A DNA stretch of 62,086 nucleotides, counting the filler. It is 14 parts of 14 records of this genome, joined end to end, with 100 filler letters (N's around TTAATTAATTAA, not from the genome) between each part and the next. Parts side by side here need not be neighbours in the genome. Positions count along the whole stretch, not along the records: positions 1 to 7,679 come from SRR7504441_21840; 13 more parts are not named here. The stretch is one strand, 5' to 3'. The first letter of the stretch is position 1; the number at the start of each line of letters is the position of its first letter. The translations under genes were made by a program, and so were the position numbers. The notes beneath the pieces were generated by a model. The model saw nothing but the letters and a program-made list of their open reading frames with translations. It ran no database searches and was not told where the DNA came from. Shown piece after piece: positions 1 through 62,086 of this stretch.

Positions 1-173
1 TCTATGCTCGTTTCGAGCTCACCTTCGGTGTAGGAACGCCACAGTACCGGTAGAATATTAATCTATGAGCCCCGGAATGGCCCAGATAGTCGTAGAGCGT
101 TCATAAAAACGTTGCTTGTCCAACGGTAGATCTACTCCGCGGGTGCGCAGCAGCGGGTCTGCACGGCTGCGAA

Positions 174-2697
174 ATGGAGCCAGAGGGTGAGACGCTGTCG
201 GTGGAGTTGGACTCAGCCCTGGCCGATCCCGAGTTCAATGTTGTGCAGACCATCAACCATCGGTTCCCTACAGGTCTGCGCCCAGCGCCGCGCCCAGCTG
301 AGTGTGTGACCGGGCAGAGGAGTCGCTGTCTGGGCTAGAGCCGTACCTTCGGGCCCTCCGGGACAAGATTGCTGAAATGGACGAAGGGATCATGATTGCT
401 GTCCGGCAGCAGGCCACCTGCGGCAACAAGGCCCAAGACGACCTCAAGGCGGCCCAGCGGGCGATCGTGGACCTGTCCAGCAAGACGGCGGACATCAAGA
501 AGCGGGCCGAGCAGAGCGAGGAGATGGTGAACGAGATCTGCGCGGACATCAAGCAGCTGGATCACGCCAAGCGCAACCTGGAGTATGCCCTGCGCAGCCT
601 GAAAGGGCTCCAGCTGATCATGGCGGCCGCCGAGCAGCTGAAAGAGCTGGCCGAGCTCAATCAGTACCGCGAGTGCGCAAACCTGCTGCAGGCAGTGATC
701 CCGATGGCCAAGCGGTTCGAGGAGCACAAACGGGTCACCAAAGTGCGCGACCTGCTGGATGATTTCGGCGAGATGAAGCAGTCGATCCGGGCGCAGGTGT
801 TCAAAGATCTGGAACTTTTCACAAATGAAGATTTGAGTCCACAGGATAAGGAAAAGTTTGGGGACGCCTGTCTGATTGTGGATGCGCTCGGGCCGGAAGC
901 TAAGCAGGATATGATCGCTCAGTTCAGCAGCCTTTTCACGCACAAGAGCCAGTTCCGGGTGTACGATGCGCTCCCGCTCGAGAAGACAGAAAAGCGGTTC
1001 ACTGCTCTGCGCAAACTGCTCCAAAGTTACGAGGAGCAATACGACCAGGTGTTCCCGCTCAACTGGAAGGTCCCGCAGGTGACTCGTTTAATCGATGTTG
1101 TTAGAGTGAGAATTCCCAGTGCGGTTTAGGGCCCTAAAGGTTGGGCAGACTCCTGACCGAGAATCCCTAAATTTGGCCTGTTGCCGTCTGCGCACTCACT
1201 CATGCTGTGTGTCACAGAAAATCTGTGAGGACTTCTGTAGAGTGACCAACAGTCACCTTCAGAAAGTTCTCAAGAAGAGTGGAGAGGACGGTCCCGAGGT
1301 CGGTCCCCTGCTTCATGTATTGCAAAAGACCATTGAATTCGAGCAAGAGCTTGGTGAGAGGTTTGCAGAGGAAATCATCATTGATGAAAGTGGTGTTGAA
1401 GTTGAGACAGAGGATTCGGAGGTGAATGAGTTGTACGAGGAGCTTCAGAACCTCGATACAACAACGACAGCAGGTATTCGTCGTAAATATGAACTGCTGC
1501 GCAAAATTGAGACTCGTCAGAAGCAATCTGACCATATTACATCCTCCACAGCTACCACTGTAAGGAGGCCAACGACGAGATTCTGTGGGATGCTGTCAAA
1601 TGTGTTTGAGCAGTACATGAGCGTCTATATCTCTGCAGAGGTTAGGAACATGAGGCAGATGATTGCCAGGGCTGTTGCTGAGGAAAAATGGGAAGTGGGT
1701 GAAACTGGTTTCACCAAATTAGTGGACAGCAGTGCCCAGATGTTCCTTGGCATTCGTAAAAGCCTTCAAAGATGCATTGCTCTAAACAAGGTGCAGCTTC
1801 CATAGCGCGCTCATTGCCCTTTCCTAGAATCTAATCGCCGTCTGGATGCAGGATGTGGTGCTATATGACATGCACAAGGATGTGTTCTGCGTTTGTCTGC
1901 GAGACTATGCAAATGCTCTTCGTGCTCGAATGTCGCAACAGGGCGGAGTCGATCAGTGTATCGTAATCTGCCTGATCATCAACACTGCTGATTATTGCTT
2001 TGAGACATGTGGTGAACTAGCAGAAAGCCTCAAAAAGGCCTTGACCAACTTGAACAGTGATTGGTCAGATCAAATATCGGTTGCAAATGAGCAGGCTGAA
2101 TTCCGTAGTGTACAAAACTTTGCTATCCGCGAACTGGTGGCAAATTTAATGAATCAATTGGATAAGGGATTCACAATGCTGGCGCGCATGCCATGGGGTA
2201 TGATTAAGGAGGTAGGAGATCATTCAACATATGTAGATGAAATCACAGAAGTACTTCAATCAAATGTGCCCAAATTTGGCCAGAATCTTGTTCCTGCTTT
2301 CTTCAACATGTTTTGCAACAAGTTTGTGGAGTCGTTTATTCCCAAGTATATCGATACAATCTTCTCGTGCAAAAACGTCGATGTGATCGCAGTGCAGCAA
2401 CTGCTTCTCGACACTGGAGCTATGCGCAGTTTGCTACTCAAAATACCCAGCATGGGAGATGCTACACCCAGTAACATGTTCACCAAGCTCACCAACAAAG
2501 ACATGGCTAAAGTGGAGGACCTGATGAAAACTCTCATGTCTGATAAGGATAGCATGGTCGAGGTCTTTTTGACGTTTGTCACGGACGGGAGTAAGTCTGA
2601 CTTTCAACGGGTATGTGAGTTGAAGGGGTTGAAAAAGCTTGAGATTGAGACATTGTGTCAAGTTCTCATGAGAAATCCGAGGGCTCCAAAGACATAA
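174..2697 (+). CDS. VPS53: GARP/EARP complex subunit Vps53 (4 exons; introns 274-317, 1079-1217, 1791-1851)
   Basis: Spliced start reads MEPEG...PEFNVVQTINHRFPT/EESL. Contains IKKRAEQSEEMVNEICADIKQLDHAKRNL, CLIINTADYC, VGDHSTYV and QQLLLDT, as in Vps53. GT-AG introns join three ORFs in frame. Confidence 0.93.
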
Positions 2698-3004
2698 ATT
2701 AATTATTTAAGTTAGAATACAATATTTACAGCATTCATCGGACAAGATTGATCTTGGCATGATCTCAAGTGATGAACATATATTAATTGGCTAAGACAAT
2801 CCGAGCCGGTACTTAGATTGATGATTGAGTTAGGTTTAAGCAGACTTTAGAAGTGCTTTACAAATCACACTATAATCACACTAGTGACTACGTCATAATT
2901 TTGAAAATCTCGTCGACATGTACAATTGCAACATTGCAACTGCTACATGTTTGCACTATATTTTGGTTGACACTAATGCATGGATGTGTCGTAGACTAAG
3001 AGCA

Positions 3005-6000
3005 TCAATCCTTACTGCACAACAATGCTACGCCTCTTAAGATCCAGTACCATTCAGGCTCTTCACTTCTTATTGATGGTCCATGTATCCTGGAATGCTA
3101 TCCAGTACATGGTCTGTGAGGTGCAATATGGGGGTCGCATTACTGATAATCTTGACCGGCGACTATTTGGTACGTACGGGCAGGCTTGGATTGCCTCGAA
3201 AGTGCTAGATCCCGCATTTGAATTCTCTCCAGGCGGCTGCATCATGGCCGCCCCAAAGCTTATTGGCTCAGCGGATATTTCAACCCGCAGGGTTTTTTGA
3301 CTGCAGTTCAGCAGGAAGTGACTCGGAAGCACACTTCTTGGTCTCTTGACGATGTGTCGCTATCGACTGAAGTCAGGCCAATAGAGAAAGAAGACCTGGA
3401 ACGAAGGCAAGAGGCAAAAGATGAAGAAGGAGTCTATATCTGGGGATTGTTCTTAGAGGGATGGTGCGTATGAAGCTTAGCCCCACCTGAAACTTGTGAG
3501 CTGATGGCACCTTATCTGCAAATGGATGACTTTGATCGAGAAACTGCAGCCAGAGCAAGTGGAGACATAGCAGGTATGTGTGACTGGTGCAAAGCCATGG
3601 TTAACTACTATTTTATTGCAAAGTTTGTTGCACCAAAGATAGAAGCTCTCAAAATGGCAGAACTGAAGCTTGCAGCAGCGAACGAAGAACTTGCGCAAGC
3701 TCAAAGCGAGCTGGAAGAAAAAGAACGTGAGGTGCTGGAACTCAATAATGAATTTTCAGCTGCCATGGGAGAGAAAATGAAGATTCAGGAAGAGGCAGAC
3801 ATGACCAGAGCAAAGATGGATGCAGCAACTCAGCTGATAGAAGGGCTGGCTGGTGCCTGATGGTTGTGACTACAACGAGAATTTCCGACTCTACTTCACT
3901 ACCAAGCTTGCTAACCCTCACTATACGCCAGAGTTGTCTGCTCAGACTACGGTCATCGATTTCACCGTCACAATGCAAGGTCTTGAGGACCAGCTACTGA
4001 GCATTGTAGTTCTCAAAGAGCCCTTGTCGAAATTTCTCAGTTCATCCAAAAATCGTGGCCGTGCCATCATGGTCTTGGATAGGTTGAAGGAAGCAAGGAT
4101 GGTTTTGTCTCCTCCCTTTGTTTCGTTGTCTGGATCTATTTCCACTGAAAGCAGCCTTTCTCGACGAAGAATGAGCACGCCGTCGAAGATTCGGCGGATC
4201 AAATTTGGCGGTTTTGCGAGTTTTTTTAGAGTGTTGATATCATCTGGTCTAATCGCATCCAAAGCTGCAAATGCCGCATCTAAGGCAGGCTGGGCCTCTT
4301 CCAGATCGCGATTACACGAATCTCTATCTGCTTGAATGCTGCTTGCCACTTCAGCCAAGTCGTTCTTTGTCATAGAAATACTTGATCACTTCGTCACGAA
4401 CAGCATCCGTGACACCGCTAGCCTTCTCATACATGGGAAGTAGTTCACCGATCATAGCTTCTAAGTCTTCTTTTGTGAGCAGGCCGGGAATTTCACCAGT
4501 GGACAGCACCATATTGATATATTCTAGGAAGCCCTCTTCCTTGACCTCAGCATCTGTCATGACAAACGTGACAGGGTGTTGAAAACCAGCTTTCAAGTAC
4601 TGGTTCTTGATGTCTTCGAGAAGGTGAGTGACACCGTAAGTCTTCGAGCCGGCTATCTGAAATTTTGTGTAGCCAGCAATATGAGCTGCCAAAGCAGTCA
4701 AACTTTGCTTACCAGAGCCACCGACACCAACCAGCATCGCACTACCCTTGGGCATGGAAATGATGCGCGAAATACGAGCGTTGATCACAGCGGTTCGAAT
4801 CAACTGTTGGCACCAGTAGAGAGGTAAAATCGAGGTTTTCGACATTTCCAACTTCGAGGGGCTGAGCGATGATGTTTACCCATTCAAACTTGTCATCCAA
4901 GGTCCAGCAGTAAGCGTCGGTATCCGGCGTCACAGTTGGTAGTGCACTGCTGAGAGTTCTGAGATGCTCTTCAAATACTTGACGATGATTCGTCTCGAAC
5001 AGTCCCCCAAACGACCAGAGGCAGCCAAATATAACAGCGCGCTCCAGCTGTTTAGCATTAAGAGGGGAATCTTTCTCGCTTCGTACCTCTGGAAGGATCC
5101 CTTGTAAGAGCATCAAACAAGAGCTCACCAAATTCATCACTGGAACTTCCATCACCAATCTACACTCTGAATTCTTTATGAAATCCTCACACGAGACAAA
5201 ATAATTTTCCAACAGCCAACCAGCCCTTTCTGCCGGCAGCAGTCGTGCACTGCTTGCTCGACTTCTGCAAACTGTGCCTTGGGTGGATTTAATCCTGGGA
5301 AAAGATCATTCACAAGTGAGAGAAAGAGCCCGACGTCCTCAGCCACAAATTTGGACATATTCATGTCACGAAGAGTACGACACAGCAGAAACGACTCAGA
5401 CTTTACCTTCGTTCCTGGTATAACCACCTTTCAATCACCTCAGTCGTCTCTCCCAACTTGCAGATCCAGAGATCTACTGTTTCTTTGAATGGTAGCGCAT
5501 AACGAGAACTAGCCATTCCTCCTAGTGTCATCAAGCTCTCTTCAAGATCCTCTTGAATCTCACCTGTTTCCACACCTTGCAAAATGTATAGCTGATTTCG
5601 ATTCTTGTATTGGATGAATGTAAATGCTCGTTCGGCCCACCTTTCCTCCAACTCTGTGAGCTTGATACCAATGTTGAATTCTTTTGTTGCAGCCATTCCG
5701 TTAATCGCTGAATACATGAGTAGCACTACTCGCAAGTTTGGTATTCAAGTGGAAAGTTTAGAAGACGTTCGAAAGCTAATGGGCATGCTCAAGGAAGTTT
5801 CAGATAAAGAATCCACGATAGAATGGGAATTTGGGCCGCTTGAGCAAAAATATGAAGTACTACAACACTATGGTGTGAAGTCGCTCACTCAGGAGGAGTT
5901 GACTCAAGTCAATGAACTGAGGACTAATTGGGAAAAGCTCAAAGCCCTCACATTTGGAGTTGCAGAAAGTCTCGGATCCATGCAAAATGAGTACAAACTC

Positions 6001-7679
6001 AATTTGATGGGCGATGTTGCTGATTTCAAACAGGCAGTCACAGCCTATACTCAGGATTACAAAGCTGTATTTAGGTCTTCACGAGCTATCTGCATGAACC
6101 CCTGCCCACACTGACACGTTTTTTTATGGCATTGAATGAGGTGCGCATGCACGAGAGAATTGCATGATACATCAGCCGGTTGTAATGCTCCTGCAATTGA
6201 GAAACAGCAAGTGGATTTGCTGCAATTGCTTTTCCAGTGCCGCCTGGTGCGCTCTCCTTGTCCAAAAGAGTTGAATTCACAAGTTGGAGCAGATCCTGAA
6301 CAGCAAGTTCAACAGCTAGGTTTTTGTCATCTAGTCCTGCCATGTTCTCTTTGACAAACTGTTCTTGGATTGAAACAAATTCAACGACATTGAAAGGAAA
6401 CTTGCTGGGATCGAGATCCACCAGTACTGTTCGTGAGATTATCTTCAAATTGCTTTCGATCCGATTCTCGATCATATCATTCATTTTGGTCACCAGGTCA
6501 TCAAGTTTGGATAATGAATGCGCCACAGCATCTAGATAGGTTGGTATATTCAGTGATGTCCACGTGATTGTGGTGAGCCCTGGGGTAATGTGCTGATCCA
6601 AATCTTCAAGATGAAACTGCAGTAACCATGTGCTTATTGTCAAGATCAGCTTTCAGAGTGTCTCTTAGAATAATGCATTGAAATCTGGACAGCATCTTCA
6701 ATGCCTGCTGCGTATTTGCGATGGTCTCGAAAGAAGAGTTGATGAATCCCTGAAGATTACTCTCCAAGTGGTGAATTGCAGCCTGAAATTCCAAAAAATC
6801 TCTTTCAAAGTTAGTCTTGGTATAGTCAAGCAAATTATATGGCTTCCGCTTGAGGTCTTCAAGAATCGCATCAAAGCTACTGAGTATCGGTTGCATGGCT
6901 TCTATGGCATTTGCTGCCATCATTGAGAACTGTTGGATCACGTTGAACATCTCAATCACTTTCTGCAGACGTTTAGAAAAGAGGTCAAATTTGCAGAAGA
7001 TCACATTTTCATTGAGATCAAAGGGATCGTCGCCCTTCGCAAGGGTAAGCAGCACCTTATTCTTGGTGACTTGGAATTGCTCCTGGTACATGTCAAACAG
7101 ATTATCACATGCCTGCATCCTCTTGATCAGTGCAGAGGGCTCATGATCCCAAAGGGACTGTCCTTGAGAGATGTTTCGCATGCAATTCACAATGATTTGG
7201 TTCGAGATTTTCGTAAGAAGCTGAGTCATGTGCTTTTCAGTGTTGTAGTATCGGGAGATCTGTTGCATCATTTTTACATTGTTCAGTAACGTGGGCAGAG
7301 TCTCAGCAACTTGCTGAGTTGTTCCTGTGTATATCACCTCCACAAACTTGTCCAGAGTGGCCAAGTACTTGACATTGTCTTTGGCTTCGTTCGCAGCATC
7401 GGTTATCTCATTGTCAAGAGTCCTCCAGTTTTTTAACGTTTTTTGGACATGCTCGTGGGTGTGCCTGGCTTCTCGCAGCACGCCAAGGATGACTTTACAT
7501 TCCTTGCATCTGAGCTGATCAGTCGTCCCTTTTCTGTTGATGCACCCTGACACTGTCCCAGTTGAGCAGGATCTGGCAGTGAGCGAAGTGGTGCTGGTGG
7601 GTGATCTGACAGCAACATTCAGGTTGAGCAAAGCAACCAGAATGAAGATGCAAGCAGCAAACCTTATCTAGCTTAAGAT
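3005..7679 (-). pseudogene. Rearranged, internally deleted axonemal dynein heavy chain (outer-arm gamma/DNAH5-DNAH8 type)
   Basis: Fragments: N-terminal tail (EAKDNVKYL, SRYYNT), DHC_N2, AAA1 lid (LRDMNMSKFVAED), AAA4 P-loop (LVGVGGSGKQSL), stalk, AAA5 ([13 protein letters not shown]), AAA6 lid (EVQYGGRITD), CTD (YFNPQGFLTA) and the true C-terminus WILRGVALLCSKD* (stop at 3005-3007, minus strand). They lie on both strands. The AAA1-AAA3 P-loops are absent. Confidence 0.9.
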
Positions 7680-7779
7680 NNNNNNNNNNNNNNNNNNNNN
7701 NNNNNNNNNNNNNNNNNNNNNNNTTAATTAATTAANNNNNNNNNNNNNNNNNNNNNNNNNNNNNNNNNNNNNNNNNNNN
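7680..7779. other. Artificial contig spacer N44-TTAATTAATTAA-N44. Also at 11302, 15417, 19561, 23023, 26681, 30174, 36573, 40081, 43590, 47945, 53020 and 57942 (100 nt each)
   Basis: The identical 100-nt block with an all-frame stop linker occurs 13 times, and genes are cut at its edges. Confidence 0.99.
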
Positions 7780-8295
7780 CAATCCGCTGAAACTGGAGCC
7801 GGCCGCGCCAATCGGCGCAATCGCCCAAGCAGACCTCCCATCCATTCTTCAAACGGGATTTATTATGTACGATATTGATTAGATTGGTGGGTTGGTTGAT
7901 TGTATACAGTATTACTTGTAATAAAATTAGGTTACACTTAGTTACGCTAAGTTGATCATGTACAGTAGGATGTATTAAAAACCCACCGTACAGAACGTGA
8001 TTGATTGTGCCTGCTATACGTATACATAATTAACTGTCATTGCGAGTTCTACATGTATAGCTATTGGTCCTCTCTCTCGCAGTACTCTCGCAGCATTATA
8101 TAGCATTTTGGACCAACTCTAGCGCATTCGGTGTTTTAAATAATCATGAATGCGAGTACATACCCACTCGCACCGCGCCAGTTACCGCAATGCACATAAT
8201 TATGATCATGGTCCGTAGTCCATGGCAGTTGTATGACGATGATCTGATACCAACCCAACATATGAGCAGATCATCATGACAGCCGCCACGTCGGC

Positions 8296-11199
8296 TTAAC
8301 TCTCCCCTTCCACTCGCTCTTCGTCCTCTTCTCCCCCCGAAGACTTGTCTGGTGAAGAGAAGAACAAAACCGGCGGCGGCGGCGGCGGCAGGCTGCAATG
8401 TGCGGCTATCCCGTGCTTGTGCAGCATCTGCTCGCTCCATTCTGACCAGACTGTCCGCACCCCAGCCCTCACGAGCACCTTGACCAGCCCGGCCTGCCCG
8501 GCCTGCATCCCCAAGTCCAGCACAGGCTGGAGCGCCCGCACGTCCCCTCGCATCGACTCCAGCAGCCGCTCCACCTGGCTCAGCGCGTGCACCTCGAGCA
8601 TCACCGGGTCGCACACCTGCCCGGCCGTCGCCCCCGGCTGGCCCGGCCGCCCGCCTTGTCCCTGTGCTCGATCGCAAACCCTAGCAAGTCCACCAGCTGG
8701 GCCAGCCGGCTCGCGTTCAAGCTCGGACCAGCAACCATCGCCGCAAGCCGCTCACTAGACCGCCAAAACCCCCCCGCGGCCAGCAGCGTGCTGCACAGCG
8801 GCGCCCCCGCCGCCGGCTGGGGCTCCGGCTGCCCTAGCTCGCGCACGAGCCGCGCAAACAGGATAGAGAGCCTCGCGAGTTCTGGGCCGAGCAACCGAGC
8901 GGCTGTCCGGTCAGCAAGAAGGTGCTGGGCCAGCCGTGTGCCCTCGAGCTCACCGGAGAGAGATAGCTCGACTAGCCGCTTGCGCATCTGGTTCATCTCC
9001 ATCACCGCCCGGACGCAGTCCTGTCCGGGGTGCAGCACCCGAAACTGCCAACCGAGTCACCGCCCCGCCCCGTGCCTGGATGCTATACTATACTATACGC
9101 CATACTACTTTATACTATACTACTTAGGGCCGTACCTGGATGATCCAGCCGTGCTCGCCGCCCCAGGACGCCTCGCCGGGACTCGGACCAGGGCTGACCG
9201 CCGCCAGCCCACATGCGAGTCCTGCCGGCCTGTGTTGCTCAAGCGCGTCCAGTGTGCACTCAGCCCCACCGACAGTGCCGGCCTCAACCTGCGACAACAC
9301 TTGCACCAGCCGGTCTAGATCCAACGGCCCAGCCAGGCCTTCAAACGGCGACAGCAACGGATTGGCCGACCGCTGGTACACTCCGAGCAGGTCCTCAGCC
9401 CAGGCGATCCCGAGCCCAGTCACTCTGAACGAATCGAGCACGCGCTCAGCACGGCGCCGGATCTGTGCTGGCAGGCTGCAGGCCGGTCGCGGGGCCGGGG
9501 TCGGGCTGCCCCAGGCCCGGGCGCCCCTGGTGCGGGCATTGAGCTGCGGTCCGAGCAGCGCCGGCCCGAGCTGGGCATTCACCTCGGCCACTACCTCAAT
9601 CCAGCTGTCTAAGTCCAGACTGGCCCACAGCGCTCAGCCCGGACCCCAAGCCCGATGCCTGGCTCCGTATACGTTGCTCAGCGCCTGCATGCTCACTGCG
9701 CTCCCGAGGGTCACGACCGCCTGGTCGGACCTGATCCTGCCGTCCGGCCCCTGCAGCAGCCCGAACAGCTCCTCAGCAGCCTGCAGCACGCCGGCCTCCA
9801 GCCCATCCACAGCAACCGCCCGCCTCCTGCCTCGCCATCAGCCCTGGCCGGCCACCCCGCACCGGGCTCTATCGGAGAACTGCAGGTTGCGGGTCAGGTG
9901 AGCGAGCAGGGCCTGAAGCGCCTCGCCCCCGGCTTCTCTCTTGAGCCGTGCAGCGAACTGGCCCCAGGCCGGCTCGGTCACCCCCTCGCTCAGCTCATCA
10001 AACATCTCCAGCCCGCCACCCGCGTGCACCGAGCGCAGCCGCCGAAGGTATAGCAGCCCTCGCCCGGCCGCGGCCGCCGCGTACACCCCAGCCACCGCCG
10101 CGCTCTCGTCCTCGGAGAGCCCGGCCTGCTTTGCCGGCGGGATCACGCGGGTCACCTCCAGAGCGGCCCCCAGCGCCTCCCCGAGCTCGCCGGCCATCGC
10201 TCGGATGAACATCTTCCGTTGGGCAGGTTCGGTCAAGAGCCCGTCGGCCCCGGGTCCGAGCACCACCGCAAGAGGCTCTAGTGAGCTGGGCAGCACCAAG
10301 GCATCCGCCAGCATGGTCGAGCAGACCAGATGCACTGGGCAGCGGTGCCCCCCGCCGGCCTTCTCGAGCACACCGCCGGTCTGCGCGTCCCCTGCCACCA
10401 GAGTGTGATCAAGTGCCGTGTAGCCCTCCTCGGTGGCACAGTTCGGGTCAGCTCCCTCCTTGATCAGCTCTGGGATGACCTCGCGCACCACACCCCGCTC
10501 CCCGGGCCCTCCCCGCCGGAGCTGCCGGGCCAGCCGGGCCAGCACGTCCCCCCTTGCCTGGTACTGGGCTGCAGCCACCTGCGCGAGCGAGATCGAGCCG
10601 GAATGGACCGCCAGCTGCACGCCGCGGTCGCTCGGTGGCCAGCCGGCCTCCATCAGCCATCGGAGCGCGGCCAATCGGCCTACGTGCTGCGTGAGGGTCT
10701 GAGCGTCCGAGCCCATCGCCAGCGCCAGCGGTACCAACTGCTCGGCGACCCCGGGCGGGAGCCTTCCCGGGCCCAGCCGGGCGAGCGCCGCCTCGATGAG
10801 CCCGATGTCCGGCTCGGGCGCCGCGTCCATCCGCGCCTGCACCAACGCAGCCACCAGCCGGCGGGCCGAGAGCTCCGCCCCCGCGGGATCCGGCTGGCCG
10901 GCGACGAGCAGCCCGCGCGCCAGCTGGAGCGGGTCGGACGGGACCGGCTTGTTCGGCCTACGGGCCACCGGGCCGGCCGCGCTGACCATTGCGATCACCG
11001 GCTGGCTGCCGGATCGGTGGGCCAGCCCGAGCGCCAGCTCGTCGCACGGGAGGCCGCGGTCGACCAGCTTGCGGGCGGCGTACTCGAGCCGCTGGCGGAC
11101 GGCCGGGTGCTCCTCGGTCTCCAGCTGGCCGCAGACCAACTCGAACGCCTCGAGCACCTCCGCCGGCGCCTCGGGCATTGACTGGGAGAACCTCTCCAT
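8296..11199 (-). CDS. Large multi-exon hypothetical protein with an ankyrin-like repeat
   Basis: Consecutive minus-strand ORFs (9838-11214, 9124-9591, 8601-9038, 8296-8616). Ankyrin-like LIKEGADPNCATEEGYTALDH. Exon boundaries not fully resolved. Confidence 0.55.
9083..9123. repeat. Degenerate (CTATA)n microsatellite, probably intronic
   Basis: ctatactatactatacgccatactactttatactatactac within an otherwise GC-rich gene. Confidence 0.75.
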
Positions 11200-11737
11200 C
11201 CGAATCAAACACAACGGACGAAATCAATCGGTCCGGGGATCGATCTCGCGAGCAGCATTGCGCGATGGATTGCCGGCCTGACAGCGGCGAGACGGCGGAC
11301 GNNNNNNNNNNNNNNNNNNNNNNNNNNNNNNNNNNNNNNNNNNNNTTAATTAATTAANNNNNNNNNNNNNNNNNNNNNNNNNNNNNNNNNNNNNNNNNNN
11401 NCAGACCGGTGAGGACGACACCATTTACGAATGAGAGAGTCCCTATTGTAAGCTGTGATTGATGTTATTTAATTTTCTGCTCATGTACAGTTGAATACCA
11501 TAGATCTAGCCTAATAATTTTGATAGGTTGCTTTGTTTATTCAAGTAAATGCATGTATAAAGTGCTCATGTAAATCAGAAACACGACCAAACGACTTGTA
11601 CGACTTGACGAAACTTGTATGGTACGATTACCAAGATATTACCAAGACATTCGGTATGGCGTCCGTGGACATTGCAATATTGTTTGGAACACGAGTACAT
11701 GGCTGGTATGGCAAGACCACGCTATCAGTCACGCGAA

Positions 11738-14700
11738 TTACTGTGCCACGGCGTTCCATGCCCTCGGCCGCCGCTCTTCGTCCTCGTTGTCGGCCCGCGA
11801 GTCACCATACCGCCACAGCGCCAAGTGCTGCTTGGAGGCTGCTGCTTCGGCCTGTTTGAACTCGCTTGGCACCTTGGGCCCCTTTGGATTGGCTGTGAGC
11901 CGCGTGCAGCCTGTCTCGAGCATCCGACAGTTGATCGAGTGCTGCAGGCTCTGGTCCTGCTGCTCGTATAGGATGACTGACAGCACTCCAGCGTAGTTGT
12001 CCACAATGCGAGCCACCAGGTCCTCACGGTCCATCACTGACCGCTCCAGGTTGGAAGCCGCATCGTCACCGTACTCCTCGGAGATCCCTGGCGACTCGAT
12101 GAAGGCGAGCTTACACTCCCAAGCCATCTCGGGCACAGCCACTTTGTCTGCTGGAAATTGCTGCATGTCGTCTGGAGAGACCACGCTCGTGTTGCCATAG
12201 TCGATATACACGACCAGGTACTTATCCTCAGCCCGCCGCTCAAGTACCTGCCTCCTGCTCAGCACCGCGCATGCATCATGGTCCTACCTTGGCCCTATAC
12301 ACTTGCCCATCAAGGAATGTGGCCAGACAGTACTGACCCACCCGGTAGCTGCACCCAGCTCAGAGCAGCCCGCAGGCACAGGCTTACCGTCCACCCACGC
12401 CCGGCGCGCCAAAGTCTCCGTTCATGAACTGCTTTGCGCGGGTCTCGAGCATCCCCTTGCCCTCGTCCCCGAGCATGTGCACCCAGAACCGCGTGCCTGC
12501 CACCATTACTCAGCCCGGCGCTGGCCCGGGTTGCAGGGCAGACCGTCCGTCACGTGCTGGACCGAGACTTGAACCAGGTCAGGCATGCCTTGACTGGACG
12601 CAGCCGCTGCAGCCGCCTCCTTGGCCTCGGCCTCAGGGTCGTAGTTCTCCCACACCCCGCGCCGTGCCTGTTGAGCCGCATTGTTGGCCGCTTCCATCTG
12701 AGAGAAGTACGGGGACCGACTGGCCGAGCGCTGGTCCATCCAAGCCAGGCCTTGCTTGAGCAGCTCGATTGCCACATTCGTCTGGCCATCGTTGATCCAC
12801 AAGTTCCCGAGGAAGGTCCCGCCCCGGTCGCACCCCTCAAAATCGGCGAGCGCGTCCCGCTGGCGCGCGATTGAGTTTGTGAAAGCGAGCGCCTCGTCTC
12901 CCCAGGCAGCAGCTGGTTGGTTACCGCCGCCATGTGATGGGGTCCGGATGCCAGCGAGCGCGAAGGTGAGCACGCACGAATCCTTGGGCATGGCGAGCTT
13001 GAATCTGGATCCAGACATGACAAACTCGACAACACACTGCCCCGGAGTCAGTGCGGCCGCCAGCCTAGCCAGCACCGGACTCTTGCCCTCGCGCTGGAGG
13101 GAAGGGAGCAAAGACTGCGCTTTCTGAGCTGAAGCCGACATGTTGTTGATCCTGTGCTGCGGAGCTGGCCGGGAGCTGTGCAGCCCCCGTCCGCCGGCCT
13201 TGGCCTGGCTCTCTGATTCGAGCAGCAGGGAGTACTCGGAGGCTCGCTCATCGTTCTCCCGATGGCTCATGCAGCTTGCGAGCCCCTGCCCCAAACTCAG
13301 CACAGGCAAACTAGGACAAGTTACAGCGCCGATCAGCTTTGCGGCCAGATTCTGTCGCTTATGGTCGAACAGAGTGACAAACGGACGCTCTTTCTCCGCG
13401 ATGGTCCGAGTGTAGTCGACTTTTGCCATCAGTTTGCTAGCTCCCATCACCTGGCTGCGCAGCCACTCCTTCGCCTCAAAGCTCCACGGCTCGTCCGTCT
13501 CGCCTTGCTCGCGGGCGCGCTGTCCGAAGATCCGCGGCGCCCGAGTGCTCGACAAGCTCACCTGAGAACAAGATAACCCGAGCGCCGGCCACAGGCAGTC
13601 ACCATCACAGGCTCAGAACCGAGGCCCTTGAGCACGATCGAGTCACCGGACCGCACCTCGACAGCCTCGACTTGCGCCAGCTGGCCCGAATTGCTCGGGT
13701 TCAGCCCGTTGGCCTGCCCAAGCTGGCCAGAGCCCAGCCTGCAGGCTACCTCCTGGCCCTTCCAGATCCCAAGACTGGCGACGCGCGCCTGGCTCTCGCA
13801 AGTCCTCAGCGTCGCGGCGCCGCTGACCGACCCCTTGGCCGACCACTCGACCATCTGCGCCAGGCTCAGTCGGGCTGCCCGCACGGCGGCGATTGCCTTG
13901 GCGTATCCGCGGCTGAGCAGCTCCTCTGCGATGTTGCCTTCGCTGGTGGTGATCGATCCGATGGCAGAGCCGTTCTGCTCGACGGTCTCGAGGGTGACTT
14001 CCACGTTCCGCTGGAGCACCAGCGACTCTGACAGGTATTTGGCCTCATAGTAGCACGGCTGCGGGGCCGGAGCGGAATCCGGGTCGGCCGCACGCATAAT
14101 GCGCGGTCCAGCCACTCCGGAGAGGCTCACCATCACTTGCTTGAAATCGGGGAGCAGCAGGCAGCTGAAGCTGGCCGGGTCTCGCACCCATTCGACCACT
14201 CCAGCCAGAGGCTCGCCCTTGGGCAGCGAGCGCCACCAGCGCTGCACGTCAAACTCTCGCTCGATCGCCGGGCGGACAGCAAGCGGATCGGGCTCGGCCG
14301 CGTGCAGGCCCAGCCCAGCCTCCCGGGCCGCGGCCTCGGCGTTCTGGAGCGCCTCGAACTGCTCGCCGGAGCCCTTGTCTTTGACGAGGACCAGCCCGCG
14401 CGACACCAGCTCGGCGGCCACGTCCCGCCCGTTCAGGTACACAGTGGCAAACTGACCCCCGGCGGCTGAGCAGACCGACCGGCACCGCTCGTGCCTGCCG
14501 GCCGCCGAAGCTGCCGTCCACTCGGAATTCGACTGGCTTGCCCACCAGGGCCTCGCGGAGCACCTCGCGCGCCGCCCAGGCATAAGGGGCGTCCTGCCCC
14601 GGGGCTCGACCGGGCTGGGGGGCGGCCGGCTGCCTCGGTGGTGTCGCGCCGAGCCAGCCGCGGCGCGATCACGCCGCTTAGGGTGACGGTAAGCTCGGCC

Positions 14701-14861
14701 GGGGGTACCTATGCATGGTTCGCGAGCCGGGCCGGGCGGCACGGGCGGACCTGGGTGGGCGGGCCGAAGAGCACCACCGTATCGCCAGACTTAACCTTCC
14801 CCCCCGGATCGGCCCCGGCTGGCCACCAGGCAAGCACCTCTTTGACGTATGCACGATTCAT
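11738..14861 (-). CDS. SND1: Tudor staphylococcal nuclease (Tudor-SN), many short introns
   Basis: Repeated SNase domains (VKEV/KSGDTVV; EPWSFEAKEWLR; VVEFVMSGSRFKL; CDRGGTFLGNL), a Tudor domain (VVYIDYGN) and the C-terminal LWRYGD. Confidence 0.93.
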
Positions 14862-15232
14862 CACAGTCCGGGTTGGCGTACGATCCGGTGCCGCGGCGGC
14901 GGTAGTAACGTCCAAAGGTCGAGCTTGTCAAAGAGCGATTCGCAGCTTCAGTTCACATTGAGCGGACGGCACGACTTAGCGGATTGTATTAATGTGCAAG
15001 TGCCTGCACCACAAGTATATCCCATGATGATTGATCGAGCTCCGGTTTATTCATGACCACTCGGTTCAACCTAAATCATGTCGACAGGGATTAACTTCAT
15101 GGTTTAATTTATTTGAGCCGAATGATTATGACGAGCTGAAGCATCGAATCAATTGATTAATGTCGATACACGGTCGATACGACAGTGCCGTCATGCCGAT
15201 TGACTTCGTGACTAGCTTCATCACCGTGTGAT

Positions 15233-15416
15233 CTAATCGCTATCGTCGCCGAAGGACATCTTGGAGCCCTGGAAATCTTGGATTGTGTCACTTTGACGGG
15301 ACGGGCCCTTGCCTTTACCCTTGCCCTTGCCCTTGCCCTTCCCCTTGCCTTTGCCCTTGCCCTTCCCCTTGCCGCTGTCGCCCTTGCCCTTGCCTCCCTT
15401 GCCCTTGCCTCCCTTG
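15233..15416 (-). CDS. 3' end of a nucleolin/Nsr1-like protein with a Lys-Gly repeat tract (partial)
   Basis: Translation KGGKGKGGKGKGDSG(KG)n...PSRQSDTIQDFQGSKMSFGDDSD*. The tail resembles the nucleolin/Nsr1/gar2 FxGxKxxFxD terminus. Confidence 0.55.
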
Positions 15417-15516
15417 NNNNNNNNNNNNNNNNNNNNNNNNNNNNNNNNNNNNNNNNNNNNTTAATTAATTAANNNNNNNNNNNNNNNNNNNNNNNNNNNN
15501 NNNNNNNNNNNNNNNN

Positions 15517-16240
15517 TCTCCTTCTTCTCCTTCTTCTCCTTCTTCTGCATTTGCGTTTTGCCTTGTACCCCGTCTTCGCCGCAGCCACTTGGCTCTGAAC
15601 TCTTCCCCTCACTTGCCTTCTTCTTCCCCTTCTTGGCATCCTTGTCTATCTTCTGTCCGACAGCGCCCGACGTATCCTTCCTCTTCCTCTTCTTGCCCCC
15701 CTGGCCATCCTCCTCGGCCACAGTCCCCGCAGCCCACGGATCCACAGTCCCCGCAGTCACACCCTCCAGCTGCTGCGCCGCCTCGCCCCCTCGCTTGGCC
15801 CCAGACACTGTCTTAGCGTACCATGTCCTGCTGCCATCGTCGTAGCACACCCCCATTCGCTGCAGCTCCCGCGCGTGCTCGTCCGCCTGCTCGTACTGCT
15901 TGGCCTGCTTGGCCTGACTGCGCGCAGCCAGCAACTCGCCCACCCGCGCCGCGTCCACCTTCACGCCCTTACCTTCGACGCGCCGCCACTCTCCAGTCTG
16001 GCCCAGCTTTGTCTCCATCGCCAGACGCCGCTGCCGCTGCCGCTCCTCCGCCGCCTGCTTGGGCTTCTCCATACCGAGCTGTGCCCGCAGCTTGGCCGCC
16101 TTGGCAGTCAGCCGCTTCCGCGTCCGCTTGTTCTCGGCAGAGTCACTCAGCTGCTGCAGGCGCTGCTCGGTCGCCTGCAGCCTGTGCGCGGGGTCCTGGC
16201 TCGCCTGCCAGTCCGCGGGGGACTGCACTGTCTTCGACAT
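15517..16240 (-). CDS. Lys-rich hypothetical protein with a CysRS C-terminal-like helical module (3' partial)
   Basis: RVGELLAARSQAKQAKQYEQADEHARELQRMGVCYDDGSRTW resembles the cysteinyl-tRNA synthetase anticodon-binding tail. KKRKRK and KKEKKEKK tracts follow. Confidence 0.55.
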
Positions 16241-16281
16241 CGCACGCAGGTCCGTTATTGTTACCGCAGTCGGCGGGCAGC

Positions 16282-16708
16282 ATGTACCGTAGCAGCTGCT
16301 TAGTGCTGCCACGCGGGCCGTCTGAGCGCAGTGCAGGCCCCTGTTCAAAGTATTCGCCCTCGAGACGCTGACCAAGCCCTTGATCCCTGCGGGTGAGCTG
16401 CACCTGGCGCTCCAGAAGATCTGGTCGGTGCCGCCCTCGGTGCTGAAGGCAACCCCTCACGCCCTCCTCCCCCCTGCCTCACGCTCGGCCAGGTGATGGT
16501 GAACCGAGTGGCGGACTGGAACAACGACCAAGCCGATCTGTATGTGGATATCCGGGCTAAGGCAAAGCCAGAGCGCACGCCGGAGGTTGTGGAGGCAGCA
16601 CTGGAGCAAACCAGCCAGCTGCTCGCCTCACGCGGCCTGAGCAGCAACATCCGCCTTGAGCTGTACACGCCGACGTTGCAGTATTCCAAGTTACGCACAA
16701 AGCTGTGA
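16282..16708 (+). CDS. Small tautomerase/MIF-like protein (introns 16284-16336, 16449-16492)
   Basis: Spliced product MPLFKVFALETLTKPLIPAGELHLALQKIWSVPPSVLK/VMVNRVADW...LYVDIRAKAKPERTPEVV has Pro after Met and two beta-alpha-beta-like units. Exon phases are consistent. Confidence 0.55.
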
Positions 16709-16826
16709 CAATTATGTTGCGTGATAGTTATTGTCAGTACCAATACTCGTACTCGTGCAGTTATTAGAGTGGCTTACGCGTGCACATGCACAATGATGTT
16801 CTTTTTAGAGAGCTAGCTAGAGAGCT

Positions 16827-18248
16827 TTATTCGTCGACGATTGCATACGTCCAATATTTGCCGACCGCAACGTCCAGGACCCGCCTGCCTTCCAAGCTTT
16901 CGACTGCACTAGGCGCATGAACGTAGCATTTCATGGTTCGTTTCTTCTTGCCATCACGCTGCATGATGGCACGCAGTCCAGTCCGACCGTTACTGCCACA
17001 GCCCCAACAAAAGAGCACCCCATCCTGGCTCAAAGCCGCAGAGTGAATATGGGCCGCGCAGCTCTTCACGATCCTGGTATCGCTCAAGTAGTTGGTCTTG
17101 CCGTCACGGCCAAACTGTTCGGCTGAGTGCATCCCCATCCGGCGGGCCGCGGCCTCCGGGTCGCGCTCTAGCTGCTCTGGGGCCCCGATGTACACCTTGT
17201 CCGCACCCTCGTCCATTTCAGCCTCACTGCCCACGCAATAGAATCTAAGTCTATCGCGGGCTGGGCTGAGAGTCTTGAACAGGTGATCCGCAGCCAAGCC
17301 CTTGTGCGAGGTCCCAGCGATCCAGAGCCGGCCTTGCCGGTCGGCCACCATGCACCTAGGGCCTTCCTGCCCTGTGAGCCACTTGCCGTTTGCTCTAACC
17401 TGCTTCGGGTTGGGCGAGCCACGAGTGCAACAGACCGAGGCCGCATGGACCCCAGCCTCCTCACCGAATTGATCGCACCGCACCGGCCGCGGGCATCGCC
17501 TGTGCCGCTTACCCAGGCCTAAGTTGCCCGAGATCCCATTGCCCCACACCCAGAGCTCGCCGCTCGTGGTCACCGCCCCACCGTGCAGCGAACCAACAGC
17601 GAAGTCTACCACCCGCTCAAGCGGCTCGCCGGCTTCGGTCAATATCGGACGGGCCTCGCTGCACTGCTGGCCGAGACCGTTGGTGAGCCCGGCCCCGCAG
17701 CCCCACAGCTCGCCGGCTGCCCCGAGTACCAACACCGTCCCCTCGCTGGCATCCACCCGCACCGCCGCACCCGGGCAGCCCAGACTAGCCGACCGTATGA
17801 GTGCGCCCTGGCTGCACGCCTCTCCCAGGGCCCGGGCCCCGAAACACTTCACTTCGCCCCCGACTAGCACAGCTGCGACGAACCCGCTACCGGCGGCACA
17901 GCTGGCACAGCCGTCCGCCACACGAGTGGGTCGCTCCGGGAGTCCCGCCCGCTCGCTGCCCCACAGCCAGAGCCCGCCCTGCCAGTCGCGGGCGCAGAAG
18001 GCGTTCGACTCGCCCGAGACTTGAGCCATCCTGGGGGCGGCGGCCGGCAGAGCCAGCCGCGTGAAGTACAAGCAGTCCTGATCGTAGTCGAGCGCAGAGT
18101 CCGGCACCGGCAGCCCAAAGCCCCTCCCAGACCCAGCCCCGTACAGCCGGCCAGCCCGCACCTCCGCCGGCAAGCAGGCCTCCTCCGCGAGGCACCCCGC
18201 CTCCGGGCACGCCTCTCCCTCACGCACGTGCGGTTCAACTCTGGCCAT
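16827..18248 (-). CDS. RCC1/BLIP-II repeat protein
   Basis: AVGSLHGGAVTTSGELWVWGNGISGNLGLG; AAHIHSAALSQDGVLFCWGCGSNGRTGL. Confidence 0.85.
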   Translation of the reverse strand: MARVEPHVREGEACPEAGCLAEEACLPAEVRAGRLYGAGSGRGFGLPVPDSALDYDQDCLYFTRLALPAAAPRMAQVSGESNAFCARDWQGGLWLWGSERAGLPERPTRVADGCASCAAGSGFVAAVLVGGEVKCFGARALGEACSQGALIRSASLGCPGAAVRVDASEGTVLVLGAAGELWGCGAGLTNGLGQQCSEARPILTEAGEPLERVVDFAVGSLHGGAVTTSGELWVWGNGISGNLGLGKRHRRCPRPVRCDQFGEEAGVHAASVCCTRGSPNPKQVRANGKWLTGQEGPRCMVADRQGRLWIAGTSHKGLAADHLFKTLSPARDRLRFYCVGSEAEMDEGADKVYIGAPEQLERDPEAAARRMGMHSAEQFGRDGKTNYLSDTRIVKSCAAHIHSAALSQDGVLFCWGCGSNGRTGLRAIMQRDGKKKRTMKCYVHAPSAVESLEGRRVLDVAVGKYWTYAIVDE

Positions 18249-18382
18249 TCCCGCCCTTGTAATCAAGCACCGGCCTAGATCTACAGCTGTACACTGCGGT
18301 AGACTCTACTGCGGATCAGGCATGATCCGTCATTAATTCTCATCTGCAGCATCAGATATTTGATTCGTCATTTATATTAAGT

Positions 18383-19560
18383 CTATATCTTGTCGGCTAA
18401 TTGCTCTTGCCTCATGTTCTCCATATGAGCGGCTTGCTCGGCTAAACCAGCTGTGGTTGCCATCTGTTCTAAAGCTTGCCACATCTTGGGGTACTGAGCA
18501 CACATGTGTGCCACTCCACTCAGCGCAGCGCAGTGCTTGGTGTCCTCAAGCCACCGTACAACATTCGCAATCACAAGTTCTGGCCGATCGATCTGCTCTG
18601 TGCCCAGCTGCTCGAATGCCTTGGCCAGCTCATCCGGTGCACTGCTCACCCAGGGACTGAGCACTGTGGCTGCGAAAAAGTCCGAATTGGCCGGATCCAG
18701 TCCGCCTAGTACGCTCCCCACCAGCGCCGGGCTGGGTGGCGCGCTCCTCAGCAGGCTGGCCAGTCCAGCCAGCGCCTCTGGCTGGCTCGAGTCGTGCACG
18801 CCTGGGAGCACGGCCCTGGCCACCGCGAGCACCCGGTCCGGCCTGGCCGGCAGCTGCATCTCAGCCACCAGCAGCTGCCAGAAGGCCGCCTGCTCGTACG
18901 ATCCCCACTGAAGCGAGGCCGCCGCCAGCTCGCCCGACCGGCTCCCAATCAGCTCCAGCCTATTAAAGTGCAGCAGTGCTCGCCAGCGGTGGAGCGAGGC
19001 TGGATCCACTGTCATCAGCAGCCGATGGACCAGCTCCGGACGCCCGACCAGCCAGCTCGGCCATTCAACGAACGCAGCGACCGCTGCCTGTAGGAACAAC
19101 TCGAGCTCGGTCTCCAGCCCGGAGAGCAGCTGCTGTGTCATCATGTCGGCCGGCTCAGTCCCAGCCTGCTCTGCCAGCAACCGCACGAGCTGCTCCACCC
19201 GCCCTAACGGCATCTGGTCCCGGACTGCGTGCAGCAGTAGCTGGGCCGGCAGCTGGGCCCAGCCAGGGTGCTCGCACAGCGCATGCATCAGCGGCATCAG
19301 CCAGCCATCTTGCTGCTCGGGCGGCGCGAGTAGCAGCGCTGCCCCGCCAGACGGCTCGATCAGTCCATCCAGGTAGGCGGCCATCATCCGGACCAGCGCC
19401 CCATCCGCAGGCTGCTCACCGGCCGCCGCCTGATACGCGCTGAGCAGCCTCGGGAACGCCTCGAGCACCTGCTGGCTGCTGGCAGGGGCTCGGCCGGCCA
19501 GGTGCGCCCGCAGGAATTCGGGGCATTCCGGCAGCCGGTGGGGCTCTGCTGGCAGGTCTG
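18383..19560 (-). CDS. INTS3: Integrator/SOSS subunit 3-like, C-terminal part (5' partial)
   Basis: SLQWGSYEQAAFWQLL...QPEALAGL...PSPALVGSVL...DFFAATVLSPW matches the INTS3 pattern SLDWETFEQYCAWQL...HPEAL...PSEEMV...DQFTTSILRHW. Confidence 0.72.
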
Positions 19561-20092
19561 NNNNNNNNNNNNNNNNNNNNNNNNNNNNNNNNNNNNNNNN
19601 NNNNTTAATTAATTAANNNNNNNNNNNNNNNNNNNNNNNNNNNNNNNNNNNNNNNNNNNNACGTTGTGATTTCTTACAAGTACGTACACGAGGCCTGTTT
19701 GCAATGCTTTTAATTTATAATATATAAAGTCTCTCTCTTATTTTGAGTTCGCGTGCATGTGACCGTCATCATGTCTGAATTGGATCGTGCATGCCGGAAG
19801 AATCTAAAATATTTGCTGGATGTATTGAATCATTTTTTGGAAGGTGGTCTCGTCGTCTTGACCAAGCTGTTGTTTTCAACCTCATTGGTTGCTGCTCCAC
19901 GCAGACCGAGCACTCATCGGTTCGCTCCTGGGTGTGGCACCGCTCCGAGGAGTTGCATCAGACTCGGTGGTTGAGCGGTGTGATTTGATGTCTGTGAAGG
20001 CCGACCTTGGGCTCATAGGCAGTCGTGCCGAGTTGGGCGCACTTGGAGTCCTGCACAACCGCCCATTCAAGCCAGGCAACGCAATGTGGGAC

Positions 20093-22721
20093 TCACCGTG
20101 GTGTCGAGTGCCCGCTGTCGTGCTGCTGTTTCATTTTCTGTAGAGGCAGTGCTGGGACCCGGAGCGCGCTTGAAGTCCTGCGGGTAGGGACTGCCGCCTG
20201 CTCGATGGGGGCAATCATCCGCTGCATCTGATCTGGGCCCTCCGAAGCGGGCTGCAGCTCTGTGCTCGGCTCCTCTCTGATGGGAGTGCTGAGCGTCTGG
20301 TTGTTGGAGCTCTCGGGTGCTGAGCTGGTCTTGGCCTTGTCAGCCAGCGCCTTTGGAGGGACGACCGGAGAGCGGCAGATGGGGCAGCTGCGCCCAAAGC
20401 AGAACCACTTCTCGATGCAGGCGTCGTGGAAGACGTGCCCACAGGGCAGCTTTGTCAGCAGCATTGAGCTGTCTTCGTCGCTGTCGCTCGAGTGTTCCGA
20501 CTGCGCCTCCGCATCAGAGTTGGATCCACTTCCCTTAGGAAGTGAACTGAGCCTCCGCATGCAGACCTGGCACTGGGTATGCTTGTGCTCCTCTGTTGGC
20601 TCTATCAGCTCGAGCACTTTGGTCTCTGCGATCACGGCCAGCTCCTGCTCGGAGAAGCCGTGTGGAATGTGGTCGTTGAAGGCCTCGAGCACAGCCGGGT
20701 CAATTGGGAGCACATCGTCTAGCCCGTCCACGTGCCGGCCATCCTCCATGGTGAGACGCGAGAGCTCGTTGAGGAAGTCCAGTGGGACTACTAATGGTGA
20801 CTCATCCAGCATGTTGCGCGATCCTATGTGACCGTCCTGCAGATTGAGATTCATGCTCCTAATCTGGCAACAAAGCACACATCAGCACACAGCACACATC
20901 GGTCTGAACGGAGCACCTCGGCATCAGACGAGCTGTCACTGAGGTCAGAAAAATCTGACGAGCTGCGGATCCGAATCTCCTTTTTATGTAGAAGCCCGGC
21001 CATGTCCTCCAATCCTTGCACGTCGTCAATCTTGAACCGACGGAAGTGCTGTGCACACAGCTCGTCCTCTTGGAATGACTTGTCGGTCGAACCAGGTCGA
21101 CTGGCGGATCGGACTGGCTGGTGGGCAGTGGCCGTCATATGAACCATATGGATCAAGCTGGGTGGCGATTCCGAGACAAAGTTGCTTCCACGTGATGGAC
21201 TGCGCGCATCGAGTGCTCCGCTCCCAAACAGCTCTTTCTTGGCCTCCATCGCACCGAGGAGGATAGACTGAAGCGGCGAAGACGGAGTCGATGGACGTCC
21301 GGGGCAGTCCGGCGATGAGGATGGCGACTGAGGCATCAGGTGCTCCGCCACCGCCATCACACGGTTCAGACTAATTAGCATCAGATTGAGGTCCGGGTGA
21401 GAGTTCCCAGCAGACTGCCTTATGTGGCAAAGGTCCTTCAGGTCTCTCTCAAGCATGGCAGTCTCCGCAGGAAGATCCACGACCTGTACAGCACCAGTTA
21501 GGCTCAGCCTGCGGGCTCGACGCACCGCTTTGAGCAGGGTGTTGGTAACGACGATGCACTCGTCAAGGATCTTGAGCACCGTGTTAGCCGGAGCACCTGC
21601 GCCACTCTGTTAGCCAGAGATCCACGGAGCAGGTGGGCGGTCTAACCCGGGCAACTAGCGGGCTATCTGCAAATCAAATGTGGCACTTACAGTTGGCAAT
21701 AGTTTGCTCCAAATACTTGTGAAGCAAACGAAGCTCTGAGACCGCCTATAGCATCAGGTAAATCACCGGCTTGCCCGAAATAGGGCGCACGTTGGAGGCG
21801 TGGTTCGGGACGGGTGAGAATACTCCAGTCGCTTCCTCGAGGGAGGTGTCATCACTCGGTACTGTTGTTGTCGACTCTCGAGCTGCGTTAAATTCGTGGC
21901 TCGTCCGTCCTGGCTCCTCTCGAGACCCAGGCTCTTCCCCTTCCCCTCGTGCGCTCTTCCGCCCCTTCGGCTTAAGCACTCGCACATTGGTCTTCTCCCC
22001 ATCTGGCAGTCAGAGCTCAGAGCTCGGCAAGGGACACCACACCATTAAAGGGCCGGAACTCACCTCGGTGCGTCCGGCTCCCCCCGGAGCTTCCTACGTT
22101 TGTCCCATTCGGCGAGCTTGCGGTTGGAGCGCGCTCGCCACGAGAGCCGGGTCCCCTCTCAGAAGCTCGTCTTGCGGTTGCCAACTGCCCCGAGCCAACA
22201 ACTCAAACAAAGGGCAGATGAAAGGTTTTCGAGGGCCGGCCCGGGCACAAGGCGGCAACGGCATACAGGCATGCCATTGGTCCGGTGTTAATCCCTAGGT
22301 GCGCGCCTACTACAAGAGGCCGGGCGACAACAGTCGAATCCGTCGGACGACTAATGACACTCGTAGCAGAATCGAGAGGGCAAGCACCTGGTGAGTCTTG
22401 GGATGCCGCTTCGTGTTGGTGCGTGGCGTTCCGGCCCCGGGTGTTGAGCGCCCCGACTCCTTCCCTGGTACCACAAAGCAACAATCAGGTGTCGGGCGAA
22501 CTAGACGGCCGCTTACTTCTCTTCGGGGACAACAGGCTATGGTTGGCAGAAGCTTGCTCGCAGGAGATCGATCTAGGTGTCTTCTTCATATCTTCAGGCG
22601 ACAAGTTCCTCCTTCTAGTCCCCTTGACGGGCGAGCTCAGTGGCGTATCGCGATGAGTTCTCGAGCGCCCGTCCCCGCCCGCCCCCGCGATCCCCGCCAG
22701 GTCTAGATGAAATCCCGACAT
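20093..22721 (-). CDS. RING-H2 finger E3 ligase with a long low-complexity N-terminus (multi-exon; ends uncertain)
   Basis: CQVC...LPCGHVFHDACIEKWFCFGRSCPICR. Upstream minus-strand ORFs are Ser/Pro-rich. Confidence 0.7.
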
Positions 22722-23122
22722 CCCGACCTGCGCACCGGCGGCTCAGATCACTAGAATGCCCCCGGCCGAGGCCTGAAGCCACGCACCCGGTCGGCGATCG
22801 CCTACGGTGCCCGGCCCGCTGCCACTGCCGCACCTGCCAGCGGCCGCTGTTGGGCTGCAGCTGATGTGTGTCTACTCAACAGCTTTGTCCGTTAGATTTC
22901 TCAGACACTGGTCAGTGTCGACGTCACGGTACTGCAACTGAAGCCCTGAACTGCCCGGGCATCAATCAATCAATGTCTTTACTACGTCCCATGAGAACTT
23001 AAAGTAGCCTTAGCTTTTGCGCNNNNNNNNNNNNNNNNNNNNNNNNNNNNNNNNNNNNNNNNNNNNTTAATTAATTAANNNNNNNNNNNNNNNNNNNNNN
23101 NNNNNNNNNNNNNNNNNNNNNN

Positions 23123-23530
23123 AAGGTCGGGCAGCTCTCGGACATCCCGCCGGACTGCACCATCACGTTTGCGGACGAGGCCGAGCTTGAGGCTTACATC
23201 CGGCTTTATGAGGCGCAAGGATGCACGCGGGAAGAGGTCCTGAGCGTGTTTGAGCATTTCATCTGGAGCTTTGACGGCCGGATGGCCTGTCTGAACGCGA
23301 GCACCTGGAGCATCAACCATGGGGGCGGTCCCGAGGAGCAGCACACGACCAACCTGGCAAAGTGGGTGACAGAGGACGGGGCGTTCGTCTTCACGGCGGC
23401 ATGCGACATTCCCGCCGGGGAGGAGCTGCTCTGTGATTACAGGGAGTTCGACCAGCCGCAGTTTTACCTGGATTACTGCGCCAGGCACGGGTTCAAGGAC
23501 GTCCGCACCACGGTCGTGGAGGCCTGCTGT
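23123..23530 (+). CDS. SET-domain protein fragment (5' partial, 3' end joined to the GH2 gene)
   Basis: SINHG...FTAACDIPAGEELLCDY are the SET signature motifs. The frame is open from the contig edge. Confidence 0.8.
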
Positions 23531-26232
23531 AGCCTGCACCACGACTCTACCAAGACCCTGCCAGGTCGCGTAGGTGCTGCCCTGCACAGGCTGTTGATTG
23601 GTGCACTGACCACTTCCTACCCCGACGATCCGACCTGGACCAGACAGCACTGAGAAGGTGACGTTCTGATCCGAATTCCTACTGATGGTACCAGCCTCAT
23701 CCACAAGCTGCACACGAACAAACGCAACGTCTTGACCATCGAGGAACAGCTTTTCGCCCGTGCCCGTGGCCTTGGATGGCACATCGACAACAAGTTCCAT
23801 CCTTGCCGCCATCCCCGCAGCGAGCAGCGTGTGGCTGCCCACAGCGCCGTCGCCATCTATCCCGATTACAGTCACGTTCTTCCAACCGCCCTGAACCTTG
23901 CATTCACCAGCCCACGAACTGTTCGCTCCGGTCCGTAAATCCACCAGACCGAAGCCAGACACACTTATCGGCCCGCCGTGCTGCAAAGCGCCATCGATGT
24001 AGAGCTCCACGAGAGGGGTGGAACTGAAGATTTGACACGGAGTCAGAGCTCGGATCTGCACCTGCCAATTGCCCCCAACAAGTGGGCGCTGGTACATGGT
24101 GACATTCTTGGCAGCGAGGTAGTTGACACGCCACCACCAGGCTGTTGACTTGGGGAATCCTGCAAGGTCGATGTGGCCTCTTGGCTTGAGGATCGTGGGC
24201 CAGCCCATGTAGGCCTCGCCGAAATAGTCTGCCATGGACCACATACCAAGCCCGTGACTCGAGAGTAGGAAGTCGACTGTCCGACGGGGCGGCAGATTAT
24301 TCCAGCCCTCACCAGTCGGGCTTAGTGCTGGCGAGAACACTTGTGAGATGTTGGGGTATATCACAGCAAGCTCACGATCACCACACCACATCACATGCTC
24401 TGTCGGCTGCTGAGCGTGCGGTGTACAGGCTGCTGAACGTGGCGCAATGTACTTATCGTTCCCAAACCCGTGCTCACCGGTAGTCGCTGGCATTTCAGGA
24501 TGCTGCGAGTGCCACAGGGCCATGTGATCACTGCCCGACTCCCCGATGATATCAGAGTAGGCGAAATTTGGCTCGGCGCCAGGCACAAAGTTGCCCGTCT
24601 GAGGCCTTTCTGGATCGAGCTGCCGCTTGACATCCATGAACGCCCGGGCTGCGCTGCCATTCTGGACCGCGCACTGTGCCTCATTGCACATTCCCCAGAT
24701 CATCACAGCGCCGTGGCTCCTGTGGGCCTTTATCATATCACGATACTCGTTGCTGTGCTCCACGCCAAAGTTTCTGTTCTCGTCCCAGCACATGACTCCG
24801 AGCGTCGTAAGCAACTCATAAAGAGCGTCTTCGTAAGGGTTGTGCGAAGTTCGCCAAAAGTTGACACCGAGCGCCTTGGAGGTCTGGACATGGAAGAGGG
24901 CCAGTCGAGGGTTTGTCATGGCACCCATGCCCGCAAAGCTCGGGTGGTGGGAGAAGCCTTGTAGCTCAATCTCCACATTGTTCAGCTTTGCCTTCTTCCC
25001 GCGCCAGTCAAACACTCGCACCGCTGTGGTAACATTGACAGCGTCGTCGCCCACCTGAGCTGTCAGCGTGTAAGTGACTGGAGTCTGAGGACTCCAGGTC
25101 TGCAGCCTCTTGTCGGGTGCGAGCACAGTGCTGCAACTCCAGAGCCCTGGCAGGCTTGGAATGGCCTCCTGTCGTGCCTCTGCGAGCACCGCGCCGGCAT
25201 CATCACGGAGTACGAAGCCCACAGTGTGCACAACAGCTGGATCTAAGTTGTGATTCGTGGTGTCTAGGTCCTCGATCTCGGCCACCACACGCAGTCTTGT
25301 GCCATCCGAATTCGGGTTGGGATACACACCATTCTGGACAAAGTGCAGCTTTGGTGTGGCCACCAGCCTGACAGGCCGATTGATCCCTCCTCCTTCGTAC
25401 CAGTGACCAGACTGGAAAGTCGGATCCACCTGTCACATTCGGTCATATTACGCTAATCCAGTTGGCTCACCCGCATTGCGAGCAGGTTAGTCTTTGGTGG
25501 CCCAAACTCCAGGCTGCTGATATTATCCAAGCGGACAGTGAATGAGGTGTAACCCGTTTCATGGTCCTGAACATGTTCTCCGTTGAGATAGAATTGGGAG
25601 TACTGGAACGAGCCCTCAAAATATAAGAAAATGTGCTGCCCTCGCCAGCTCGCGGGTAGGCTGAACTGTTTCCGATACCACACCACTGTGCGTGGCAGGA
25701 AGGCCGCGCCAGGGCCAGCAGCCAGCACAAAGCTTTGGTTGATTAAGGGGTCGTGAGGCAGTGTCGCCTGCTTCCAGCTTCCATCCCCAAAGCCAGGCGC
25801 CGCAAAGGAATAATTCCGCTTAAAAACGGCAGCCCGGCCCCGTTCCATCAGCGCGGTGCGGTTGTCCCCGCCCCCGCTCCCTGAGCAGACAGTGACCCCC
25901 TGGGTACCGTGAAAGCAGTGGTTGTTGCTGCTATTGTACAGGTAGGCAGTGCACCTGGGGTCGTACGAGCACGCGATCGCGCACGGCGTGGCCCACCCCG
26001 GCTGCCCGGCCTCCTTGTTCCCCCCAGGCGCCCAGGCCCTGCGCTCCTGCAGGTGGGTGCAACTCGACCGGTTCTCGAACCCGGACAGCGCCCCGGACCC
26101 GAAGCCCGGACCGTCCGGCGGGTCGCCCAGCCGGAATCGCCAGCCGCGCCCGAACGGGATGCTGACCCGCCGCGCCTCTGCGAGCACCACTGCTGCCAGG
26201 AACGTGCAGCACAGCCGGGAGCTGCCACTCAT
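23530..26232 (-). CDS. Secreted glycoside hydrolase family 2 (beta-galactosidase-like) with a PAN/Apple-like insert; 3' end apparently truncated
   Basis: Signal peptide; FGRGWRF; WYRKQF; YFEG; GHWYEGGGINRPV; WRTSHNPY; WGMCNE (acid/base); GRIVGVGSG. Intron at 25430-25470. Insert CAIACSYDPRCTAY. Confidence 0.88.
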
Positions 26233-26453
26233 GTCCCGGTGGATTGCCGTTAGTCGTACATGTACGGTACAGCTGTATCTGGCCATGTCTAGGCCTGTCG
26301 GCGCATGGACTCATCATAGACCCATCAATAGTACAGTATTACTTATAGCATGACATTGAATCCAGCAGGCATGTAGTATTCTATGTACTCAGGCTTAACT
26401 ATCAAGCTGAACAGCTACTGAACAGCTACAGTACAATGCCATGTAACTAAAAG

Positions 26454-26680
26454 CTAACTGATGACACAAGTCTTGCAAGCACATTGATCGTCCTCACGCA
26501 ACACTAGAGGCGGTTCATGATCAACTGGTGGGGGCTTCAACGGAGTTCCTGCTTGTGGACCCGGCTGTGGACCCGGTCGTGATAGATGTGGAGGCTGTGG
26601 AACCGGCTGTGTGTCTTCCACATCTACCACAACCGGGTCCTCAACCGGGTCCTCGGCCTCCACATCTACCACAACTGGGT
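26454..26680 (-). CDS. 3' end of an acidic/Pro-rich repeat protein ending in a CaaX box
   Basis: VDVEAEDPVEDPVVVDVED...PQPGPQ...CACKTCVIS*. Confidence 0.5.
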
Positions 26681-26865
26681 NNNNNNNNNNNNNNNNNNNN
26701 NNNNNNNNNNNNNNNNNNNNNNNNTTAATTAATTAANNNNNNNNNNNNNNNNNNNNNNNNNNNNNNNNNNNNNNNNNNNNCCTCCTTCGGCATTTATGCA
26801 GCACTTTAATTTAATATTCGTGTCGCTGGCGAGACCAGGCACTCCTATTTTTTCTACATATGACA

Positions 26866-27999
26866 TCAATTCATATGAGAGATGATCATCCGGGCTATGT
26901 CCACCATCCGGGCGCTATACCCATACTCATTATCATACCAGACATACATTTTTAGGTGTGTCTTATCCACCACCATCGTGCTCAATGCATCCACAATCCC
27001 GGAGCGTGTGTCGTTGATATAGTCTGTAGAGACTAGAGGCTGCGGCTCGTATCCTAGTATCCCCTTCAGATCGCCCTCGCTCGCTGCAGCTTCCATCAGC
27101 CCGTTCACTTCCTCTACAGTCACGTCCCGAGAGCACTCGAACACACAGTCGACCAGTGAGCCGTTGAGAAGCGGCACGCGCACCGCCATCCCGTTCAGCT
27201 TACCCTTTAGCTCCGGAAAGATCAGTGCAATCGCCGATGCAGACCCAGTGCTCGTCGGCGCCAGGTTTGTCAGGCCTGAGCGGGCGCGGCGCAGGTCACT
27301 CTTTTTGGTGTTAGGCGCATCGATGATTGTCTGGGTGTTGGTCACGTTGTGTATGGTTGTCATGGAGCCGCGCACTATTCCTAAGTTCCTGTGAACCACT
27401 GCCACGACCGGCGCCAGGCAGTTGGTGGTGCACGATGCAGCGGTGATGATGTGATCAGACTCGGGGTCATACTCGTGGTGGTTGACTCCGTACACAATGT
27501 TGAGCACTGGGTTGTCGGCGTCCTTGACCGGCGCCGAGACCAGAACCTTCTTGACCCCGCGAGCGAAGTACCCTTTGAGCCTCTCCCGGGTGAGAAATTG
27601 CCCCGAGCATTCCAGCACCAGCTCGACGCCGTGCTCCTCCCAGGGCACCGCGCCGGGCGTGTCGTGCTGCGAGTAGGAGATCGGGCGGCCGTCGATGACT
27701 ATGCTACCGTCCTCGAATTTGCAGTCCCGTGGCCAAATCCCGTGGATCGAATCGTACTTGGCCAGATATGCCGACGATTCGCCCGCACCGGGGAACTCGT
27801 TGATGTGGCTGAATTCGAGCTCTGGGTGCTCGTAGCCCAGCCGGAAGCTAAGCCGGCCGATGCGGCCGAAACCTGCGGCCCCAGAGTGTCAGTGGTATCA
27901 CTACTGGCTGCGGCGCTAGAAGACAGGTAGCCCAGGCACTGGAAGGGGGCGTGGTGAGAGGCAGATCTATGCCGCACCGTTGATGCCAACCTTGACCAT
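26866..27999 (-). CDS. ArsJ-associated type glyceraldehyde-3-phosphate dehydrogenase (intron 27873-27977)
   Basis: MVKVGING/FGRIGR and ASCTTNCLAP. Subfamily-type segments SAPVK, LNIVYGVNHH, TTIHNVTNTQTIIDAP, DLRRARS, PTSTGSASAIALIFPELKGKLNG and VRVPLLNGSL. Confidence 0.9.
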
Positions 28000-28231
28000 A
28001 CTCACTTTCGCTGAGGGTCCGGTAAGGTGCGTGCCACCGCTGAGCTATTGAGCGGGTCATCTGCGCAAAATTACGTGTCATCACTCGAGAGCATCGGCCA
28101 CAAGCCGGACAGACAGCTCTGTTGTGCGACTCGTGTGCGCACAGCGCGGAGAGAACTCGTCCAGCTTACCGGCAGGTGTGTGGGGCTCTTCTGCCCCTGC
28201 TCCTGCTGCTACTGAGCGTCTCTGGGGCCTC

Positions 28232-29863
28232 ATGCCATCCGCCGGGGCAAAGACTGATGCTCTCAGCGACGCTCCGCCGAGGATTGAGCTGAACCAGATC
28301 TGCGTCGACACGTCGGAGGTTCCTGCTCCAAAGGCCGAGGTCGAGGCTAGCGCTACAGAAGGGACCGAGGCTGCCGAGCGCGAGCCAATCGAGCAGAGCA
28401 GCGCTGGCGCCGAGGAGTCCGGCACCAGCATTCGGGCGCTCTGGCCATTCATCATCGTCAGCATCACGTACCTTCTCTTCACGATCACCGACGGTGCAGT
28501 GCGCATGCTGGTTCTCCTGCACGCCTACAACAAAGGGTTCAGCGCCATGCAAGTGGCTATTATGTTCACAATGTACGAGCTGCTGGGGGCGATCACTAAC
28601 CTGCTAGCCGGGGTCGCCGGGGCTAAATGGGGGATCCGTGCCACGCTGGTCAGCGGGCTGGTGCTTCAAATCGGGGGATTGGGAATGCTGTATGGCTGGG
28701 ACGACGGCTGGACCAAGCTCACTGCGATCATATATGTGACTGCTGCCCAGGCGCTGTGTGGCGTAGCCAAAGATCTGACCAAGTTGGGAGGCAAAACAGT
28801 TACCAAGCTTGTGACTCCGGAGGAGAAGCAGCAGACCCTGTTTAAGCTCGTGTCCTTGATAACCGGATACAAGAACTCCTTCAAGGGCGTCGGGTGCTCA
28901 CAATTGACCCGGCGGATGATAGACTGATAGTTGGTTTGTAGGTACTTCATGGGGGCCGCACTGCTAGAAGTTAGCTATGACTTTGCCCTGCACATCAATG
29001 TGGCGCTCGTTGCTGTGGCGCTGCCGTTCGCAATCTTCGGGTTGAGCAGTCAGCTCGGCCAGGTCAGGGCCAAGAACGTCACTCTCGACTCTGTGTTCAA
29101 CCAGAATCGAAACGTCAACTACCTCAGCCTGGCCCGGATGTTCCTATTCGGCAGCCGAGACCTATGGTTTGAAGTGCCTCTGCCTTTCTACCTGCGCTCG
29201 CCTGCTGGGCTTGGGTGGCCTCGCTCGGCCGTTGGTGCGACCCTTGCGGGTTACATCATACTTTACGGACAATTTCAGACTTACACGCCGCAGCTGGTGC
29301 TGGCGCCGCTAGATCAGTCGCCACCTAACAAGTGGGTGTGCATGCTGTGGAATAGCGTGCTTACGCTCTCTCCAATATACATGCTAGTCATGACGCTTCT
29401 GCCCGAATATGACACGGATGCTGGCCAAGACCCATCCACCGCAAAAGCGGTCACATTGATGTTCGGCATTTTCTCTTTTGCATTTGTGTTCGGTGTCAAT
29501 TCTGCTATACACAGCTACCTGGTCGTCAAGTACGCAGAAGGCAACAAAGTGGCCACTACTGTTGGATTCTATTATATGGCAAACGCTTTCGGCCGGTTGG
29601 TTGGGACTATTATCTCAGGAGCTTTGTATTCGTATGTCAGTGACGACATCAATGATGGCCTGGCCACATGTTTTGGTGCTTCTGTGATTTTTGTGGTCAT
29701 CACCACTCTAGTCACATATTGGATAGACGACAACCTTGGAGGGTTGCACTGTGGCAGCTCCCAGTGTTGCCTTGAGCCCGAACAGCTCGAGCAGCATCCA
29801 GCAGAGAGCACTGTACCGGCAGTGGATGGTGACACGGTGAGCGCGCCCCCTCCATGCTCTTAA
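28232..29863 (+). CDS. arsJ: Organoarsenical efflux MFS transporter ArsJ (intron 28894-28941)
   Basis: FTITDGAVRMLVLLH, FTMYELLGAITNL, AQALCGVAKDLTK, LITGYKNSFKGVG/YFMG, ARMFLFGSRDLWF, VNSAIHSYL and VGFYYMANAFGRLVGT are all ArsJ signature blocks. Confidence 0.9.
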
Positions 29864-30273
29864 CGTGCTCTCTGTCGCCTTGTTACACCCGCTGCCAAGT
29901 AAATATATGCCACGGTGATGTGCGTCGTCAACCTCTTTGACTTCAGGTAACTGGTTTGGTTGTTGGCAGGTATCGCACGAGACCGTGAAGGACCATAGCA
30001 TAGACCATGGCCATAGCAAACCAGTCTCTAATATTCGTGACGTGCCACGTGCACATAACTTTTCGATTAATCATTGAGTAAATCATTGAATCGATGTGGG
30101 AGGCGCGGGCGATGTGAACTCGATTAGGAGTAGAGCGTACAGCCCCGGTGGTTCACTAAGCTATAGAACCACTNNNNNNNNNNNNNNNNNNNNNNNNNNN
30201 NNNNNNNNNNNNNNNNNTTAATTAATTAANNNNNNNNNNNNNNNNNNNNNNNNNNNNNNNNNNNNNNNNNNNN

Positions 30274-31108
30274 GTGCGAGGCCCGGAAGATGCGCGCCAT
30301 CCAGCGCGAGCGGGCCGACGGGCTGCAGGAGGAGCTCGAGGCGATGACCCCGCGCCCGCAGATCACGCCCAAGACTGCGAGGCTGGCCCGAGGGCAGCCG
30401 CCGCTCTGCGTGGTGTACGACCAGGTGCGGCAGGAGCGCGAGCGGCAGCGGGAGATGCTCCAGCAGATGGCCGGCCTGCAGCAAGAGCATGAGGTGATCG
30501 CTGTCCAGAACGACGCAATGTACCACGAGCAGCTCGCCTGGCAGCAGGCCAAGCACGAGAAGCACCAGCACCAGCGAGAGCAGGCCGAGACCGCCAGGCA
30601 GAACAAGGCCGAGAAGAAGTGCACGTTCACCCCGCGAGTGCTCGCCCGGAAGGAGGCCCGGTCCAGTCCGTCTCAGGTGGTAGAGCGGCTGTACACCCCA
30701 CGCGCCTCGCCTGGCGTTCAGCTGGCCCCCACCACCCCCAGGCCGCCCCCCGAGTCGGCCGAATCGCCGTCCGAGGTGGAGCGAATCAAGGCGCGGATCA
30801 GTGGGATCGAGCGGCGCCGGCGCGACCCGATCTACCGGAACAACCAGCAGCAGCGGCAGATGGCCAAGGAGCTGGACCGACTCAACAAGCAGCTGGCCGA
30901 GGCGTCCAAGCCGGACGCGCAGCCCGACAGCCGGCCCAGGCAGCTCAGCGCCAACGAGGTAGCCTACATGAGCAAGCGAGCAAAGGAGGAGTGGAAAGCT
31001 CGCAATCGTAACGACAATAGTAAGCACGAGAGACCTAGTAGGCACCGGAGCCAAGATTCACAGAGCGCGTTTCTTCAAGGCATGCAGTCTGTGCTCATCA
31101 ACCAGTAG
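30274..31108 (+). CDS. Coiled-coil hypothetical protein, 3' part
   Basis: Open frame from the contig edge, Gln/Glu/Arg-rich, with CTFTPRV and VVERLY motifs. Confidence 0.55.
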
Positions 31109-31311
31109 CCTAGTCTAAGTGAAGTCTAAGATCCGTATTAAAGCCAAACTATAGGATAAGGCCTGAGCCAAATCGCTTGAGTTGGGCTAGAGTGGGTAAA
31201 GTGGGTGGCACAGTTCAGTGCACACAACTGACAAAAGGCAAGGCACGCGGCGAAACTGACCCGGCGCTATCGGCGACGGCGGAGGAGCTGATGATGGTGG
31301 TGAGGGTGAAA

Positions 31312-32995
31312 ATGACGACCAGGCTGGCATTGCTGCTGGTCGTGGCGTGGTCAGCCCTGGGGGAGTACACCGTAAAGCAGGTGACCTACGTCTCGCGGCA
31401 CGGGATTCGCACCCCGTACGCGCCGCCGCAGGCCTCGGAGACGGACTGGGGCCCGTACACGGCCCGGGCAGTCAAGGGGCCGAGCAGCTGGAACATGACC
31501 GAGGCCGAGTTCAAGGTGCAGGAGCTCACCCCGCACGGCAAGCTGGCGATCCAGCAGTTTGGGGCCTACCACAGGGCGCTGCTCGCCAGTCTCTCGCTGA
31601 TCGGCCAAACTGGATGCGACCGGATGCGCGTCTTCGCGGACGACTCCAAAAGGGACTGGCAGACGGCGGAGGGCTGGCTGGCCGGGTTTGGCTGCCCGGG
31701 GACCAGCGTGCACGTGGCGAATGCGAGCCTGCCGGCAATGCAGCCTGTCTGCTCGGACCACTTCAACCACTCGCAATGCGCGCTGGCCAGCCCGGAGCAG
31801 GTGGCCGGGCTGTACGGAGGCAGCCTGCCCGCGCTCACCAGCGAGTGGGAGTGGATGATCGACAAGGTGGAGCAGGTGCTCCAGATGCCGGCCAACGCCA
31901 CCATCTGCCGGGCGGTGCTCTGCGCCAACGCCGGGCTCCCGGCCGACTGCAACCCACCGAGTCCCGTCCCGAGTCCGTGCAGCCTGTCGGAGCTGCCGTA
32001 CAGCTGGAGCGGGGACTACTGGGAGGGCATGTTCAAGAGTCCGTTGCAGTACGCCCAGTTCTTCACCGAGGCCTGGATGTTTGAGTACGTGGGCAACGTG
32101 CAGGGGTTTGCCTGGGGCGAGCTCGAGCCGGCTGAGGTGGCACATCTGTACCAGGGCCACATCAAGACCATGTGGTTCGGCTCAAACTACTGGAATGCGC
32201 GGGCTTTCGGCTCGCAAACACTCGGGTTCATCACCGGAGCGCTTACCCAGGCGGCCACTGGAGTGCGGTTTGGCGACGGCGTCTCTCTGGCTGAGCCCGA
32301 CGACAAGCTGGTCATGCTCTTCATCCAGTGAGCGCCCCCCCCTGTCGGCTGGCTGAGCTGTGCCTGGCAGCGACACCAACCTGCTCTACCTCAGGTGGCT
32401 GCTCGGGCTGAACTGGATCGCCAACGGCTGGGAAGGCAACGCGGCCTCAACTGGTGGCGCACTCGTGTTCGAACTGGTCGAGGACGCAGCCGGCAAGTTC
32501 TATGTCAAACTCTCCTACTCGGTGGCCAGCCCCAGGCAGCAGCGCGAGGCCACACAGCTCTCGCTCGACAGCCCACCCTCGAACGCGGCCCTAGTGATCC
32601 CCCGATGCGGCGCGGCCTTGTGTCCGCTCGAGCAGTTCCAGGCAGTGGCGCTCGAGTCGCTCTGCATGGACTGCGTAACAGAGCCGCTCAAGTCCGAGCT
32701 GGCCGCGCTCTACCAGACGCTCCAGGAGCAGGGCCTGGTGGGCGAGCGCTGCAGCAGCCAGAGCCAGGACGGTATGCCCGGCTGGCAAGTTGCGCTCGTA
32801 GCAATCGGGACGGCAGCAGTCGCGGCGGGGGCAGGAGCTGGGCTGATGCACATGTATCAACGGCAGGCAACCGAGGAAGCAGACCAGCATGATGCCGGCT
32901 CGTTGCCGTATCATGCGATGGACGGGCATGCCAGCGCACTGCACACGACCTCGATGCAAAAGCTCAACTCTGATAAGGAGGCCGTGTGGACCTGA
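31312..32995 (+). CDS. Histidine acid phosphatase (phytase/glucose-1-phosphatase-like) with signal peptide and C-terminal TM helix (intron 32328-32370)
   Basis: RHGIRTP motif; ELTPHG; splicing restores FIH/DTNL; TM segment WQVALVAIGTAAVAAGAGAGL. Confidence 0.9.
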
Positions 32996-33355
32996 CGCGA
33001 CCAGCCGCAGGTGTCTATAGCTTTTGCATCGAAGTCGGGTGCGGTGCACGTAGGCTACACGGACGGCGCGCGGCCTCTTGAGCGTGGCTAGAGCGTAGCC
33101 GGGTGTCCTGCATGATATTGTGCTACTGCTAGTACAATCATGTTTACAAATGAAATAGCCTCCGGGTTCCGGCGGAGGTGGGTCGATCTCTTTTTTTGTT
33201 TTGTAACTTAGAGTCTTATTAGAGTCTAGACGGTTCCAGGTCCAGCTGCAGTACCGGTAGATCAAAAAAAAAAATCAATAGTCTACTAGTCAGCTGACAG
33301 TACACACTCCGTGTTCCCGCTTCCTCCAAACTGACTGCGCTGCCCGATTCACCCG

Positions 33356-35116
33356 ATGAAGGCCAGTGCTGCACGGCGGCTGCTGGGTGGTCGGCTGGCG
33401 TGCACCCGCGCTGGATACACCAGCGGCGGGCTCCGGCTCGAGCTGGACGGCCGGGAGCACCGGGTGTCCCCGCTCTGGCTCCGGCTCAAAGACGAGCGGC
33501 AGCTCACCGCCAACCGGCAGCGGCTGGTCGAGATCGGGTCGCTCGTGGAGGCCTCGACCCCGGTGAGCAGCCAGTTCGAGCCCGGGGGCGAGGGCCTCCG
33601 GCTGGGCTGGGAGGACGGCACCGAGTCGGTCTTCTCGGCCGAGTGGCTGCGGCGCGAGCTCAGTCAACCGAGCCAGGGTGCAGGGCCCACGCTCTGGAAC
33701 GGCAACTTTGGCCCTTTTGTGCCAGAGGTGGAGCACCGGGAGCTGTCGGGCGGCGAGGGGCGGCGGGCGGTATCGGCGGCCCTGGTGAGATACGGGTTGG
33801 CGATCGTGCGCGGGGTGCCCTGCAGGCCGGGGGCGGTGCTAGAGGTGGGCGGAATGCTGGGGCGGGTGCGGCACACCAACTACGGCGAGCTGTTCGAGGT
33901 GGTGGACTTGGGCAGCCGGGGGAACAACTTGGCCCAGACCAATTGCCACATCAGGGCGCACACTGACAACCCGTACAGGGACCCGTTCCCCGGTGTCCAA
34001 CTGCTCCACTGCCTCGAGAATGCCTCGCAAGGCGGCGCCACCACTTTCACCGACGGGTTCGCCTGCGCCGAGGCCCTCCGGCACAGCCGACCGGACCAGT
34101 TCGCGTTGCTGGCCGAGCACCGTCACCCGTTCTCTTACGAGGACCCGACCCAGGGCGTGCTGCTCCAGAGTGCCGCGCCGGTGCTCTCCGTAGCCGGGCC
34201 TTGCCAGCAGCTGGAGCGGGTGTGCTTTAACAACAGGTCGGCCGGGGTGCTTGGGCTCGAGGACGAGCAGCAGCTCAAGGAGTACTACCGGGCGTGGGCA
34301 AACTTTGATCGGCTGTGTAACCTGCCCGAGAATCAGATCAAGATAGAGCTCAGGCCTGGCGACTTGGCGGTCTTTTTGAACTCGAGGGTGATGCATGGAC
34401 GCGAGCAGTACACCCCAGGCGCCGGCCGGCATATCCAGGGCTGCTACATCGACCACGACGCCGTCCGATCGCGGTGTGACGCCAGCCAGCTAGAGCCGGG
34501 ATGTGCGCACCTGGCTGCGGCTGATCAAGTGATGCAAGCGCTGGCCAGCCAGGCACAGTTCTGCTACGGCGAGCGGCTCGACATGCTCCAGCACGCGCTG
34601 CAGGCGGCGCACTTCGCAGCGGAGCAGCAAGAGGGCGAGGAGGCCGTGCTGGCCGCGCTGATGCACGATGTGGGCAACAGCCCGCAGGCCCGGGCAGTGT
34701 GGGAGCGGCAAGGCAGGCAGCCGGAGCTGATGCAGACCAACGAGGACGGCTCGATTGGGTACCGGCACCACTCGGAGATAGGGGCAGACTACCTGAGCCA
34801 GGCCGGCTTCTCAGACGGGCTGGCGAACGCTGTAAGGCTGCATGTGAGCGCCAAGCGGGCGCTGGTCGCGATGGATCCGGCTTACATGCAAGAGCTCTCC
34901 GACGCCTCGATCGCCACGCTCGCCCAGCAGGGTGGCCCGATGTCCGTAGCTGAGCTCGAGCAGTTTAATGCCACACCTGGCTCAGACATCGCACTGAGGC
35001 TTCGCAAGTACGACGATCAGGGCAAGGACAGCGAGTTGAGCCCGCCACAGCTCGAGAGCTACAGGACGCTCATCCGTGATCACCTAGCGGCCAGGTCCAC
35101 GCCGCAGTTCGACTAA
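33356..35116 (+). CDS. Fusion of a BBOX/TmpA-like Fe(II)/2OG dioxygenase and a PhnZ/TmpB-like HD-domain diiron oxygenase
   Basis: Single intronless 586-aa ORF. GBBH-like N-domain (WEDGTESVFSAEWLR), HTDNPYRDP, QLLHCL, DGF and NSRVMHGR, followed by YGE..MLQHALQAA, ALMHDVG, HHSEIGA, LHVSAKR, LSDASIATLAQQGGPM and LRKYDDQGK. Confidence 0.9.
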   Translation: MKASAARRLLGGRLACTRAGYTSGGLRLELDGREHRVSPLWLRLKDERQLTANRQRLVEIGSLVEASTPVSSQFEPGGEGLRLGWEDGTESVFSAEWLRRELSQPSQGAGPTLWNGNFGPFVPEVEHRELSGGEGRRAVSAALVRYGLAIVRGVPCRPGAVLEVGGMLGRVRHTNYGELFEVVDLGSRGNNLAQTNCHIRAHTDNPYRDPFPGVQLLHCLENASQGGATTFTDGFACAEALRHSRPDQFALLAEHRHPFSYEDPTQGVLLQSAAPVLSVAGPCQQLERVCFNNRSAGVLGLEDEQQLKEYYRAWANFDRLCNLPENQIKIELRPGDLAVFLNSRVMHGREQYTPGAGRHIQGCYIDHDAVRSRCDASQLEPGCAHLAAADQVMQALASQAQFCYGERLDMLQHALQAAHFAAEQQEGEEAVLAALMHDVGNSPQARAVWERQGRQPELMQTNEDGSIGYRHHSEIGADYLSQAGFSDGLANAVRLHVSAKRALVAMDPAYMQELSDASIATLAQQGGPMSVAELEQFNATPGSDIALRLRKYDDQGKDSELSPPQLESYRTLIRDHLAARSTPQFD

Positions 35117-35322
35117 TTTCGGACCAAGCAAACATCTGTGTAGGAATAGAAATAAGAGGAACATGAGAGAGAGAGGTGCACTCATTGGGGCAATCGGGAT
35201 TGGTTGGGACTCCTTAGGACGGACCATGTGCAAGATTTCGTATTAAAATCAATGAATTTACTCGCACATGATTCAATGTGTATTGGCCGGGCATCCGAGG
35301 TCGTCGGCTATGAAATCAGGCA

Positions 35323-36572
35323 TTATTCTTTCTTCTTCTTTGTCTTGGATTTGGTCTTGTATAGCGACATTCGATCTTCCGCGATTCCGTCATCGCGCCT
35401 CTTTTTTGGCTTGTCTGCGCTCTTCTTGAGCTTCTCGGCAAACTGTCGCCGCCTGTTGGTCCGTGTCTTGCCTTGCTTGTCATCCTTTGGCTTGGCCTGG
35501 GGCGCGCCCTTCTTCTTGCCAAGCTCCTCGTAGATCTCGTCAAGCTCGCCCTGTATCCCGCTCTTGCGCTTGTGGTGCTCCCACCGCCGGGCGGTGTACT
35601 TGTTGCCGACCGCGCCTACGTCTTCTCTGTACGGCGCGTACCTCTTGAGCCCGGCGTACTGGTTGAGCGCCTTGTCTGGGAGCAGCAGGATCTCCTCGGG
35701 GGTCATCCCGTAGTCGGCCTTGGGCACCTCGTGGTACTTGAACCGGGTCGGGATCCCGGCCACAAGGTCCTCGTACTCCATCTGGTAAACTTGCTCAATA
35801 TACTCACCCAGCTCGGCCTCGGCCGCCTTGCCCTTCCGGACCCGCTTGCCCCGCTTGGCTGGCCGCTGCTCCTCCTCCTGGTCGGGCCATTGGTCCTGCC
35901 AGCCGTCGGCGATCTCCTGGTCCACCCCCTGCAGCAGCTGCTCGCCCTGCTCCTCGGCCGCCTGGTAGTACTCCTCATCAAACGCTTGCTCCATCTGCGC
36001 GTCATGCGCGTCCGGGTCCCACTCGGCGTCCAGGTCGACCCCCTCCAGCTCCTCGGCCCCGGCCACCTCCTGCAGCTGCTGCATCTTCTCCAGCAGCTCC
36101 TGTTTCTTCAGGTTCTTCAGTCGGTTCAGCTCCTCGCGCTGCCCCCGCTCAGCCAGCACCCACCGCGGACAGGCACCTTCTTGGCCCGCTCGGCCTCCTT
36201 CCGGTCCTCGCGCTCCTTGCGCTTGCGCCTCCGGCTGTCGTCCTTCCGCCGGACCGACCCCTCGACTGTCCGCGCGTGTGTGGCGACAACGGCTGGGGCC
36301 TCAGCTTGCTCCTCAAACCTGAAGTTGTACTCGCGCTCAAAGTTGTCCTCCTTGTCCTCCTGCTCCGAGTCCTCCTCCTGCAGCTGCCCGCCCGAGACGC
36401 TCTGCTTGTCGGTCCAGCCCTCGTTCTTGAGGTACTCCCACAAGAACTTGTCTGTCGCATTCAGTTTGGCGCTCTGGTCATAAAAGCGGTGCAGCGCCTT
36501 CTGCTCCTTGGCCACCGCTGTAGCCGGCTGCTCATCCCGCCGCTTTTCCTTCATGAACTCGGCGAACTCGGG
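35323..36572 (-). CDS. KRI1: KRI1 ribosome biogenesis protein (5' partial)
   Basis: FEREYNFRFEE, RTVEGSVRRKD, EELNRLKNLK and YEDLVAGIPTRFKY...YGMTPEEILLLPDKALNQYAGLKRYAPYR. Confidence 0.93.
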
Positions 36573-36719
36573 NNNNNNNNNNNNNNNNNNNNNNNNNNNN
36601 NNNNNNNNNNNNNNNNTTAATTAATTAANNNNNNNNNNNNNNNNNNNNNNNNNNNNNNNNNNNNNNNNNNNNCCAGCGGGTGACCGGCTCACGTTGCGGC
36701 TGCGCGCTTAACACGCTCG

Positions 36720-36940
36720 GCTCCATCTGCAAAGCAATGGTCTCTACAGGAATAACAGATTCCGTTGTGACCACTTCAGGCACTGTTTCTGTGGCGCTGT
36801 CAGGAATAGGTTTCTCTGAATCAACTCAATGTATGTTTGAAAGTGCTGTTGGCACAGTATTTGCACAGGCAGCATATCGCTCCATGGTGCAGCTTGAATG
36901 CGAAGTCCCTTTTCTTCCTGTTGGATCCACTCTTATCAGC
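36720..36940 (+). pseudogene. Isolated IPT/TIG-like domain fragment
   Basis: SGTVSVALSGIGFSESTQCMF...AAYRSMVQLECEVP, an AT-richer block flanked abruptly by unrelated GC-rich sequence. Confidence 0.45.
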
Positions 36941-37349
36941 GGCCGCAGGTCTGTGAGAGTTCCAAGGATCCGCTGGCCAAGATCCTAGCGGAGTCCGAGC
37001 GCCGCGTGAACCGGGTGCCGCTGGCCAACGGCGCAGGGCAAGCGCGGGGTACCAGACCAGAACAACCGGTAAAAATAACCGGCTGATTCCGCGAGTCAAA
37101 TCCCAAACCACGGGCCTCGACTCCGCAGGATTCGAGGGTGCGACTGTGCACCTGGATTGCAGCTTATAGCATGCCTTTTTCACAGAACTGCTTCAACTCG
37201 CCGTGGAGAACGTCGCGGGCATTTCAGCTGAGGTGCAGATTTGCGCACAGGAAGTCGCCTGAAATACTGAATGCAGAAGCAGCGCGAGTTTGCGCAGCAG
37301 CGATGCTTAAGAGTGAGGAGGTATATATCTGATTATTTGAAAGATATAT

Positions 37350-39279
37350 TCACTCTCTTGAGCATATGTAGTCCACCAGGTGCTCACGAGCTATGTCCAT
37401 TACGCTTTCGAGCTCTTGAAGTTGAAGAGTTTCAGTCAAATGATCGGTACTGGTTTCCTTTACATCGTCGCAGCGCCTTTGATGATCTTGCTCCATCAAT
37501 TCCTTTATGTTGTCGATGGTCTGGTTCAGACCCTCGTTGGTGGCCGCTTTAAAGCACTGACATTGGTGTTCAAACCCACGGAGCAAAGTCATCCTATCCA
37601 CACCCGTAGCCGCTTGCTGGTCCAAACACTCAAACAGTTTGTCTGCTTTTGCTTGCTGCTGCCCGAGAAACTGCCGGATACTTATAGCATTTGCTTCATC
37701 TATCTTTTTCAGAATGCTTTCACTACTCTTCAGTAATTGTTGTTCTACCTTCTGCTGAGTCTTGAGCACGTATAGCTGGGTTGATGTGGAAAAGACATGG
37801 GTAGAAAGTTGACGATCCAGAAGGACAGTAATGACCTTGCGGACAAAATGAGCCGGTGACATTGTCACTAGGTGTCTCAGTAGTTGCACCGCCGAGGCAA
37901 TAGAAGCCTTCTGCACAGGGTACACTTGTATGCGTACCGGAAGAGATGCATGCTTGTCCTGGTGGGCACTTGACTGGCAAGCTGGAACCCTCAGCACAAA
38001 TAGTCCCTGCGGGACACAGTCCACCTGCATTGCTAGAATCACAGCTCATAATTGAACCACTTCCATGGTAGGTACTGGCACCACCAGTGCAATAATATCC
38101 TTTCATGCATGGACCTGATGGTGCAGTCAGGCCGAGATCACCACAGTAGGATCCAGGGGGGCAACGAGTACAGCTAGGTGCATCAGTGAGCCCAGTTGCA
38201 TTGCCAAAGCTGCCCAATGGGCAAGGATATTGGGTGCTAAATTCTGTGCCATTTGGGCAGTAGTAACCAATGGGACAAATGTAGCTGGTGTATGAGATTG
38301 TACCCTCAGGAGAATAGAACCCACTTGGTGTTATTTCGCAGCGTGACATACCAGGCAGTGACTGATGTGTGCCAGCAGGACACAGAGAGGGGGCATAAGC
38401 CCCAGCCTGGGTGAAAGTTCCTGCAGGTGTCATCTGATCATCAGCCTTCTCTGCACCTCGCCACCGCTGAAGCAATGAATCGAAGCGGCGAGTGCAATAA
38501 TATCCAGCTTTGCAGTGGCCTGAGGGGTGAGGATTAGTTGTGCCAATACAATATTTTCCTTGGTCGCATGCCATGCAATCAATGGCCTGAGATGCCCCGG
38601 AGAAGTTGTTGTATGTGCCAGGAAGACATGGTTCTGGTTGCCTAGAACCTGCTGAACACCAACCGCCCGGTGTACATGGACCACCATGACTAGGTCCAGG
38701 TGGTGCAGATGTGTAGGCACCTTGCTTGCAGAAGTACCCTGGGTCGCATTTGCCTGTCGTCTGTGGCTGGCCTATGCCATCACAAAACTCTCCAGCTGTG
38801 CAGGCTGTACATTCTTCCGCACTGTGAAGGTTGACAGAGTTTCCATAAGTCCCAACAGGACATGGCTCCGGAGTTTCAGTTGAAGTTCCAGCTTCACAAT
38901 AATGTCCAGGTGCACAGCTCCCACTTGGTGCGCACGAAAGCACTATGCCCCCGATGCTCCAGCTCCCACGAGGACACTGGACGGGCTCCCCGGTCGCCGC
39001 AGGACATGCAAAACCTGCGGGACAGGCAAAGCACTGGTCCCGTTGGGGAGAATGGGTCATCCCGTGAGGACAGTCCGAACAATTGGCAGCGCCCCCGAGG
39101 CTAAAGGTCCCCGCCCCACACAAGATTGGGTCCCTTGAGCCTTGACACGTGTATCCAGCTGGGCAAACTTCACAGCCTGTGGGCTCGGAGAGATAGTAGC
39201 CCGGGGAACAAGAGGCGTTCGTCAGTGGGTTCATCTGCAAGAAAACCGCGAACACCAACAAGGCCCGCGAGCAATACAT
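37350..39279 (-). pseudogene. Collapsed gene for a giant secreted Cys-rich (GCC2/GCC3, ephrin-receptor-like repeat) protein with a coiled-coil region
   Basis: Signal peptide, then many CPxGxYC repeats. At about 37795 the repeats stop mid-unit and an out-of-frame coiled-coil segment follows with no splice signal. Confidence 0.65.
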
Positions 39280-40180
39280 ATAGCCGCAGCACCTTGGTGC
39301 GCGTTATGACCACATCAGGAGGCCCGAACTACAAGCCTCATTGGCTCAGCTAGCGGTAGCGCTAGTACCGTCAGGTTCGGAGAGTTTCTGGCCACATGTA
39401 TTGGGTTGAAGAGAGCGGTGTAGCCAGGTATAGTAGCCAGGTGAGCCGGCGGCGCTCATGGCCGTCCACACGAGCAGCGAGCCCGATCAGGCTTCGACAG
39501 GGTCGCCGACCGCCCTGGTCAGGGACTCCCGCCCCCGCCGGTCTCAGGTCCTTCGCCCGACGTCGAGGCTCGCCCGATCTGGCCCACGGACCTGCTCAGC
39601 TCGGGCGAGCTCTCTTGGGCGCTCCGCGCGGCGCTCGGTGGGCTGCCCCTGTTTTTCTGGCCGGGCTGCCCCCCCGGACGAAGTCCGGGCCCGGTCGCTG
39701 CCCCCGGGCTGCTGAAACCGGCTGTACGGTGAGCATCGCTGTCACGGTGTAGGGTGAGAGAGGTTCAAGACCCAGGCGGGCGGCGTTGGTGCTAGACATA
39801 GACCGGACCGCGCGCGGTGAGCACCACATCGCCACCTGTCAGCTTGCCACCAAACAATGCCGCTATTGCACGTTGCACGTCACACGAGTTGGCGCGATGT
39901 TTGTGTGGGCTCGTGAGGGGTGGGATCGCACGAATGATGTTAATGTTGTAGCTTAATAGATTATTTGTAGCTTGATTGCAGCTCTCGCGTAGCTCCGGTG
40001 TCCAATAGCGTTTAATCTAGCTCGCAATCATCGCTTTGATTGTACAAAGCGATGAAAGTACGATGAAAGGTGGCTATTGGNNNNNNNNNNNNNNNNNNNN
40101 NNNNNNNNNNNNNNNNNNNNNNNNTTAATTAATTAANNNNNNNNNNNNNNNNNNNNNNNNNNNNNNNNNNNNNNNNNNNN

Positions 40181-42003
40181 CAGCGCCTCCCGCCCACCTC
40201 GCCTCCGCCTCGTGCTGGCGTTGCATGAAACGCCAAGAAGTTGATAATGGTTCATCTCAAGTCGGAAATCCTTGACACTCACTTTCTGGACACTGTTGTC
40301 GGGCCATTTGAGCTCCGCTTCCATCTGCTTATTGATCTCTCCAACGAGCATGCAGATCTCTGTTCCACGACTTGCAAAGATTATTCATAGGGAGGAGTTA
40401 TACCGCTTTCACGGCGCTGTCCCATGCATTCTGATCACGTTGTCCTAACGATAGTAAACGGATGGTACAGAAACATTGAGTCGGCCAGTGTGCGTAGAAT
40501 TTCTGTTTGTTGATGTGTTATGAGCTCTGTGCATTCAAGGAATTCTTCTCTGATATCATTTAGCTCGACTGGCTCGTCCCACTTGTCCTTGGGAGCAACT
40601 CTAGTCACGCCAAGTAAGATGGCAGTCTTGTGACCAGCGACCACCTGCTCCAAGCATCGTCATCCTGTGCATGTCTTTCAGGAATCACCTCGGCACTCCC
40701 GCCTGTCATTTGCATAACCGTCTCGATTAGCTGTTTGATTAGTTCCCCTTTCTTGATTACTATTGCGCCACGATCTAGCAGAATGACCATTTTGACGCTT
40801 CGAGCGGCATGCAGGATGGACTTAATGTTGACGGCATTAGCGATATTGATTTCAGTCCCCCGATTGTCTCCAAAGCCCTGCAAGCATGTATGTCAGTGAT
40901 AAAGCTTACTTATGGCACTCACCGGGCAATCTACAAACGTGAATTCTCGGCCGCATTTTACATCAGGAATGAATGTTTCTGAGCGCTTGGAGGTCCCTAT
41001 TTTCATCAACTCGCGTACTTGAGAGGTACGGGAAACCACTACTTTATACGGCTTGCTGCTTTTGTCTAGATCCAAGGTACAGCCATGAAGATAATTGATG
41101 AACGTGCTCTTTCCGCTGCCTGTGTCGCCAATTAGCACAAGTAAATCTTTTCCTCGAGCCTCCTCGACACTGCGCTGCCCTAACTGGATGCAGTGGTTAA
41201 CGCACTCCAACGACTCATTTGTGGTCAGCGTTGCGTTGGGATCTTTTAGCTTCTGCTGCAGTAGCGCCTCTATGAGACTGGGGTCGGACTCAGCAGGTGC
41301 TGCATCAGGTAAAGGGCCATTGGTGCGTTCCCACGAACTAGAACGCTGCCGTATAAGGTCGATGGCAAGTCCAGTCTGGATCTCCTGCGTGCTGTTCTTG
41401 CGGACCGAGGTCGCTAGACCTTCGTGGTCTCCAGGAGGTGGTCTCAACTTTGCAGGCTCTACAACAGGCTGGCTCGGGACGGCCTCTTGAGTGAGCAACC
41501 GCCTCAGCTCGCGGCACATGCTGTCTTTGTCCATGAAAGTGGACTCATCCGCGCCCAAAGACCTAAGCTCGTGCCTTAGCTCAGCTACGGAGCAGGCCCG
41601 AACACCCAGCAGTCCAAAGATTTTCTGGGGACCCAGATGACCGGCCGCCACAGCTTTGCGCAGGCCGGAGAGCGCGATGAAGGTCTTGCTGGCATCGCCT
41701 GTTTCCAGCTTGGCTGCTACTGTCAACATCTCGGCCTCAGCATCCCGATCCACTAGCCGCGTCAACTCGGGCTCTGCCACACCTGCCACGCCGGGGTAAC
41801 TTCCTGCCGGGCGCAGAGTGATTGAGGGGTACCCCTACACTCCAGGTGGAGGCGATACAGGTCGTTGAACAGCCTTTGGAATTCAACCATTGTGAGCCGG
41901 CCGTCGGCTGCTGTGTTGTAGCTTTCAAAGATGCGCTCCACCTGGACCAGCAAATCATACCCGCATCGATGCGGGCGGCGCTCGCCTGAATCTCTGTTTG
42001 CAT
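40181..42003 (-). CDS. EF-hand + P-loop GTPase + J-domain start multidomain protein (3' partial or truncated)
   Basis: IFESYNTAADGRLTMVEF; LIGDTGSGKSTFINYL; SETFIP; FVDCP/GFGDNRG joined across an intron; NHYQLLGVSCNAS. Confidence 0.7.
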
Positions 42004-42229
42004 CGTGCGGGACTCGGCGGCGCGCCGGTGATGCCCTTGGATTCGCGCCCACGATTGGGCGTCCTGTGTGAGGGGTGCGTGCGGCACCCACCGACCCGCG
42101 CTGGGTCAGCTGAAGATCTCCAGCTGTGGAAGCAACGGTGAATAACCTTGGACGACAATAACAAATAACTGACAGTCACCCTGGCACCATGTCACCCGTC
42201 AGATGGGCGACCAGAGCGACTAGCAGAGC

Positions 42230-43234
42230 ATGAAGAGAAAGCGGCCACCGTCACCCAGCATTAGACCAACGCAAAGATACCTAGGAAAGCCCGGCGGCTT
42301 CCGTGTGGGTGTTCTCTTCTTTGAGCCCGTTTGCACTCCGAAATGGGTCGATGCGCAAAAGGGGAGATGCCCCAGCTGCAGCACTGAGTGCAAGCGGGTA
42401 CTTAGTGGTGAGTATCCGCATCACGAGCTCCGGTGCAATCGAGGCGGTGATTTGGTATACAAATATGCAGCGAGTGACTACAGTCTGGCCAGAGGGGACT
42501 CACTGCGTGCACCTGACACGGACGAGAAGCTGGACAATTTCAAGGGCTTGGTTGTGGGCATGCTAACAAAGAAACTTGGGTTGATGAGAACTGACCGAGT
42601 TGTCATCCACAAAAGTGGCGCTGCGAAGATCGAGCTTTTCCTGTCAACTGCACAACGTGCACATGAAGTGCGAGAGGCTGTCCATGAAACGGTAGACTCT
42701 GCTGTCACACCTGATGGGGAGATGCACCACTTCTATCAAACAACAGAAGTTGACCTAGTGCTGTGGCCTAAGGGTGCGAAGCTTGTATACTTTGGTGGTG
42801 TCGCGCACACAGATACTGTCCCTGTACGAGTAAAGCAACGGATGACAGAAGTTGAATATGAAGTAGAGTTTCAGACCAACAGCTCTGTTCATGTTGTCCA
42901 TGCACGATATCTAGCCGAGCCACAAAGCTTTGCGGAGACAAAAGAGAATTTTGCAGATGAAACTAAAAAAAGATCACATTCCCATGCAACCCCTGATTCA
43001 ATTGAAATCCGATTGGCAACCTGCACATGCGAGACCACGAGTGGTTCAGTAGCACAACTCAATCGGATGGCCGCTCAGGCTGAGCAAGATATGGAAGCTG
43101 CTATCGATGCGAGGGATCTCGAAGCTGCTTGCAAGGCCGGCGCACTTGTGGGCTTTTGGCGCACACACGCCATTCGAGCAATGCATGGTGTGGAGTTTGT
43201 GATTCAAGCTAGCCATTCTAGGCAAAGCTATTGA
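42230..43234 (+). CDS. Hypothetical protein (intronless, basic N-terminus, Cys cluster)
   Basis: 334-aa ORF, MKRKRP, CPSC...HHELRC. No family recognised. Confidence 0.55.
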   Translation: MKRKRPPSPSIRPTQRYLGKPGGFRVGVLFFEPVCTPKWVDAQKGRCPSCSTECKRVLSGEYPHHELRCNRGGDLVYKYAASDYSLARGDSLRAPDTDEKLDNFKGLVVGMLTKKLGLMRTDRVVIHKSGAAKIELFLSTAQRAHEVREAVHETVDSAVTPDGEMHHFYQTTEVDLVLWPKGAKLVYFGGVAHTDTVPVRVKQRMTEVEYEVEFQTNSSVHVVHARYLAEPQSFAETKENFADETKKRSHSHATPDSIEIRLATCTCETTSGSVAQLNRMAAQAEQDMEAAIDARDLEAACKAGALVGFWRTHAIRAMHGVEFVIQASHSRQSY

Positions 43235-43689
43235 TTCTTCTAGGCAAGATTTTTGTTTGTTATTTTCTATTTATTTTCATTACATGTACATGTATCATCC
43301 CGACACAACAGGTGAGGTCAAGCCGAGGCGGGCCCCACTTAAGCCAATAGCGGTTAATTAGCAGATCTGCTAATCTAGATTATGCACGCGTCGTTTGGGT
43401 TCAACAATTATTACCATCATTGGCTAAATCTCGAGCTGGTTCCATATGTTTATCCATATGCAACGATACGTCAGATTCGAGCAAGATAGGAGAGAGCCTC
43501 TGATATTGAGCTCACGTACTACGTGCTACCGTATAAGCTGATATACGACTTCACAGTAGTGCGGTCCAGAACGCTGCCCCAGTAATGGTNNNNNNNNNNN
43601 NNNNNNNNNNNNNNNNNNNNNNNNNNNNNNNNNTTAATTAATTAANNNNNNNNNNNNNNNNNNNNNNNNNNNNNNNNNNNNNNNNNNNN

Positions 43690-44090
43690 GCATCTGTCCC
43701 CACGGCCGGCGGCGCACCCTATGCAAAGAGTGCGGCGGGGGCAGCCTCTGTCCCCACAGCCGGCGGCGCAGTGAGTGCAAAGAGTGCGGGGGCGGCGGCA
43801 TCTGCAGCCACGGCAAGCGGCGCTATCGGTGCAAAGAGTGCGGCAGGGGCAATAGGAAGCGTAAGGTCGCCAAGGCGCTGCGACAGCCAGCCGACGCTTC
43901 GCTAGCACAGCCCAAGAAGGCACGGGCAGCCATTATTAATACTACGTTGTGCCAGCCGGCGGTGACTGAGTGCACTGATCTATCTCATGAGGTTGTGCGT
44001 GGCCACAACGACGAGACGATGGCCGGCATGTCTCGGCCTAATCTCGGCCAGACCTGGAGACTTATGATTAACTCCTTGTCGACAGAGTAA
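43690..44090 (+). CDS. CxHxRxRxxCKECG tandem zinc-binding repeat protein (5' partial)
   Basis: ICPHGRRRTLCKECGGGS-LCPHSRRRSECKECGGGG-ICSHGKRRYRCKECG, 54-nt period. Absent from the ORF track because there is no upstream Met. Confidence 0.8.
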
Positions 44091-44235
44091 GTATATATTC
44101 GAATTATATTCTAAAGCTCTAGGTACGGACATGCACCTAGTGATAGATCCATGGTTTGCAATTCTGCCTCCTTGGTGCTACTCCTAATATCTGAGTACTA
44201 GAACGTCCTCTACATCTAGTCTACATCGCCACAGG

Positions 44236-47200
44236 TCAGCTGAAGCCATAGCTCGCACCCACTGCCAACCAGCACAACAGCCCGGCCGCAAACCAGCAGC
44301 CCCGAGCCGCCCCAGCCGCTCCATTCACAACTGTCCATTCCAGCCGCCAGCCGCTGGCTGATCCGTCCCGTACAATCGCCTCCGGCGCCAGCCCGGGATC
44401 GCAGACCGGTCCTTTCGCGCCATACAGCACGCTAGATCTGTTGCTAAACTGCCCGGCCCGTTCGACGATCTGCCGTCCGAGCCTGGACACCGACGCCCGG
44501 TGCGACGTGGTCAGCTGCACACAGCACCAGTCATAACGCATGCTAGCACGCAGACGCTTGCCTGAACTGGAACGAATCCATTCGCTACCGAGCCCAGCGC
44601 TGAGACCTCTGCAGGCGCATCTAGCTCGGCACTCACTGCTGCTTCGACGGCCCGAAGCCATGAAGATGTGAGCGACCGTGAAGCCTCCAGCCGCAGCCAG
44701 AGTGCCTGTGGTTGCTCCACTGGGCCACGCACCACCATGTGGTACGCCTGCGCGGGCTTGGGCACATGAGTTGCCTCCACCGCCAGTGTAATAACTGTCC
44801 CCGCAGCGAGCGGAGGCAAGACCACCTGTGGCCTTGCTGTGAACGGACTGCTGTGGGGGAAGGTACCTGCTCCATGTTGTCTGTGGAATCACGCACGCTG
44901 TAGCTCTGCTGGTCGACAGAGTCACGGTACGACCCGCCGTGATAGCTGCTTCCACCCGCAGTAACGACGAGATCCAGATCATTCACCAGCGCTTTCCCGG
45001 CGAGAGGTGAGCCGGCACGGTCGGTCCATGCCAGTGTGACCGAGATCCGCTCCGTGTCCGCGCTGACCAGCAGCTCATGAACGCCAGCCTCGCCGTCGGA
45101 GAGTGTCCCTTCAAACCGAGCCAGGCGGATGGGCGACGACTGGCAGAACCGCAGACCTGATAAACCCGTCAGCAGCTGAGCTAGTTGCACGAGGTCTGCC
45201 TTGGCTCAGCTGCGGGCAGCCGTAGCCTGCTTCCTTGCTTGGCGGTCTGTCGCCGTACGGCACAGCCACAGCCACAGCAAGAGCTCGGACTAGGGCGGAC
45301 GCGGGCGATTGTAACGCGTCCTGTGGCCGCTGTTGGCCTGTGCGTGGCAACAGTGAGCATGGGAGCGGAGGCGAGGGTGACCTGTGGGGAGCATACCGAG
45401 CCGGAGGTATTGCCGGAGCAGCGCGGCGGTGCCTGCAAGGATCTGGCCCAAGCAGTCAACCCGTGCCATGCAGCCAGTGGCACCCCGCAACACATACTGT
45501 ATGCTACTAGTGCTATAGAGCTAACTCTATACTGCCAGCATAGCCACCCCGCAAGACATGGAAGTGCCTGTAAGCGTCGCCATCGCCCCAGCCCCGCACT
45601 CAGGCCGGTTCCCGTGCCCAAACGCAGAGTACACCTGCCACAGCCTAATAACCGCCCAATCAGCTGCAGCCCGCACCTCCCCCGGCATGATCAAATCTGG
45701 CTTAACCCGCCCGTCCCAACTCGCCCCGCGGGCCGATGATTTCAGAACGTCTTTCATCGTCTTATGAGCTTTAGGATTCGAGCCAGACCCGTGGAACCCC
45801 GTCGCACTCGCTTGCAACTGACTGACGCGAGCGCTGCCAGGGATCAGCGCGCAGCGGTGAGGCTGACCGGTTTGCGGTGGAGGTGTATGAAGCTGCAACG
45901 GACATGCAGTTCTTGCCTGTCATGACAGTTATTACGGCTAAACTGTGAGGGTGGTTACAGGTGGCTGGTGCCATAACAGTCCCGACCGGACCATTGTTGC
46001 CCGCAGCCACCACGACGATGAAATCTGGATTCTCAGAGACGAATCGGTCCATGTCTTGTGCGTGCCTCGAGTAGTAGTTGCATTCGTTGCTGCCGATCGG
46101 TCAGGCATGGTAGTATCTGAAGCTTAGTGCTGTACCCGCCTCCGCTGCAGCCCCACGCGTTGCTGTGCACACGGGCGCCGGTGTGGTAGGCCTGGGCCCA
46201 ACCGGTCAGAACCTCACTATGGTGGCACCAGCATAGTGTTAGCGCTATTGGGCTACAGTAGTATAGTAACCAGCGTGGTGTTAGCGCTATTATAGTAGTA
46301 TAGTAGTGGCAGTAGCTCTCACCTGAGGGAGCACTTTCTCATAAATCAGCACACGCGAGCTGCTCTTGGCATTCATCTCAATATCACCACCCCCCTTGAG
46401 CACCTGAATCCCGTTAAATTCCGTTAGCTGCCGTTGTTGGGATGCCTGTGAGGTCATCACGATCTTTGCCTTTGGCGCCACGCCCTTGTATCTGCAAAAC
46501 GGCTCGTCTGCCTTTTCAGCAGGGCATTCCCCAGCTATTGAAGCGGACAGAAAGGTGCCTGTGGCCGACTCAGCCCAGACCACGCCGTCAAGCCTCGCCG
46601 TGCCCGTCGCCGACACCAGTTGTGGTGACTTTGCCCTTTTGCTTACCGTAACCGTCAACAGTAAACACTTGCACCACCTACCTCAACCTCACCCCAACCG
46701 CCCAAAATAACGGCTACCTTGCGCTGCGAGTAGTCAGTCACGCACTGCTGGTAGTCTGCCGCTCGGCAGATGGCCGGGGGATCCTCCGGCGGCCACTTGT
46801 TTGATAGCAGGCAATGGTGCCAGTTCACGCCGGCATCGAACAACGCCACGATTTCGCCCGAACCGTCCAGCCAGCTCGGGCCCACATTATGCGGGCCCGG
46901 CGGGTCGGCGCTGTTGTTTGTCCAGAGCATCTCTGCCACGCCCAGATTGCGTGCGGCCATCTGATAGCCTCGTCCCACCCACACCACCCGCCGGCCCTCG
47001 GCCAGCCTCTCGGCGACCCGCCGGGCCGATCGGCCGCGCACTCGGAGGCTGCTCCGTCGCCCGGGGATGCGCTCCAGCTCGAGCTCGACCCAGGCTCGCC
47101 GGCCGGCCCGCCGACTGGTCAGCAGGGTGTCGACCTTGTCACTCGGCCGGAGAGGCCCACACCACAGCGCCTCAGGGTGGGCGCACAGCTCGGCTGGGGG

Positions 47201-47488
47201 CGGCCCGGCGACCAACCAGGTGTTGTGCGGCAGGTACGGCCTGCCCGCCGGTCTGCCCGGCCACCGGGCGGCGCACCCATCCAAGGAGACGTTGGTGGAG
47301 CGCTCGACCCGAGACCGGGACGAGGGACTGGCCAGGTGAACCATCCAGGGCCCGGCCGGCTGGCCCGCGGGGGAGGCGGACGGTACGACCCGAGTGTCGA
47401 TTGTGCGCCCGGCCAGTAGGATGAGCCGGCGGTCCTCGGCCCAGGCCATGGCGGCACACAAGCCGCACAGCGCCAGCCACTTCTTCAT
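44236..47488 (-). CDS. Secreted subtilisin-like S8 protease (KP-43/TagC-like), many introns
   Basis: Signal peptide; YLPHNTW; catalytic D (ALFDAG), H (GH/GTF across GC-AG intron 46559-46598), oxyanion N (AAGN), S (GTSMS); DGRVKPDL; VTLAWTD...LVNDLDL. Confidence 0.88.
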
Positions 47489-48044
47489 CTCGATGGGAAA
47501 GTAACGGCAAGGTGTTTGGTTGTGGCCGAGTCCTACGAGTAGTCAGTAGTGAACCGAGCACGGCACAACAACTCGGCCGTGTATTAGCACACCGGACGAC
47601 ATTCTATTAATATATCCAGTTATTATTTATACCGGCACATCCCGTCACACGCCCCGGGTAACTGCCCGCTAGCCCGCCTGAACTGACATAGAATAGAAAT
47701 TAGCGTAGTGTTGTAGGATTCTTTTAGCCGACAAGCTCCAAAAGTCGCGTTTCGATGGATCTATTGTTCTGAGATTAGTGCTGATTAGTGCTGCTTGATT
47801 CAAGCTACTGGGATAGAACTAGAACGACCTTACCGCGTAATAACAAGTATTGAGAACCTAGCTACTTTAATATAGCTACTCGTAGGGAGCCGCTCTATTG
47901 GCCTTATAATTATTGGCCTCGACTAATGATGACTTCAAATTGAGNNNNNNNNNNNNNNNNNNNNNNNNNNNNNNNNNNNNNNNNNNNNTTAATTAATTAA
48001 NNNNNNNNNNNNNNNNNNNNNNNNNNNNNNNNNNNNNNNNNNNN

Positions 48045-48770
48045 GGAGCTTTCCGCGGGAACGCCGAGTGGGCGGCGCGCAACCTGACCGCCGAGACTGT
48101 AGACGCCGATACCAATGATTTGGGACAAACAAGATTGATCGAGGCAGCATCTCGAAGCAAGCTGACCTTGGTGGAGACCTTGCTGGCGAAGAAGGCGGAT
48201 GTGGACGCGCGTGATGTCACCAAGCAGACTGCCCTTTATTGCGCCCAGTACGCAAAGGCAGATGGAGCATCCGAGAGATCTCGCGGTCCTGACGTAGAAA
48301 TCACACGGTTGCTTCTGGATGCGCGAGCGGATCCGGATGCGCGTGAGAAGAACGGCTGCACCAGCGTGTACTCCGCCGTCAGCTTGATCGGTCAACAATT
48401 CACGACCTCGGGCCCAGGCGCCCAGTACGAAAGGAGGAAGCGTGCTGTTGAGATGCTGATCGACGCAAAGGCCGACGTGAACATCGGCAAGAAGGACCAA
48501 ATTGGCAACACGCCACTCATCAATGCGGTCGGCATGGCCAACGCTGCAGGAGTATCCCTCTTGCTGGCAGCAGGAGCTGACGTGAATCTGAAGAATTCTG
48601 ATGGCCTCATGGCAATGGATATGGCCAAGGGGTGCGCCCACAGGTACGGGGACCCGCGGTTCAAATACAAATTTATGGCGGGCTACTTGGCGGAAATCCG
48701 GGCGGAACTCGCAGACAAGGGCGCCCAGAGCCCCACATACGACAAGTACGGAAGCAATTATGATTGGTAA
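48045..48770 (+). CDS. Ankyrin repeat protein (5' partial)
   Basis: LLAKKADVDARD; LLLDARADPDAREKNG; GNTPL; LLLAAGADVNLKNSDG. Confidence 0.9.
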   Translation, partial: GAFRGNAEWAARNLTAETVDADTNDLGQTRLIEAASRSKLTLVETLLAKKADVDARDVTKQTALYCAQYAKADGASERSRGPDVEITRLLLDARADPDAREKNGCTSVYSAVSLIGQQFTTSGPGAQYERRKRAVEMLIDAKADVNIGKKDQIGNTPLINAVGMANAAGVSLLLAAGADVNLKNSDGLMAMDMAKGCAHRYGDPRFKYKFMAGYLAEIRAELADKGAQSPTYDKYGSNYDW

Positions 48771-48900
48771 GCATAGAATTCATGAGACCGCCGGATCCAG
48801 ATTTATATATAATTGTCGTTTCATTACATAGTAATTAACCTGCACGCAATGATTCCTGCTGGACTCGATTAGACTCGTGTAAGAGCCGCTGGCATGGCGA

Positions 48901-49750
48901 TTAATCTGGCTCGCCGCGCAACCTTTTGTCCAGCTCTGTCCGGTTCATCTTTTGCCGCTCCGACAGCCTCTGCATGTGTTCCGGCCATTCTGACTGCCGT
49001 TCGCTTACAGCACTGCCCCCCCAATCAGCTGGTTCGGCCCAGTCGCGCTGCCTTGAACGGTTATCCCACGGCCGGCGGTAGTCTGGTCCGTAAAGCTCAC
49101 TGACCAGCCCCATCGCATCCTGCAGCAAGCCATCAGAACACCCGGCTAGCCCAGCCACTCTGACGCTGGACGCGGCCGCGGTCTGCTCAGGGAAGCACAT
49201 ATGACCGTACCCAGAGGCCCCGTAGAATTCGAGGTCGCGATCGGCCGCTTGCCGCTCGGACGATTCGACCCTGCCGCCCGCTCCAGCCCAGCCGACGGCC
49301 GGCTTACCGGAGCCGCTCATTGACTTGGCGGGTGAGGTCGAGCGCCTTGTCTCGCTGCTCCGGGCACACAAGGTGCGGCTCGGTGGTGGTCAGCCGGTCC
49401 ACTTGTGTCATAGGCACCGGGTTTGGGCGGCGCTCTGAGGCCCAGCGCGCGCGCATCTCATCCGCCTTGATTCGGCGCAGCTGGGCAGAATGTCGGGCGA
49501 CTGGGTCCGCAATGAACGGGTCAGGGCTACTGACGGGGCTTGAGTAGGCGGTGGCCATATGCCCGAGCTGGTGGGCCTCACCTGAAATCTGGTACGACTT
49601 GGCCTCGTACTTTGGGGCCGGTGGCCGGCGGTGGTGCAAGTCTCCTCGGGCAAGGTCGAGCGGCTCGGCGTGGGGCGCGTACTTTGCCGGTGGCGGCGGC
49701 ACCCTTGGGCCCGGGAAGTACGCCCGGCCCAGCTCACTTGTCCACGCCAT
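48901..49750 (-). CDS. Hypothetical protein (multi-exon)
   Basis: Two consecutive minus-strand ORFs that can be joined by short introns. Start MAWTSELGRAYFP. Confidence 0.5.
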
Positions 49751-49824
49751 CCCAGCGATGCGAGGACTGTCGGTACAACGGCCGGCCGGAGCACCGGCGT
49801 TGGGACGGGTACACAGCGTTTGCC

Positions 49825-50454
49825 ATGGCGGTGCCGACAAGCAAGTCGATGGAGGTCTTGTGCGATGCCGCGCGGGGCGTGAAGAAGAACTTCAGCCTCG
49901 TGCACCTCTCCGTGAACGGCACGGATGACCAAGACATCGACCAGGATCAGATGGACAGCGTGTGCGCAGCAGCCGAGCTGGCCGCAGCACGAGCCGGACA
50001 GGCTGTGCAGGAGATGGACGCAAAGGCCTTGCAGCTTTCTTGCAGCGTGGAGACGTCGGGAGACTACGGCTGTATTGAGTTCGTTGCGGCAGACCCTCCA
50101 TCTGCATGCACGATCAAGTTCAGCATCTATGGCGGGGCGGGCGACATCGGCAATTTTGGTGAGCGGGTGCCAGGCGAGAGCGAGTTCTGGGAGTCGGTGC
50201 AGGCCTGCTGTACTGCAGATGACGCGTTGCCACAAGATGCGGCCGCCTGGGCTGCCGAGGTGGCACAAATGGGCATGGTTGTTGACACGACCAGTGAGTA
50301 TGTGCTGAGTCATCTTCACGACGAGGACGGACCCAACGACCAAGAGCGCGCGCTCTTCGAGTTTCCCAACGTGTTTCGCGCGGTCCTGCTGGAGGTGGTG
50401 GCCAGAGAGATACGCCAGACAGTAGCGGTGCCCGTGGCAGTGACGCCGGCATAG
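49825..50454 (+). CDS. Acidic hypothetical protein
   Basis: ORF from MAVPTSKSMEVLC with protein-like composition. Confidence 0.6.
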   Translation: MAVPTSKSMEVLCDAARGVKKNFSLVHLSVNGTDDQDIDQDQMDSVCAAAELAAARAGQAVQEMDAKALQLSCSVETSGDYGCIEFVAADPPSACTIKFSIYGGAGDIGNFGERVPGESEFWESVQACCTADDALPQDAAAWAAEVAQMGMVVDTTSEYVLSHLHDEDGPNDQERALFEFPNVFRAVLLEVVAREIRQTVAVPVAVTPA

Positions 50455-50830
50455 ATCTCTATATCGGAGATGGGAGTGCGTCGAGTGGTAGCGAGGCGTG
50501 GGGGGGAGAAGTCGTCGGAACTTTACTTTAAAGACAGCCGGGCAGTAAAGAAAGCCGGGCGGTGCTCAGCATTAATTAAGCTTACTGTGCACAGCTGGTA
50601 CGTACTACGCACGCCATCCCGGATGATGCGGCTGATTTCGCCGTTGCTGATTAGCCAAAGTGCAGGGCTGATGACGCGGTCATCGAGAGCCAAAACCCGT
50701 ACGTGAGGCCGCACGGCTGTGTGCACATGAATTGTGCATGCGACTGTTGGACTTTATACGTATTAACATTACACCCGTCGCAACGGCGTGTTGTATTCGC
50801 CGATGATTTCTATATATATCCTCGGTCTCC

Positions 50831-51744
50831 TCACTGAGCGAGGAACCAGCCGCCGCGGGCCCTCACCTCCTCCCGGTGCTTGCGCTCAAGCTCGCGTATC
50901 CAGTTGGCTCCCGTCTCTATCCTCTCTCGCTTTTGGTTCATTCGATCCACCTTCCGCTGCAGCCGGCGCTCCCTCGCCTCCATCAGCTCCGCGCTCACAT
51001 ACCTGCCCCCAGGCTGATGCCCTCCGCCGCCGGCCGAGCTCACCGCTTGACGTTTAGCTCCCTCTCCTGGGCATACAGCGGGTCACCGACAGTGAACATG
51101 AAATCGTCGCTAGCACTCCACGGCTTGACCCACATGTACGGCTCAAGCCTGTGCGGCGGCGGGGGCGGCGGGCACTCGGGCCGGCTGGCTTCCTCCCACT
51201 CCACTTGTTGGTTCAACGCCATCAGCTCCGGGCTCATGGGATTTGGATCCGATGGCTCCAGGCCCAGCCGTTCCAGGCAGCCCAGCAGGCCCTCGCGCGA
51301 GTCCACTGCGTCCACCATCTGCCTCGACAGCCCTGCCCGCCGTCCGCCCGCCCCCGGGAGGCTCCAGCGCGTCACCCTGGCTGAGCAAAAAGTTGCGTAG
51401 ACTCTCGTCGTTCAACTCAAACGGATCTATGCCCAGCATCCCCCGCTCGCGCACCTGCCCCCCGAGTGGGCCGGCGGCCGCAGGTGCTGGCACACCCCGC
51501 GCAGCTGCTCGGCCAGCACCGCCAGCTCGGCCTGGACGCACTCGGGCAGCCGGACGGTCGGTGTTGGGTCGGGCGGGGTCGGGTCTATGGCCCGCCGGGC
51601 AATCTGGCGCCGGGCAAGCTCCCGCACGTCGCGCAGCTGCCGGTCGAAGCCGCTGGGCCCCTGCGGGAACAGCGAGCGCGAGGCGTACTCCTCGTTCAGC
51701 CGCCGGGCGGCCTTCAGTTCGCGATCTAATCCGCTCAACGCCAT
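50831..51744 (-). CDS. Hypothetical protein (multi-exon)
   Basis: Chain of minus-strand exons from MALSGLDRELKAARRLNEEY to RARGGWFLAQ*. Confidence 0.5.
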
Positions 51745-51811
51745 GCCAGCTACAACGGTCAAGTCAACGGTCGGCTCACCGCGGCTGCACGGTCGCTGCT
51801 GAGCAGTGCGC

Positions 51812-52519
51812 ATGCTCGGGCGCTTGCCGCAAGAGGTGCTGGCCCGGGCGCTCAGCCAGCTACCAGCCTGCCAGCTCGGCTGCGCGGCGTGCACGTGCCC
51901 GGCGTGGCGCGCCGCGGCGGCCAGCGGCCCCTGGGCCGTTGTGCTCCGAGCGCTCTGGAGAGACAAGAGCTTTGTGCCGGCCGCTGCTCTAGCGCTCCGG
52001 TCCCAGGGCCGTTGGGCGGCGGCGTACCGATTGTCCGTGGAAGATGCCCCGCGCAGGGCCATTAGCGCAGGCGAGCTGTGTGAGCTCGAGTGGAGCTTTC
52101 GGTTCAAGAAATCGGCCGGCAGTCACTGGACCGGCCAAGACCCCTGGTGGCAGGGGCAGCCGGCTCGGCGAGTCACATTCGCGCCGGGCGGGGAGATCCG
52201 TTGGCAGGGAGGCGACTACCGAGGGGCTGAGGGCCAGATGCGCTGGAGCTTGGAGCCGGGTCGGGCTGGAGCGAGTATAGTGCGGTTGCAGCACAGTGCG
52301 CTGGGCCGGTTTCCGGACCACTGGGTGCACAGGACAGCACGATGGGGCTGGCTGCTCAACTCGCCGTGGGTCGTTTACTCCTCGGACCCGCTCCGTCGAT
52401 CGACTGATCCGAAAGCGCTGATGGACACTGCTCTAAATAAGTTGTTGCGAGCCTGGCAATGGTTTCAAGCCGCCACATATAATGAAGGGCTAGAAGGCTC
52501 CGACTCCGATACCGATTGA
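51812..52519 (+). CDS. F-box-like protein
   Basis: LGRLPQEVLARALSQLPACQLGCAACTCPAWR..A...PW is an F-box consensus. Confidence 0.75.
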   Translation: MLGRLPQEVLARALSQLPACQLGCAACTCPAWRAAAASGPWAVVLRALWRDKSFVPAAALALRSQGRWAAAYRLSVEDAPRRAISAGELCELEWSFRFKKSAGSHWTGQDPWWQGQPARRVTFAPGGEIRWQGGDYRGAEGQMRWSLEPGRAGASIVRLQHSALGRFPDHWVHRTARWGWLLNSPWVVYSSDPLRRSTDPKALMDTALNKLLRAWQWFQAATYNEGLEGSDSDTD

Positions 52520-53119
52520 CAAGGAACGGTGCCAAGCCTACCTGCCTCATATTTTTGTGCACGTCGGTATGATTGTGTACACGTGTGTTTAAACCATTGT
52601 ATTCTAAGTTTGCGTAATTAATCATTGCGCATTATAGGAAGGGGGCTATATGTCCAAATGTAAGCAATACGCTATCAAGGGTAGGTGCACGGGTCCAGCA
52701 TTGATTTGTGGCCAAGCGGCCCAGGTGTCGCGGCCACGCGTCTCTGACGTCGGTTAGACTCTATTTCGTTGCGCTGCTTGCATGGCAATGGACTGCTCTG
52801 TGTAGGCAGCACGCTCAAGCACTCTGGAGGCGCCTGAGCCGGCCCAATCGGCCGATGCGCCCAGCGCAGTCGATAAGGCTGACGCTGGGGCGGGGGAGAG
52901 CTCGGAGCGCGACCTGATGGTCCAACGGGCCGCGGAGAGCGCCCAGGCAGATCGCGAGCGCAAACTGGCGGGCGAGGAGGCCGAGGCCAAGGCCAAGGCG
53001 GCGGAGGCGGCGGCCGAGCNNNNNNNNNNNNNNNNNNNNNNNNNNNNNNNNNNNNNNNNNNNNTTAATTAATTAANNNNNNNNNNNNNNNNNNNNNNNNN
53101 NNNNNNNNNNNNNNNNNNN

Positions 53120-53218
53120 CAAAATGATCAAAATGATCAAAACGAGAATCACGGAATCACATCACGTGATTTTTTGATAGTGCTGAAAATGATGAAAACA
53201 ATCAAAATGATGGAAACA
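53120..53218. repeat. Degenerate CAAAATGAT short repeats at a contig end
   Basis: caaaatgatcaaaatgatcaaaa...gaaaatgatgaaaacaatcaaaatgat. Confidence 0.5.
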
Positions 53219-53671
53219 TGCACAACAGGCACAACATCAGGGACTCATTCCATGCGCTTTAGTCACAAAATGAGTTATCCACCTAAGCTCCTAGGCGCGA
53301 TACGCGGGGATCTTACGGGGATCTAGCCGACCGGGAACCGAGCGGCTAACACCACCTGTGTCACCATTCACGAATGGAATCTGGTTTATTTATAGGCAGA
53401 ACTCATCAGGATCATACGCGAGATACAGCACTGGCACTACAAGTCATATAGTTTTCGAACCGTAGAAGCGGGCCCCGTTCACACAGTTGCGAACCGTGAT
53501 TTTCTCTTTACATGTAATTAATAACGAGCAAAATCAAGCGCAACAAGCTACTGTATGTATAGGCTGAATGTACGGCTTGACATTAGCGCTATCATCATCA
53601 TGTCCGGGTGCGAAATAACAAAGTGCTGCAAGTGCACAGGGTCAGTAATGTATGAGCCGATTGGCTGCGCT

Positions 53672-56343
53672 TTACCGGTCACTTGGTCCGTCGAGATCCG
53701 GTTGACCAATTGCATCGTACCTGCCGAGCTTGGTTCTGTACTCATCCAGCTGCGCTTCCAGCTGCTGGATCTTCTTAGCTTGCACGTCCACCCTGTCGTT
53801 CGCAGTCCTGGCTAGGATAGACTGTTTCTCGTTCTGGGCCTTGTACTGGTTGCACAGGTCCTCCAGGTTGTTCCGGAGCGTCAGCTCGCGCTGGTGCCGC
53901 TCTCCCAGCACCTGCACCTTGCTGGTCGCATCATCCAGCTCGTTCTGCTGCTCAATGTCGCGCAGCTTCTCCCGGACCTCGAGCTCCTGCTTGTCCGAGA
54001 TCGCATCAGCCAGCTTGGCATCCAGATCCTCAGAAAGTCGCTTGAGCTCATCTGATCTAGTCTTGAGCCCGGTGTTCTCGCTGATCAGGCTCGAGGCCCT
54101 CAGCTCGGCCTGCTCCCGCTGCTGTCTGGCCAGCAGCTGCTCTTGCTCGAGATCTTGGTTTAGCTTCATCTCAGCCGCCTGCTTCTGGGCCCGGATCAGG
54201 CTCAGCTGCTGCTCCATCTCGTCCAGCTCGCGGTGGAGCGCGCTCTTCTCCTTGTCTAGCTGCTGCCTGAGCTCAACCAGCTGCTTGTTGGCCAGTGCCA
54301 GCTGGGCGGACAGGTCTTGATTCTGGTTGTCGGCGTTGTCGAGCGCGCCCTGCAGCGTCTTGCACTGGGCTGAGAGCGCGCCGACGTCAGGCTTTGGCTT
54401 GTTCCTTGCAATTTCTCTCCAGTCGGCAAAGAACAGGTACCGCTGGCCAGATTGCCAGGTACGGAACAGCCTTGTGAGCTTGTCGCCGAACGCCTTGTGG
54501 ATCTTACAGAGCAGCCGGTCCATCAGCTCCTCCATCATCCGTTCATATTCCTTCTGGGCCCGTGAGTAGCCCGCCGCGTCCGCCAGAGGGATCTCGGCCT
54601 CCGCCTTGCGCAGCCGATCCTTCCACATCGAGACCTCGGACTGCGTTATGGACAGCTCCTGCTCCAGCTTCTGCAAACCAGCAGCTCAGCGCCCGGGCGT
54701 TGAAATGATGGTCACCGCGAGAGCTCTGTCTTTGTCTACAAGCGAAGCCTTGAGCGCGTTCAGCTCGGTGAGCGAGGCGTCGAGGTCGCCCTTGAGCTCA
54801 CCTGAGGTGGTCTGACCCTTGGCGATCGCCCGATTGAGCTTCTGCTGGTTGGCCCACTTTCGCCAGTCCTGGAAGAAGAAGACGCAAGAGCCAAACTTCC
54901 ATGCTCGCAGCATCCTGTCGCAGGTGCCAAAAAAAGCGCCCTGCCGCGTGGCCAGGAACTTTTCCATTAGCAAGTCCAGCCGGCGCATGTAGCTGCCCCC
55001 ATTCTGTCGCCCGGCCGGCTGCCGGCTTCACCGGTCTTTCTCGTCCACTGCGGCCTGCAGCTCTGAGTTGAGCCGGTCTAGCTGCGTTGCATGCCGAGTG
55101 TTCGTCGAATTGCGAGTGAAATCGCACCAGGTGCGGGTGCCACGCCAGAGCCGGATCTTCCGTAGCTTTGAGGCCCCGAGGTACGAGCGCTGCTGGATGT
55201 CCTTGGCAGTCTTGACGATCATCTGCACCGGCTCATGCTGCCCTGCTGCCAAAAGCAACCTTCCAATCGTAGAAAACCAGGTGCTGGATCTTGCCTGTCC
55301 AGGCTGAGACGATGTACCTGCCGCCGCTCGGCGCTCGGCACTGGGCAGGGCGCACTGCAGCCGCTTGAGAGCGAGTGCCCTCTGCTCTGCACTCATGCTG
55401 GCAAGCAGCCGGGCCAGGGCCTGCTCTTGGCGGGTCTCGGCCATGCACGCGGTCCACTGGGCCCACACCTGTCCCGCGTTCAGCCAGCCCAGCCCGTGTG
55501 GTCACCCCAAACTTCTGGCGGTTCGTCCACCGCCTGAAGATCATGTGCAACATCTCCAGCCCGCCGCGGAAGCTACCCGGAGGTCGGCTGGGCCTGAGGC
55601 AGGCGTACCGGAGCATCTTCAGCTGCATTTCGCTCAGCTCGAGCTCGCGGTCCAGTTTGCTCCCTTCGACAGACCGCGACCACAGCCTGACCGGCACACT
55701 CAGCCTGCACGTTTGTGCCCCACGCACCGGAAGGCCCCAGCCGACCGGTCCCGGGCCCAGGTGGCCACCTGTCCTGCGCTGGCTAATGCGCCCGCTGCGT
55801 CGCACCTGGGTGCCGAACTGGGCCAGCTGGGCCTTGACCGCAGAGAGGGCGAGCAGCCGGCCGGCCTCGGTGTCGTCCAGGTTGCGTTCCAGCCGCCACT
55901 CGAGGTCGGCGTTGCGCAGCCGCTCGCTCTCGAGTGCCGCCTCTGCGATCTCGAGCTGCTTGGTGCTCGCCATCAGCTTGGCCGACACCTCGGTCTGCCC
56001 GACGGATCGGCCCGGCCGCCAGTCGCCGCACCATGTCAGTCTTGTACTTGAGCTCGAGCGCAGCGTAGCGCACCCGGGCGGCCTCGGCGCTCTGTCAGCC
56101 GGTGGGCTGGGCGGAGGCAGGGCGTGGGCACCCGGAGGTGGCCCTCGTGCAGGGTGGTCTTCTGGACCTCGTTCATGACCAGCGCCTGCCACAGGTTGGG
56201 AGAGGGTCCGGTCGGCCGGGCACCTCCTCCAGCTGAGATTCGAGCTCCGCGATGCGCACCTTGGCCCCATCCAGCTCCTCCTGGAGCGACTTGGTCTCCT
56301 GCAGCCGCTCCGCCCGCTCGACGGCTTCAGCGCTGGGAGGCAT
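53672..56343 (-). CDS. Long coiled-coil protein with recurring FxxW motifs (multi-exon)
   Basis: Heptad-rich ORFs; IFRRW, VFYDWK, FFQDWRKW, LFRTW and FFADWRE. Confidence 0.65.
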
Positions 56344-56670
56344 CGAGCAACAGTCTCTTCCGTTATCAATCCACCGTACGGTACCGGTACACTGTAGATG
56401 TACCGTACTTGAATACTGTGGATAAAAATATTATTGTACGTACCGTAGCCGATCCAGTGGTAGATCTAATAACAACATCGAACAACAGACGGAGAAAGCT
56501 CTTCAACCAAGAGCTCCTTCGCCTGCCCAGCGCCACACGTCCTCTAGTTTGATCTCCCCGTAGATCAGAAGCCACTTGGACGCAATGCAGTCTCCCCAAA
56601 CAGCACTGCGCGTGTCGCGGCTAGTTGTTGCAGATGAGCGGCGATCAAGTAAGTTAGATCGCGGCACTCA

Positions 56671-57941
56671 TCAGCAACTGGCATGTGATGTACAGCCTGT
56701 GTTGCAGTCACAGCTGCACATCATCTCGGTCCCTAGTGCAGGCGCCCGGACCTCGATGTCGTCCATGCAGAACTCAGCCCGGCAAGTCGGACAACGTGCA
56801 AAGGACTTGAGCTCGCCCTTGGTGTCATGCCAGTAGTGCTGCAAGATGCATGAAACGCACCATCGAACATCCTTGCAGCGGCATGCTGGACCTTCGCAGG
56901 TAGATGAGCAATTGCGCGAGAGCACGCAGAGCCCGACCACCTGTCCGCACGAGACGCAAAGGTTGGACGGGCTCTGAGCCGCTTCCACACAGATCCCTCC
57001 AGCACACGCCTTTCGTGCCTTCTCTGCTAAAGCCTGCTTGCCCGCCTCGAGGAATCTAGCCTCTGAAGCCATGTCTTCACGGACGGCGGGCGATATTTCG
57101 TCCGGGTGGTAGGTCTCATCGAGCGAATCCCTGAGCGCTTCGGCCCCGCCCTGGTGCCACAGCTCCTTGGCCGCCTGGCTGTCACCCCTCATCCAGACCA
57201 AGAAGTTGAGCAAGTTCCGGAGCGCGAACCCACAGGACGGATCGATCTCGACCGCCTCCCTAAAATACTTGTCGGCTCGCTCGTAGTCCTTCATCACCTC
57301 GGCCAGGAACGCGGCGTAATTGTTCAAGTTGACAACGTTGTGCGGATCCGCCTCAATGGACCGCGAAAAGTAGACCTGACCAGCGATCAGCAAGAGGGCC
57401 ATGGCCGGGCTCGCGCCTCAGCCTCCTTGAATCTGCTCCGGACTGTGGCCAGGAACCGAGCATAGCCCCTGACAGCCAGGATCAGGCAGGAGCACCAGCA
57501 GTGGCCAGACCCCAAGTGGTTGGCGTGCATCGGTGCGATGTCCAGGCAGCGACGGAACAAGGTCTCAGCCTTATCGTAGTCCCGCTGCACCGAAGCCACG
57601 AACCCCGCATAGTAACCGAGCGTGTCCACGTGCTGCGCAACCGATCGAGGCCAGCTTGCTGCTGGGTTACCACTGGGTCGGCCTCGAGCGCCTTCTCGAA
57701 CAGTTGCCAGGCCAACGTGTACTCCTTCTTCATGTTGTAAAGGAACCGAGCCCGCTGGCACAGCGTCTGGGCCGAAGGGTATCGCATGGCCGCCTCCTTG
57801 AGCAGATCACCACCGTTGGTCAGGTCGCTGCAACCGCAAGGCTCAGCTCAGGCCGATCACAGCCACGAATAGCCGGGCGGGGCGGACTTGTCGACGATAA
57901 GCAGAAAAAACGCCAGATTCATGAGCCCATCAGAGCTCTCC
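56671..57941 (-). CDS. TPR-repeat protein with a C-terminal TMEM129-like C4C4 RING (probably 5' partial)
   Basis: TPRs such as LNNYAAFLAEVMKDYERADKYFREAVEIDP, followed by CVSC...C.C...WCVSC...CPTCRAEFCMDD. Confidence 0.75.
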
Positions 57942-58240
57942 NNNNNNNNNNNNNNNNNNNNNNNNNNNNNNNNNNNNNNNNNNNNTTAATTAATTAANNN
58001 NNNNNNNNNNNNNNNNNNNNNNNNNNNNNNNNNNNNNNNNNACTCTTGTAGAAATAAAGAACACGCTTAAATTTCGCTTGAGGTTAGCTTGAGGTTATGT
58101 GGGCCTTAGGACTCCGACTTTCAGAATCTAATAAATGTACTTATCCGCTTAAATTACGCTCAAATTTAATCGCACCCAATCGCCCAATCTGCCAACCGCA
58201 GTCGAATCTCACGCGGAGCCGTTGGATAATCCGAAGTAAA

Positions 58241-61200
58241 TCAGAAGACGAGTTGGCCAACCATTTCAACACTACCGAAAAGGTGTGGGATGCCCCATGA
58301 GGCGAGCGCCCCAACCAGCAGGTTGGCCCCGAGCTCGCCCAGCACCCGGATCGTGTTGCGCAGAGAGATGTTCACGCCCTTGCGCACCCCGGGCTGCCGG
58401 CCAGTCAGCGGCTGCCAGCCAGTTGCACGCACCTTGCCCTTGCCCGTGGCGCCGCTCAGGGTGAGCGAGCGGAGCATGGCTTCCGAGGCGACCAGATATA
58501 CCTGCGCTCCCACTCGGCTCGGCCCACGGGCCAGGCCGCACCTTGGAGAGCATCCATTGGACACTGAGCAGGATCGCGATCCCGGCGCTCCAACGGACAC
58601 TGGCCAGCAGCATCGAGCTGGGCAGGCTGGGTTGCGCAGCACGCATCACTGCGGGGCTGGTGTAGCCGAGCAGGAACCCGGCACCAAACCCGCTCATCTT
58701 GACAGCGAGCACGAACGTGCTGTTCAGGTGTGGCCGACGGGGCACTGGGTGCAGCAGCAGAGCGGCCGCTGTGATTGCCAGGATCCACCACGGGCTCTGG
58801 GCGCTTAGGATGGCCATGTCGATTCCAGCGGCCTGCCCGAGCCAGATCCGGAGCAGCAGCGCACCCATAAAGCAGCCGCCTTGCACGTCGGCCGGCGACG
58901 AGCGGCCGTAGTAGAGCCGGGAGGTAACCACAAGGAAGGTGAGTATGAAGGTGGCTCCAAATGTTCTGAAGAGGCTGGTCGGATTCTCGCTCTCCCAGAG
59001 CCACACAGACCCGTACAGGCACCGGAGCAGGAAGAAGGGCAGGCAACTGGCCGACATGCAGTGCAGCGACGGCCAGCCAAAGTCGGAGTCGCCCGCACCG
59101 GGCGGCCGGCGGAGGCAGAACACGTTCTTGGTGAACGAGCCGACGTAGACGAGCACCACGTAGAGTGTGATGAGCATCCGGCCGAGCTTTGGGTCGACAT
59201 TCCAGTTGAGCCAGAGCCCGAGCGAGAGCCAGGCGTACTCGGATCCACAGAGCGAGAAGCAGAGCATCATGAAGTCCAGGATCGGGTTGCGCAGGTGGTT
59301 GAGGAAGAGCAGAGTGGTGTTCTGGCCCCACTGCACCTGGTCCTCCAGGTGGTCGCGCGCGTTCTTGACCGCCCAGTTGAAGAAGGCAAACATCGGCACT
59401 GACACGTACGAGTTATGCGAGTAGATGGCTTGGTCGCTCCAGTCTAGCCCGGGCAGCTTCTTGAGACTGTCCTCTCCATTTAAACTTCTGCGCCGCGAGC
59501 CGCTCCGCTGGAGGGTTGGGTCGTAGATCAGGCCAAGGCTCACGCTGCCGCTTCGCCTGTGTGTGCGAGGCGGCGACTTGCCAGTGCTCTCACTACGGAT
59601 CCGCCCATTTTGCTCTTTGGTGCTCTCAGAAGCTTTGCTATCCAGGTGGAGCGAGGTGAGCGAAGGCACGCTCATGGATGGCGAGATCGATGGAGACGAC
59701 TCGCGTGAGCGACGGGACGGCTTGATTTGGCTCTCAGCGATGGCGGTGGAGAGTGCATCAGCAAGCTTCTCAGCCACGCTGGTGAGCAGCGGGCCGGTGA
59801 GGTCGGCCGAGGCGCACAACCGGAGTGCAGGGCTCGGCCTCGAGCGCTCGATCGAGGAGAATCGGGCCTGTGTGATTGCCAGTTTGGACTCCGACTCGAG
59901 CAGGCTGCGCGCCACGGCGTCGACAGAGCTCTCAGTGGCGCCCAGCCAGCGGAGGTGCATCATAGGCGAGCTGTGGTGGCCAGTCACTTCGAGCCCTGGG
60001 ATCACTTTGAGCGCGGCGCGCAGCGTGCTCGTGGCGGTGCACAGCCTCTCACGCCGATCCGAATCATTGTCCAGGCACCTGATCGCTTCGGTGGCCGCGG
60101 TGCACAGGAACGGAGGCAGCGATGCCGAGAAGCAGTACCCCGAACCGGACAGCCGCTGGTGCTCAACCACGGTCTCCGACCCGCAGCAGAATCCGCCCAC
60201 TGCGGCGCAGCACGTCTCGAGCGAACCGACCAGGATCTCAGCGTGCGACGAGTCGAGCCCAAAGTGCTCCAGGCTGCCACGGCCAGTCGGCCCGAGCACC
60301 CCGAACCCGAGTGAGTCGTCCAGGATCATCCGGAGCGCGTGCCGTTGCTTGAGTCGGACTAGCTGGTCCAGTGGGGCCAGATCACCAGAGTTGGCAAACA
60401 CGCCCTCAGTCACCAGAAAGCGCCGGCGGATCGCCTTCTTGGTGAGCCTGGCAGAGTACAGCCCGTCCTCACGCTCGAGCTCGGCCAGCACCTTCTCCAG
60501 GTGCTCCATATCGTTGTGCCGGTACCAGTACAGCTTGGCCCGCGAGAGCGCGGCCCCGACCTGAGCCGAGTAGCTGATCCCATCGTCGATCACCAGCACG
60601 TCGGTCTGCTTGGCAAACGCAGGAATTACCGATGAGATGGTCGCCGAGCCGAACGAGTACAGGATGGCGCCCTCGGTCCGCATAAAGTCGGCGATCGCTT
60701 TCTCGAGCCCGAGGTGCTGCTCGAGAGTCCCGTAGAAGCCTCGAGGCCCACACGAGCCCACACCGAACGTTGAGATAACCTCGGCCGCCGCCTCCAGGAT
60801 CGGCCGGTGCATGCGCAGCCCGAGGAAGTTGTACGTGGAGAGCTGGACCACTCCTTCCCGGAGCAGCTCGCCGGAGTTTGGCCGCCACGCGCTCAGTTGG
60901 TCGGAGGGCGGCGCGAGAGGTTCCGGGCTCCACTCAGGCAGCGCGTCCATGTCGAGCGGCTTGCGCGGCTTGGCGGGCGAGGCCGGCAGGGCCGGTTTGG
61001 CTTTTGTGTAGCACACGCCTACTGTCTTGCACACCATCTCGATCTTGTCAAGCGCCCAGTCCAGATCCTCAGTCGTGTGAGACGCCGAGATGCAGAACCG
61101 AGCCCTCGAGAGCAGCAGCGGGACAGCCGGAAACCCGACGACCACTGCGGCAATCTCACGCTCAAAGCACTCGCGCGAGAACTCGAACATCTTGTTTGGG

Positions 61201-62086
61201 TGGTAGAGCATGGCCGGGATGACGGGTGAGTCGCCAGGCCCGAGCACCACGCACCCGATCTTCCGGAGCCCATTGTAGAACTGAGCCGAGTTCCTCTTGA
61301 GCTGGGCGATCTTGTCGCGCCCGCGGGTGGAGCCGTCCTCGCCCATGATCAGCTGGAGCGCCCGGAACGCCTGCACGGCGCACGGTGGCGACATGCCGGA
61401 GGAGTAGATGGCCGAGGCTGACTTGTTCCGGAGGATGTCAATCACCTGCTGCGAGGCGGCGATGTAACCTCCGAACGAGCCAAACGACTTGGTCAGCGTG
61501 CCCATCATGATGTCCACCTCCGACGGGTCCACCCCGAGCCGCTCGCACACCCCCCTGCGCCAAACCGGTCAGCGAGTCAGTCGCACAGCCAGCGCCGACC
61601 TGCCGCTGTCGCCGATAGCACCAATTGAATGGGCTTCATCCAGATACAGGTAGGCGTTGTGCTTGTTCTTGACCTGCACGATCTCGGGCAGCCGGCAGAT
61701 CTCGCCCTCCATCGAGTAGACGCCCTCCACAATCACCAGGATCTTAGTCCACGGCTTGCCGCTCCCAGGCTGGCCCTTGAGCCGGCTCTGGTAGAGCACC
61801 CTGTCCAAGTCGGCCGGGTCGTTGTGCCCAAATACCTTGACCTAACCAGATGCTCGGCCCCAGCCGGACCCTAACCCCAACCCTAACCCTAAAGGTGCAT
61901 TGCCTTGGCCGCCGCCGCTCGGGCACCCTCGACAATCGAGGTGTGGTTGAGCGAATCGGAGATGATCAGGCTGCCTGGGCCCATCAGCGCGGGCAGCGTG
62001 TGCGAATTGGTCGCGAAACCCATCCCATACACCATGCTCGCCTGCCCGCCGTCGGGCCAGCCGCCCAGCCCAGCCGCCCAGCCCAG
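58241..62086 (-). CDS. Serine palmitoyltransferase LCB2-LCB1 fusion with a C-terminal PAP2 (sphingosine-1-phosphate phosphatase-like) domain (5' partial)
   Basis: LCB2: [27 protein letters not shown] (PLP Lys). LCB1: [26 protein letters not shown]2: [21 protein letters not shown]. The C-terminal part of LCB2, all of LCB1 and PAP2 lie in one uninterrupted ORF. Confidence 0.93.
61869..61893. repeat. Interstitial telomere-like (CCCTAA)n tract inside intron 61842-61903
   Basis: ccctaaccccaaccctaaccctaaa. Confidence 0.75.

Follow-up and report, generated by a model that had tools for sequence, protein, structure and literature searches.

Does the organism behind this DNA carry an outer-arm dynein heavy chain gene that was broken up in place, or does the contig misrepresent a gene that is intact? 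The window, i.e. the whole stretch of 62,086 nucleotides that we analysed, consists of 14 contigs of 3.4-7.7 kb each, joined end to end via 13 artificial spacers of the form N44-TTAATTAATTAA-N44. The dynein sequence lies on the first contig, which ends at 7679 at such a spacer and has a GC content of 0.47, the 13 other contigs ranging from 0.52 to 0.66. The stretch is present only in marine/aquatic metagenome runs, and the largest share of its words found in any run is 0.40. A repeat search of the whole window revealed no palindromes typical of MDA. On the other contigs, the longest ORFs reach 1098 aa and contain whole domains.

The contig opens with VPS53, which converges on the 3' end of the dynein gene. 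VPS53 is collinear with its homologue P0208 over residues 47-775, a neighbouring ORF matches VPS53_C, and the gene contains three introns, at about 268-316, 1079-1217 and 1790-1850; an RNA contig (X3 record 14) splices it at 1788/1850. These observations bear out the claim that the neighbouring gene is intact. A drop in GC3 from 0.85-1.0 to ~0.5 near 800-1200 was considered as the mark of a two-organism chimera within VPS53, a possibility dropped given that the gene is collinear with its homologues.

Mapping by tblastn with the full-length, 4636-aa dynein P0066 as query revealed 13 pieces between 3005 and 7545, free of stops and introns, that derive from a single outer-arm dynein heavy chain of the gamma/DNAH5 type (Table 1). 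The pieces abut and follow one another in native order, with three blocks flipped in place, and represent ~1500 of the 4636 residues, a coverage of ~32% of the protein. Each of the 11 full-length references tried reproduced this layout, detecting between 6 and 13 pieces; the representative protein search yielded full-length references only. Outside the locus, the lone tblastn match was a stray, weak one (41207-40968, E 0.069). In Pfam, all 12 dynein ORFs submitted matched a dynein heavy-chain family, in the order originally read from the sequence: DHC_N1, DYH2-5-8_CC, DHC_N2, AAA_6, Dynein_AAA_lid, AAA_8, MT, AAA_9, MT, Dynein_C and AAA_lid_11. The original prediction had described about 14 stop-free fragments; the fragments are real, while their count is 13 by tblastn and their ends have shifted. 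The rest of its description of the locus agrees with our data: native order apart from three flipped blocks, nothing duplicated (no repeat above chance in 2700-7679), no stop or frameshift across ~1500 dynein codons, about two-thirds of the protein missing, and with it the AAA1 P-loop, as the AAA_6 match is confined to the profile positions given in Table 1.

Table 1. Features of the first contig in window coordinates. The P0066 column gives tblastn matches as residues = positions, with strand.
Feature	Position	Strand	P0066 match	Evidence
Contig 1, whole real unit bearing the dynein pieces	1..7679	.		Spacer positions, GC per contig
VPS53, intact, short GT-AG introns	174..2697	+		Collinear with P0208; VPS53_C; exon ends from sequence
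Piece M, dynein C-terminus and TGA stop, native place beside VPS53 3' end	3005..3077	-	4614-4635 = 3076>3008 (-), E 0.09 alone	3/11 references, E 0.01-0.09; X1 record 3
Piece K, AAA6 lid (AAA_lid_11), flipped	3078..3234	+	4200-4254 = 3085>3249 (+)	Pfam, tblastn; end 3234 from run-contig comparison
Piece L, C-terminal domain (Dynein_C 151-221 of 309), flipped	3235..3460	+	4471-4544 = 3237>3461 (+)	Pfam, tblastn; ends from X1 record 4, X2 record 9
25-nt filler between L and I	3461..3485	.		Both neighbours end there; no source in contig
Piece I, microtubule-binding domain and stalk CC2 (MT 171-290), flipped	3486..3857	+	3306-3427 = 3489>3854 (+)	Pfam, tblastn
Piece J, AAA5 (AAA_9 111-162), flipped	3860..4021	+	3621-3671 = 3868>4020 (+)	Pfam, tblastn
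Piece H, stalk CC1 (MT 69-173)	4022..4367	-	3174-3297 = 4379>4023 (-)	Pfam, tblastn; X1 joint 3486/4022
Piece G, AAA4 (AAA_8 14-151)	4368..4793	-	2855-2994 = 4776>4360 (-)	Pfam, tblastn
Piece F, AAA lid between AAA2/AAA3 (Dynein_AAA_lid)	4794..5215, approximate	-	2322-2467 = 5167>4745 (-)	Pfam, tblastn
Piece E, AAA1 end (AAA_6 233-294 of 327), without P-loop	5216..5411, approximate	-	2046-2100 = 5400>5239 (-)	Pfam, tblastn
Piece D, linker (DHC_N2 138-226 of 403)	5412..5702	-	1381-1468 = 5693>5421 (-)	Pfam, tblastn
Piece C, tail coiled coil (DYH2-5-8_CC), flipped in place	5703..6066	+	1067-1191 = 5689>6060 (+)	Pfam, tblastn; X1/X2 contigs
Piece q, 31 nt natively preceding C	6067..6097	-		X1 record 5, X2 record 11
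Piece B, tail (DHC_N1 end onward)	6098..6624	-	720-909 = 6613>6041 (-)	Pfam, tblastn
Piece A, tail (DHC_N1 48-345 of 562)	6625..7520	-	295-603 = 7529>6624 (-)	Pfam, tblastn
Second 25-nt stretch (7521-7545), then probably non-coding sequence to contig end	7521..7679	.		Joint 7520/7546
Artificial spacer N44-TTAATTAATTAA-N44	7680..7779	.		Sequence and spacer positions

Comparison with the contigs of other runs placed block ends at 3234/3235, 3460/3461, 3485/3486, 4021/4022, 4367/4368, 5702/5703, 6066/6067, 6097/6098, 6624/6625 and 7520-7546. Neither of the two 25-nt fillers (3461-3485 and 7521-7545) matched anything elsewhere in the contig, and templated insertions were rejected on this ground. 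A functional dynein, with one frame, the AAA1 P-loop, AAA2-AAA6, a full stalk and the C-terminal domain, is not encoded by this arrangement. Where the ORF list reveals the frames of adjacent same-strand pieces, these differ from each other; the exception is L and I, which share a frame yet have a stop in between.

The tail (DHC_N1) was closest to gamma/DNAH5 chains (Chlamydomonas gamma 7kzm_C, E 7e-80) and matched other chains more weakly (inner-arm I1 beta, 7.5e-20; outer-arm beta, 4e-16). The same chains, namely 7kzm_C, DNAH5 8j07_n0, 9e5c_7a, 9y6s_5X, 9fqr_I3 and the Tetrahymena outer-arm chain, led in all five blocks tested out of 13 (A, B, G, I and L), with the beta chain scoring nearly as high as the gamma/DNAH5/Dyh3 chains in block G. 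Judged by this similarity, the pieces are assigned to one gene of the ODA2/DNAH5 class. No near-identical protein was found in the length bands searched, the best matches reaching identities of 57% (tail), 34% (VPS53) and 79% (the conserved piece L). A scan of JGI metagenomes returned five loci at 46-69% identity, none of them from the same species.

To see how the joins appear in other data, we used the contigs of four runs, X1-X4, leaving out X5-X9 (shares 0.05-0.06). X1 and X2 come from different studies, X2 being bulk-type, and X3 and X4 are RNA; the comparison rests on these contigs, not on reads of the window's source assembly. Among 15 join sites, 11 were contradicted by X1/X2, which showed either a native in-frame continuation or another joining, and 6 of these 11 were contradicted by both runs; one join was common to another run, and three fell where there were no data. 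The four runs lacked cover of positions 1-1524, and about 4525-5376 was covered in no run.

Record 4 of X1 contains 568 letters between 3234 and 3235, which restore L to the frame of K. Past 3460, X1 and X2 carry identical letters that read G-AAWDKKGSK by hand translation, where P0066 has G-AAWNK. In X2, the sequence that enters L, that enters q and that leaves B is native, and the sole joint listed for its 10 contigs is native as well. Record 5 of X1 and record 11 of X2 both join q directly to an unflipped C (5703/4 to 6066/7). The same X1 record, which differs from the window at three places, runs from H straight into I (joint 3486/4022), two pieces that are adjacent in the references. Record 10 of X2 departs from the window at 4367, and the X1 joint 7520/7546 has 611 letters in place of 7521-7545; X2 moreover carries 4 inserted nt at 7602. 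The segments thus consist of native sequence, and DNA of the same species from other samples reads on natively past most of the joins.

The one shared join is that between I and J: record 5 of X1 covers 3486-4021 and no joint is listed there, so that the sharing rests on the cover table and the absence of a listed joint. Record 3 of X1, spanning 2632-3077, links VPS53 to the dynein C-terminus with 7 substitutions and 2 indels relative to the window, and ends exactly at the join of M and K. A 12.7-kb contig of X1 strings the same blocks together differently, skipping 549 nt inside A and joining C to H, which shows that the locus exists in several rearranged versions. In coding sequence, the window differs from X1/X2 at nine sites, all of them synonymous third-position changes (six in dynein pieces, three in VPS53), indicating that selection has acted on the dynein gene up to the present. 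VPS53 is covered by the RNA runs X3 and X4, whose match to the dynein pieces is limited to a single 36-nt stretch with 3 mismatches. In X1, the rearranged contig had a depth of 19, the native K-L contig 9.4 and VPS53 3.4-6.7, a hint of uneven amplification that we gave no weight, such depths being unsuited to ranking the parts of a gene.

Because other marine data continue natively at most joins, a chimera is likelier than a recently destroyed gene, and we lean towards the reading that the contig is probably an amplification or assembly chimera of an intact dynein gene. The make-up of the window, a patchwork of 14 contigs known only from marine/aquatic metagenome runs, was counted in the same direction. 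The original prediction had listed an artefact among its alternatives, and with 11 of the 15 join sites contradicted by X1/X2 this has become the favoured reading. As evidence against itself it had named junctions backed only by single or amplified-library reads while independent reads span the intact gene; the second half of this is borne out at the level of contigs, since those of two runs from two studies read on natively or join the blocks otherwise at most join sites, I-J being common to X1. Its main proposal, a gene destroyed in place with loss of the flagellum, finds no support in these joins or in the purely synonymous coding differences. The accompanying claim that the damage is structural, not point mutation, stands; the pieces are stop-free, and 13 structural changes without a point change make ordinary decay a poor fit.

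Under the chimera reading, an uncultured marine protist would possess an intact outer-arm gamma/DNAH5-type dynein gene, tail-to-tail with VPS53, and the contig would be a chimeric chain of true segments that misstates the actual form of the gene. Rearranged molecules with blunt skips of ~550-600 nt and in-place flips may have been generated during whole-genome amplification or library preparation; X1 would be at least one run in which they are physically present. Such molecules may then have been chained when a locus of thin coverage was assembled. Amplified single-cell DNA yields false inversions and deletions in assemblies, according to the accessible part of bioRxiv 10.64898/2026.06.11.730069.

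The contig resembles phi29 MDA chimeras in low-input assemblies, as far as these are described in the accessible literature, in its local intramolecular joins within a few kb, its inversions with deletions, the lack of point damage, the several versions of the locus and the false structural variants. However, the joins here are blunt and mostly same-strand (10 of 14, the other 4 being inverted), whereas the accessible part of PMC1855051 gives 85% of MDA chimeras as inverted and, at short range, 337 of 348 inverted and 11 direct. All eight joints with both sides placed share 0-1 letters, in contrast to at least two complementary bases at 77-93% of MDA chimeras (PMC1855051, same part) and an overlap peak at 6 nt (PMC4595205, accessible part). 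Joins occur here about once per 350 nt, against once per 10-22 kb in the MDA sources as available, and follow a ~550-600 nt skip rule. We counted these differences of strand and shared letters against a chimera, together with the confinement of the damage to dynein beside 3 kb of intact VPS53, the whole-domain ORFs on other contigs, the presence of the I-J join in X1, the X1 record that stops exactly at M-K, and the precedent of deletion-riddled dynein loci in the available text of PMC4438323.

The missing stretches cluster at 545-620 nt and multiples thereof: 7 of 12 measure 540-630 nt, and others lie near two and three times that length. None of 200,000 random partitions reached this clustering, which points to a systematic process. 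Several candidates for the length rule were considered and rejected. Restriction or proximity-ligation sites would call for a common join motif, and none was seen by eye; nucleosome multiples do not fit kept blocks of 31, 82, 265 and 291 nt; lost FASTA lines are at odds with lengths of 545, 549 and 568, which fit no single line length; and a block flipped in place has a second join, which concatenated read pairs cannot produce. Native sequence without introns at the block ends speaks against recombination between intron elements, and native flanks in X1/X2 that are not GT..AG speak against spliceosomal removal.

The strongest competitor is a real and very recent erosion of one allele or strain copy, other genotypes remaining intact, through successive blunt deletions and inversions in place beside VPS53 in part of a protist population, a course reported from Emiliania huxleyi strains in which the flagellate stage was lost. 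The Emiliania precedent named in the original prediction is genuine: the accessible part of PMC4438323 describes dynein pseudogenes in E. huxleyi CCMP1516, with distinct deletions on two homologous scaffolds. Since in addition the I-J join is common to another run, erosion in place stays a live rival, albeit one we regard as unlikely. As in the 'fossils' of CCMP1516/EH2 presented there, a flagellar heavy chain is cut to short, highly similar segments, with distinct allele patterns and intact copies in other genotypes of the same marine species. The damage stops within ~70 nt of the dynein 3' end and spares an essential neighbour, two data sets hold different, overlapping rearranged forms, and blunt 0-1-letter joins suit end joining better than the polymerase mispriming of the MDA reports as available. 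According to the same part of PMC4438323, PCR and resequencing of clonal cultures bore out the E. huxleyi pseudogenes, the genes being intact in other strains, whereas the present locus is known from environmental contigs, a patchwork of short pieces. Erosion would further require at least 13 structural events without any substitution, in ~1500 undamaged codons whose differences are all synonymous; the only joint listed in the bulk-type run is native, and the length rule has no known natural cause. Blunt joins, lost and inverted fragments and the lack of point mutations also recall chromothripsis with end joining; here, in contrast, the order is native throughout, just 3 of 11 units are inverted and the lost stretches are of uniform length, and random re-ligation would not give the native order of 11 units.

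A more specific form of the same idea, which we hold to be more doubtful still, is that the joins are part of the DNA of live cells: the outer-arm dynein gene of an uncultured marine protist would then be taken apart in blunt units of ~550-600 nt or multiples thereof, with blocks flipped and different skeleton alleles between cells while others stay intact, an Emiliania-like loss of the flagellate stage via an undescribed length-measuring deletion.

Programmed or somatic rearrangement, in which the contig would be a scrambled copy of germline type or an intermediate of processing and the missing segments would be located at another place, appears very improbable. The locus does share features with the scrambled germline genes of spirotrich ciliates, namely alternating kept and missing segments, some of them inverted, and an open frame in every segment, and an intact version coexists in X1. 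Unlike in those genes, pointer repeats are absent at the block ends (repeats are not above chance and 0-1 letters are shared), the blocks abut with no spacer DNA to be eliminated, and stops are not reassigned, the frames being open in the standard code and the VPS53 introns ordinary GT-AG. Blocks common to the window and X1 record 5 show that the segments are not single-copy across data sets, and tblastn did not find the missing segments in the window.

Finally, a second-locus pseudogene, i.e. a retrocopy or mobile-element-captured fragment beside VPS53 with the working gene elsewhere, would account for intronless pieces next to a gene with three introns, but it is the least credible reading, given that no poly(A) trace follows the 3' UTR, that X1 record 3, from a different strain, links VPS53 to the dynein C-terminus and so marks this as the native place, and that X2 crosses block ends natively without introns, the native gene being intron-poor there too.

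If the joins are real, ocean plankton would offer a second example, independent of the first, of flagellar dynein genes rapidly eroded by deletion, with an unexplained length rule added, and the locus would be relevant to the frequency with which sex or motility is abandoned among marine protists. If, as we favour, the contig is chimeric, its blunt skips of ~550-600 nt would represent a type of artefact absent from the accessible parts of PMC1855051 and PMC4595205. Environmental and single-cell eukaryote assemblies could then show an intact gene as a spectacular pseudogene, and claims of gene loss drawn from such bins, such as the lack of a flagellum, would need checks at the level of reads.

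The window is an artificial concatenation, not one chromosome stretch: 13 copies of a single artificial spacer (44 N, TTAATTAATTAA, 44 N) separate 14 contigs, each 3.4-7.7 kb long. Since these are unrelated short contigs, neighbourhood across a spacer has no meaning. The dynein/VPS53 finding lies entirely on contig 1 (1-7679), which has a GC content of 0.47, the remaining contigs ranging from 0.52 to 0.66. Large ORFs on the other contigs appear whole. Among them, the 1098-aa open frame at 58272-61568 (-) combines a class I/II aminotransferase domain with a PAP2 phosphatase domain and may be either a natural fusion or adjacent genes that are unspliced. A single open frame at 33335-35116 (+) encodes a TauD/TfdA dioxygenase domain and, downstream of it, an HD domain. 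Three tandem 54-nt units (43690-43851) stand at the start of a contig, and 15305-15382 is a run of 12-nt GCCCTT-type units.

All 12 dynein ORFs submitted to Pfam matched dynein heavy-chain families, in the order of the original prediction. The full-length dynein reference P0066 (4636 aa) maps onto contig 1 as 13 pieces, A to M, which cover ~1500 of its residues (32%), and 11 of the 11 full-length references tried gave an identical layout. The minus-strand order is A, B, q (a 31-nt piece), C, D, E, F, G, H, I-J, K-L, M, with C flipped and I-J and K-L each flipped as one block, as had been described. AAA1 is represented by its final part alone (AAA_6 positions 233-294 of 327), and the catalytic P-loop is therefore missing. 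The claims that nothing is duplicated and that the fragments are open also held: a repeat search of 2700-7679 detected no duplication among the dynein pieces, and their ~1500 codons contain no stop or frameshift. Among solved structures, the tail most resembles the Chlamydomonas outer-arm gamma chain (E 7e-80), and the same gamma, DNAH5 and Tetrahymena outer-arm chains lead in all five blocks tested (of 13), which places the pieces in a single gene class. Searches within limited length bands found no near-identical proteins to the pieces or to VPS53, the best identities being 57%, 34% and 79%. Two 14-kb environmental metagenome contigs (L001 and L002) encode tails that share 50-51% identity with piece A, and could supply references for an intact outer-arm dynein of related, uncultured protists.

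The contig 1 stretch was found in marine or aquatic metagenome runs only, the best run holding 0.40 of its words and the second best, from another study, 0.22. Using a threshold of 90% likeness, we compared contig 1 with the contigs (records) of two metagenome runs from different studies, X1 and X2, and of two poly(A) RNA runs. Most matched pieces were at least 99% alike. The pieces behind the claim of a structurally shattered gene are present, but X1, X2 or both contradict 11 of the 15 join sites, six of these being contradicted by both, which favours a chimera.

Join sites of contig 1 as read in contigs of other runs, and spacer positions
Site	Window position	Observation
K/L	3234/3235	X1 record 4: 568 letters in between
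K/L	3234/3235	X2 record 9: reaches L from native sequence, ...LTSW then LHHGRPKAYW (hand translation)
L end	3460	X1 and X2 continue with identical letters, G-AAWDKKGSK
I start/H end	3486, 4022	Joined directly in X1 record 5
H/G	4367/4368	X2 record 10 departs from the window, continues 349 letters
C	5703/4 to 6066/7	Joined in X1 record 5 and X2 record 11
q/B	6097/6098	X2 records 11 and 12 read on natively, both sides
B/A	6624/6625	X1 record 5: other letters in between, at most 545 by record coordinates
	7520/7546	X1: 611 letters where the window has 25
Spacers	7680-7779 and 12 more: 11302-11401, 15417-15516, ... 57942-58041	

The letters between K and L restore L to the frame of K. P0066 reads ...LRQW LDRGRPHSFW at this site and G-AAWNK past the end of L. 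H and I are neighbours in the references, with a median gap of 5 residues. In both runs C directly follows q and is unflipped; the shorter sides of this joint measure 31-32 letters, near the caution limit of the tool, and X1 and X2 agree on it. The letters between B and A would agree in number and frame with the 184 residues expected there. Three sites (G/F, F/E and E/D) are without cover in other runs, and at M/K an X1 contig ends at 3077. Among the joints listed, none falls within 3486-4021, a stretch that X1 record 5 covers, and from the cover table the I/J join appears to be common to the window and X1.

The 12.7-kb X1 contig (record 5) is itself rearranged in non-native ways: it skips 549 nt within A and joins C to H. 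At H/G it links 4368 to 6066, which is non-native and particular to X1. One T too many in the T run at 4220 would shift its frame in H; the window copy is open. Among the 10 matched contigs of X2, the single listed joint is a native one. At least two different skeleton versions of the locus exist.

Adjacent same-strand pieces with frames readable from the ORF list lie in differing frames; only L and I have a frame in common, and a stop lies between them. Judged from these frames, no mini-dynein is translatable. The strand changes at 4 of the 14 joins and is kept at 10. A 25-nt filler sits at each of two joins, and the contig contains no source for either. At all eight listed joints with an other-run contig on both sides, 0 or 1 letters fit either side, so the joins are blunt. 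The lengths missing between natively consecutive blocks, taken as median estimates from up to 11 references, are 552, ~620, 549, 1656, ~600-627, 1146, 564, ~0, 558, 1572, 582 and 201 nt. Seven of the 12 fall within 540-630 nt, a concentration reached by none of 200,000 random partitions of the same total for this length range or of 20,000 for a freely placed range; others are near two and three times this length. The missing lengths are not random. Other runs gave 568 nt for K to L and 549 nt for the skip in X1, both read directly, and 545 nt for A to B, deduced from record coordinates. To our knowledge, a length rule of 545-620 nt with blunt joins matches no nameable natural or technical process.

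The ORF adjoining the dynein was identified as VPS53 by Pfam. Its collinearity with a homologue (174-2697, homologue residues 47-775) bears out the claim that this neighbour is intact, and an RNA contig shows splicing of one of its introns. Its GC3 (317-2697) falls from 0.85-1.0 at 377-796 to 0.53-0.75 at 797-1036 and 0.33-0.65 past the intron at 1079-1217. This drop lies inside one collinear gene and may reflect either a natural gradient from 5' to 3' or the joining of two strains.

The most likely reading, which we regard as moderately probable, is the artefact originally listed as an alternative, with contig 1 being a chimera in which genuine segments of an intact gene are chained together. 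Rearranged molecules would arise during amplification or library making, and assembly would then string them into one contig. In favour of a chimera, the same species carries the intact gene elsewhere, the locus has more than one skeleton, at least 13 structural changes accompany no point changes, the missing lengths obey a systematic rule, and the source is patched together from short environmental contigs. Assemblies of amplified single-cell DNA are also known to contain false inversions and deletions (bioRxiv 10.64898/2026.06.11.730069). According to two papers, 85% of MDA chimeras are inverted and only 11 of 348 short-range ones are direct (PMC1855051), 77-93% are primed on at least 2 complementary bases (PMC1855051) with a peak near 6 nt (PMC4595205), and one chimera arises every 10-22 kb or so (PMC1855051, PMC4595205). 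The joins in the window, in contrast, are blunt, mostly direct and spaced at ~1 per 350 nt. Also against a simple MDA origin, the damage is restricted to dynein, with VPS53 and the long ORFs of other contigs whole, and one join appears to recur in an X1 contig that differs by SNPs.

Second in rank, and in our judgement unlikely, is a real, very recent, Emiliania-like erosion of one allele or strain. The Emiliania loci are a real precedent: in PMC4438323, every dynein heavy-chain locus of Emiliania huxleyi CCMP1516 is a pseudogene with large deletions, distinct on the two homologous scaffolds and verified by PCR as well as resequencing, and other strains retain intact dynein genes. The organism of contig 1 is a different species. 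Programmed rearrangement is poorly supported and very improbable, and a second-locus pseudogene, likewise with poor support, still more so.

Compared with X1 and X2, the window shows nine coding differences, six in the dynein pieces and three in VPS53; its other differences lie in the intergenic region and at 7546-7679. All nine coding differences are third-position and synonymous, which argues that the dynein was under the same purifying selection as the intact VPS53, up to the present.
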